A stretch of DNA of 57,065 bases. Source: Octopus bimaculoides (lineage: Eukaryota). The stretch is from contig NC_068982.1 of the NCBI RefSeq assembly GCF_001194135.2, positions 10,216,466 through 10,273,530 of the forward strand, given 5' to 3'. Shown here in pieces: positions 1 to 57,065 of this stretch (within the stretch, counting starts at the first letter, position 1; the number at the start of each line of letters is the position of its first letter). Made by a program: the position numbers and the translations under genes. The notes beneath the pieces were generated by a model, which saw only the letters and a list, made by a program, of their open reading frames with translations, was not told the DNA's origin and ran no database searches.

Positions 1-170
1 TTCCACTATTCGGTCTTTGACGAATCAAAATGCTATCTTGGTAAACGAACCCGAAGAAATGTGTGAGGCATTTCGGGGGTACTTCGCCCAGCTGTTCGGG
101 GGTGATGGCTATCCTGATGGTGGGGGAGTCCTCGAGGATTGTTTTGCCGTGCCTCTCGGGGTCGGATGCT
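1..170 (+). mobile_element. Tx1/L1-clade LINE ORF2 fragment (endonuclease-RT linker)
   Basis: Frame 2 reads STIRSLTNQNAILVNEPEEMCEAFRGYFAQLF, matching the I..L.......v.....i...f..yf..LF linker of L1/Tx1 ORF2; cut by the window edge and by the following SINE. Confidence 0.6.
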
Positions 171-172
171 AA

Positions 173-490
173 GGCGCGTGGCTTAGTGGTTAGTGCATTC
201 GGCTCACAATTGTAAGGTCGTGAGTTCAATTCCCAGCGACGCGTTGTGTCCTTGAGCAAGACACTTTATTTCATGTTGCTCCAGTCCACTCAGCTGCCAA
301 AAATGAGTAGTACCTGTATTTCAAAGGACCAGCCTTGTCACACTCTGTGTCACGCTTAATGTACCAGAGAACTACGTTAGGGATACACGTGTCTGTGGAG
401 TGCTCAGCCACTTGCACATTAATTTCATGAGCAAGCTGTTCCGTTGATCGGATCAGCTGGGACCCTCGTCGTCGTAACCGATGGAGTGCT
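173..490 (+). mobile_element. tRNA-derived SINE, type A1 (CORE-like centre)
   Basis: A box (tggcttagtgg), B box (gagttcaattccc), centre gtgtccttgagcaagacacttt, and a ~190-bp 3' part shared with 19876-20248 and 33675-34038. Confidence 0.85.
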
Positions 491-700
491 CCTTTTTAAT
501 AATTGTTCCCACAGTGTAGGAGTTTTGTGACAAGCACGTAACGTGAACTTTCCGGGCTCCTGTACTAGCTAAACCCCTATATTATAATGAAAATGTGAAA
601 CTAAAACTGATGCCATACGTTTTAGTATATACAAAGGTAAGTTTGTAGACTGACTATGAAGGAGTGATGCCAAAGCTGTGAAATCTAGTATTCATTAACC

Positions 701-892
701 CTTTCTATTATAGGCACATGGCCTGAAATTTGGGGGAGGGGCATAGTCGATTACATCGACCCCAATACTCAACTGGTACTAAATTTATCGACCACGAAAG
801 GATAAAAGGTGAAATCGACCTCGGCGGAATTTGAACTCAGAACGTAGTGACGGATGAAATAACGCTAAGCATTTCATCCAGCGTGCTAATAA
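701..892 (-). mobile_element. SINE type B, 5'-truncated copy
   Basis: Reverse complement matches the family body ...gttctgagttcaaattccgccgaggtcga...cctttc...gtcgataaatt..gtaccag seen more than 15 times in the window. Confidence 0.85.
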
Positions 893-894
893 TT

Positions 895-1059
895 CTTTTC
901 TACTCTAGGCACAAGGCCCGAAATTTTGGAGGAGGGGGTCAGTCGATTAGATCGACTCCAGTACGTAACTGGTACTTAATTTATCGACCCTGAAAGGATG
1001 AAAGGCAAAGTCGACTTCAGCAGAATTTGAACTCAGAACGTAATGACAGGCGAAATACC
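895..1059 (-). mobile_element. SINE type B, 3' part (5' part at 1924-1986)
   Basis: The family sequence stops at ...gacaggcgaaatacc (1059) and resumes at acagacgaaacaccgctaagcatttcgcccggcg (1924). Confidence 0.8.
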
Positions 1060-1430
1060 TGTTTCTTTATTGTCCACCGCTGGCGTTGCCCGAGCACCGG
1101 AATAGCAAGGGTTGGCCTTACGGCACTCTTTATGCCATTCACTCGACCTCGGTCTACGAAAACACCAGGCTTCCTGTTCGCAAAAACTTTTGAACTCGGG
1201 GAACATTTGTCTGGCCAGCGGAGACCACACCCATTCACGATCCAGGAGAATCCAGAGATGCTTCAATCTCAACGTATCCCTGCGCATCATTAACCAAGGC
1301 ATCCCTAAACATCCCTTTAACGGCTTTTGACAACAGACAGAGCGTTTCACAAGTGGCGACCTGCCCTTCCACAAAAAGGATCCGGACAGGGCACAATAGT
1401 CAGACGGTAGGTAACATTAATAGTTCTTCC
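1060..1430 (-). mobile_element. Tx1/L1-clade LINE ORF2 fragment (post-RT region)
   Basis: Minus strand reads YRLTIVPCP then FLWKGRSPLVKRSVCCQKPLKGCLGMPWL, matching the L1/Tx1 motif F.W.G....v....l..p...GGLG.P.l. Confidence 0.8.
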
Positions 1431-1923
1431 GGGGTTGAACTTTCACAACACCGTCTTCAATTGTTATCATATCTTTGTACTTTATCAGGTCATTTTTGTT
1501 TGTCGACAGCTGGCGGGTTCCACCTTCAGCCGCCGATGCAAAACTTCTTTTTTATTTTCTTTCTTCTGGTTGAAGGTTTTTCACGTCAATATTCCTCTTT
1601 GCAACAGTACACATTGATGGTTGAGGAATTTCACTTTCAGAAGAATCCGAAATATCGCTAAATATTAAACTTTAAATCTTTTTTGCCTCCCTGTCGGTTG
1701 ACGACTCTTCGCCAGACGAAGTTACACTTTTTGGTATCTTGCCAGCAATTAACGTTTCCCCCACAGTGGAAAACACACGATAGTTTTCGAACGAAGACTA
1801 TCACACAAACAATAATAACAGGAACAATAATTATAACAGGAAATAACACAAAACAGTCAATAGAAGCCTGCACTTTCTATACAGACGCACTCCAATAATA
1901 ATTACCAATACATCCAAACTAAC

Positions 1924-1986
1924 ACAGACGAAACACCGCTAAGCATTTCGCCCGGCGTGCTCATGATTCTGCCAGCTCGCTGTCTT
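1924..1986 (-). mobile_element. SINE type B, 5' part
   Basis: Reverse complement gacagcgagctggcagaatcatgagcacgccgggcgaaatgcttagcgg is the family head. Confidence 0.8.
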
Positions 1987-2138
1987 ATCTTGCAAGCATT
2001 AATTTCAATACTTGATATTAATAACTGAATGGTTTCTTTCCAGGTAAACTAGCATTTGACTGTTCAAAGAAAGATTCTAGAAATAACTATTAGTGACATC
2101 TCTTGAAAATAGATAAAATTTGGCATCGTGATATTATC

Positions 2139-2183
2139 AAGAATCTGAAGAAAAGGGGTTTAGCTCCCAAACTCGTTATTCTT
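2139..2183 (+). ncRNA. Degenerate minimal type-I hammerhead ribozyme motif
   Basis: Stem I AAGAAU/AUUCUU (6 bp, perfect), CUGAAGA, stem II GGGG/CUCC, CAAA in place of GAAA, A-CUCG-U, then U; G12 is mutated so likely inactive. Confidence 0.5.
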
Positions 2184-3284
2184 ATTTGCGCTTGGAGAAA
2201 TATTAACCATTTCCGAACTGAATCCACATTGAGATACTTGGTCTTTGCTATTATTCCTGTAGATCACACATGAACCATTTGTGCAGAACCATTTGGTTTC
2301 CACACTGGAATTGGAAGACTTCGAAATTAGAATTGGAAGACTTCGAAATTGAACCCTTTTGATACCAATTTATCTAAGATCACCCGGCTTCTATGATACA
2401 AAATTTATAATTTAGAACGATCTAAATTCAAACCTTTCGTCAAAATTTCTTCTTAATCTATGTTCCAAACACCATTTGATAAAGACTAAATTGATTATCA
2501 TGACTTGCATATCATATTTCTTGAATTGTTCCGACCTAGTTTCGAGTGATCACTTGTTAATGATCCTAAACAGCTTAAGCAAATTAACTTGAAAGGTTTT
2601 CAGATCGCAAGCATATGTATTGAGGTTTGAGTTGCTTTTGAACATCCGATGAAAAATTTTATTTAGAATTTATCATCCCTTGTACTTACAGTTTAATTCA
2701 AATAATTAACTGTGGACTGAAAATTTTCACTCTCAGATCAAGGTTTTCGCGAACTGGTTTCACAGTTTCTGTTTGGGAATTCAATCGAGTTTCAAATTCA
2801 GATTTCCTAAATTTTGCCAATGGCGTGTTCAGCAGTAAAAGAATGAAGTTGCATATCAAAAATTTGCCATCAACAGATAATGGTTAGCAGCAAGCATTCC
2901 AATCAAACTGAGAAAATGATTATCGCTGTTTACAAAAATAACTTTTTAATTAATCCTCTGACGAACACGACTTTTATAACCCGCCACAACTGCAATATTG
3001 TCATAGCATTTCTGATGGAGAGTTTTATAATGGTATTTCGTTTTTACAAATTGATAGAAAATTATTTTTGTTATGTTTTAAGCATCCTTACGTTTTAATT
3101 GGACAAATCCAAGAAAGGGCTCTTGTTAATAATAAACTGCACATTAGAGGCCAACAGCTGATTATATATAACAATTTAACACTAACAGAAGAATGTGATA
3201 TTCTTCCAGGATTCTATTTCACTTTATTCGATGCACGTCAGTTAGAAGATCAAACTTTCTCAACAATTCTAGTAGTTTATTATT

Positions 3285-3433
3285 TACATTATTTACATTA
3301 TTTACATTTGACGGATATTTGTCCTCATCTTGTTTGTTGTTAACACATCGTTTCGGCTGACATACCCTCTAGCCTTCATCAGATGTCTTAGGGAAATTTC
3401 GAACCTGGCTTTTCATTCTTAAGGTATTTTTCG
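3285..3433 (-). mobile_element. Short HHR-bearing repeat (Penelope-LTR-like, family D)
   Basis: Contains the HHR core at 3342-3387; bounded by (ATTTACATT)-type tandem units on one side and (GTT)n(ATT)n on the other. Confidence 0.55.
3342..3387 (-). ncRNA. Near-canonical minimal hammerhead motif
   Basis: GACAU CUGAUGA A GGCU-12 nt-AGCC GAAA CG A U GUGUU; stems I and II pair; U16.1 is replaced by A, one change from the palindrome ACGU. Confidence 0.6.
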
Positions 3434-3570
<137 letters not shown>

Positions 3571-3589
3571 ATGTATGTATGTATGTGAA

Positions 3590-3660
3590 GGCGCATGGCT
3601 CGGTGGTTAGAGCGTCGAGCTTCCGATCGTGATGTTGTGAGTTCGATTCCCAGGCTGGGT
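3590..3660 (+). mobile_element. SINE type A head, truncated by a LINE fragment
   Basis: ggcgcatggctcggtggttagagcg...gagttcgattccc A/B boxes, then an abrupt switch to LINE sequence. Confidence 0.7.
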
Positions 3661-3950
3661 CTTGTGCTTACATTTTATTGAGGTCTTCACTGGTACATTC
3701 CACCAGTATTCCTTTTTATTATGAGTGGCTATGGCTTCTACGATATTGTGGGTTCTTATTTCTTTGTCCTCGGGATTATCCTCTCGACGGATTTCATTAT
3801 AGAGTATCCTAGCTACAACATCATGTCTCATCATTAGATAATATCGTAATGACATTTTTGGACAACTGCTTATGATGTGGGTGATATCTTCGGTGTTAAT
3901 TCCACAAAGTCTGCGTCAGTTGTTAAATGTTATTGCTGTTCCTGCGTCCC
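3661..3950 (-). mobile_element. RLE-type non-LTR retrotransposon fragment (CCHC knuckle region)
   Basis: Minus strand reads QEISTKYL...RRLCGINTEDITHIISSCPKMSLRYYLMMRHDVVARILY...EYWWNVPVKTSIKCKH: C-x2-C...H...C knuckle plus RHD motif preceding an RLE. Confidence 0.8.
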
Positions 3951-4228
3951 TATCCCTTTTGTGCATCAGATACTTGGTTGATATTTCCTGTTATGTATGT
4001 ATGTATGTATGCATGCATGTATCAATTTATCTATCTATCTTGATATATATATATATATATATGAGTTAGAGGTTAAGAAACCGTCTAAGGGGCATTAAAT
4101 ATCCAATATACTACTGGATGTGTACCTAATTATTTATAACCAAGTGCTTACTATTGCATGGCAATATCGCAATTGGGTATTAGGTATGGGTGGGGGTAAA
4201 TTAGAAATTTAGCCAGGATTTATAAGGC

Positions 4229-4439
4229 AATAAGAGGATATACAATCGACAAACATCAGCCAGTAAACATTCAATTATATCTATTTTATTAAATGATTAC
4301 GAACATATGTGTGAGTGATACAAATTAACGAATGAAATAAGTCAATAACTGCGTAAACTGCATATTTGTAATCATTCAATAAATAGATATAATTGAATGT
4401 TTACTGGCTGATGATTGTCGATTGTATATCCTCTCTATT
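4229..4439. other. Foldback inverted repeat, ~75-bp arms, ~50-bp loop
   Basis: agaggatatacaatcgacaa.catcagccagtaaacattcaattatatctattt (from 4233) is the reverse complement of 4380-4434; pairing extends inward to ~4309/4361. Confidence 0.9.
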
Positions 4440-4602
4440 TTCTTATTTCCCATATACATACATACATATATATNNNNNNNNNNNNNNNNNNNNNNNNNNN
4501 NNNNNNNNNNNNNNNNNNNNNNNNNNNNNNNNNNNNNNNNNNNNNNNNNNNNNNNNNNNNNNNNNNNNNNNNNNNNNNNNNNNNNNNNNNNNNNNNNNNN
4601 NN

Positions 4603-4652
<50 letters not shown>

Positions 4653-5008
4653 TGTATGTATGTATGTATGTATGTATGTATGTACGTATGTGTGTTTGTG
4701 TGTGCGTGTGATTGTGTGTGTGTATCTAGATGTATATGTATATGTATGTATGTTTGCAATGTTTGCAGTCGTGTACGCTTGTCAAGAGAGCACGACTTAT
4801 TCGCCACCAACGGAACCGCAAATGCAAACTATAAGTAAGTCTCAGAGCGCACAATGTTCCTGAAGGTCAGCAATGGTCTTCCACGGCCACGAGTGGACGG
4901 CCATCATGTATGTCTGTATGCACGTACGAACTTAAGGTTAGTTAACATATGTCGCAAACATATTTTAAATTAGAAATGACACAGAGAGACTTAAGCAGCA
5001 GTGATGCA

Positions 5009-5412
5009 ATAAAGTAGTTGTATACCGTCAACTTAACGTGACAGTCCCAATAAGGGAATCATACTAATGCTATTTAGCCCTAGGAAGCTGGAACGCTTTC
5101 TGTCGGCCTTGACACATTTTTCTTGTGTCTTTATGTGTCCTTAGAATTATTATATGTTTACGAGAGCTAGACAGGCATCTTCAGCCAGCAAGTCATGCTA
5201 CTCCAGGCTGATGACGAGCAAAAACTCAGAAATATGTCCCTGGATGCAGGCTTGGCTGAGTGGAGGTGCTTGTCTCCTCCTCGTAAACATAAGGACACAG
5301 GAAATGTGTCAAGGCCGACAGGAAGCGGTCCAGCGTCCTAGGGCTAAATAGCAGTAGTATGATTCCCTTATTGGGACTGTCACGTTAAGTTGACGGTATA
5401 TAACTGCTTTAT
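5009..5412 (+). other. 404-nt rod-like foldback with apical hammerhead
   Basis: 5009-5136 pairs with 5287-5412 (46-bp perfect run); further helices 5153-5164/5280-5291, 5169-5180/5264-5275 and 5181-5187/5253-5259 lead to the HHR. Confidence 0.9.
5202..5244 (+). ncRNA. Minimal type-I hammerhead ribozyme
   Basis: UCCAGG CUGAUGA C GAG-CAAAAA-CUC A GAAA UAUG UC CCUGGA: intact core, 6-bp stem I, GUC cleavage triplet at 5236-5238; AUAUGU is self-complementary with G-U pairs. Confidence 0.75.
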
Positions 5413-5711
5413 ATTTTAAATTGTAAAAGGGAAAATTATTGCCGCTAATGTGGATATAAAATCCTCATTTAAAGTAAAATGTGCAAAAGCATCTTATCTG
5501 CTCAATGCTTTCTTCTAGCGGATGCCCAGACTCGCGTTTCTGGCTCGTTAACCTTCCTCGATGGGAAATACTGAGAGATTACTCCGGGCAGATTATACAC
5601 TCACACACACACCACACCACACTTACAACTTTGCATGTATGTATGTATGTATGTATGTAGGTATATATGTGTGGGTCTCAAAAATCGAGTGTAACCTGTT
5701 TCAGAGCCCTG
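5408..5711 (+). repeat. Copy 1 of a ~305-bp inverted duplication (partner 13232-13543)
   Basis: Reverse-complement identical to 13232-13543 on manual comparison except an 8-bp microsatellite length difference. Confidence 0.92.
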
Positions 5712-6629
5712 CTCGTTAAGGAAAATTTAACTTGATCGATTACCGGCTAATGTAATCGATAATGAAGACAACAATATACCACTCATTCTGAGGTTCATTC
5801 AAATGATCTTTTAACAAAAGATATAAACATGAAAGAGTGATTCATTGAAGAAATTAAATACACAACTAACACAAGATGAATTTACATCGAAATCTGAAAT
5901 TCCGTAATCTCTAATGTATTGAAATTGTAAGAACAACTTGAATACATTCGGCTTTTTAACTCTGATTGTTTGTAAACACGAAGCACTGACTACTGTCATT
6001 TTAACTCTATACCAAAGCAGAAGCTTCCTGATTCACTTTATTCATAACAAATCAAATAAACGTTTAATTTTACGCTACATTTCTTCAAATATTTACTTTA
6101 CTCAGAAAAAAAAGTTAAGCAATTAATTTACTTGGATATGCAATTAACCGATCAATTTTACATTGATTTCATGTTAAATGTCTTTTGAAAAACGATGATA
6201 TGCAATTAACAGGAATTATTTAAGTATATCCGTTATGCTATTAAGTTGAATANNNNNNNNNNNNNNNNNNNNNNNNNNNNNNNNNNNNNNNNNNNNNNNN
6301 NNNNNNNNNNNNNNNNNNNNNNNNNNNNNNNNNNNNNNNNNNNNNNNNNNNNNNNNNNNNNNNNNNNNNNNNNNNNNNNNNNNNNNNNNNNNNNNNNNNN
6401 NNNNNNNNNNNNNNNNNNNNNNNNNNNNNNNNNNNNNNNNNNNNNNNNNNNNNNNNNNNNNNNNNNNNNNNNNNNNNNNNNNNNNNNNNNNNNNNNNNNN
6501 ATATAAATTAAAAGGGTAAAGGATTATTGCCTTTGTGAGTTACAAGTAATGCTATCTGTCGGAGTCTCAGCTTTTTTAGCTGCTATTTCTGAACTTCGGT
6601 ATGTGGTGAAGCAAATATTTGCTGATCCC

Positions 6630-6669
<40 letters not shown>

Positions 6670-6675
<6 letters not shown>

Positions 6676-6865
6676 GGACAAATCGAAAATTAAAAAAAAA
6701 GAACGAGAGTCAAAAGAACGTACACATAGGATGTATTAGCTTGTCGCTCAATATAAGATGGAAAAAAGAGTGGGTGCATAACGTTTCGAGTACGGCTCTT
6801 CGTCAGAAAGAAGAGAAAGGAAAGATCCGGAGAGGGAAAATAATCCCCCAAAACGCACTTGGGTG
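6670..6865 (-). mobile_element. Short HHR-like repeat, family F, (TA)n-tailed
   Basis: Reverse complement has CUGACGA A GAG-CCGUA-CUC GAAA CG UU (6774-6812), then gagcg...aatacatc...(TA)n, as in 7765-7915. Confidence 0.55.
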
Positions 6866-6983
6866 GTTACATGTATGTATGTATGTATGTATGTATGTAT
6901 GTATGTATGTATGTATGTATGTATGCATGTATCTGTGCGTGTGTATGTGTGTGTATATGTATGTATTCATGTATGTATGTATG

Positions 6984-7400
6984 TACATTTGTATTTTCCT
7001 TGGATTACGAATGTACGAATATACGAACGATTATCTAACGAACAAATTAAAAACGAACTTTTTTTCTTGCTAAAATATTAAACTTGCATAACGAGCAGAA
7101 ATTTGGTCAACGAACAACGAGCAGAATGCACAGGCGTAATAGTGACAGGGAACCCATTCGCTTAGCGAGTTGAATTTTGAACAACAAATCACCCGTAGGC
7201 TACACATGCTTATAATTGCCAGCAGAACATTTACGAATAGGACGCTAAATGAATAAATTGTATAGGGAACAGTTTTTTCTGACGAAAATCATAATCAGTT
7301 AACGAGCTGAAATTTGAACATCAATCTACGAAGAGACAACGCATGCATATAAGTGGCTGGGAGAGTGCGTACAAACGATTCGTTAACGTCCAAATAGGCA
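6984..7400. mobile_element. Possible pogo/Tigger-like non-autonomous element, left part
   Basis: Multiple (T)AACGAAC/AACGAGC subterminal repeats; the same motifs recur at 9560-9655, which ends ctccactg-TA. Confidence 0.4.
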
Positions 7401-7764
7401 TTTCATTTAGCTTGCAAATTTTCATGTCGTATATAGTGAATAATAATATTTGTCATAATTTTGGCCAGAAATATAACCACGGACCAACAGGAGCAAAGCA
7501 AAAGGAATACCGCACACATTCAAGCATACACACGCGTATATATGTACACACACACACGCACGCATATCGTCAATATGTATCAGATATCCGATTAAGAAAC
7601 ACACTTTAAAGTATATAGTAATGTATTAATATGTAGTTAAGTCTACGTCCGGTCACAGAGTGACCAATGGTTTCGCATCCATAAAGGGCCTAGCCCCATA
7701 TATACAGCTACCTCTGTCCAGCCAGCTGCTATGATTAACCGCTAGCTCCAAAAGTTTTTAATTC

Positions 7765-7911
7765 TCTCTCTGTTTATTTGCTCGTGTTCCTATCTGTTGA
7801 AGAGCGTAGGCTCGAAACGTAAAAGACTTTCTCACCTTCACGAGCGTTAACCAAATACATCTGTTTGTTGTTTATACACCTGTTTTCGTCTTTTGTTATT
7901 CTGTAAATTTC

Positions 7912-7915
<4 letters not shown>
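7765..7915 (+). mobile_element. Short HHR-like repeat, family F, (TA)n-tailed
   Basis: CUGUUGA A GAGC-GUAG-GCUC GAAA CG UA AAAGA (7789-7826); core A6 replaced by U; ends in (TA)n. Confidence 0.55.
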
Positions 7916-7963
<48 letters not shown>

Positions 7964-8053
7964 GCACACACACACACACACACACAGATTTTTGAAGTGA
8001 TGTACAGATTTAATATATTAAGAAAAAGGAGATAGTCAGAATTTTGGATAATT

Positions 8054-8100
8054 CTTTATTAACGCTTTCGTCCCATTCCTGGAGACTCCTCAGATATAAG
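8054..8100 (-). ncRNA. Minimal type-I hammerhead ribozyme, family E
   Basis: CUUAUAU CUGAGGA GUCUC-CAGGAAU-GGGAC GAAA GCGU UA AUAAAG; lies in a ~106-bp repeat (8020-8126) about 89% identical to 9307-9412. Confidence 0.75.
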
Positions 8101-8539
8101 TTTTACAGAAAATTTCTTAGCCTTTTGAAAGTGAAAAAAGTTATGGACACTGCTTTACATAATTAATTAATATAGGTACCTAACCGAGCTAACTATTTTG
8201 GGAGAATACGGCTGGAGTGAAATAACCAAATGCGAGTAGTTGAATACTCGAGTTTAAGCCTCTCCAAGCGTACAATTCTGAATGAAATTAATCACAATTG
8301 GAGCGAGAGTATGTTTCCATTTTAAATTGGACTCGGAGATTTTGGATTTCTTTCGTATGTTATAATCGTAAATGAACTCGCTTGGGAATCACTTTTTCAA
8401 TCGTCAACTAACGCTCAAAATACCTTGATCGTATAAAATATATATGTATACATACAGATCTGTGTACGTGTGTGTGTATGTGCGCGCGCGTGTATATGTG
8501 CGTGTGATTGTACATACGCTATGAATGTATATATGCTAT

Positions 8540-8810
8540 GTGTTCCAAACTGGTAATGCAAATTCCAAGTGTGGACGTATTATTGTCGTATACAATTTTA
8601 AATAGATAGCTACCAAGTGGCTGACAAAGGTCTTAATGATTGATGCTAGCAACCGCTCAGCCTTCTTGACAACCTTAGAGATGTGGTTTGTCCATCGCAG
8701 ATCGTTGTTTGCAATGATGCCAAGATTACGTCCGCTAGAAGACTTCTTGAGGAGTGTGTAAAGGATGGGTTTTTCTTCCCAAAATGCATGGTGAAGCACT
8801 TGTCCGCTTT
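8540..8810 (-). mobile_element. CR1-clade LINE RT C-terminal fragment
   Basis: NLGIIANNDLRWTNHISKVVKKAERLLASIIKTF...LKLYTTIIRPHLEFALPVW matches the CR1 pattern DLG....L.W..HI..VV.KA...LY...RP.LE.A..VW. Confidence 0.85.
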
Positions 8811-8865
8811 GCATATTGGATGCTTTGTGTGTGCATAGTGTGTGTACGTATATAATAAGAGAAAG

Positions 8866-8889
8866 GGAGAGAAAGAAAGACAGACAGAC

Positions 8890-8920
<31 letters not shown>

Positions 8921-8930
8921 AGGAAAAAAA

Positions 8931-8975
<45 letters not shown>
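8866..8975. repeat. (GAAA)n / (GACA)n microsatellite
   Basis: Directly visible; a complementary (TTTC)n tract lies at ~9193-9250. Confidence 0.9.
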
Positions 8976-8978
<3 letters not shown>

Positions 8979-9194
8979 CTTTCAAAGACAATGACTAAAT
9001 CAAATTTGACAACTTGAATTGTAATCAAACTTCAACAGGCTGACCACATTGATATATAATACAATTGAAATGACACCCCTTTCTCTGTCTTTCTTTCAGG
9101 TCCTCCTTCCTGTCTTTCTTTCACCCTTTCTTTAAACTGTCATGTTGAAATGTCATTAACACCTGTGAAAAAGTTGCAAATCACAATTCTTTTT

Positions 9195-9250
<56 letters not shown>

Positions 9251-9331
9251 ACACACACATGTAGATAACAAGACAGCAAAAAAATAATCTATTTTACATT
9301 TGTATGAAAGGTAAAGAAATTTTCTGTAAAA

Positions 9332-9378
9332 CTTGTATCTGAGGAGTCTCTGTGAATGAGACGAAAGCGCTAATAAAG
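9332..9378 (+). ncRNA. Minimal type-I hammerhead ribozyme, family E
   Basis: CUUGUAU CUGAGGA GUCUC-UGUGAAU-GAGAC GAAA GCGC UA AUAAAG: intact core, perfect 5-bp stem II, palindrome AGCGCU, CUA cleavage site after 9372; the element ends in (AC)n. Confidence 0.82.
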
Positions 9379-9410
9379 AATTATCCAGAATTCTAACTAC
9401 TTCCTTTTTC

Positions 9411-9463
<53 letters not shown>

Positions 9464-9559
9464 GCGCGCGCTTATATTTGTTGTTGACAGATTGACAAAC
9501 ATAGCTTTAGTTCATGCCATTTATGTAGCTTAAAGAATTATCCCTAATTATGTGTATAC

Positions 9560-9655
9560 CAATTACTCGTGTAACGAACGGTTTGGTTAACGAACGGTTT
9601 GGCTAACGAACAGGACTCCATAACGAATTGTGTTCATTTGCAGAAGCTCCACTGT
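9560..9655. mobile_element. Possible pogo/Tigger-like right end
   Basis: taacgaacggtttgg repeats and terminus gcagaagctccactg followed by TA. Confidence 0.45.
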
Positions 9656-10464
9656 AGTCGGTTTTATATATTTTCCTTTTATCTAAAATATATCGATGTA
9701 AAATAAAATTTAAAAAAAAAACAACTAAAATATACATTGTGATTTGTTTTTATTAAAATATGTTGTGAAAAACTTCGTTATGCAATTATATGTATTAGAC
9801 ACACACTAATTGTACTCTTCATTTTGATGAAAAAATGACTGGACATTTACGGCTCTTACTAATATGTATAAAAAATTCTTATCTTTGTACCTTCTGTTTT
9901 TCTATCCGAACTCCACCATCTTCTATAAAATCAGATATCGTGCAAAGAAAAAATATCTTAAATGGTTGGCTGACATTTTGTAAATTTTCATTCTTGATAT
10001 TTGATATATTTTCTCTTTTTTTTGTTTGTTTTGCAGTAAAGTACTGTTATGGCGTCATGTAATTAGTGTTCTTTCAAATATTAATATCTGATATAGACAC
10101 AACAACTCAAACTTGCTGTACAAAAAATGCAGATTATATTTATCTCTGCTTTTGTATTATGTTTTATCGACCCAAAACTTCGAAACACGCAGCTGACCTC
10201 GGCAAAGTTTGGCCTAAGAATGTAAATGGCAGCAAGAAAACACTAAGCAAATTCATTGAACAAGCGTTCAATTATATTTTACATAAAAATATTGGTCAGA
10301 TTTTGTAATGAAACACGAAGGAACCTTGATATGATAATTGAGCAACGGTTTAGAACAGTTTTTCTCTGAGCGAATGCATACAAAGCTGTAGCCACGCATA
10401 GAGGGACACAAAGACACACAGACACACAGCCAGACAGACAGATGTGCACAGATATGTATCTCTA

Positions 10465-10561
<97 letters not shown>

Positions 10562-11009
10562 TATTATTTTATGTGTATTAATATTATCTCAGTTATTGAA
10601 ACTTTCGATAATTTGAATACGTTAATAGTTACCATGGGTAGCAAAATTACGCTAAAAAACAAGATATCCCAGCCGTTTTACAGGTTGATATACCGAGTTA
10701 ACGTGATACATTTTGAGAATATATGGGTAATAACAACACATGGAGTAAAACGCATGTCGATGAAAGTTCCTGTAATTCCTACATATATGTTTCGAAGCAA
10801 GTGAGGGCCATTTCGCAAAAAAAGGGGCCATTACCCCCCAAAAAGGGGGTAGCTGGAATTATCACTTGTTTCTCATCAGGGAGAACATGTTTTATTATGA
10901 TGGGACATGCCGAACAGACCTAAACCTTCACCAACCTTTTCGCAAACAGTTTAAACGTTTCATAAATAAATGTGTCGCAAAAGCATTCATTATTCTGGGT
11001 TTACCAGGG

Positions 11010-11300
11010 ATTACATAAACCAAAATCATGACCGAGCGCTGTCTTGTGTAAGACGAATCCAAATTGAACCGGCTCGTATCTATAAGCTGGAAAAGGCCTC
11101 ATGGTGGTCCTCGCACCAGATGGCTGGACGTAATTAAGGAAGATATCTAGAGACTTGATGTCACCTTTGAGCATGCGGAGGGGCTGGAACGGGACAGTCA
11201 ACGATGGTGGTCATTGGTGGACCTGGTTGGCTCAACGCATGATGACGTCTCTGCGACCGCTAACCTGGGGCAAACCCCAGCCACATTGAGCAATAGCAGA
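11010..11300 (+). mobile_element. RTE-clade LINE 3' fragment
   Basis: WKRPHGGPRTRWLDVI matches the RTE C-terminal W.RP.GRP...W.D motif; followed by a (GA)-rich tail. Confidence 0.7.
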
Positions 11301-11313
11301 GCAGAGAGAGAGA

Positions 11314-11426
11314 GAGAGTGAGAGAGAGAAACGGAAAGAGAGTGAGAGAGAGAAACGGAAAGAGAGTGAGAGAGAGAAACGGAAAGAGAGTGAGAGAGAG
11401 AAACGGAAAGAGAGTGAGAGAGAGAG
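11314..11426. repeat. 24-bp minisatellite, ~4.5 copies
   Basis: Unit gagagtgagagagagaaacggaaa repeated perfectly within a (GA)n tract. Confidence 0.9.
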
Positions 11427-12553
11427 CTAAAAAGATTTGCAGCTGATTTTAGACCACTGTAAATAGGGGGGAGTGATATGATCTGAAGAGGATTCTCGGT
11501 TCAAAATTCTGATCCTGTTTAATGCAACACCATTACCACAGTTAAAGATGTATACAAAAGTATCTTGAGAAACGTTTCTCTTACCAAGTCGAATGACGAG
11601 TTGTCGTTCAAAGGGACCATAATTCATAACAACGACCACAAATATACCGCATGTTCACTGAAAATCATTTCGAATATTAAAAAAAAAAGAATGTTCGTCT
11701 AATGTCCTGGCTTGTTGAATCCCCTGACCTCATTTCGATCGAAATATCTGAAATGAAGTCGATGATGACATCAAAGCTTAGAAACCGAATCTGTTCAACG
11801 TGATCAAAGAAGCACGGGAACAAATTCCCATTTCTCGTTGCCAGCGCTTGATTGATTCCATGCATCACAGATGTTACAAAATCATTCAGAGAAAATGATA
11901 GCACACTGAATATTGACCTGTGAATATAATTTCAAAAACCGTTGTGTGCAATAATGTTAATATTTACATTTCTGATTCAAAATATCTGGCGCCTTGAATT
12001 CTACACGCATAATTAAAATGAAAGCGCATTGAAATAAAAGAAAGATAACCTAACGAATAACTAATCTTTTTTTTTTTCTGAAAACGTAATGAAAAATTAA
12101 AGGCTTTAGTTTATCCATTTGCTCCGCAAGGCATGAAATTATACTAATGCTAGCGATTTACTAAACCATTCTGAACATAAAGCGAACACTACTTAATAAT
12201 CTACATGATACACAACCGCTGCAGCTATTTGTCTGACATAGTTTTTCTGGGTTATAGTTGTTGAAACACTGATACTAACCGACTATAACAAGAGATTACC
12301 AACGGAGCAAGGTAAAACCTCGAAATCAGCGCATTTTCGTTTTGACGTTTCAAAGTGTCTTTTGACATAAGCATTAAGCTCGTAGCGAATTAATATTACA
12401 TCTTTTAAATGCTTCTGTCAGAAATCGTTTTTAAATGCACAAATGGAGCTATTTAAATGCTCGGTAAATCACATGGTATTTAGTTGGAGACGATTCTTTT
12501 TGTCGTGGCCACGCAATTCAGCGGCTAATAACGACTTTTACTGACAAATACGG

Positions 12554-12607
<54 letters not shown>

Positions 12608-13187
12608 GTCTGTCTGTCTGTCTGTCTGTCTATTTATAAGTGTGCTATACTTACGAATACACGCGCACACACACACTCTTATATATGCTTCACGAGAATA
12701 AGAAACCTCAATTCAATACCGAAGAGTACAATTATTTATTTACTAACTATCTGTAGATTCAGGAACGGCTGTTTGCATCACAACTACGTCATTCTGTGTT
12801 CAATATCACTGCGCAATATTTCAGGCAAATGTCTTTAAATATATTCTCGTTATGACCGATAATTTGTGAGTGAAATCTGCAGCCTTTTGTTGTGCCTATA
12901 TACAAATAGCACATCGTCACCATTCGCAATTGAGTATAACTTAGTATCAGCGTGCGCCATGCCTTTTGCTTGTGTTTCATAAGTTTCCATGCACATTCGT
13001 AGCAGATACAAACACACTCTGGACAACCGCCCTCTTAATCGTCCAAGGTGTAACAGCTGAAAGAGAGAAAGTTATATCCAAACACTTGCTTCCACTTTAT
13101 TTTATCGATGTCTGAAGAAGGGGGTGGCAGAGATATTCTGAGTTCCCTATCTCTGATCGAGCTATATTATTTGAGTTATCTACCCAT

Positions 13188-13231
13188 AGGCGCAGGCGTG
13201 GCTGTGTGGTAAATAGTTTGCTTACCAACCA
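13188..13231 (+). mobile_element. SINE type C head, truncated
   Basis: ggcgcaggcgtggctgtgtggtaaatagtttgcttaccaaccac matches the heads at 50340-50395 and 45810-45870; broken at the inverted-duplication junction. Confidence 0.75.
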
Positions 13232-13543
13232 CAGGGCTCTGAAACAGGTTACACTCGATTTTTGAGACCCACACATATATACCTACATACCTACATACAT
13301 ACATACATACATACATGCAAAGTTGTAAGTGTGGTGTGGTGTGTGTGTGAGTGTATAATCTGCCCGGAGTAATCTCTCAGTATTTCCCATCGAGGAAGGT
13401 TAACGAGCCAGAAACGCGAGTCTGGGCATCCGCTAGAAGAAAGCATTGAGCAGATAAGATGCTTTTGCACATTTTACTTTAAATGAGGATTTTATATCCA
13501 CATTAGCGGCAATAATTTTCCCTTTTACAATTTAAAATATAAA
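13232..13543 (-). repeat. Copy 2 of the inverted duplication (partner 5408-5711)
   Basis: Reverse complement of 5408-5711 with 8 extra microsatellite bases. Confidence 0.92.
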
Positions 13544-14230
13544 AGCATAAAAGAATATGCCAATGTCTACCGTGCGCACTTAAGTGAAGAAGACAAGCGC
13601 TTGGGAGAAATAGTGAACCGGTTTGGGTTTACACATCCATCATACTCTGCAGTTTCGCATAGCTAGTAGACTGCCGGTTTCTCCTTGCCAAGTGAAGACG
13701 GTAAGTTGATCTTCACTATGGAAACGTATACGGTAACACACATTTGATTTCATTCCACAAGCGAACGTTCGCAGGCGATAAGCGAGAGCACGGATAAGAG
13801 TTTCTCCATTTTACTCCTCACAGTTATAAACCTGAAAGATTTCTGGAAATATCTGTTCAGCATATGTTTAACAAAACCTGGGAATGTCCTTGTTTAAAAC
13901 AAAAGGCATAGGTGGACGTTCAACTAACTGCATTGCTCAACATGTAGAGAGTATGACAATCTGGCGAAACTTTAGATGCGCTGCCTCCATACTTCTACAA
14001 TTTGTATAGAATTGCAGTTCATTGACAGAGCCTCGTTTTCTGATAAACAACAATCATATAACGTCTAAGAATTTTTACAGATGTCGAAGCCTTGCACATA
14101 CCTAGATATCAGCAAGTGGTCTGAGAGAAACCTATCTTAGAATATTTCGCCAAAATAATCTTATAATCTATTTCTTTATGGGATCGGTCACCCTAGTTAC
14201 CGCTTCATATTTACTATCGAGTTCTTTTAA

Positions 14231-14449
14231 CCCTTTAGCATACAGATGATTGTGTCAAATGTAATACTTATCTATTCACATTGTTTTAAATGAACCATGC
14301 GTTATCTCATCATTTGAGAATGTAATGATGTGATTGCTTATTTCTAGAATGTCATGGTAGGGCAGATGTGAGGGGCCAAATCTGACCACTTTAAACATAA
14401 AACAAATACAATATTTGGGATGGACACGGGCAGGTTAAATACTAAAGGG
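14231..14449. mobile_element. piggyBac-like MITE
   Basis: TTAA|CCCTTTAGCAT ... ATACTAAAGGG|TTAC; a homologous copy in opposite orientation lies at 32813-33012. Confidence 0.7.
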
Positions 14450-14910
14450 TTACATGTCCTCTAAATCTAATAGTAAATGCTTGTCGACACTGATATACCG
14501 CGCCAATTATTGAGTCGCATTCTCATTAGTTTGCTTAATCAGTTTAAACTGTGCTGCTGTTACTAACTAATATAATTATAAACCTGTGATAAAGGTTCAT
14601 CAGCATAAATAATTGGAAGAGAGATCAGAAAGATCAACATAGAAATTATTTAACATACCTATAGAAGGAAATATATTATATGCCAGTACAGTTGTTATTC
14701 TTTAGCAAGCCATTCTTTGTTATCCTTTAGCATAGTGATGGTATAACATAATATAGACACATGATTTTTAATTATGACAACAACTTCTTATCAATAAAAT
14801 AGCCATAAAAATTATGTCAAATTTTCATCCCCAAATCCACTTTTAACATGGTTTAATAGAGGTAAAGAAAATGACGTTGGCAGATCGACACTCAAGTAAA
14901 ATACAATGTA

Positions 14911-16085
14911 CAGGGGTTGGACAAAATAACGAAAACACCTAGCATCATCGCATCATAATTTTGAAATATCTATAAAACCGTCAAAAGCTTGTTTATTTTT
15001 ATGTCTTTTGAATTACTATTAGTGTTGCTTAATAGCCTAATATGTTTTGCTAAAATTGCTGTTTCTTTTCAGTCATTATCAGCAAAAGGTAATTAAAATT
15101 CATTAAAATGACAGATCTATCGGACTTTCAAAGAAGTCAAATTGTTAGTGCTCGTATGGTAGTCGCTAGCGTAACGAAAACAGTCGAAATGTTTGGTGTA
15201 TCAAGAAGTACTGTCTTGAAAGTAATGACAGCCTTTGAGAAAGAGGGAAAAAACCTCCTCGTCGAAACAAAACTCCGGAAGANNNNNNNNNNGTACTGTC
15301 TTGAAAGTAATGACAGCCTTTGAGAAAGAGGGAAAAAACCTCCTCGTCGAAACAAAACTCCGGAAGAAAACCAAAACTTTCAGATAGTGACCGTCGGACT
15401 CTTACGCGAACTGTTAGAAAGGATAACAAAAGTACAGCTCCCAGAATTATTGCAGAGTCATCCTTTACCTTATTTCCAAGCACCACCGGCCGAGTATACG
15501 TGTGGAGACAGCCAAAAGAAGCATTTGACCCAGACTGCCTTCTTCCAATTGTTAAACATGGAGGAGGAACTGTGATGATCTGGGAGACTATATCTTGGAA
15601 ATCTGCCGGCCCAATGGCTTCCCTTCATGGCAGAATTAATAGTCAAGATTATTTAAGCATTTTATCTGATCAAATTCATCCTATGGTTGCGAAACTGTTT
15701 CCAGAGGGAAGCACAATCTTTCAGGTTGATAATGTACCAATTCACACCGCTAAAGTTGTTACTAAATGGCACGAGGAGCATTCTAGTGAAGTTGAACATC
15801 TTATCTGACCACCACAGTCCCCAGATCTCAATATTATTGAACATTTATGGTGCATTTTAGAAAAACAAGTAAGGAGTAGATATCCTCTACCATCATCACT
15901 ACAAGAACTGGAGACTGTTCGAGCTGAAGAATGAGCAAAAATTCCTTTGGAAACATTTCAAACTTTGTACGAGTCCATACCTTGTAGAATTCAAGCTGTA
16001 ATTACTGCCAAAAGCGGTCCTACCCCATATTAAAATAAATTTGTTTGAAATTTTAAGGTGTTTCCATTATTTTGTCCAACTCCTG
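14911..16085 (+). mobile_element. Tc1-family DNA transposon, DD36E-type, defective
   Basis: TA flanks; 30-bp TIRs (caggggttggacaaaataacgaaaacacct, 3 mismatches); transposase from ATG 15108 with HGGGTVMIW, FQVD and SPDLNIIE; internal deletion and stop codons. Confidence 0.95.
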
Positions 16086-17365
16086 TATTTCGTGTTTATT
16101 TGAAACAGAATTACTTAGTAAGATTGTGTGCTACATATAATATCGGTTACTGGTTACATGTTTTCATTTAGAAAATAATTGCTGGTGTTGGTGGTAAAAA
16201 AATTGTGATAGAAATTTGAAATGCTACGTTGTACTACAAATGTTATATCCGTTATAGATATCTAACAATATATTTACAAAGTAAATTTGAGTTCTTTTTG
16301 TGTGCTTTCCAACAGTGTACCAAACTACCTTTATTGTTATCTCACGGAAATAAGAAACTATTATTATGTTGAACAAAATCGCATAATAACATATCATAGT
16401 TTTGAACATAGTTGTACTTAATAAACATTTCTATAACGATTTTTAAAATGGAACATCTCCCTTACTGTAAAATATTTTTTCGTATAATTATTCAATTGCT
16501 ATCTTTGGAGATTGGCTAGTAGAAAACACGATAAAAGAAAAAACAATTTAAACAAACGTAAAGAAATCAAATAATTGAAGAAATGTTCACATGCTAAAGA
16601 CTAGTTCCACCAATCAAAGATTGTGATTCTCCGAGGATAATTATTTTCCACCCATTTATAGAAATGATATTTCTATTCTGAGAAAAATTTCAATTTTATT
16701 GTTCAGTCAATCGTTGGAACAAAGGCTCAATTATCCTCTTTGTTTCTGAGTTAATTGCTTCATCAATAGATGCTGTCCAAAATAATAGTTTACATTCTTT
16801 GTGATACGATATCACCTGATTTTGCTTTAAAGCGAGAAGTATTTCTTCTAACCTCTCTCACAATGAATCTGAATGATTTCGGTTAAACAGTTCTCAAATC
16901 GGGTAATATTTTCTTTTATATTCCCAAATGGTTTATTTTTCATTAAAACTTTTTTATGTTTGAAGTTTAATCAATTTTCTGTTCTTTCTAATTTTAACAG
17001 ATTTAGAGGATAAACCAATTTCTTTATGAATAACTACAGCAAAATATTAAATTTCCAATATTCATAAAAACATTCAAAATATTCATTATAGTACCTTTTA
17101 TTTTTCTTTGACGCGTTAAAAAGAAAGTAAATTATAAATATGAAATAATAAATTGGATATTGGAAGAATAATAAATGTGCAAAAGTATAAAAGCAGCAGT
17201 CAATGCGAGCTCAACTACATTTCCCCAAGGGATTTCAACCCTAAATTTATGACTCAAAGATATTAACAATAGAATTACCAAAGATATTTGATATTACTTT
17301 TAGATATTTATGTATGGTTTGATATCATTCTCCCTCAAAGATGTTGATATTATAGACATTGTCTA

Positions 17366-17650
17366 AGGCGGTGAGCTGACAGAAAATTTCGGGCCTTGTG
17401 CTTAGAGCAGAAAAGAATTTTTCTTGTTTATAAGGTGGCGAGCTAGCCGAAACGTTAGCACGCCGGGCGAAATACTTAGCGGTATTTCGTCTGTCCTTAT
17501 GTTCTGAGTTCAAATTCTGTGAAGGTCGACTTTGCCTTTCATCCTTTCATGGTCGATAAATTAAGTGCCAGTTGCGTACTGGGGTCTATCTAATCGACTG
17601 CCCCTTCCCTCACCAAAAATTTTGGGCCTTGTACCTGGAGTAGAAAAGAT
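17366..17650 (+). mobile_element. SINE type B: internally deleted copy plus full copy
   Basis: Head fused directly to tail at 17366-17415, then a complete element ggtggcgagctagccgaaacg...gagtagaaaag. Confidence 0.85.
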
Positions 17651-19190
17651 TACAGACATTGTCTCTATCGATGTGTGTGTTTACAAAATGGAGCATATAT
17701 TGATATTGCGGGCTTCCGTTACATACATTTCTTCTCGTTGAAAATAATATTGTAGCGAAGATTCGAAACCGAATCTCTGGATACGCAGTCAGACATCACG
17801 AACAAACCACCATAGTTTCACGTGATCGGTCGATTAACTGAGCAATCAGCGTGAATTGATATGGACAGGTTTTCTCGACCATTCTAGAATCTGATTTCTT
17901 GCTCCCTATGAAAATTGTTCGGCGAGCATTTTTAAGAGCCACATGGCCCAGAAATGCTGCTTGATAGATGGTGTAGTTAGATGACAGGAACCTCCATTGT
18001 TACGAATATAGCACAAACATTTCCAGTTATGCTGGGCAAGCTGTATATTGCTGCATCCACAGCTTGCCGTAAACACCAAGCGGTATTTCTCTCCCAAGAT
18101 GTAATTATTGCTGTTGTTATATGCAAAAAAGCCGACGCAGCTTGTCTTTTGGTGGGTTAATAAAATCTTCTGTTAAATGTTCGCAGATATCGTTCAGTTA
18201 CTTCTTTATGTAGCTCAAGAAACATATTTTCATTCATTAACTCAATCAGTTACCACAACAGCCAACAACAACTACAACACCCACGGGACAATATCATTTT
18301 TACTTATAACAATACAACATTTTAGACAGTATTTCTTTCGATATTTTGATTTATTAAATGTAATATTATTGAAAGTGGTAGTTTAATGGGAGAATGAACA
18401 TAATAACGTATCGCATTCCAGGGATACTTTTAAGAGAATATATAGAATAAGTTTATAATTAATTTAGCTTTGGTTTTAACGATTGCTGATTCCGAAGGAA
18501 CGATGTTCTGGAAGTTGTAATATTCCTATATCGGAAACATCATTTAGACCGGCTGCATATAATTTATCCCTACTTTAAAATTAAATACAATGACGTTCAC
18601 TTAAATCGTAATTGAATTCAATTAGCCGAGAAGGCAAGAGGAATATTTTTTTTAAAGGAAACGAAATTGAATATGCGTAAAATTCAAATGGAATCCAATT
18701 AGGCTAAAGTTTAGTATCTTTTCACATCATAAAATTGCTGCAAAATCTAGCTGAAACGCTACAGTGTAATCAACAATAGAGATAGCGATTTGCTGTTCTT
18801 TTGGAACTGGGTAACACGCCCTTTAATCTCTTTAACACCTGCAAAGGATTATTTTCAAGATAAAGAAAGTTCTAAAGAAACAAGAAACAACATGGTCTTT
18901 ATAATGCTTGATCAAGCTTGCTGTTTAACCTAAATACATTCCAATCCAAGATACACACTATGAAATACACTCCAAAGGGCAACATTATCTAATGTCTCCC
19001 GTTTGCATGTAAGACAATAGGGTGTGTATTGTGTAAAAGAGATTCGATTGGTATTTCTAACAGGACGGGGACTTCCTCGTATAACAGTGTGGTAGATTCG
19101 TTTGTTTAATGTTGTATCAGCTGCAATTTTACAAACATACATACATACATATATACATACAAACATATATATCTACATACGTACGTACGC

Positions 19191-19225
<35 letters not shown>

Positions 19226-19377
19226 NNNNNNNNNNNNNNNNNNNNNNNNNNNNNNNNNNNNNNNNNNNNNNNNNNNNNNNNNNNNNNNNNNNNNNNNNNN
19301 NNNNNNNNNNNNNNNNNNNNNNNNNNNNNNNNNNNNNNNNNNNNNNNNNNNNNNNNNTGTGTGTGTGTGTGTGTTAG

Positions 19378-19545
19378 AAGGTTTGGAGGTGATGTACAGG
19401 TATTTATATATTAGAAAAAATAATAAGGTACTCAGATACCTGGATGGTTGTAGATTTACAGATCTTTATTAATATGCCACATGTTTTTATAAATTAGCGC
19501 TTGCATCTATTCTTGTAGATTCTCCAGATTTAATTTTTCATCAGA
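19378..19545 (-). mobile_element. Diverged family-E-like HHR repeat
   Basis: 3' end ttttctaatatataaatacctgtacatcac is homologous to the 3' end of the 8020 copy; HHR-like motif at 19490-19532; ends at (AC)n. Confidence 0.6.
19490..19532 (-). ncRNA. Degenerate minimal hammerhead motif
   Basis: UAAAU CUGGAGA AUCUA-CAAGAA-UAGAU GCAA GCGC UA AUUUA; perfect stems I and II; two core substitutions (A6G, A13C). Confidence 0.6.
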
Positions 19546-19666
19546 GGATTTGTCTCTTTTTGTAATATTTACTGAATGTGTAGGGGTGGAGAGACATATA
19601 TAGGATAGTAAAAGAGGGTATAGGAATGGGGGGGGAAAGTGGGAGAGTGAGAGTGTGTGTGTATGT

Positions 19667-19751
<85 letters not shown>

Positions 19752-19875
19752 CGTGCGTGTATCTGAAAGGAGTGTCAATGGGATTACCATTGACAAAGGA
19801 GACAATTTTGTGAGGCACATCATTCAGTTATTATCTGAGCAGAGCTAATTCGTGTAGCTGGAATACTGATACCAT

Positions 19876-20248
19876 GTAGAGACGCAATGGCCCAGTGGTT
19901 AGGGCAGTGAACTCGCGGTCATAGGAACGTGGTTTCGATTCCCAGAATCGTGAGTGTTTATTGAGCGAAAGCACCTAAATCTTCACGAGGCTCCGCTAGG
20001 AGGTAGTGGTGCACCCTGCTTTCTTCTTTCACCACAACTTTCTCTCACTCTTTCTTCCTGTTTCTGTTGCACCTGTATTTCGAACGGCTAGCCTTTTCAT
20101 TCGCTGTGTTGCACTGAATCTCTCCGAGAACTACGTTAAGGGTACACGTGTCTGTGGAGTGCTCAGCCACTTGCACGTTAATTTCATGAGCAGGCTGTTC
20201 CGTTGATCAGATCAACTGGACCCTCGTCGTCGTAACCGACGGAGTGCC
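19876..20248 (+). mobile_element. tRNA-derived SINE, type A2
   Basis: 11-bp target-site duplication actgataccat (19865-19875 and 20249-20259); 3' part shared with type A1. Confidence 0.9.
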
Positions 20249-21377
20249 ACTGATACCATATTTCATTTACAGAAGTTTATATTGAACGCTGCCGTCTCTA
20301 AATTACTGATTCGCTAATAATGGTGATTTTAGAGAGAGAGATTGCGAAAAAGGTGAACTATTGACCACGTGGAGATGGAATACAATAATAGATTTTCAAT
20401 GTCACCTGTATTTACATTTAATTAATCTACTATGTCAAAGATCAATGTAATTATTATTCTTTATTTATAACCACCGATGTTTGTCTGTTCGGAAAGAATT
20501 CGGCAATTTCTCAACGAATCTACGTCAAAATTTGCATGCATATCTAAAGCAAACTCACGGTATCTCACGAAGAAAAGGAATTGAAACAGGAACATTTCCG
20601 GCACCAGTCTGTAGCTTTTGCAAGGCGCATGCTCAGCCAACCACTTACACCTGATGATATAAACTTAAGTGAAATTAAGAGTTCATAGATGTTATATATA
20701 CAAACATTAAACCGATTTCTACGTTTTTATCCATGGTTTCATTAATTATATAATTTGTCTCTCTGATACCAACAAAAATTAATACAAAAAAATTGTCTGG
20801 TCGGGTAACGCTATATTATGGATATCAAAATTATAGCTTACTGTTCCATATCAGAGTTTGTTTCCTCATAACGTTCATAATCATGCATATTTCTTTTGCG
20901 TCATATAACTTTTCGATAGTCTACATTATGATTATATTCCTGAAGTTCAAACAAGCATCATATTAATTTTTTAATATTCACAATGGAGGCTGTTTACAAC
21001 TGTTTAATTAGCTAATGCTTTTTCTCACAATCATTTCACACCATCGCCATTTTTTGATTTACAAAATTTGTCTTTTAACTTTAGAAAGTTGGGATTCTGC
21101 ATTTGTGGTACCGAACGTCAAGTAGCTTGTCGAGTCGTTATATTCTCAGAATTGTCGAATAAAAGATTTGGACTAATGAGTCGAGGCCCTTTTTTTCTCT
21201 CTTCATATCTCAGCCTAGTTACGTGTCTCCACATGTCTGAAAGTAAATGAGGTGTATATGTATATAACTAACCAATTAAAAGGTCTGATAAAAAAAAAAA
21301 CAACTACGTCATTGTAGGATTTGAGATTTACAGACGTGTCTAATGATCACTTACTTTATGGCTAATCTATATACATA

Positions 21378-22263
21378 CGAGGTGGTATCAAGACGTTCCC
21401 GGATTAATTCTGTAGCGCGCCAACAGATGGCAGTATACGGTTGTGTGCGCAGTGAGAGCTAGCAGTGGCCTTTACGAGGCAGTGTGCCGAGTGGCATTGC
21501 TGTGTTCACATCGCAAGTTGTGAAATTCGTGTTTTCGTGATCACGTGTATGCAGTAGTCTGCGATTTTGCCTTGAGCAGGAGGTTGAAACAGAGCCAAAG
21601 TTGAAAGCTTGCGTTAAACTAAGAAAGCCGGCAATAGAGACATTGACCATGCTTCGTCACAATGGAAGAGGCCATCATCTCCACGATTGAAGAAAGCACG
21701 ACAGAACCACAGCTCAATGAAAAGCATGCTCATCGTCTTTTTCGACATCCGTGGAATTGTGCATGGAGAATTCTTTCCCCAGGGCCAGACCATCAATCCA
21801 TAGTTCTGCTGCGACGTTTTGAAGCATTTGAGGGAAGTCATTCGGCAAAAGTGACCGAATTTGTGGAGCGAGAAGAACTGAATTCTTCACGACAAAGACG
21901 CGCCCTGTCACTGAGCTGTCGTCACTCAAGAGTTTCTCGCCAAAAGCAACATGGTATCGCTTCCGCATGTACACTATTCGCCAGGTTTAGCACCTGCGCA
22001 CTTCCATCTCTTCCCCAAGACAAAATGCAGCTCAAAGGTTGCCGTTTTAATATCGTTGTAGAAATCAAGAGCAAATCGCAAAAGGTCCTCTACTCGCTTA
22101 CGAAAAAATGACTTCCAGGCCGGATTCCAAAAGTGGCGCGAAAGCTGGGACCGGTGTAGTGCTGAGCAAGTTGACTATTTCGAAGAGGATGCTAAAACTT
22201 CAGTAAATAAGTTTGGTTTTTTTGTTAAACATAACTATTCCAGGAACCTTTGATACCACCACG
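21378..22263 (+). mobile_element. mariner (DD34D-type) element, internally deleted
   Basis: TIRs cgaggtggtatcaa...ccgga / tccaggaacctttgataccaccacg; transposase relics KSMLIVFFDIRGIVH, ILHDKDAPCH and YSPGLAPAHFHLFP, with stops. Confidence 0.9.
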
Positions 22264-22471
22264 AATAAATGATAAAATACATGGTAATGGTACCATTCAA
22301 AGCAAAAACGAACAGTCGAGCTAAATGAATATATTCCAACCAAGTCATTTTCAAAATAAACATTAATTAGTATGAGTGGTACATAATCTGGAAAGCGTGG
22401 TATTTCTTCAGAACCTAAATAATAATCATCTGGAAATTGATCAAAATGTAAACAATATATAATTTGACATA

Positions 22472-22959
22472 CTGTAAATCCTCGAGTATAGTCCGCCCTT
22501 GAGTATAATACGCAGAGGATTTTTAGGTGTCTGTACCTATGAAAAACCCAAACCTTGTGTATAATACGCACCCCTTCTCTAACTTGAGTCAAGGAGGTCT
22601 ATATAACGTCCTTGGTTTGTAAACGTATATACGGTAACGTCCTTTATTANNNNNNNNNNATAACGTCCTTGGTTTGTAAACGTATATACGGTAACGTCCT
22701 TTATTATTATTATTGTATATATAACATAATGCAAACGTGTAGCTTTTTTGTGCACTTTGTTTGCAGAAACTAAAGAAATAGCAGTAATAACGTCAGTGAA
22801 AATATATATATATTAAGTAAATTGCCTTTACATATTTATCACTTAGAAAATTTTGCTTAGAAAATATTTTTCATTTTTAACCTCGTATATAGTACACACT
22901 AGAAACTTTGACCTTTAAATTTTGGGGGAAAAGTGCGGATTATACTCGAGGATTTACGG
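22472..22959. mobile_element. Tc2/pogo-like non-autonomous element
   Basis: TA|ctgtaaatcctcgagtatagtccgc ... gcggattatactcgaggatttacgg|TA: 25-bp TIRs with 2 mismatches; contains a 10-N gap. Confidence 0.85.
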
Positions 22960-23592
22960 TAAATAAGAGAAACGGGTGCAAAACAAACATGGAATATCTA
23001 TATAGAAAAAAATACTTAGACATGAAGATTTCGGAAATCACCGAGGCCTACATTATATACACCCTGGTTCAGTCACAATAAATCCTAAATCGTCGGTGAA
23101 GTCTCCGGCTGCTGATATCTTGCCAATATCGTGATATATTGTCAATAATTGCCTAATATTCTTAAGTTACGTCGAGAGCGACTTTGCCGTTCATCATGTC
23201 GGGGTTAAGAAAGTAAGTATCAGTTGAATGCTGGGGTTGATGCAATAAACTCACCCCCTCCCGCAAAATTACAGGTCTTGTGACTATAGTAAAAAGTCTC
23301 ATTAGGTTAATGAGTGATAAACAACAACTTGCATGACGATAAAAGGATCTGAAAGTCTTCAGTCACGATTGTTGATGCTGTACATGGTTTTTCAGTGAAT
23401 TCTGATTAAATGTGACATGTCTCAAAACACAAGAAATTGAAAATTTCGCATCTTGTCTACGATGAAGATGGTGTATATATTTATCACAGACCATGATTCA
23501 TATGCCTACAAATACAAAATAATATTCGCAAATACATAGACTGAAAGTACAAAGGAATTTGTCTGTTTGTCTGTCTGTCTATTCTATCTGTC

Positions 23593-23646
<54 letters not shown>

Positions 23647-23804
23647 TCTCTCTCCACCCGTCTATCCACGCATCTATCAACCTTTGTATCTATCTACCAA
23701 TATAGATAGATAGATAGATAGATGGATGGATATAGATATTCACATACATATACATACAAATATACATGTATACACACACACACAGACATTCATTTATTCT
23801 TTTA

Positions 23805-24005
23805 TTCTCTTATTCTTTTATTTGTTTCACTCATTTGACTGCGGCCATGCTGGAGCACCACCTTTAGTCGAACAAATTGACGCCAGGACTTATTCCTTGT
23901 AAGCCTAGTACTTATCCTATCAGTCTCTTTTCCCGAACCGTTAAGCTGCGGGGACGTAAACACACCAACATGTCAAGCGATGGTGGAGGAGGGACAAACA
24001 CAAAC

Positions 24006-24058
<53 letters not shown>
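23805..24058 (-). mobile_element. SINE type C, 3' part
   Basis: tttcactcatttgactgcggccatgctggagcacc...gtcaagcgatgg matches 50010-50200 and 45405-45600. Confidence 0.85.
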
Positions 24059-24685
24059 NNNNNNNNNNNNNNNNNNNNNNNNNNNNNNNNNNNNNNNNNN
24101 NNNNNNNNNNNNNNNNNNNNNNNNNNNNNNNNNNNNNNNNNNNNNNNNNNNNNNNNNNNNNNNNNNNNNNNNNNNNNNNNNNNNNNNNNNNNNNNNNNNC
24201 ACACCCATATATGATCTATAGAAAAAAAATACAACAACAACAACGTTGACGATGAGAGTAACAATAGCAAAACAAGCTTCTTCCAAAGAAAGAGGTCTCT
24301 ACTCGATCTCTTGATATGTTAGAAATCGCAGCCAATTCTCTTTCCAATTATTCAATGCTGTCGTTTAAATGCAGAAATGCGAATAATAAATAACGTTGTC
24401 CTAGACATAATATCATAAAAAAGAGGAAATAAGATGGTCACGGGTGGAATGTCAGAGGAAAGATGAAAATTAAACATAGAGAAACAGTCAGGGAACCAAT
24501 GACATTAAATACTTTCCGGTCTTTAGTTTGGTTCTAAACAATAAAATAATAATGGAACAAGTTCTGTTGCTCAAATCTCCCTCTTCATCTTTGGACGTCG
24601 TTCAGACTCAAGAAGCATTTTTGGATGATTGATTATACGATGGTAGTCATCGTCAAACACGATATCTGGGTGTGCATTTGTGCGC

Positions 24686-24720
<35 letters not shown>

Positions 24721-24903
24721 TACACGCAGTCATATTGCATGCATGTATGTATATATACATGTATATATACACTCAAAACTATATACATAAACATACATAT
24801 ATAAATGTTTATATACACACAAATCTATATTCATGAACTTATAAACTTATATATATATATATATATGTATACACACACACACACACATCTGTATTCATAA
24901 ACT

Positions 24904-24947
<44 letters not shown>

Positions 24948-24961
24948 TATCTATATACATA

Positions 24962-25095
24962 AGCGGCGTGCTGACAGAATCGTTAGCACGCTGGTCTAAG
25001 TGCTTCACAGGCATTTCGTCCGTCTTTATGTTCTGAGTTCAAACTCTACCGTGATCCCCTATGCCTTTTATCCTTTCGGGGCTGCTCTTATAGCA
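24962..25095 (+). mobile_element. SINE type B, 3'-truncated by a LINE tail
   Basis: Family head and body, ending at the (TTA)n tail of the R4/Dong-like copy. Confidence 0.75.
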
Positions 25096-25099
25096 AAAT

Positions 25100-25860
25100 T
25101 ATTATTATTATTTAAGACATCGCACAGTATCCAATATCATGATGTTGTTGATTGGAGATATTGTGTCTACCGGGGGTTTGTACTGTCTGTGTAGTCACAA
25201 GGACATCAGACAGGCAATACTTTATGCAACATGCATGCAGTTCTAAGTAATGCCGATTTTTGCAATACACCTAGATTGTTGGATATTTCTAAGGTTTTCA
25301 GATGTTGTTTTTTTTGTTTTTTTTTCAGATTTGATGGTATTGAACCCAATGCTCCGGTCACAATAGAGACAACCTTTATGTTTGACTCTCGTAGCTGCCA
25401 CATCTTAGCGATCTCAATTCTCAAGTATTTTCTCTTTTCTTCATATAAATATGTTGATCGCCCGGCGCTGCCACGTTAATTTTTAGGCGCTCTTGTATAT
25501 CTTTCCTAAAGGTTACTATACTCGGCCTTCGGTGCTCTAACACCTTGTCTGTCTGAAAATGAAAGTCTCAGAGGATTTTTTCCTTCTCATTTTCATCCAT
25601 TACTTATTCCGGGGTATGCTGGTACCAAGCACCTGTTACCTCGTATCCATGCTAACGGCATAGTATCCAGTAAAGGTTTGGGGCTACCTTGCCGTGTCTG
25701 CGCTTGTACTCTTACTGCGGAAAGCCTTTACAAGCGCTAACAATGTGAGTCATATTTTCGACCCTCTTTCCACACATTCTGCAGAGGTTCGTTGCACTTG
25801 TGTGGTATATATACCTTTTCACTGAGTTGGTATTCAATGCCTGATCCTGGGCAGCAATAA
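25100..25860 (-). mobile_element. R4/Dong-like RLE LINE 3' fragment
   Basis: AAQDQALNT...CRMCGKRVENMTHIVSAC...EYKRRHG...KIL*DFHFQTD...RP...EIAKMW...VVSIVTGALG...LQKSALL, then a 3' UTR ending (TAA)n. Confidence 0.9.
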
Positions 25861-26200
25861 TTATGATTTCAGTAGTTGGGCTATAGAAGAGAAACTGTGC
25901 ACAGTTGTGGAAATTAGTTGCCCAGCGGATGTTAACATAAAGCTGAAGATCAGTGAAAAAGAGAATATCTATGCTGAACTACTGAGAAATCTGAAGTTGC
26001 TCTATTCAGATTACAAGTTCAGGTTTATACCTCTAATTATTGGTACCCTCGAATATGTAACACACTGCCTAAATACCAATCTTGAGAAAGTAGGCTTCTC
26101 AAAACCAGAAATGAGAAAGCTAATTCGAAGACTTTAGATCCAGTCCATCACTGGAACCATAAAAATCTGTAAAGCTTTCCAGAAGTTTATCATTTAAACA
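25861..26200 (+). mobile_element. RLE LINE C-terminal fragment (second family)
   Basis: WAIEEKLCTVVEISCPADVNI...EKENIY...FIPLIIGTL...IQSITGTIKICK; plausibly the downstream continuation of the family at 3661-3950. Confidence 0.8.
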
Positions 26201-26283
26201 TATATGAACATGTCTAGATATGTAATTATATGCATGAGAATACATACATAAAACATACATACATACATACATACATACATACA

Positions 26284-26315
<32 letters not shown>

Positions 26316-27912
26316 AAACAAATATACCCTGCTGTTGATATTGAAATTCCAATGAAGGAACCTTGAATTTAGGTCAGAAACCAGTTCTTTCTCTATTGGC
26401 AAGAAATCTTGAAATAAACTGAATAATGACATACATGCATATAGACATACATGGATACATATATATACACACACACAAGCCTGCAGTATGAAATTGTGTT
26501 TAGTACACGTTCAGTACATATGTACATAAATGTACCAGAATGTACCAAGGAATGTGGACTTGTATGAACAGTATGTGTGAGTTAATATTAGCTCTTTTGC
26601 ACATATAGTTGGTGTTATTGACTTAGTTTCATCGTTCTATTGTTTGCCAGCACATGTTTGCTTTCTATAGAAACTTATAGATTTTTCTGTAAGGATTCTA
26701 CAATATTAGTTTTATCGCTCTAGTTGCAGTCTAAGAAAGCTAACGACAATTAAAGTCTGAACAGACTTCCTGGAAGCAATTCTTCCAAATTTATCATCAT
26801 TGATTAAAAACAGGGATTTTATTATTTATTCAATTCTCCGGGGAAACATTTCTTCCACATCAGTTAGCACGGACACATATATACATATGCACATAAGCAC
26901 ATACGATCATGCGCATGTAAGCATCGTATAGACATACATGCAAGTGGTTAAAAACGCTTATTACTCTACTTAGAAATAAACACCTAAACGTCATATCTAC
27001 AAACGTAACTATGCGATCTCCTTGAATTCCATTAAGCCCAGATTTCATAAAGCAAAGAAGTTCATCGATGAATTATGTTCTTAAACTCTTTCTTAAAGGT
27101 CTTCGTGAAACTAAACTTTTTCCGTTCTGTTTTCGGCTTTTTAGTCTGAATGAAGGTGTTATCTTATGGCAGTCACAGACCTTCTGTAACTCGTAGTAGT
27201 TGTAATCTGACAGCTACAGAGAAAGCGTTGGCCGGAAGGGGCTTGCAACTCTCTATCCTGAGAGTCATTTAAAGCTTGGCCCCCAGTTGTTAGGTTGCAT
27301 GAGGATGGCATTTCGGTGCGGAAAGTTAGGATGGAATGACAGACGTGATGATATATTTGAGTGTAGGTGCTGCTGTGTGCGATATATTGTAGGTTATTTA
27401 GATGTAAGAGGATGAGTGTGTGTTAAGGAAAACCTCACCTTAGGGCGGCACATCAGAATTGGTGGTGCTAAGTTAAGAAAGGTACATCATTTAAGTATGG
27501 GAAGGTGAGTGCGAGCGATGGAAAATCTACAGCTTAGGATACAACAGAAATGATAGTGTTAATCAGAGAAAGGTCCATTATAACATGCAAAGATGATGCG
27601 ATTTGACAAGTCACTAAAACAAAACACGGAAGACTGACAGAGTTCATAGACAGGGGTTTTTGCTAGGAATATGCTTGAATAAAAGAGATCTTTTCTATTA
27701 TACTCTTGTCTGTGTTAAAGTGGTGGTGAGTTGCTCCACTGTGTGCGAATGTGCGATATGTGAGAGAGTGATCAAACCTTCAAATGGGCGCATAACTGTG
27801 ATGAGTGCTTGAAATCTAGATTTGAAGATATAAACTACCTGTTGTGTTACTATTTGATGTAGACGGTTCAGGATAAGAAAGGTTCTAATCCGATTCGAGC
27901 AGCAACCACATA

Positions 27913-28135
27913 TTAAGTTGGTACATAATTATTGCGGCTTTTTTACAATAAATTTTATTTAAAAAAATTTAAACAAAACGCTTATTTAAACAAAACGCCA
28001 AGCAGAAATTGAAGTAGATGGTGAATATGCTCCGGAATAATCATTTAAAGATGTTTTTGTTAAGTGTTGTTATTGTTTTTATTGACTAAAATTGATCGAT
28101 AAAAAGCCGCAATAATTGGGCACCAACCAACCTAA
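27913..28135. mobile_element. mariner-derived MITE
   Basis: TA|ttaagttggtacataattattgcggctttt ... aaaagccgcaataattgggcaccaaccaacctaa|TA; TIRs resemble the mariner ttaggttggtgc...aattgcgg type. Confidence 0.8.
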
Positions 28136-28362
28136 TAGAAAAGATTGCACAAATATACATCAAAAGTTGAGGAGAGGGAGGAGTACAGAAGTTGTTATTC
28201 CACCACTATAAATGAAAAGAGCCAAAAAAAAGAGCTTAAGAGGGTGGGTCTACACGATCACGTGACTTACTTAAAATAGCAGTTAAACGTCCATCAAATC
28301 ATACACTATCATCTTGAAAAGATAATATAGTTCTGGATATCATTGAACTGAATGTCTTCAAT

Positions 28363-28540
28363 CAGTGGTCCCCAAACATCCTCGGGCTACCTCCACCTTG
28401 GTATCAAGGCCACATTCTTAGCATCTCCACGTGGGAAGGGCATTGCCATCAATTACCCCTTTTTGGCTATCCCATTATCAGCTCATTTTTTTTCAACCGC
28501 CCCTGCCTGGGGATGGTACCACCCACTTTGGAAACCTCTG
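28363..28540. mobile_element. Possible hAT-like MITE
   Basis: cagtggtccccaaa / tttggaaacctctg termini (11 of 14 complementary); no matching 8-bp TSD. Confidence 0.45.
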
Positions 28541-29127
28541 TCCTAGGGTTACAAAACAACGACATGAAAGTAAACGAAAGTGCCGGCAGACATATTCCGA
28601 ACGAATAGTCCCAGAAGCGTTGCTGTTCTTCAGACAACAGGAAATTCATCTAATCGTAGACATAGGCGTTTATAAGAGAAACGAAAATGGTTAGAAGTAA
28701 CCCGATGACTTAAATGTTGAATTATATCAGAAAGAACAAAAACTGTTCAGCTATTTCCGTAAAACATTAATGGCTTTACAATGGAAATTTTCCATTTATG
28801 ACTTTTCTGTGAGATATTATTGCTAATTAACGTTATATTTTATTTCCTTTTCTAGATTTAGAAGTCATTCACAGACACACACACACTCTCATTTATGCAT
28901 ATATATATATATATANNNNNNNNNNNNNNNNNNNNNNNNNNNNNNNNNNNNNNNNNNNNNNNNNNNNNNNNNNNNNNNNNNNNNNNNNNNNNNNNNNNNN
29001 NNNNNNNNNNNNNNNNNNNNNNNNNNNNNNNNNNNNNNNNNNNNNNNNNNNNNNNNNNNNNNNNNNNNNNNNNNNNNNNNNNNNNNNNNNNNNNNNNNNN
29101 NNNNNNNNNNNNNNNNNNTGGTGGTGG

Positions 29128-29158
<31 letters not shown>

Positions 29159-29654
29159 GATGGTGTGTGTGTATGTGTGTGTGTGTGTATGTGTGTGTGT
29201 GTGTGCGTGTGTAAGCTACAAAATTGCTTCTGTTACCTTTTGGAAATTAGTTTGACATTTAATGAAATCAAAATGTTATTCATACAAGAGTTCTTAAAAC
29301 AGCCGAATAATTTTGCAATTTTACTTTATAACAATCTCTCCAGTTTTCCATTTACGACATATAAACGGAAATGTTGACAAAATATTACTCGCTATATAAA
29401 AACTGCAGATAAAAATAACAGTTATGTTCATATTTTATTTAAGATTCAGATTCACAAAAACAAAATCTAAAACTGTTCTCAAGATTTCTTTAGAAAGACA
29501 TATGATATAAATAAATATTTAAATAAGTTTCAACCATACATAACATGTATTTTACGAGACCATGTAGATGTTGTACAGTCGTATGGCATATCGTTGAGGT
29601 CTTGATATTTCCAAGCGAATATCGTTTAAGATTACTTTATTTTTATGAGTACAA

Positions 29655-29805
29655 GCATGGCTGTGTAGTTAGACGTTTTCTTTGCAGTCATATGTTTCTG
29701 GATTCAGTCACACCGCGGAGAACCTGCTATAATATCCGAGGGCCGACGAAAGCCTTCTGAGTAAGTCTGGTAGATCGAAACCGAAAAAAAACCCCGTCAT
29801 ACACA
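29655..29805 (+). mobile_element. SINE type C, degenerate
   Basis: gcatggctgtgtagttag...gggccgacgaaagccttctgagtaagtctggtagatcgaaac...cccgtc. Confidence 0.7.
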
Positions 29806-29859
29806 CATAAATACATACACACATACATGCATACATACATATATATGTGCATGTATATA

Positions 29860-30020
29860 TTGGGTCATCCCATAAATAATGCGGTTTTTCAATTACATGA
29901 ACGAAAAGTCGGAGGGAGACGGGATAAGCTCCCTACACCAACCTGCCAAAAAAGCAGGTAGTAATTTTACCTTGTTTCTTTTCTTAGTGCAAGTTTTGAA
30001 GCGTTCAATCATGGCGACTC
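29860..30020 (+). mobile_element. mariner 5' end fragment
   Basis: TA|ttgggtcatcccataaataatgcggttttt TIR-like start, running to atggcgact before a microsatellite. Confidence 0.55.
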
Positions 30021-30087
<67 letters not shown>

Positions 30088-30112
30088 TATGTGACACTTA
30101 TTCAGTAGCCAT

Positions 30113-30173
30113 GATAAAACTCCGAGTTTCGGATGCCGAGGTGGGGACCCACGCCAACATCTCTTCAGTTATC
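30113..30173 (-). ncRNA. Type-I hammerhead variant, family G
   Basis: GAUAA CUGAAGA [8-bp plus 4-bp stem II] C GAAA CUC G GAG U U UUAUC; intact core nucleotides with one extra C before G12; the host element ends in (AC)n. Confidence 0.65.
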
Positions 30174-32812
30174 CGGCCATTGAAAATTCCTGTGAAAAAT
30201 GACCGTTAAACAAAGGGAAGTTACTGTGTCGTTGACCGTTATTAAGGCAAAAGAGCTATAGACCGCTAAGTAAGGGGAGGGGGTAAAGGTAAGGGAGCAG
30301 AAAAGTCTATAGTGTTCGCGTAAGCGCACCAACCCGTACATTCGCCTGTATGTATATATATACTAAACCACCCTCGCTTGAAACACACACATGCTCACCC
30401 ACATACTCGCCAAAAACTAGACATATATATACCCGCATACACGGGTATCCCGCATACACACTCACACACACACACACGCACTGAACAAACTCGCACCCAT
30501 ACACACACACGCAAAAAATCATTCTAAAAGCAAAATACAGAAGAAAGTGTGAAAAAGCTATAAGGTTAAAAACGTATCTATATGCGCATACTTTCGCATG
30601 CACGCATATACATTTATATACACACATACCCGCACACACGCACACATTCACAAGCGCGCACATAAGGTTCCATGTACGTGTCTATAGACGCACAGGAAAA
30701 AAGCAGGGTGGAAGCACGGACACACACACACACACACACATAGATAGAAGATTATCTTGTTACTTCCACTGAAGACTCTTCTTTCTAGGCTAGAAACTGG
30801 CGTTTTCTTCAGTGGTGAGAAATTCAATAACTAAACTCAGCACCCCTTACGAGCATACATATATGTGCGCCCGTTTGTATGCATGTATGTATGTATATCC
30901 CTTCTGCCTATATCTACCCGAATAAAAAAAGATATAAATATCAGTGAGAAAACCGAAAATCAAATGATGCGGTGCAGAATCTCTTCTTTGGTATATTTTT
31001 GCTGTATCGAATTAGACGCTTTCTTGTCAATCGTGCCGTCACAAATGCAACAAATCAATGATATGCCTATAGGAGACTTGTAATCAACGACGCTATTATT
31101 CACCACCTGCGATATAAAATAAGATAAATGAAGGAATAAATAAATATGATTTCATGACTTATAGGCCATTATCGCTTTTCCGTCTCTGTATGAGTGATCC
31201 ATCATGCTTTCGATAGAGTCAGTCGGTACAACATCTATTGTATATGACTGATGTATGATTGAATAAGTAATAAAGACTGTCAGAAATATTACAACATTAG
31301 ACAAGCAATATTATCAAATCAAGCGAAATAATAAAACTTTCTGCATTAAAGGAAGATGTAGCGATATATACAAGATACAGAAGAGATCCGGGAAGAAAAA
31401 AAAAAGCTTCCGACGTAGGTTTTCTATGGAAGGTTAGATATAGACAGACGATAACTTAAAGTGACATGGTTAAACTGGAATTAGGAAAAAGCTAGTCTTT
31501 AATAGTGAGATTGGCAGAAGTAAATATGATTTAATGGTTTTTATAAAAATAGAAGATTGGTGATCATCATCATCGTTGCCGTCGTCGTCGTCGTCGTGTC
31601 CGGTTTGATCAGATGCGCATGATTCTGATACTCATCACTGTCTCTCATGGCATGTGATATTTCCTGTCTCTATTATCCAATGTAGCCAGGGTACCCAATG
31701 CAATTACGACTATTTTAAGAAGTCCAAAGTAGGGCACCACTAACTTGCTTTTTCCAACTAAGTGGAATATTTTTGGTGTAATTGTCTCGATACTCTAGTG
31801 TCTTCTTTCTCTGGTAAAGTGTTCTTTCCAAGACGTTTTCAAAATGACTCAATGTATGTCCATAGAGATGCCATACAGTACAGTTTGAAACCTTTTAATT
31901 AATGACGAGATGGAAGAACCATTAAGTAAACAGGTCCAACCATTACACGGAAGAAATTTATTTCAGATATTTTGAGAGCTTAGTTCCTCATTAAATGCAG
32001 CTGCTTTTTAAGTACTGACGAAGTTTTGCTGATACCTAAGTTAATATAATCCTCTATACATGTTAGTTTACTTCCGAGGCGCGTGAAAGCATTTACTACT
32101 TTTATTGAGCTTCCAGAGAAGGAGGTGATGATACCTTCTAAATTGTAACTAATGAATTCAGTTTTCCTTAAGAGTTAACATGGAAAACTAACATCTCCCG
32201 CGGCATTTTACATAAAGTGAATTAGGGATGTGGTTTCGGCAATCGTATCAGACACCAGAGATTATCCATTAGCACAACCTGTATCAGTTATTGCAGAGAA
32301 CGAGTATCTGAAACTTCTTGATTTTGTGAGGGTAAAGCCATGTTCCTTATTGTAATCAATTCAAGGCGGAGACAAGGCTGATTATGAAAAAGAAATAGGA
32401 GTACTACTAAGGCAAAGAATCATATTCTAAACTGAAATAATTTTAATTGTAACTAAGTTGTTTTTGTTTAGCAGGGGACAGCCTCAGGAGGATAAAAGGC
32501 AAATTTCGTGATTGTGGGATTCGAATTCACGACGCAGAGAACCAGGGAAAATTGCTCAACATATTCTTCTATCGGATGCTCTTATAACCTTGTCGATTCG
32601 CCATCTTAAATTCATCCATTTGTAAATAGCGGCCTCTTTTGATACACACAATTCAAGTATGAGTAAAAAATATTTCTTTTCACTTCTGTAAATATAAGCT
32701 GGCTGACTCATCTTTTAATCAACCAAAGACGCATTTCTTTTCTATGTTCTTGTTGTCACTATACTTCCTAGCCAGATTACTTAGAAACTTGTAAACCGCT
32801 ATTTTCTCTTAA

Positions 32813-33012
32813 CACTTTAGTATTAAAACCAACCATATCCAGCACAAACATGCTACCAGTATTATGTTCAAACCAGCCAGTTCCAGCCTATCACACATTC
32901 CCTTCAATGTCATTCTAAAAATATACAATCACTACAAGATAATGCAAGATCAATTAAAACAATGTGAATAGAAAAGCATTACATTAGACAGAATAACCTG
33001 AATGCTAAAGGG
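32813..33012. mobile_element. piggyBac-like MITE (second copy)
   Basis: TTAA|cactttagtatt ... aatgctaaaggg|TTTA; homologous to the reverse complement of 14231-14449. Confidence 0.7.
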
Positions 33013-33674
33013 TTTACATATGGAAAGCATGCTTTGTTGTTGCTGTTGTTGTTGTTGCTGTAAAGACTTAGATGAGTTCCGATTGAGAAACTCTATGATA
33101 AATGACTTTGATCCTGTGCGAATCCCTCTTTATTTTATTTCTAAGTCTAAATTCTCCTACGTGATCTTTATTTTCTAAAACAGAAAGTTATGATTTAGAG
33201 GGAATTTAGCTGCATTTTTTAGGAGGTCAAATAAATGAAAACAAGCCTCCTCTCTGACTGCTGGTAATATCAACAAAAGAGCTTTTACCTGGTACCTCTA
33301 CTTACCAAAAATAGCGAACACATCTTCCTCAAATAGCGCCTTTTACAAACGAGAAGACACATTGAATAATGTTGCCCTGAATGACCAGAGACGGTGCTCA
33401 TAATCAGAACGCTCTGCTCGTTTATGCTGACCTTTGGCTAAACAAAACAATATTTACAAGAGAACGACTGACCACTTTCTCAGTTTTCGATTTCTTTTGC
33501 TTCTCAGTGAGCAGCGGATTCTGTGAATCTAGATGTACGGATGACTTGCTTTCTTCTCTCACGCACATGATGTCTCTTAGTTGCATGTGACCATACGTAA
33601 CTTTATACACTCAGAATGAGAAAACCGAAAACTAAATTGAAAAGTTATGTTTACCTCTCACTTATTTATCATCT

Positions 33675-34038
33675 GGGGGCGCAATGGCCCAGTGGTTAGG
33701 TCGTTCGATCGCGGTTTCGATTCCCAGACCGGGCGTTGTGAGTGTTTATTGAACGAAAACACCTACAGTTCCATGAGGCTCCGGCAGGGGATGGTAGCGG
33801 ACCCTGCTGTACTCTTTCACCACAGCTTTCTCTCACTCTTACTTCCTGTTTCTGTTGTGCCTGTATTTCAAAGGGCCAGCCTTGTCACACTGTGTCACGC
33901 TGAATCCCCCCGAGAACTACGTTAAGGGTACACGTATCTGTGGAGTGCTCAGCCATTTTCACGTTAATTTCACGAGCAGGCTGTTCCGTTGATCGGATCA
34001 ACTGGAACCCTCGTCGTCCTAACCGACGGAGTGCCCAG
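33675..34038 (+). mobile_element. tRNA-derived SINE, type A2
   Basis: 11-bp TSD atttatcatct (33664-33674 and 34039-34049); colinear with 19876-20248. Confidence 0.9.
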
Positions 34039-35904
34039 ATTTATCATCTCTTAATTTTGAATTTTTCATAAGATTACTCCATTGCAGATTTCCTGTTTGG
34101 TATTTTGTTTATCGAGTCCCTGGAGGATGGGAAGTTAAGCTGACAACGGCGGGATTCGAATTTACAACGCAAAGAGGAGTAAGGACTTACACTGCAATAT
34201 TTTCTACCTGGCCTTTTTACCGCTCTAGCAGTTCGCCGCCATCTGTAAAATGTGACCTTCAGTGATATTGGCAGGTCAATTCTGTAACAATGAGGAACAA
34301 TATATAGTTGACAAATATTTCTTTTTACTTGCGTAGCTGTTAGATTGGGGAATTGTTTTAGATTTCTTCAGGCTGATTTGCTTTAGACACACCGGTGAAA
34401 ATTCTGGTAATGAACCCTGGCGTGCGCGCAGTAGAATCTAGTTATGTCGCTTGCACTCTTTACATTCTAAATTACTGACATGCTCGCTGTTACTTCTTAT
34501 TAGCAACATGAAAAATAATAGCGCCCTTCACACACAAACACAATCACACACACACGCACACAAACACACACATACACATGCATACTCATACACACTGGCG
34601 TCATTCAGAAGCAACATCTGACGCCTAACACAAGCTAATATATGAACAAATGTATTGAAAACAATTTGAATTGACATCTACAGCACCACGACACAATCAC
34701 TTGAACACAAATTTTAACTTTCTCAACATCAATCTCACCAGACTTGGAGGTCTACGAATAGCGACCATTCCTCTTATTTAGACTAAATAAGGATTTAGAT
34801 AGCCTATCAGACTAAATAATAATATTGCTGAAAAAATGTTAGCACGTTAATAAGTAGGGCATGGTATTTTCATTTTATGTCATGTTCAAAGATTGTATCA
34901 AATATTATTTGCTATTCTATAAAATACACCGTTAATACATTTGAGATAATTCTAGATATCAAGCGATTGCACTTGCCGTCGTTACAAAATATGAGGTAGA
35001 ATGCTCGATCGAGAAATTAGTAATTTTTTTTCTTTTGTTTTTATTTTCTTTTATCTAATCTACTTAAATTCTTTATAGCTGTTTCCTTGTATTTTAGTTT
35101 CTCTAACAACAACCATGCCGACAACGACTACAACAACAACAGTGAAGACGACAACGACCATACTAACAATAACAACAGCAACAACGATGTTGACAGCAAA
35201 AACAACAATTTTTTTTTTTGATCGGTATATCTATTTTATTTTAAGTAAGTTTGTTTACCGAAACAAATTTTGCTCGAATGCAAAGTTTCATCGACCTATC
35301 TTCCTGTATCTGGCGTCAACAACTAACTTCAATTCAACTGACCAATATCATTTCTTGACCTAATCGATAGAGGACAAAAAAACACAAATTTGGTTGGAGG
35401 AAGTACTGAACAATCTACACTACTTAACCGATTGTTCGAGCGATTTTAAGATTTCAAATAACTAAACTCTTAATTTACTGGACAGATTGAAATAGTTGTA
35501 AGTTTAACATATACAGACAGCTAACATTTCGCTTTTGGATTTGGTTTGCAAGATTCTTTATATGAGTTCGTGTGTTGAAGCATATTCTATTGTGTCTGGG
35601 AAGAGTCATTTTCTTTCTGTGCCTTATAATTTAACACACTCACCGGTAAAATTTCCACTTATTTCTTATTTTTATTTTCCTAAAATTTTCGTTGCGTTTT
35701 GCAACCTTTTCAATAGAGTCAAGACTATTGAAAAGGTTGCAAGACTCAACGAAAAGTTTAGGAAAATAAAAATAAGGAATAAGGAATAAGAGCAGGTACA
35801 GTTGTTATCATCCAATGGATCAATCTAGAATATTACTTCTACATTTTATTGACTTCCCGAATATGAATCTTAATGACGGCTTTCACCATCTGTCTATTCC
35901 ACTG

Positions 35905-36245
35905 CCATCTTTTAATATTGATCGCAAAGTTTGGTACAAGGTCTGCAATTTCTGGGGAGGAGGTGAGTCGATTGTATAGACCCCAGTACGTGACTGGTAC
36001 AGTACTGTTTCTTATTTCTTTACTGCCCACAGGGGGCTAAACATAGAGTGAACAAACAAGGACAGACAAAGGGATTAAGTCGATTATATCGACCCCAGTG
36101 CGTAACTGGTACTTATTTAATCGACCCTGAAAGGATGAAAGGCAAAGTCGACCTCAGTGGAACTTGAACTCAGAACGTAATGACAGACGAAATGCCACTA
36201 AGCATTTCGTCCGGCATGCTAACGTTTCTGCCAGTTCGCCGCCTC
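35905..36245 (-). mobile_element. SINE type B: full long-tail copy plus adjacent 3' fragment
   Basis: Complete element at ~36017-36245 with the tttgtctgtccttgtttg...gggcagtaaag tail; tail fragment at 35905-36003. Confidence 0.85.
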
Positions 36246-38434
36246 AACAAACAACTAAATATGGACGAGTGTTTCAGTTCAATTAGCAGCCTAATGATTA
36301 ATGGAACGTTGTTGACTGAAACAATACGTTGTAATAATAACTAAGACATTTAACTTTCTATAATCCACACGACCAAACTAAAAATTAGTTCCATTAAGTT
36401 GAAAATTGGAAAAGTTGGAATTTTTATTCTGGCACCCGAGTTCAATTTTCGTCGAGGTTAATTTTGTTTTCATCGTTCTGGGCTCGATAAATAAAATCTC
36501 AGTCAAGGTTGTTTGAATGGAAGATTCATTAGAGTGTTTTACACGATGCCTTGTGCCATTTGTCTAAGCCGTTTGCATTCTGAGTACAAATCCCATCGTA
36601 GCTTACTTAAGTGGTATGCTTAATTTATCGACCAATTTAACACCATTACCATGTCTTTGGCTGAGTTTTGTGTGAGCTATTTCATTGTAAGCATTCAAGC
36701 TTGAGGTTACCTTCTCACGGCCCTGAAAAATGTCATAAGCAATGCCCTTCCTCCTGACTAAGCGACAAAAATATGGCAGTCAGTGTTCCCTTCTATAAAA
36801 GAGGATATCTATTTAGTCCTCATCTTGAGTGCATAACGTTACACATGATCAAATACAAATAACTATCTAAACTTATATTAATCTCATATTACATACATAT
36901 CTCCATGTGATTTCTTAGTCAAGTGTAAGGGATTTTTAATATGAACGTCGTTAATTACAAAATCATAATTAATTAATTTAAGATTATTTTACTCAATACG
37001 GTTGATGTTATTCGGAACTTGTATATTCTAAGAAGCACGACTGTGAATATTATTAAGCTTTCTATTAAGTGAGCCAATCCTTGATTTGCATTTAGTTCCT
37101 CTTGATAACGATTTCTCTTTAAGCACGTATTTAATGCTCTTCGTAAAGACACGAATAATTTAAATTATAATGAATCCAAACATAAAAAAAGCTCATGCAT
37201 GCAAACAAAATCTATTATTCATACGCTTTTCGGCTAACAGGTCGTTGACATCTTGACTTTGCTGGTAGGATTTGATTTATTGAAGTGCTTACGTTTCATG
37301 CTTTACCAACTAAAAATATGCAGTCTACATCAGTGAAAATCATATTTTTCACTGGAATACTTGAATTATTACTGTCAAATGTAAATGATTAATTTTTGTA
37401 CAACGATATCCTCTACTCAAATTCTCACGCGCAGTTAATTCATGCGCAGTCGCAAACAAGAGTGAACACCATTACATGTTGAATTACAACACAAGCAAAT
37501 GATTTATTGCTAGATAACAAACCACTCTGCATATATTCATCATAACTGAAAAAAAAAAAAAGGAAATTAAAGTAATTATCACTAACTGTCATTTTTATCT
37601 TTTAAAGTTTAAGAAGTAATATCTTATATCTTATGCGACATCGTATAATCTACTTAAAATATCAACTTGTTAGATTTTTTTCGAAACTTGAAAGAAATAA
37701 GTGTTTGCTATTTTTGATTATATCGTAAAGCTGCATTTAAAAGTGTCTTCAACAGTTTAACACTTAATATTTTCATATTTGGCCGTTACTATAAAAATTG
37801 ACGAAGTTTTATAGCGAACATCCATTGTTTAATCCTCTCTTCTTGAACCAATAGATCAATGAACAACCCCTGGTACCTTCCTGGAGAAGTGCTGTTTGCT
37901 TGTCATAGAATTTTTACGCGAGAATAAAAACGTGACTTCATGTTGGCGCCATCACAGTTTTTCCTTTTTTACAAGACATCATCTTGTTGGTTAAATGGAG
38001 ACAAATTTACCATATCTGGAAGTAACAAATACTGCAAAGCGTTTTGTAAAACGGTTTTTGACAAAGATATTAAAAAAGTACGCAGACGTGAGATGTCTAA
38101 CTGAGATTAATCAATATTTATTGCATCTCTGAAATCAATATAAACTACAGTAATTACTTCATTCTAACTGAAAAATGAACGAAACCCGATATAATGATAT
38201 AATATATGAAATAAGATACCGGTTGTAAGTAGAGATAGTTCGATCACCGCCTTGGGTTGATATTCATTTTTATCGATTCCAGAAACATAGAGAGTAAAAC
38301 CGTCTTCATTAGGGTTGTGAATACGTGGAACTAGTACAGTAGCACAGTTTGTTTAACGCCATAATGATTCTACCAATGCACCATTATCAAGAACTGTCAG
38401 ACAAGAAATACTTATGATATTGATGTATTCTAAG

Positions 38435-38600
38435 AGCAGCGAGCTGGCAGAATCGTTAGCACGTCGGTCTAAATGCTTTGCAGCATTTCGTCCGTCTTTA
38501 TGCTCCGAGGTCGACTTTTCTTTTCATTTTTTCGGGGTCGATAAAATGAGTATCAGTTGAGCACTGGTGTCGATATAATCGACTTAACACTTCCCCCAGG
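38435..38600 (+). mobile_element. SINE type B, degenerate
   Basis: gcagcgagctggcagaatcgttagcacg...ggggtcgataaaatgagtatcag. Confidence 0.8.
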
Positions 38601-38949
38601 GTTGTACCAATATTTTAAACCAATAGTTTTGTATTCTGTTATTCTTTTACTGGTTTTAAATCTTAAGCTGAGGACATGATATCCAACCCAACACATCTTT
38701 TAATCCAGCACTTATCTTTATCGATACATATTTATCGAATGACTAAGTCACATCTTTTACACAATCCCAGTTTTTATACCGGTAAACTTTAACAAAGATA
38801 TGAATGGGATGACATACATCAAGCTGAGGAGCCTCTACCTGGTCAGTCAATAAGTTAGAAATAGCAACATACTCTTCAAATCGCAACTCCTTGAAACACG
38901 ATACGTTACTTGATGAGATCTTCGGTTCCTTGCACTTATGAAATAAACA

Positions 38950-38980
<31 letters not shown>

Positions 38981-39246
38981 NNNNNNNNNNNNNNNNNNNN
39001 NNNNNNNNNNNNNNNNNNNNNNNNNNNNNNNNNNNNNNNNNNNNNNNNNNNNNNNNNNNNNNNNNNNNNNNNNNNNNNNNNNNNNNNNNNNNNNNNNNNN
39101 NNNNNNNNNNNNNNNNNNNNNNNNNNNNNNNNNNNNNNNNNNNNNNNNNNNNNNNNNNNNNNNNNNNNNNNNNNNNNNNNNNNNNNNNNNNNNNNNNNNN
39201 NNNNNNNNNNNNNNNNNNNNNNNNNNNNNNNNNNNNNNNNNNNNNN

Positions 39247-39300
<54 letters not shown>

Positions 39301-41107
39301 CGTGTGTAAACAAAGTTAGCGGTTACAGTAACTCTCTGAGTGAGAAGTAAGCAGTAACAGTAATACAGAGTAACATCTATTTGCCAACGGAAATTGGCAG
39401 TCCTGGTTAGGACGATGTTACTACCTTTTTTTAGCCCCAGGAAAACATCTTTTCCTGCTGGCTACCGACGCACATACATATATACATACATAAATACAAA
39501 CATACATACATACTCACATACATACACACATATTTATATATAAAACACTTTCCCCTCTGATAAATTTCTCTTTCAATACATTGATCAATCCGCATTTATT
39601 GTGGAACGCAGATACTCAGGTTGCAGCAGGTTGAGATCGAATCTGGAACAATGTGTTTATGTAACCAACTTCTTAGACTTTCGCCCACGTCTGGAATTGG
39701 AATTAAGATTGAAATCAAAATTATTTCTTCATCATTAATTATTTTTTCAGTCATTAAGGAGTATCATGGTATTTAGTTAATTATGCATATTCCAATTATA
39801 ATTCCATAATATGTTAAAAGTAAAATGGTATGATAAATGTCATAGCATATTAGATGACTGAGCTGTCAATTTAATTGATTCATAGCATCTGGATTATAAG
39901 TTGAAGCTCTGCCACAATCAAGCTGTTAGATGTTGGACAAATGTTCATACGTGAGATGCATCGCTGAGATTAATCAATATAAATTTATTGCATCTGTGAT
40001 ATTAATATAAATTAACATAATTAACTTTACACTAACTGAAAAATGAATACAACCCAATATTATGATGGTATATATGAAGTTAAATATCTGTTTAATGTAG
40101 CGATGTTTAATGCAAAACTGCATGAATAAACTGTCATATATTGGCAACGGAAGGAACAAAATGAAAAAGAAAAAAAAGGTCTTTTCATAAAAAAATTCCA
40201 TTTTCTGTTCACGTATATAACAACAATTTACATCACTTGGAAATTTAAGACACTTATTACTAATACAATTTTCATCAACCAATACTTTATTTGGTGTCTT
40301 CCACCTGACGTTCTACACATGTAAACAACTGAAGGCTCTGCGAAGGTAGAAGAACTTGCGGGTAAGTTCTTATCAGCGAGAGACTACCAGTGCGTTTCCA
40401 GGTTGGGAAAGAAAGTCTCTTGTGAGGGCTGGCTGAACGGGTAGCGTACATAAACTCATCGAGAAGGGAGAAACTTAGCAGAGCGAAGTTGCTGGCTACT
40501 TGTGCGTGCGATTGTGTGTTACGATCATCGTAGAAAACTTAAAACAGCTGGTTGTGGATTGGTACCACCTACTTTCACCACTCGTTGGAATAGACTCTTG
40601 TAGCCAAACAAATGATCGATACGTGTTACAAGGATAAGGGTGTTATCAGATTGGTAGAATCAGAGGGGTTTTTTTTGCATTTAGTGATAATGTATACGGG
40701 TTGACAATCAAGTGAAGTTGAGGAATGAGGTTTAGAAGGCGTTTTGTTGTATGTACGCCGTGCGTAGATGTAGAATAGTTTTATGCATATGATGTTTGAG
40801 AAGGCTTGGTAGTAGCGAGAATTCATTCTGCAAACGTGGTATAGGTCAGAATATCAAAATGCAATTTGGAAGATGCGAGAGAATGTAGCCTGTAGTGAAC
40901 AAGGATATTTTTTCCTTTTCTATCTTAAGGTTGATGAGATTGGTGATGATAAAGATGAGAAACATACACCTGATATTGTAGATTGTTCTTCCTATGCATA
41001 CTATTACAAGCAATATATCATTTCTTTTACACCTTGACTTCATAATAGCAATTCACGCTAAACACCTCTTGTTCTCTATTTTTTGTACACACACGCAAAC
41101 ACACACA

Positions 41108-41147
<40 letters not shown>

Positions 41148-41224
41148 AACACACGCACATACACGCTCACACATACACGCGCGCGTGCACAAACACGCAC
41201 ACTTATGTATGTATATAGTTCCCA

Positions 41225-41900
41225 TACTATTAAAAGAGGGTATCATATGCCCTGTCAAAAAAGGGAGGAAGCAGAGCCGATGCTAAAAATTACAGGCCTA
41301 TCTCTCCGATTTCACATGTTAGCAAGGTCATGTAACATAATGTCAGAAGGAGTCTGATCGCGTTCCTGGAAGAGAATAACTTGCTCACAAACACACAACA
41401 TGGTTTCCGTCCAGGGAGGAGCTGCCTCACACACATACTACATTATGATTGGGTATTGACACAGCAGTCCAACCACTCAAACGTGGATGTGATATATCTC
41501 GTCTTTGCCAAAGCCTTTGACAAAGTTGATCATGGGATGATATGTCACAAACTACGTGACCTTGGCGGAACTTGAGGCAATCGAGCGCCAGTACACAAAG
41601 AAGATTGACTCGGTGGAACAGGTGAGTTGCTGGGAGAGGATATAAGAACTTAAACTCTATTCCCTGGAGAGAAGGCAAGAAAGGTATACAGTGACATACA
41701 TATGGAAGTTCCTGGAAGGTCTCGCTCCCAACTCTGGAGTTAAAAGTTATACCAACCATCGAACCGGATCATTGCATAATACCAAAGATATCGTGTTCTT
41801 CATTTTAGATAAGGATTCAGTATTGTAACAGCTTCGGTCACAACAGTTTAACATCCTACCAAAGAAACCTAGAGATCTGTAAGGTGTAGGTGTGGAAACG
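41225..41900 (+). mobile_element. CR1-clade LINE RT fragment with internal deletion
   Basis: KNYRPIS...QHGFRPGRSCLT...DVIYLVFAKAFDKVDH joined directly to ELEAIERQYTKKI...LYSLERRQER; RT domains 3-7 are missing. Confidence 0.9.
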
Positions 41901-42354
41901 TTCCAAAAACACGTCACATTTTTTAGTTCCAGGTCTGTATGGTCTTTCAGCACTAATCAATTCCCTCTTGATAGTATAATCGTTGTTTCTGTCTTTAATA
42001 GAGATGTCAGATTTAAACACACTGAGATCGAAATATGGCATATACACCTTTCCTTTTATTTTCGATCTCGTTTTTGTCTTCAGTCTCAATTTTGTTTTCG
42101 ATCTCATTGTTTGTTTATATCTGACGTCTCGATACGAAACTTTGTAGCAAAAATCAGTGCTGGCTATAATTTCTGTTGAATACCTGTAGAAATAACATTA
42201 ACATACAATGTAAGCTTAATTGATTAAACAGATGAGCATCGTCTTGTAATATAACTAGCGCTATAGACGTAATCCTACATATTTACATTATACAATGTAT
42301 ATAAGGATATCCACGATATTTTTCTCCCTTTCACACTGTCTTGCTCTCCCCATC

Positions 42355-42411
<57 letters not shown>

Positions 42412-44684
42412 TTATTTCTCTTTTCTCTTATTCGTCCATATAATTTTTCATTATTTTCAGCCTCTTATTTTTTAGTCATCAGTACTTGATATCACACCAA
42501 CAGAAAAAGAGACACGACCCCTTGTTTCGTTGTTTTTGTTTAGATTCTGGTGGTTTAATTCCAATAGAACTATAGAACCTATGTTAAAGGTCGAACGTGC
42601 TAATATAACCCACAGAACCAGAAGCCTACGAATGTTGTTTTTCTTTTCCGTTATCTGATTTTGTTTGTCTGTACACTTCTTTTTCTCTTTTGACTGTTGA
42701 CCATTGCAGAACGGACGAAGTGTATCCGATTGAAGAGCAAATCATGTTTCATTTCAGCAAGTTGCTGCTATGTAATTCCACATATTCCATTTATTTTGGG
42801 TGTTGCACAAAAGTTACAAAAAAGCCACTAGATAAGGCGAGAATCGCAATTGGTTACAAATGGACCCATTTTTATGTATTCTAACTTTGTTGTAGTAGAC
42901 GATATGCATATGAAACCGTAATGCCGTGAAACTGCTGGAAATAAGGTAACAATGTTAATTTATTTGCAACAGTGCGGTTAGAAAGGGTGTTGCCCGAGCA
43001 ACTGGGGCAACAACCCTGCATCCGCCACTGAGTATATTGATTGGGAGCAAAAGTGAATAATGAAAATATTTAAATGATAAGAAAGGACGGCCTGTTTCAA
43101 ATGGGTAGAAAACGAGAAAATTTGTTGCTTTTCTCAGTTATATTATCAAAGTGAAACGAAATTGATTCAAGCGGGAACAGTAAATATGATGTGAACGCGA
43201 GTCGTCGCAAAAAAGAACAACAGAAACAATAGCAAGTTAATGAATGACTGATATATCCATCTCTACTCAAACAGACCTGGTAGAGACAACTGCAGTAGAA
43301 TTTACTGGCCATACTGTAACCGCGTCAATGTTCATAAGCTATACTGTGTAATGCGTTCTCCAAGCAGACGATCACTTATATCACAAGAGAAATGTTGCTT
43401 GTTTTATCAAATAATTTTTTAGAATGTTCGTTATCACGAGAACTAAATATAAAATGAATGTAGGAAATTACTGTTATAAAAATTTACTAAGAATATACAT
43501 GTGTCGCCTCACGAATATAATATCTAATAAAATTAGCAGTTTAGCATTCAAAAACGCTAGATAAAGAAAATTAAATATCCGAAGTAATATCCATAAAAAA
43601 CGATAAAGGATTTAGAATATAGCTCCTGGTAGGTAATGGTGATTCAACATTAATTGAACGGATGCCATCTATGTTCCATGGCAGCATATCTTTGATATAA
43701 TAACAGTAATTTACCCAAATGTTGCGCTGATTTATTTTTATGTCTTCTGCAGTATTTATATCAGTTAACCTTCAGTATGATTCACTCCTCTTCTGAGACA
43801 AAAGGTGAATACCAACCAGAATGTTGAAGTCAATTTTACTGTCGATATTTAACGCCGTCCACCAACTGTTAATTATATCAATTTAACAACCTGAATGGTC
43901 CGCTTTCTCGTAATTTAAAGGATGGAAATAGCGAGAAGGGGTAAAGATAATCACAATCATGTTATTCTCTTCGAATTAAAATAAATCATGAAAGTATTTT
44001 TACTTTTCGTCTGTCTCTTGAAAGATATCAATCATGTTTCTTTATAACCAATTAGCTATTTAAACTTTATTCCGTTACCAATGTTAAACAAAGTTGCCCT
44101 ATAAATCTATGTATTTGATCAATTTAAAAACCCATCTGGATATTAGCAAAGTCTTTTCTGAACTATGCAGTAATAAATCTTGCAAATATTCTCAACTTTC
44201 TAAGAACAGATTTCTATTAAATTGAGTTAGGTCAGCAGTAAAGCGGGCCTGAAATACTTGATAGAATAAACCAAATTATGTTAATAGATTCCGGTAATTA
44301 AAAAAAGCAAGGGAAACAACCGCAGATTTGAATTAGCAAAAATCAATTAAATACAGAACACATTTGGAAGAAATTCTCATATAAAGTGATAGGATCAGTG
44401 TATATATGGGTAAATTTATATTTGTAGATTGTTCGAAAGAGGACAATGATTTTAGAGATTAACGCTTGCTGGTGACTATGGGCAAACAAACTGAGAGTAT
44501 CAAGTAAAGACAATTGGAAATAGCTTTTCAATGCGAATTGAATAGAGTGTATCAAGACTAAAATCATATATGCATTCAATGTCGGGTGCCTTGAACATTT
44601 TACAAGCAATTTAATATAGACATTTTCTCAAAATGATCACCAAAGTTAAATTATGCACTCCTCTAGTATTATTAGTAAAGAGGA

Positions 44685-45108
44685 AGGCGTCGAGCTGGCA
44701 GAAGCGTTAGCACGCCGGGCAAAATGCTTAGTGGTATTTCATCTGTCTTTACGTTCTGAGTTCAAATTCCGCCGAGGTCGACTTTAGTTTTCATCCTTTC
44801 GAGGTCGTTAAATTAAGCACCAGTTACGCACTGGGGTCGATGTAATCGACTTAATCCTTTTGTCTGTCCTTGTTTGTCCCCTCTATATTTAGCCCCTTGT
44901 GGGCAATAAATATATAAGAAATGTTAGCACGCCGGGCGAAATGCTTAGTGGTATTTTGTCCGTCTTTACGTTCTGAGTTCAAATTCCGCCGACTTTAGCT
45001 TTCATCCTTTCGGGGTCGATTAATTAAGTACCTGTTGCATACTGGGTCGATCTAATCTACTGGCCCTCTCCTCCAAAAGTTGCGGGCCTTGTGCCTAGAG
45101 TAAAAAAG
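44685..45108 (+). mobile_element. Two tandem SINE type B copies with different tails
   Basis: Long-tail copy at ~44685-44915, then a 5'-truncated short-tail copy at ~44920-45108. Confidence 0.9.
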
Positions 45109-45404
45109 ATTATTAATAAAGAGGATGCTAACCTGCATAATATAGTGAAACAGGAAATTGTAATTAAATTACACCTTCCAGATTGAGGAAAGGTAATTAT
45201 TTTGAATAATTAAGCAATTTGATACGTGAGACAACTACGAAATTTAAATAATTTAAATTAATTGTAAATAGAATTCAGTGAGAAGTGGAGCAGGAAGATC
45301 TTTGGCAAGGTAGTGACAACATTGGATGTTTCAGTCTTATGAGACCTCTTTAGGGAAGTATATTCTAACCCTTGCGACCAATCTTAAAACATTACTGAAG
45401 TATC

Positions 45405-45870
45405 TTTTAATTGTTTCAGTTATGGAACTTCAGCCATGCTGGGGTAACGTCTGGAACGGATTTAGTTGAAAAAAATCGGTATATGAACTGGGGATTTTTT
45501 AAAGTCTGGCACGTGTTCTATCGGTTTCTTTTGCCGATCTGCTAAGTTACGGTGACGTAAACCAGCGCCGGTTGTCAAGCGGTGACATGGGTACAAATAC
45601 AAATGCACACACACGCACACACACACAAACACACACACACACACACACACGCACACACACGCGCGCGCGCGCACACACACACACATATATATATATATAT
45701 ACATATACACGACGGGATTCTTAACATTTTCCACGTACCTAATCCGGTCACAAAGGTTTTAGTCAGGCCTGGACGACAATAAAAGACTCTTGTCTAAGGA
45801 CCACGCAGTAGGACCAAACCCGGAACCATGTGCTTGGGAAGCAAACCCTTTACCATATGGCCACGTCTGC
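45405..45870 (-). mobile_element. SINE type C with internal (CA)n
   Basis: Head at ~45810-45870, internal microsatellite, tail ttgtttcagttatgga...ccatgctgg. Confidence 0.75.
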
Positions 45871-46879
45871 TAAGACTTTTAATAGATAATTACCGAATGG
45901 CTATGAAGATACTCACGGACGCATGCTGCATGAAAAACAATACGTAAAGTGAGCGCGAATATGTTTAATGTCGTGTGCTTGTATCAAATATATTAACAGC
46001 AACGTATTATCTGCAGTCATTCGTCTACTACAAGATTGTTTTTGACAATCAAGAAAATCAAAGAATATAAATTTACAACGTAGAAGCTTGTATCTGCAAA
46101 ACTGAAATACTAAAATTAAATGGCAAACCATATTAATGGCAACTTGTTTCTACTGAAACTGTAATTTAAGTTATGATCGTCAATAATAAAAATAAAACAA
46201 TAACTTGTATTCAAACCGGTACCATACTTGTAATAGTCGTTCACCAAATATTTGTTTAGATATATTAAGTTAGATTTATTTGATTTCTGTAACGATTAAA
46301 AAACGTGCGAATGTTGAAGAAACATAACTGATTTATGACCTCATAAAACAGACTTTTCCGACTTTACAAATACTACTTTTATAATACGATGCAGCTGATT
46401 GTATAGAATGCTCAAATCAAACATAGCTTTTGTTATAGAACAGACGTCGGACAAAAATATTTCTAGATATAAAAGTACATAGAGATTTCGAAAAGCTTTT
46501 CCAATGAAAGCAATGAGATGTGTATAAATTCTTGATGTCTATGGTAAATCGGCCAACACATGTACTGGTATATTTTGCTTTTCGGACCATATAAAACATT
46601 TACATATTTTAAATTCAGAATCAATATTACTATTTATTCCAAAGAAGAACAGTTACAAATGTATAGTATACATATATGCATGAACGAGCTACATTTGTCA
46701 GAAAGTCGAATAGGATTTTCTAAATTCAATCCTTCAATTCGTAAGTTATTACCAAAATAGTTTAGTAAGATTTGATTTCTAACTTGCATAAATAAATATC
46801 TGTATTTATTTCCTCCATTTTCTTACCTCTCCAATAATAATGATGATCATCATCATAATAATAATAATAATGATAGGTA

Positions 46880-47385
46880 TAATCACACGCCAGAAAAGGT
46901 CACAGAAAACAAGGAAGCAACTATACTATGGGATATGCACACAGATAGAGAAATCAAGACCAATAGGCCAGATATAGTTGTCAGAGATCATGAAGAAAAT
47001 GATGCTTTCTAATTGATGTATCAATACCAGTAGATGACAACGTTTCTCTAAAAGAAATGGAGAAACTTTCAAAATACAAAGACCTGGAAATAGAGGTAAC
47101 TCGAATGTGGAATCTAAAATCAGAAAAAAATTCCTAACATAGTAGGCGCATTAGGTATGATAAAAAATATTCAGACAAATGCATAACAAAAACACTAAGA
47201 CTTATAAATATATATAACATACAGAAAATTACACTAGTGCGCACTGAACACATCATATTCAAAACACTTTCAATACAGTAACCATAAGAGCATCACAGCA
47301 AACCACAATACATACCCAAGGCGTACAGAGCTGCGCTCGGTAGTGAAGTGAAAGCACGTTATAAAAAATAAGACTACTGAATAAT
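46880..47385 (+). mobile_element. R4/Dong-like RLE LINE 3' fragment
   Basis: HTPEKVTENKEATILWDM..D....NRPDIVV...LIDVSIPVDDNVSLKEMEKLSKYKDLEIEVTRMW; flanked by (AAT)n and aataataac(AGT)n. Confidence 0.9.
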
Positions 47386-47388
47386 AAC

Positions 47389-47449
<61 letters not shown>

Positions 47450-47559
47450 CTCTTGTTCTTGTTCATGTTATTATTATTATAGTTGTTGTTGTTGTTGTTG
47501 TTGTTGTTGTTATTATTATTATTATTTACGCGGAGTCTGGAAGAATCCGTAGTGCCTCG

Positions 47560-47990
47560 GATAAAATGTTTGGCGACATTTCTTCCGCCTAATAACGTTC
47601 GGAATTAAAATTCCCGCGAGGTTGTCTTTACCTAATATCCTTTCGGGGTCGACAAAATAAGTACCAGCTGTACACTGGGGTCGATGTAATCGACTTACAC
47701 CTTCCCATAAATTGCTGGCCTCGTGCCAAAATTTGAAGGCAATATTTGAAGGCAACGAGCCGGCATTATTGTTGGCACATTGGGCAAAATGTTTAGCGGC
47801 ATTTCTTTCGAGTGAATGTTCTGAGTTCAAATTTCTCCAAGGTCGCCTTTGCCTTTCATGCTCTCGGGATTGATAAAATAAATACCACTCAAGCTGAGGT
47901 GTCGATGTAATTGACATATTATCTTTCCAAAAATTCCTGGCCTCGTGCCAAAATTTGATACCAATATTATAGGCATATCGGGTTTATGGG
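47560..47990 (+). mobile_element. Cluster of degenerate SINE type B copies (third tail variant)
   Basis: Two bodies ending aaattgctggcctcgtgccaaaatttga. Confidence 0.75.
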
Positions 47991-49352
47991 ACGTCGTATA
48001 ACATGTCTGGCTTCGTGCCTAAATTAGAAATTGTTTAGCAGGAATCTTGAAATTTTTATTTAGTTACGTCTTTTTACATTCTAATTTCAAATGCAACCAG
48101 GGTCGACTCCATCCTATATAACTACAAGTATAACACGAGGACCTTCGAAGCACAGGGTAAAATTAGTCGGCCATATTTCCCTATTTACGCTTTTTTGCGC
48201 GCGTGAAAAATCATTATTACTGTCAGAGAATGCATTCATTATAACTGAATTGTGAGTGGTGATTAATTAACATATTAGAGAAAAATGCGTTCAGAAAAAT
48301 ACGTAAGATCTGAAGCGCATCCCGTCCACTCCAAGTAATTAATTAACGAAGACTGTTTTTAGCAGTTGCTGCGAAATCTGTTTGTAATAGCAGATAACTC
48401 GCCTGCAAACTTTACTCTACCGTCTGTAAGTAATGGGTAGACTGAATAATGTAGTCTGCGAACATTATTACTGAAAACAAAACAGACGACACAGCTATGG
48501 CTTGAGTGTCCATTGTCGTTGATTGTAGACCTAATCCACCAGAGTTGACTTGAAGCTAACTAACAATAACAGCGACAGCAACACATTACAAAAGTAGAAT
48601 TAACAGACGCTCGATATACGACACACAGTTCTTTTCGCCACAAACTGAAAGCAAACTTACAAAAAGAAGAAGGTGGTCGTGGTAGTAGTGGTGGTGGTGT
48701 TTGCGTTTTCTTTCAATATATTAATCAGCAGACTATTATTCTCTGCTCAGTATGTTACACGTCACTTGTGGTTATTTACAAATAATTCATCACTTCTTAT
48801 ATAAGAAGAAAATGTCCTCCATGATTCAGTAGCTGAAAGCTAGTCTCACCATCCAGAATCCACAGATAGATAACACGGATTTAAGACACTGTCAAGACCG
48901 TCCAGATTTTCTTATCGAAAATTTTCAGCTCATTTTAATTCACAGCAGTGGAATTGAAAACATTTACTAGGATTATATTTTCAGCTTTTCGTTTCTTTTC
49001 GTCTGTTTTTGAGATGGCTAATTTGCAGATTTCAATACTTATGAAATGGCAATCTAGAGAGCCGAAGTGGATGGTCACATGATTTTGACACCTTAATGCG
49101 TCCGTTCTGTGTTCGAATTTTCCCAATGTGTTTCATAGGTTTACCTTAAGGAAAGAGTTTAGCTTTTTTTCTTTATTTTTATCACGTCTTTATTTCACTT
49201 ATTTCGCCGGAACGTGATTATAATTAAATAATTATTTGAATATTGAGAATATCTTATGCGCGCCCGCGTTTGTGGGTGCGTACGAATGTAGTTGTTCATG
49301 TGATATGTGTATGTGTGAGTGTGTTGCGTATGACTTTGTGAGCGTGTGTGTG

Positions 49353-49439
<87 letters not shown>

Positions 49440-50009
49440 GCACCGTTGAAGAAATGTNNNNNNNNNNNNNNNNNNNNNNNNNNNNNNNNNNNNNNNNNNN
49501 NNNNNNNNNNNNNNNNNNNNNNNNNNNNNNNNNNNNNNNNNNNNNNNNNNNNNNNNNNNNNNNNNNNNNNNNNNNNNNNNNNNNNNNNNNNNNNNNNNNN
49601 NNNNNNNNNNNNNNNNNNNNNNNNNNNNNNNNNNNNNNNNNNNNNNNNNNNNNNNNNNNNNNNNNNNNNNNNNNNNNNNNNNNNNNNNNNNNNNNNNNNN
49701 NNNNNNNNNNNNNNNNNNNNNNNNNNNNNNNNNNNNNNNNNNNNNNNNNNNNNNNNNNNNNNNNNNNNNNNNNNNNNNNNNNNNNNNNNNNNNNNNNNNN
49801 NNNNNNNNNNNNNNNNNNNNNNNNNNNNNNNNNNNNNNNNNNNNNNNNNNNNNNNNNNNNNNNNNNNNNNNNNNNNNNNNNNNNNNNNNNNNNNNNNNNN
49901 NNNNNNNNNNNNNNNNNNNNNNNNNNNNNNNNNNNNNNNNNNNNNNNNNNNNNNNNNNNNNNNNNNNNNNNNNNNNNNNNNNNNATATATATATATATAT
50001 ATATATACT

Positions 50010-50535
50010 CTTTTAATCTGTTACTTGTTTCAGTCATTTGACTGCGGCCATGTTGGAGCACCGCCTTTAGTCGATCAAATCGGCCCCAGGACTTATTCTT
50101 TGTAAACCTAGTATTTATTCTATTGGTCTCTTTTGCCGAACAGCTAGGCGACGGGGACATAAACACACTAGCATTGGTTGTCAAGCAATTCTAGAGGGAC
50201 AAACACAGACACACAAACATATATATATATACATATATACGACAGGCTTCTTTCGGTTTCCGTCGACAAAATCCACTCAGAAGGCATTGGTCGGCCCGAG
50301 GCTATAGTAGAAGACAGTTGCCCAAGATGCCACGCAATGGGACTGAACACGGAACCATGTGGTTGGTAAGCAGCTACTTACCACACAGCCACTCCTGAAT
50401 ATATATATATTCAGTTTCCTTCTACCAAATTCACTCACAAGGTTTTGGTTGGCCCATGGCTATCGTAGAAGAAGCCTAGTCAAGGTGTCATGCAAAGGGA
50501 CTGAATCCAGAACCATATGGTTGGAAAGAAAACTT
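50010..50535 (-). mobile_element. SINE type C, full copy plus partial copy
   Basis: tRNA-like head gtggctgtgtggtaagtag..., centre atcttgggcaactgtcttctactatagcctcgggccgacc, internal microsatellite and tail; second 5' half at 50412-50535. Confidence 0.9.
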
Positions 50536-50560
50536 CTTACCACACAGCCACACATGCACC

Positions 50561-50850
50561 GATAACGTTCATACAGGTTGCATGAAAAATAGATATTGTT
50601 CATACTGGTGGTGTAGAAAATAAATGTCATTCCCACTGGCTGCATGGAAGATGGATATCATTCATACAGGCTGCATTGAAGTCGGATATCATTCATAGAT
50701 ACCGTGTGAAAGATGGAGAATGTACATATTGCAAGTTGGAAAGATAGATATCATTCAAAAAAGTGGTGCAGAAGATGGATATCTTTCAATCTGTAGGATA
50801 TCATTCATACTGGCAGCGTAAAAGATAGGTATCGTTCATAATGGCTGTCT
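50561..50850. repeat. Degenerate ~31-bp minisatellite
   Basis: Recurring gatatcattcatac.ggctgcat.gaagat.g, about 9 units. Confidence 0.75.
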
Positions 50851-51109
50851 GGATGTGTGTCATAATGTTCCAGCTTGTATGTTTAATCTATCACCTACTT
50901 TATCATTATTACTTGACCTCTGAAGTGTTTTGGGTGCCGTTGGCGGACTCCATCTTATTAAAAATACCTTTTCACTTCCTGTCATCACAGTTGGAGACCT
51001 TGAAATAGGTCATGGACGCTGACCCTACTCACTTTCTGGTTGTCATATAAAAGGAAATAACCGCTAGTTTTATATGTCGTCAAGACTTATTTATTATGAA
51101 TATTTCTAC

Positions 51110-51470
51110 TTCTTTTGTCCGTCTTTATGTTCTGAGTTCAAATGCCACAAAGGTGGACTTTGCCTTCCATCGTTTCGTGGTCGATAATAGACGTACTAGT
51201 TGCGTACTGGGGTCAACGTAATCGACTTAACCCCCTCCCCAGAATTGCTGAATACTGGAGTCGATATAATCGACTTTCCCTTCCCTCAAAACTGCTGGTC
51301 CCGAAACCAATATTTCCTCTTCATTAAGATTATTAACATTCCATAAGGTGGTAATCTGGCAGAATCCTTAGTACGCTGGCTGCCTTTCGTTCTTTCGGGG
51401 TGGATAGAATAAGTACCAGTTGCGTACTGGGGTCGATGTAATTGACCTAATCTCTTCCTCCAAATGTGAG
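51110..51470 (+). mobile_element. SINE type B fragments
   Basis: Two bodies, at 51110-51300 and 51345-51470. Confidence 0.75.
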
Positions 51471-52025
51471 GCGTTGCGCTTCTAGTTGAATAGGTTATTC
51501 TCACTCATGTGCCACATTTTCCATCCTTGTTCACTTTTAACAGGCAACGATTTTTAAAGTCACAAAATGATAATTGTTAGTGAGATAAAGCAGTCGTATT
51601 TATTATTCAAATTATTAATTATTAGACAAGGTTTATTTTTACTGTTTGGTACGAAAGTAAAGATAAGAAATTCTTAGCCTAGCAATTATGAAATAAACCT
51701 TAATTTTAGAACAAAACACAACATTTAGATTATCAAATCTATGATCTGAATCTAAGAATAATCTTCTTCTCAAAGATTCCAGCCATTTCTTATTAAATTT
51801 CAATGAAGAGAATGAAAAATGATGTCTTTTGCTTCTAAAATCACTACTTTTTGCAACTATAAGTTATATTTTATAGCTAAAATCTGCTCTTTGAGAATAA
51901 TTTATTTAAAATATAGCTTATATTTTTTAGACAAGAAAGAAGGCATTGGGACTGGAAAGGGAAAAATAATTATCCTGAAATTGACACTGATCTGAATGTT
52001 TGCAGCTGAATGAACTCATTTAGGG

Positions 52026-52430
52026 GTACCCACCGTTCCAGAGGATGATGTTAAACTGGATACGGCTTAAGTACCCATGTTGCCAGAGAATGGTGTTAAA
52101 CTGTGTACTGGTTAAGGGCCCACGGTGCCAGAGGATGGTGTTAAACTAGGTACGGCTTAAGTACCCACGGTGCCAGAAAATGGTGTTAAACTGGGTACGG
52201 GTTAAGTGCCCACGGTTCCAGAGGATGGTGTTAAACTGTGTACGGGTTAAGTGTCCACGGTGCCAGAGGATGGTGTTAAACTGGGTACGGCTTAAGTACC
52301 CACGGTACCAGAGGATGGTGTTAAACTGTGTACGGTTCAAGTACCCACTGCGCTAGAGGATGGTGTTAAAGTAGGTACGGCTTAAGTAACCACAGTGACA
52401 GAGGATGGTGATAAACTGGATACGGGTTAA
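52026..52430. repeat. 45-bp minisatellite, 9 units
   Basis: Unit gtacccacggtgccagaggatggtgttaaactgggtacggcttaa; units start at 52026 and every 45 bp after, with no indels. Confidence 0.95.
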
Positions 52431-53510
52431 GTCTACCGCCCAAACACCCAAATAGGCCGTATCGGAAACTGAACTCAGAATGAAAAAAAAAAAAAGAAAT
52501 AGAACGAAAATTGAACTCATACTCCCAAGGCTGACTCAGCGTTCATAGAGTCACAGAGTTCCGCAAATCCATCACATTTGATTCTATGAAAGACTAAATT
52601 GAGTTCAGCGGAGAGGGATATTAATTAAGAACGAAGTGACGCGGAACAAATATCACGTGTATTCTATCCAAAGCCACGTTACTAAAATATTTGTAAACCA
52701 GATAATTTTAGCATGTGAAGTGCTATTCTCCGAAATCCCTACATTATACATATGTCTGCGTAGAACCAAACCAAAACTAGAATCCGGCATAAATTGACTA
52801 ATATTTGAAGCCCATACAATGCAATCCCTCTCCTCTTCACTTTTGACTTAAGATTACTTACTGAGCTTTCATCGTCACAAAATTTATTAGTAATCATTGT
52901 TAAAATTGATATCTTTTTATTTCATAATGTTGTTTTTCTAGAGTAGAAAAGAATATATTTTTGCTGTACCAATGTTGACGCTATTTTCGATATCAGATTC
53001 CTCCCATTTGGATTTTTCAAGAAAACTTAATTATAAAAAATTTGTTCTTTACGGAAAATAACATGACGGCTAAAAGCCGAATTTCGGTCTTTCTTCCAAG
53101 CCAATTTTGACCACATTTTGTCTCGTATGCTTCGTGTCACAGCCTCAAATTCTATGAAATTTCAAGAATTAGATTAGTTTCATTGAGACATTCTTATACG
53201 TAAGTGTATTAGAAATGTATTAAAGAAATAAAGAAATTATACAAAAGGTTGCATCCATACGTTACTCTATCATTTTACAACACATTTTATTGTAATATAT
53301 TTTACCCAACTAATATAATATCCATCGCACTTCAAGTGAACTATCATATAATGGGGCAAGGAATTGAATAGGACAGGAATGTAGATACGCTAGCAATGTA
53401 AAAGTTCAACAGAAGAATATTATTTCCCCACTGCATCGGATGAATATACGTACATGTTTNNNNNNNNNNNNNNNNNNNNNNNNNNNNNNNNNNNNNNNNN
53501 NNNNNNNNNN

Positions 53511-53544
<34 letters not shown>

Positions 53545-53984
53545 GACACGCACACATTTATATGCATAAATATACATATATGCATAGGTATATATACATG
53601 TATACATACATAAACTGGGGAACGATATATGTCAATTTATTTACTATATAACAACCCCACCATTTGTGATTTATCTACAGAAACTAAGACAAACAGAAAA
53701 TATATTAGAATAAAAACAAAACGAAGAGAGTAAATTTAAACATTCTGATGTCCTTCCATCTGTTATATTTGACAACTCTCAAACAATAATGTAGAAGCCT
53801 AGCAGAACCAGTTAAACTTGCCAAAAGTCGTGTTATCGATAATATGTAACAATCATTTATCTGTCAAGTGAATTGTTGACTCTAGAAAGACATTTATTTT
53901 AGAAAGGAAAAAATATAGAATGGTACATACCGATATACTCATATTCATACTTATGAAAGATAATTCTACTTAAAGGCCATTGAA

Positions 53985-54600
53985 GCCCACACAGATATCT
54001 CAGGAATCAACCATCGAAAACATCGTTTGACGTTTTTATGTCCTTGTTCCAACAAATGGATGATGTAATCTTGTTTTGTTTGATAAATAGTTTGATAGTA
54101 AAGACTAGAAAAAGAAACGGGAATGAAGTTTCGGCCATTTATTTAAAGAAGATAAGAACTGCACAACATTCTGAACTAGAATGGCTCTCGTAAAGCATAC
54201 TCGTTAGGTCCTTTGTTGTTCAGGGCCGAACGTATAAATACACGCGGAAATTATATCTGTAGGATTCTAGCCGGGAAACGATTCCTTTATGCAAGACCAG
54301 AAGTCGTTCTTGCTGTAGGTCTCCCTCTATCTCACCGTTCAAGCGAAAAAGCAAGAATTTATTTATTTCGTCAGCAGAGTCGCCACTGGTAATCTTAGAA
54401 CACGCGGAAATAAAATCGGCAAATAATTTCGTCCAACACGCCATACTAATAACGATCGGTGCACTTGCTTTTATGATTAAATGCCTCTTTGACAGTCTGG
54501 ATAAGCTTGGATTTTCAGATAAAGAAGTCAACTAACTCGCACATTGCAAATACGATCTGTAAGTGGAAGAGTAAAATTCTGCAAAACTTTTATCAATTTA
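53985..54600 (+). mobile_element. Old, degenerate RLE LINE C-terminal relic
   Basis: ITIGALAFMIKCLFDSLDKLGFSDKEV and QIRSVSGRVKFCKTF align with LIIGTLEYVTHCLNTNLEKVGFSKPEM and QSITGTIKICKAF at 26030-26190. Confidence 0.55.
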
Positions 54601-54659
54601 CATTGTTTTTTTTTTGTTTTTTTTTTTTGTTTTTTTTTTGTAATATACGATTCAACCAA

Positions 54660-54872
54660 GGCGGCGACCTGGCAGAAACGTCAGCACGCCGGGCGAAATG
54701 CTTAGCGGTATTTCGTTTGTCTTTACGTTTTGAGTTCAAATTTCGCCGCGGTCGACTTTACCTTTCGTCCTTTCGGAGTCGATAAATTAAGTACCATTTG
54801 CGTATTGAGGTCGATCTAGTCGACTGGCCCCCTCCCCAAAAATCTCGGGCCTTGTTCCTAGAGTACAAAAGA
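54660..54872 (+). mobile_element. SINE type B, full short-tail copy
   Basis: ggcggcgacctggcagaaacg...gggccttgttcctagagtacaaaag. Confidence 0.9.
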
Positions 54873-55262
54873 ATATACAGTACAACGATGGGGATTTGTA
54901 TTTTTGCTAGAAACCAGCTCCTTCCTCCGAGGACGAATTTAAATAATTAAAAGCAGAAGAGAACATACATACATACATACACACACACACATACATACAT
55001 ACATACATACGTACATACGTACGTACATACATACATACATACATTATAAATGCCAAATAAATATCAATGCATTTCATTGAAAAACAGAATGTGTACATCT
55101 AATAATTTTTTTCAGAGTAAACAGTTTATAACAAGTAATCAACGTCTATGTAACAGGTTGGCGTATCATTAATCAATCCCTTCTTCCTTTCTCGCCCTTT
55201 ACATTCCTACATTCACAGTATTTTAGATAAATAATTTTTAAAATGCAACAACTTTAAAATAA

Positions 55263-55294
<32 letters not shown>

Positions 55295-55599
55295 ACATAA
55301 AAGTATTACGCATTATATATGTGGGTCTATGTCTGTCTGTCTGTATGTATGTATGTAAGAATGCATGTGTGCACATGTGTGCTCGCACACATGGCAGTTA
55401 CTCTACATGTTTATTACCAGACTATACCTTTTTAACAGATACCAAATTATTGGTTTTATCTGATTGTCACATATTGTTTATATTTTATATTTTATATTTT
55501 CACAAAATATTAGCGTTTTCGTTGCTTTTGCTATTATTATGGTAATTAACGTTTCAGAAGCAATAAAACAATTGAAGCGATTGATGATGTTCGATATAA

Positions 55600-56590
55600 A
55601 TCAGAATGAAAAATTGAAACTTTCTGCTGTTAGTGAATTTGTGACTGTCTGGTGGAGATCGCATCGCAGGAATTTATGATCGCATGTAAAATTTGTACCA
55701 GTAAGAATTGTATAAACTCGGCTGGTTTAAATTTCAGTAAACCACCTGAAAGAGATTGGGAGAAAATATCCCTTGAAGACGAATCGCAGAAGAACCTCCG
55801 AAGGAAACGCCATTGCTTCTGGATTAGCTTATAAACAAAATCAACGAAACTAATGAACGACGCGGGAGATGACACACAGTGTGGTAATTTATTTGGCCAT
55901 TTGATTGAATCATTCAGGTGAATACTCGCAGCTCTCAAGTAAGAGGTGATTCCAGAAATAAAGGAAAGAAGTAGGAGATATTTTAAGGAACGCCTGAAGT
56001 TCATGCATGAGAAGTGGAACCTCTTCAAGCGGTGTTTAATAACCAGTTGTGAAAGATCCATCGCTACGACTCGAAGACGAAAGAACAATCGAAGCCTTAA
56101 AAGCATAAACATTCTCTGCCATCCGAGAGATTCAAAGTCGGATCCAGTTCAGGAGGCAAGATCATATGGCTGCACGACTACGACTCTGAGAGTGTGGTCT
56201 TTAATGATTATCTGCAACAGAACACAATACTCACAGGTGCCAAATATTCTGATTTGTAAAACTGTGTCGCAACAGAGTGCTTTGGAATGTTGAGTGCCAT
56301 TTTCCTGAGTTTTCATAACAATGCACCAATTCCTAGGGATCGAGTGTCAAAGACTGCTATTTGTGAACGTTTCTTTCGGACAGGTTATGTAGCAAAATTT
56401 GTTCTTTATGTGTCCAAATTTGAAGCACCAATTCAAAAACAGACAATTCTCCTGCGCTGAAAAGAATGCAATCGAATATAATGCAACAGTTCTTCGCGTA
56501 GAACAAATAGTTCTGAATAAATGGTGTTGAGCAGTTGCAACAAGGATACAAAAGTATCTTTTAGTTCACAATGACTTTGTTGAAAAATGT
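55600..56590 (+). mobile_element. Highly degenerate mariner transposase pseudogene
   Basis: SLEDE (HTH end), HRYDSKTKEQSK, RFKVGSSSGGK...DYLQQNT, FHNNAP, FFMCPNLKHQFKNRQFS and DFVEK occur in mariner order across frameshifts; TIRs not seen. Confidence 0.75.
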
Positions 56591-56659
56591 CTGTATTTGT
56601 CGAAAAGCTAAATAACATTAATTTACTGTCTTCCTACTGTCATGCAAGTATATTTATTT

Positions 56660-56888
56660 ATTTCTTGCGCACAGGGGGGCTAAACATAGATGGGACAAAC
56701 AAGGACAGACAAATGGATTAAGTCGTTTACATCGATCCCAGTGCGTAACTGGTACTTATTTAATCGACTCCGAAAGGATGAAAGGCAAAGTCGACCTCGG
56801 CGGAATTTGAACTCAGGACGTGACACTAGACGAAATACCGCTAAGCATTTCACCTGGCGTGCCAACCGATTTTGCCAGCTCGCTGCCA
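56660..56888 (-). mobile_element. SINE type B, full long-tail copy
   Basis: Colinear with 36017-36245. Confidence 0.9.
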
Positions 56889-56961
56889 TTAAGTATATTG
56901 GGCTCAGAACCCCTGGGGAAATCCTTGGTACACACACACACATACACGCACACACATACAT

Positions 56962-56993
<32 letters not shown>

Positions 56994-57032
56994 GTGTGTG
57001 TGTGTGTTTATGCATATATATGAATATATATG

Positions 57033-57065
<33 letters not shown>

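What the first reader, a model, noticed from the sequence alone, without database searches (positions are those of the whole stretch)
5009..5412. A 404-nt RNA rod capped by a hammerhead ribozyme at its exact apex
Seen: 128-nt and 126-nt arms pair, with a 46-bp perfect run. Three further helices continue inward, and the innermost helix is stem I (UCCAGG/CCUGGA) of a type-I hammerhead with an intact CUGAUGA...GAAA core and a GUC site at 5236-5238. Established: minimal type-I HHRs occur in Penelope-like element LTRs and retrozymes, and rod-like folds with HHRs typify viroid-like RNAs. Inference: this is a non-coding, self-cleaving foldback retroelement or an endogenised viroid-like RNA. Cleavage would open the loop of a long dsRNA that is also a candidate Dicer/ADAR substrate. 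I do not recognise this architecture as a named family. Caveats: the base of stem II is a C-A mismatch, and only one HHR is present whereas retrozymes usually have two.
Basis: partly seen in the sequence, partly recalled or inferred. Interest (0 to 1): 0.92.

Follow-up and report, generated by a model that had tools for sequence, protein, structure and literature searches.

The report
Hammerhead ribozyme inside inverted retroelement insertion
A genuine hammerhead ribozyme motif sits at the centre of a 404-base inverted repeat, but the whole thing looks like the usual head-to-head insertion scar left by a Penelope-like retroelement fragment, not a new viroid-like RNA, so it is a neat but ordinary relic.

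Summary
Positions 5009-5412 form a near-perfect foldback (outer arms 111 nt, 95% complementary, with a 46-bp perfect run). At its centre is a complete type-I hammerhead (5202-5244, cut after C5238). The motif is not chance: it shares the loop-1 and loop-2 signature of 16 canonical animal hammerheads that I fetched from metagenomes. It still fails Rfam's gathering score.

Four features match the published insertion signature of Penelope-like elements (PLEs) and their non-coding hammerhead derivatives:
- a 12-nt target-site duplication (4960-4971 / 5411-5422, p about 1e-4 to 6e-4);
- a 37-nt non-palindromic stretch on one side only (4972-5008);
- strand-symmetric, near-perfect outer arms;
- an imperfect inner helix, rich in G-U pairs, that folds well only as plus-strand RNA.

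In that signature a 5'-truncated copy lies next to an inverted 5'-truncated copy, head to head. There is a palindrome at the junction, a short duplication, and an optional 30-40 bp "tail" at one end.

So the "rod" is most likely two copies of one 3' end, joined at the ribozyme's own hairpin. It has one ribozyme, no reading frame and no second copy in the window, and is probably dead on arrival. I could not identify the source genome or find other copies. Confidence is about 0.55.

The parts
4960..4971 (.). Left copy of the target-site duplication (12 nt exact; 15 of 17 if extended to 4976)
   Evidence: Direct-repeat family D3. A repeat this long in this geometry arose in 3 of 20000 Markov simulations and at 11 of 18248 real-sequence control positions.
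4972..5008 (-). 37-nt non-palindromic stretch between the duplication and the left arm. Read as the optional 'tail' at the 3' end of the inverted copy (32 nt if the duplication is 17 nt).
   Evidence: It pairs with nothing in the element and has no other copy in the window. The length fits the 30-40 bp one-sided tail of PLE insertions (PMC3846280, PMC8557442, PMC11167929). The assignment is an inference.
5009..5116 (-). Left outer arm. Read as the inverted, more severely 5'-truncated copy of the element's 3' end.
   Evidence: 102 of 108 positions are complementary to 5305-5412 with no indel. Part of inverted repeat I1.
5117..5164 (.). Junction zone. Four indels (2, 6, 4 and 11 nt, left arm longer) lie between perfectly matching blocks. 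The join between the inverted and direct copies lies somewhere here.
   Evidence: Arm-to-arm alignment. Complementarity drops sharply inward of about 5165 / 5279.
5165..5201 (+). 5' strand of the extension of helix I, ending in the three unpaired bases UAC (5199-5201) of internal loop 1
   Evidence: Pairs imperfectly with 5245-5279, with four G-U pairs on the plus strand. 5165-5279 folds at z -4.1 as plus-strand RNA but z -1.4 as minus-strand RNA.
5202..5244 (+). Type-I hammerhead ribozyme motif: stem I 5202-5207 / 5239-5244, core 5208-5214, helix II plus loop 2 5215-5228, GAAA 5229-5232, minimal helix III 5233-5237, predicted cut after C5238
   Evidence: Sequence. Descriptor scan. Hammerhead_HH9 25.3 bits, below threshold. 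Own model from 16 metagenome hammerheads 44.7 bits, partly circular. 6 of 8 conserved columns outside the search pattern agree.
5245..5304 (+). 3' strand of the extended helix I (inner, imperfect part of the right arm)
5305..5410 (+). Right outer arm. Read as the 3'-terminal part of the direct copy, ending at the target-site duplication.
   Evidence: The palindrome runs 2 nt further (5411-5412) into the duplication, which a 1-in-16 chance allows.
5411..5422 (.). Right copy of the target-site duplication
5405..5711 (+). Flank that is duplicated in inverted orientation at 13232-13547. Not part of the element, but it starts 6 nt inside the element's right end and so dates that duplication after the insertion.
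   Evidence: No significant homology upstream of the breakpoint.

Best explanation
This is one old, non-coding, dead-on-arrival insertion of 439 bp (4972-5410), made by target-primed reverse transcription of a hammerhead-bearing retroelement RNA. The source was either the terminal repeat (pLTR) of a Penelope-like element or one of its non-autonomous 'non-LTR retrozyme' derivatives.

As is usual for this class, two 5'-truncated DNA copies of the same 3' end were laid down head to head:
- A direct copy runs from somewhere in 5117-5165 to 5410. It keeps the ribozyme and the natural, imperfect extension of its helix I.
- An inverted, shorter copy (5009 to the junction) carries the optional 37-nt tail at its outer end (4972-5008).

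The two copies were joined at the only self-complementary part of the template, which is the ribozyme's own hairpin. That is why the foldback is exactly in register with stem I and the ribozyme ends up at the apex. A 12-bp target-site duplication flanks the whole.

What is shown: the anatomy, the duplication, the strand asymmetry of the inner helix and the ribozyme signature. What is inferred: the mode of joining (both-strand priming with annealing at the palindrome, or snap-back of the first DNA strand) and the identity of the enzyme.

Functional expectation (inference). With a single ribozyme, a one-base-pair helix III and a non-canonical closing pair in helix II, self-cleavage of a monomer should be weak. 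No circle can form. A read-through transcript would be a hairpin dsRNA of about 190 bp that could feed small-RNA or editing pathways.
For: 1. Direct repeat of 12 nt at 4960-4971 / 5411-5422. The right copy abuts the arm and the left copy lies 37 nt outside it. The p value is about 1.5e-4 to 6e-4.
2. [quoted passage not shown]
3. PMC3846280 describes inverted plus direct pLTRs head to head, palindromes at the inverted junction and duplications of 8-10 bp. PMC11167929 shows a PLE protein cleaving and extending both target strands and starting reverse transcription at two adjacent sites that bound the tail.
4. Complementarity is heterogeneous. The outer 108 nt have 6 substitutions and no indel. 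The inner 37-45 nt are about 72% complementary.
5. The inner domain is an RNA helix only on the ribozyme strand (z -4.1 against -1.4; -80.1 against -66.5 kcal/mol for 5117-5304). Among the arm mismatches, 6 are G-U type on the plus strand and 1 on the minus strand.
6. The hammerhead is of the canonical animal type. It has a 6-bp stem I, a UAC/U internal loop 1, the same 6-nt loop 2 as 16 metagenome hammerheads, and a 1-bp helix III with a self-pairing loop. Nine motifs in eight of the 19 loci scanned pass Rfam Hammerhead_1.
7. G+C is 44% and the duplication is longer than 4 bp, as stated for non-LTR retrozymes (PMC7229834).
8. The flank duplication at 13232-13547 includes the last 6 nt of the element plus the right duplication copy. 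The element was therefore already in place as a unit ending at 5410.
Against: - No second copy of any part of the element was found, so the family, its ends and its junction variability are unknown. Searched: the window, IMG/VR, JGI metagenomes, prokaryotic genomes (one chance 20-mer) and proteins.
- No PLE reverse transcriptase or GIY-YIG endonuclease is in the window. The source organism could not be identified.
- The tail is assigned from its length and position only.
- Four indels cluster in 5117-5152, which a simple two-copy model does not predict unless that zone is natural helix or junction filler.
- None of 19 other canonical hammerhead loci has an inverted repeat centred on the ribozyme, so the arrangement is not common for this ribozyme type.
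- Published metazoan PLEs carry mostly 'minimal' hammerheads with a long helix II (PMC4209133). This one is of the canonical retrozyme type.
- In one metagenome contig (L013) a canonical hammerhead lies next to a LINE-type, not a PLE-type, reverse transcriptase.
Confidence: 0.55

Rival explanations
1. Natural rod. The 404-439 nt unit is a unit-length DNA copy of a rod-shaped hammerhead circular RNA (a retrozyme or viroid-like RNA). Its arms were already complementary in the RNA, and the copy opened at the loop opposite the ribozyme (4972-5008).
For: A type-I hammerhead with an open stem I necessarily caps one end of a rod. Retrozyme circles of 170-400 nt are described as highly self-paired (PMC7229834). 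The duplication fits retro-insertion. G-U bias favours the plus strand.
Against: Comparable hammerhead loci fold at only -0.18 to -0.32 kcal/mol per nt, against -0.55 here. The outer 108 nt lack any bulge and include a 46-bp perfect run, while the inner part is a typical imperfect RNA helix. That step change is unexpected for one evolved rod. There is a single ribozyme, no tandem copy and no ribozyme of the other polarity.
Confidence: 0.15
2. Foldback/MITE. A non-autonomous DNA transposon with terminal inverted repeats of about 110-130 bp that carries, or captured, a hammerhead in its centre.
For: Long inverted repeats are common in this window: 4222-4446, 35658-35783, 54684-56862 and others. 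The arms are flanked by TA on both sides, which a Tc1/mariner-type duplication would give. A Tc1-like transposase remnant lies at about 14914-16091.
Against: A TA next to a palindrome is weak evidence. The significant 12-nt repeat lies 37 nt outside the left arm, which a cut-and-paste element does not explain. The arms do not match the Tc1-like copy or anything else in the window. The repeat is exactly in register with the ribozyme's stem I, and the inner helix is strand-asymmetric.
Confidence: 0.12
3. Local inverted duplication. An old solo hammerhead unit was made palindromic by a replication or repair template switch at its hairpin, with no transposition involved.
For: Hairpins provoke such events. 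A second, very recent inverted duplication has a breakpoint at the base of this same hairpin (5405).
Against: It predicts no target-site duplication and no one-sided extra stretch.
Confidence: 0.08
4. Chance motif or assembly artefact.
For: Rfam gathering scores are not reached. The assembly is a gapped draft, and PLE-type inverted structures are known to trouble short-read assemblies (PMC8557442).
Against: The descriptor gives 0 hits in 400 random windows with a full stem I. 6 of 8 independent conserved columns agree. The arms differ by 6 substitutions and 4 indels, unlike a chimeric read palindrome.
Confidence: 0.03

Closest known systems
Penelope-like element insertions with inverted plus direct pLTRs (Arkhipova et al. 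2013, PMC3846280; Craig et al. 2021, PMC8557442; PMC11167929)
   Same: Copies of the same 3' end lie head to head with their 3' ends outward. There is a palindrome at the inverted junction, a short target-site duplication (8-10 bp reported, 12 bp here), an optional 30-40 bp tail at one end only (37 nt here), and a hammerhead in the repeat.
   Different: There is no reverse transcriptase/endonuclease reading frame between or near the repeats and no direct pLTR pair. The hammerhead is of the canonical type rather than the 'minimal' type usual in metazoan PLEs. Homology to any PLE could not be tested.
Non-LTR retrozymes of animals (Cervera and de la Pena 2020, PMC7229834; Li et al. 2026 preprint, 10.64898/2026.07.22.740005)
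   Same: Both have a canonical type-I hammerhead with a 6-bp stem I, a 4-position helix II and a very short helix III with a self-pairing loop. Unit size is in the 170-450 nt range, G+C is below 50% and the duplication is longer than 4 bp. Dispersed monomers are reported to be common and to be non-mobile offspring.
   Different: Retrozymes are defined by direct tandem repeats with a ribozyme in each unit. Here there is one ribozyme and the repeat is inverted.
Axolotl and newt satellite hammerheads (HHR_Amex1 and HHR_Amex2, PMC7229834)
   Same: HHR_Amex1 has a single-base-pair helix III with a palindromic loop. HHR_Amex2 has a mismatch at the base of helix II. Both cleave poorly as monomers (6% and 22% in 1 h) and well as dimers.
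   Different: The sequence and the host are different. Here no second ribozyme is nearby to form a dimer, and the dimer helix III would be weak (-0.8 kcal/mol).
L1 twin priming (inversion during LINE insertion; from general knowledge)
   Same: Two primings on opposite target strands give an internal inversion flanked by one target-site duplication.
   Different: Twin priming joins adjacent, largely non-overlapping parts of the RNA. It does not give two copies of the same 3' end, so it does not produce a long foldback, and it leaves a poly(A) tail. Neither feature is seen here.
Hammerhead viroid-like and delta-like circular RNAs
   Same: A rod-like fold with a hammerhead.
   Different: Those carry ribozymes in both polarities and rods interrupted by frequent bulges. 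Here there is one polarity only, and the outer arms have a 46-bp perfect run and no bulge over 108 nt.

Membership tests
Hammerhead ribozyme, type I (Rfam RF00163 / clan CL00010) | Conserved core (CUGANGA ... GAAA ... cleavage triplet ending in H) in the right order around three helices, with stem I open | tested here: met
   Sequence 5202-5244. It is the only descriptor hit in the window.
Hammerhead ribozyme, type I (Rfam RF00163 / clan CL00010) | Score at or above the curated gathering threshold | tested here: not met
   No match at gathering score. The best clan match is HH9 at 25.3 bits against 52, and it is lost in a wider search. Comparable metagenome motifs score 38.8-51.4 bits against 34.
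Hammerhead ribozyme, type I (Rfam RF00163 / clan CL00010) | Standard closing pair of helix II (positions 10.1-11.1) | tested here: not met
   The pair is non-canonical in the window. 15 of 16 comparison sequences can form a standard or wobble pair there and 1 of 16 cannot. An active axolotl family also has a mismatch there (PMC7229834).
Hammerhead ribozyme, type I (Rfam RF00163 / clan CL00010) | Loop 1 / loop 2 signature of canonical animal hammerheads | tested here: met
   The internal loop (3 nt / 1 nt) and the 6-nt loop 2 are identical to those of 16 metagenome hammerheads. 6 of 8 conserved columns outside the search pattern agree.
Hammerhead ribozyme, type I (Rfam RF00163 / clan CL00010) | Self-cleavage | not testable with these tools
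   No expression or read-end data are available.
Penelope-like element (insertion signature) | Reading frame with reverse transcriptase and GIY-YIG endonuclease | tested here: not met
   No such frame is in the element. Pfam on 78 open frames of the window finds one RVT_1 (most likely the LINE-like frame at 8539-8994), one zf-RVT and no GIY-YIG.
Penelope-like element (insertion signature) | Inverted 5'-truncated copy adjacent to a direct copy, head to head, with a palindrome at the junction | tested here: met
   read against PMC3846280 and PMC8557442.
Penelope-like element (insertion signature) | Optional 30-40 bp tail at one end only | tested here: inconclusive
   A 37-nt one-sided stretch is present. 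That it continues the element's 3' end cannot be shown without other copies.
Penelope-like element (insertion signature) | Short target-site duplication flanking the whole insert | tested here: met
   12 nt, p about 1.5e-4 to 6e-4.
Penelope-like element (insertion signature) | Sequence homology of the repeat to the pLTR of an autonomous PLE in the same genome | not testable with these tools
   The source genome is not available, and no relatives are in the searchable collections.
Non-LTR retrozyme | Direct tandem repeats of 150-450 bp, each with a type-I hammerhead | tested here: not met
   There is one ribozyme and no direct repeat of the unit. Monomeric derivatives are, however, reported as common (10.64898/2026.07.22.740005).
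Non-LTR retrozyme | Low G+C (below 50%), duplications longer than 4 bp, no LTR / primer-binding site / polypurine tract, no coding capacity | tested here: met
   G+C is 44.4%. The duplication is 12 nt. No tRNA-like or other RNA motif is present. The longest frame has no protein homologue.
Non-LTR retrozyme | Expressed as circular RNA | not testable with these tools
   No transcript data. A single ribozyme cannot release a unit.
MITE / foldback DNA transposon | Terminal inverted repeats directly flanked by a short fixed-length duplication; many copies | tested here: inconclusive
   A TA on both sides is compatible. The only statistically supported repeat lies 37 nt outside the left arm. Copy number cannot be tested.
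Viroid-like / delta-like circular RNA | Ribozymes in both polarities on a quasi-rod | tested here: not met
   No ribozyme is on the minus strand.

The most novel reading that the evidence does not exclude
The foldback is not an insertion scar. It is the unit of an undescribed family of hairpin hammerhead elements: a transcript that folds into a nearly perfect dsRNA of about 190 bp. Its capping ribozyme opens the loop, giving a two-stranded duplex with a 5'-OH and a cyclic phosphate. That duplex would feed small-RNA production against the parent retroelements, or would be an endogenised rod-shaped RNA replicon.
Probability: 0.08. Interest if true: 0.75.

Novelty: new member of a known kind. Interest (0 to 1): 0.3.

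Why it matters
If the reading is right, this one locus shows a canonical (retrozyme-type) hammerhead unit carrying the full insertion signature of Penelope-like elements: head-to-head copies, a one-sided tail and a short duplication. That is direct structural support for an idea argued so far mainly from co-occurrence and phylogeny, namely that animal retrozymes are moved by the PLE machinery.

It also suggests a simple reason for the 'palindrome at the inverted junction' seen in PLE insertions. The ribozyme's own extended helix I is the self-complementary segment at which the two copies are joined.

For genome scans, the practical lesson is that a near-perfect rod around a hammerhead in DNA is more likely an integration by-product than a viroid-like RNA.

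Tried and rejected
- **Protein route to other copies.** The 65-aa frame across the apex has no homologue. Used as a pseudo-protein, it found no related locus in IMG/VR or in JGI metagenomes.
- **Exact 20-mer from the perfect run.** Nothing was found in IMG/VR. There was one hit in a Waterburya MAG among prokaryotic genomes, about 29 nt long with no further similarity. About one such hit is expected by chance, so I rejected it.
- **Identifying the organism.** The Tc1-like frame hits spiders, an amphipod and unnamed ENA/JGI contigs at up to 81% identity. Two of those contigs share only the Tc1 element with the window. The frame itself is not on record. The LINE-like frame found nothing.
- **Homology between the right arm and the sequence upstream of the second copy of the flank.** Not significant.
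- **PLE genes in the window.** None found.
- **PLE genes next to the metagenome hammerheads.** Only one reverse transcriptase turned up, and it is of LINE type.
- **Other ribozymes, tRNA-like heads or known RNAs in 4900-5750.** None. The microRNA-family matches are below threshold and are generic long-hairpin or microsatellite hits.
- **A larger transposon bounded by the two copies of the flank (5405-13547).** Rejected, because there is no transposase frame inside.
- **My own covariance model.** It scores the motif at 44.7 bits, but its training set was selected with a pattern taken from this motif. I count only the columns outside the pattern.

Full report

Yes. The repeat finder reports arms 5009-5119 and 5302-5412 (111 nt, 95% complementary) and an inner pair 5153-5198 / 5246-5291 (46 nt, 72%). 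BLAST of the region against the window gives 128 nt at 92% with gaps. The perfect run of 46 bp is 5021-5066 / 5355-5400.

The plus strand of 5009-5412 folds at -275.4 kcal/mol, against -109.0 +/- 5.6 for dinucleotide shuffles (z -29.9). The minus strand folds at -247.3 kcal/mol (z -26.3).

- stem I: 5202-5207 / 5239-5244
- CUGAUGA: 5208-5214
- helix II with a 6-nt loop: 5215-5228
- GAAA: 5229-5232
- helix III: a single A-U pair around four bases
- GUC: 5236-5238

**2. Is the hammerhead more than chance?**

A descriptor was set up with these requirements: stem I at least 5 of 6 pairs, CUGANGA, helix II at least 3 of 4 pairs, loop 2 of 3-8 nt, GAAA, 0-10 nt, then U followed by H. It finds this site and no other in the window. 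It finds 0.0125 sites per random window of the same first-order composition, and none in 400 when stem I must be fully paired.

Rfam is not convinced. There is no match at gathering score. The best match is Hammerhead_HH9 at 25.3 bits against a cut-off of 52 when only 221 nt are searched, and nothing for that clan appears when 851 nt are searched.

The HH9 alignment showed that the window's motif shares two things with that family: the three unpaired bases 5' of stem I, and the exact 6-nt loop 2. I used that signature, with all helices left free, as an exact pattern against the metagenome collection and obtained 30 loci.
- 17 loci have a fully formed hammerhead, with stem I at least 5 of 6 pairs and helix II at least 3 of 4 pairs.
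- Three more have a weaker helix II.
- Nine motifs in eight of the 19 loci scanned pass Rfam Hammerhead_1 at 38.8-51.4 bits, and one locus is HH9 itself.

I aligned 16 of these. There are eight invariant or nearly invariant columns that were not part of my pattern, and the window's copy agrees at six. The two that differ lie in the closing pair of helix II and in helix III. At the helix II closing pair, 15 of the 16 can form a standard or wobble pair and one cannot.

A covariance model built from the 16 scores the window's motif at 44.7 bits. Much of that score is circular, because the training set was selected with the motif's own signature.

I conclude that this is a hammerhead by descent, of the canonical animal type. 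PMC4209133 gives the architecture: helix I of 6 bp, helix II of 4 bp, and helix III of 1-2 bp capped by a small palindromic loop. PMC7229834 reports close precedents in axolotl: a one-base-pair helix III, and a mismatch at the base of helix II. Those ribozymes cleave poorly as monomers (6% and 22% in an hour) and well as dimers.

**3. What surrounds it?**

The window is a gapped eukaryotic draft, rich in microsatellites and transposon debris. No second copy of any part of the element is in the window.

(a) A 12-nt direct repeat lies at 4960-4971 and 5411-5422 (15 of 17 if extended). The right copy abuts the right arm. The left copy lies 37 nt outside the left arm. A repeat that long in this geometry arose in 3 of 20000 simulated flanks and at 11 of 18248 real positions of the window.

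(b) The 37 nt between the left repeat and the left arm (4972-5008) pair with nothing.

(c) The flank 5405-5711 recurs, inverted, at 13547-13232. It is identical except for a microsatellite length difference and one base in a T run, and the homology starts 6 nt inside the right arm. Nothing upstream of that point is related. That duplication is therefore younger than the element and copied its last 6 nt, the right repeat copy and the flank. This is consistent with an element that ends at 5410.

**4. The foldback is not uniform.**

Aligning the left arm with the reverse complement of the right arm shows three zones:
- The outer 108 nt have six substitutions and no indel.
- The next 36 nt have four indels between perfect blocks.
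- The 37-45 nt next to the ribozyme are about 72% complementary.

Among the arm mismatches, six are G-U type on the plus strand and one is G-U type on the minus strand.

The inner domain 5165-5279 is a significant hairpin only as plus-strand RNA (-49.9 kcal/mol, z -4.1, 0 of 200 shuffles as good). As minus-strand RNA it is not (-38.6 kcal/mol, z -1.4, 18 of 200). For 5117-5304 the values are -80.1 (z -8.0) and -66.5 (z -5.4).

So the centre looks like an RNA helix selected on the ribozyme strand. The outer arms look like two DNA copies of one sequence that have since diverged by about 5.5%.

**5. Mechanism.**

These features are the published signature of Penelope-like element insertions.
[quoted passage not shown] - PMC8557442 repeats the description: strong 5' truncation, an inverted 5'-truncated copy at the 5' end, and a 30-40 bp tail at either end.
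- PMC11167929 shows that a purified PLE protein cleaves and extends both target strands. It starts reverse transcription at two adjacent internal sites whose spacing corresponds to the tail.
- PMC4209133 places hammerheads in the pLTRs.
- PMC7229834 and the 2026 preprint (10.64898/2026.07.22.740005) describe the non-coding 'non-LTR retrozymes' with canonical type-I hammerheads. They relate them to pLTRs and note that dispersed monomers are common and probably immobile.

My reading is as follows.
- Two DNA copies of the same RNA 3' end were made at one target, with their 3' ends outward.
- The right one (from the junction to 5410) is long enough to include the ribozyme and the natural extension of its helix I.
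- The left one is shorter and began at the outer start site, so it carries the tail.
- Two copies of the same polarity can anneal only at a self-complementary segment, and the ribozyme hairpin is that segment. This explains why the DNA palindrome is exactly in register with stem I.
- A snap-back of one DNA strand at the hairpin would give the same arms, but it explains the one-sided tail less well.

The anatomy is shown. The enzymology is inferred.

**6. What it does now (inference).**

- One ribozyme cannot release a unit, so no circle is expected.
- Monomer cleavage should be weak. Helix III is one pair, the dimer form of helix III would be only -0.8 kcal/mol, and helix II has a non-canonical closing pair.
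- Any transcript through the locus would be a long hairpin dsRNA. Whether it is diced or edited is untested.
- There is no coding capacity.

**7. Rivals.**

- **A natural rod-shaped circular RNA copied once into DNA.** This is the main alternative (0.15). It explains the duplication and the ribozyme at the apex. It does not explain the step change in complementarity, the bulge-free outer 108 nt with its 46-bp perfect run, or the fact that 19 comparable hammerhead loci show no inverted repeat around the ribozyme and fold at only -0.18 to -0.32 kcal/mol per nt, against -0.55 here.
- **A foldback DNA transposon (0.12).** It fits the abundance of inverted repeats in the window and the TA on both sides. 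It does not fit the offset 12-nt repeat or the strand-asymmetric centre.
- **A local template-switch duplication (0.08).** It predicts no duplication of the target.
- **Chance or assembly error (0.03).** This is unlikely given.

**8. Limits.**

I could not identify the organism. I could not find any relative of the arms in the collections open to me. No PLE genes are in the window. Membership in a PLE or retrozyme family therefore rests on architecture alone.

Several points remain unexplained or argue for caution:
- the clustered indels at 5117-5152;
- three same-type transversions between the arms;
- a metagenome contig (L013) in which a canonical hammerhead lies about 100 nt 3' of a LINE-type reverse transcriptase frame, which warns that PLEs may not be the only possible movers.

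**9. Verdict.**

The best explanation is a PLE-type head-to-head insertion of a hammerhead-bearing 3' end (confidence 0.55). It is a new member of a known kind, with interest about 0.3.

The most novel reading not excluded is a dedicated hairpin-plus-ribozyme element or an endogenised rod RNA. I put its probability at about 0.08.

Noticed in passing
window 5405-5711 and 13232-13547: A 307-316 bp segment is present twice in inverted orientation about 7.5 kb apart. The copies are identical except for an 8-nt microsatellite length difference and one base in a T run. One breakpoint sits at the base of the hairpin. This is either a very recent local inverted duplication or an assembly artefact. No transposase frame lies between the copies.
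   Followed up: partly
window 4222-4446: A second foldback of about 225 bp (81% complementary) lies immediately before an assembly gap. It is unrelated in sequence to the hammerhead element, and no clear target-site duplication was seen.
   Followed up: partly
window 35658-35783: A 126-bp palindrome (59-nt arms, 93%, 8-nt spacer). Both arms carry a weak string resembling the U3-A8 variant of minimal PLE hammerheads. The region is AT-rich, so this is probably chance.
   Followed up: partly
window 54684-54825 / 56721-56862; 8020-8125 / 9307-9412; 36075-36155 / 38507-38587: Three inverted-repeat pairs of 81-142 nt enclose 1.2-2.4 kb each. They are candidate transposons or further head-to-head retroelement insertions. 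The open frames that I scanned showed no Pfam domain.
   Followed up: no
window about 14914-16091: A Tc1-like transposase remnant (DDE_3). It is about 80% identical in DNA to two ENA metagenome contigs. The best named protein relatives are in spiders and an amphipod, which hints at an arthropod-like source or at horizontal spread.
   Followed up: partly
window 8536-8991 (minus strand): A LINE-type reverse transcriptase C-terminal fragment fused to low-complexity sequence. The word-indexed protein search found no relative.
   Followed up: partly
L002, L010, L013, L025, L026, L027 (metagenome contigs): Canonical type-I hammerheads with the same loop signature occur as two cores on the same strand, 405-1415 nt apart. 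That is the direct-repeat layout expected of retrozymes, and none sits in an inverted repeat.
   Followed up: partly
L013:521-2146 (minus strand): A canonical hammerhead lies about 100 nt downstream of a LINE-type, not Penelope-type, reverse transcriptase frame on the same strand.
   Followed up: partly
L033:97-127 (Waterburya MAG): A 29-31 nt stretch is 93% identical to the perfect run of the arms, with no further similarity. Judged a chance hit for a 20-mer in 596 Gb.
   Followed up: yes
window-wide: Ten assembly gaps lie in 57 kb. The several whose flanks I looked at adjoin (TA)n, (TATG)n or (CA)n runs, so repeats near gaps may be under-represented or mis-joined.
   Followed up: no
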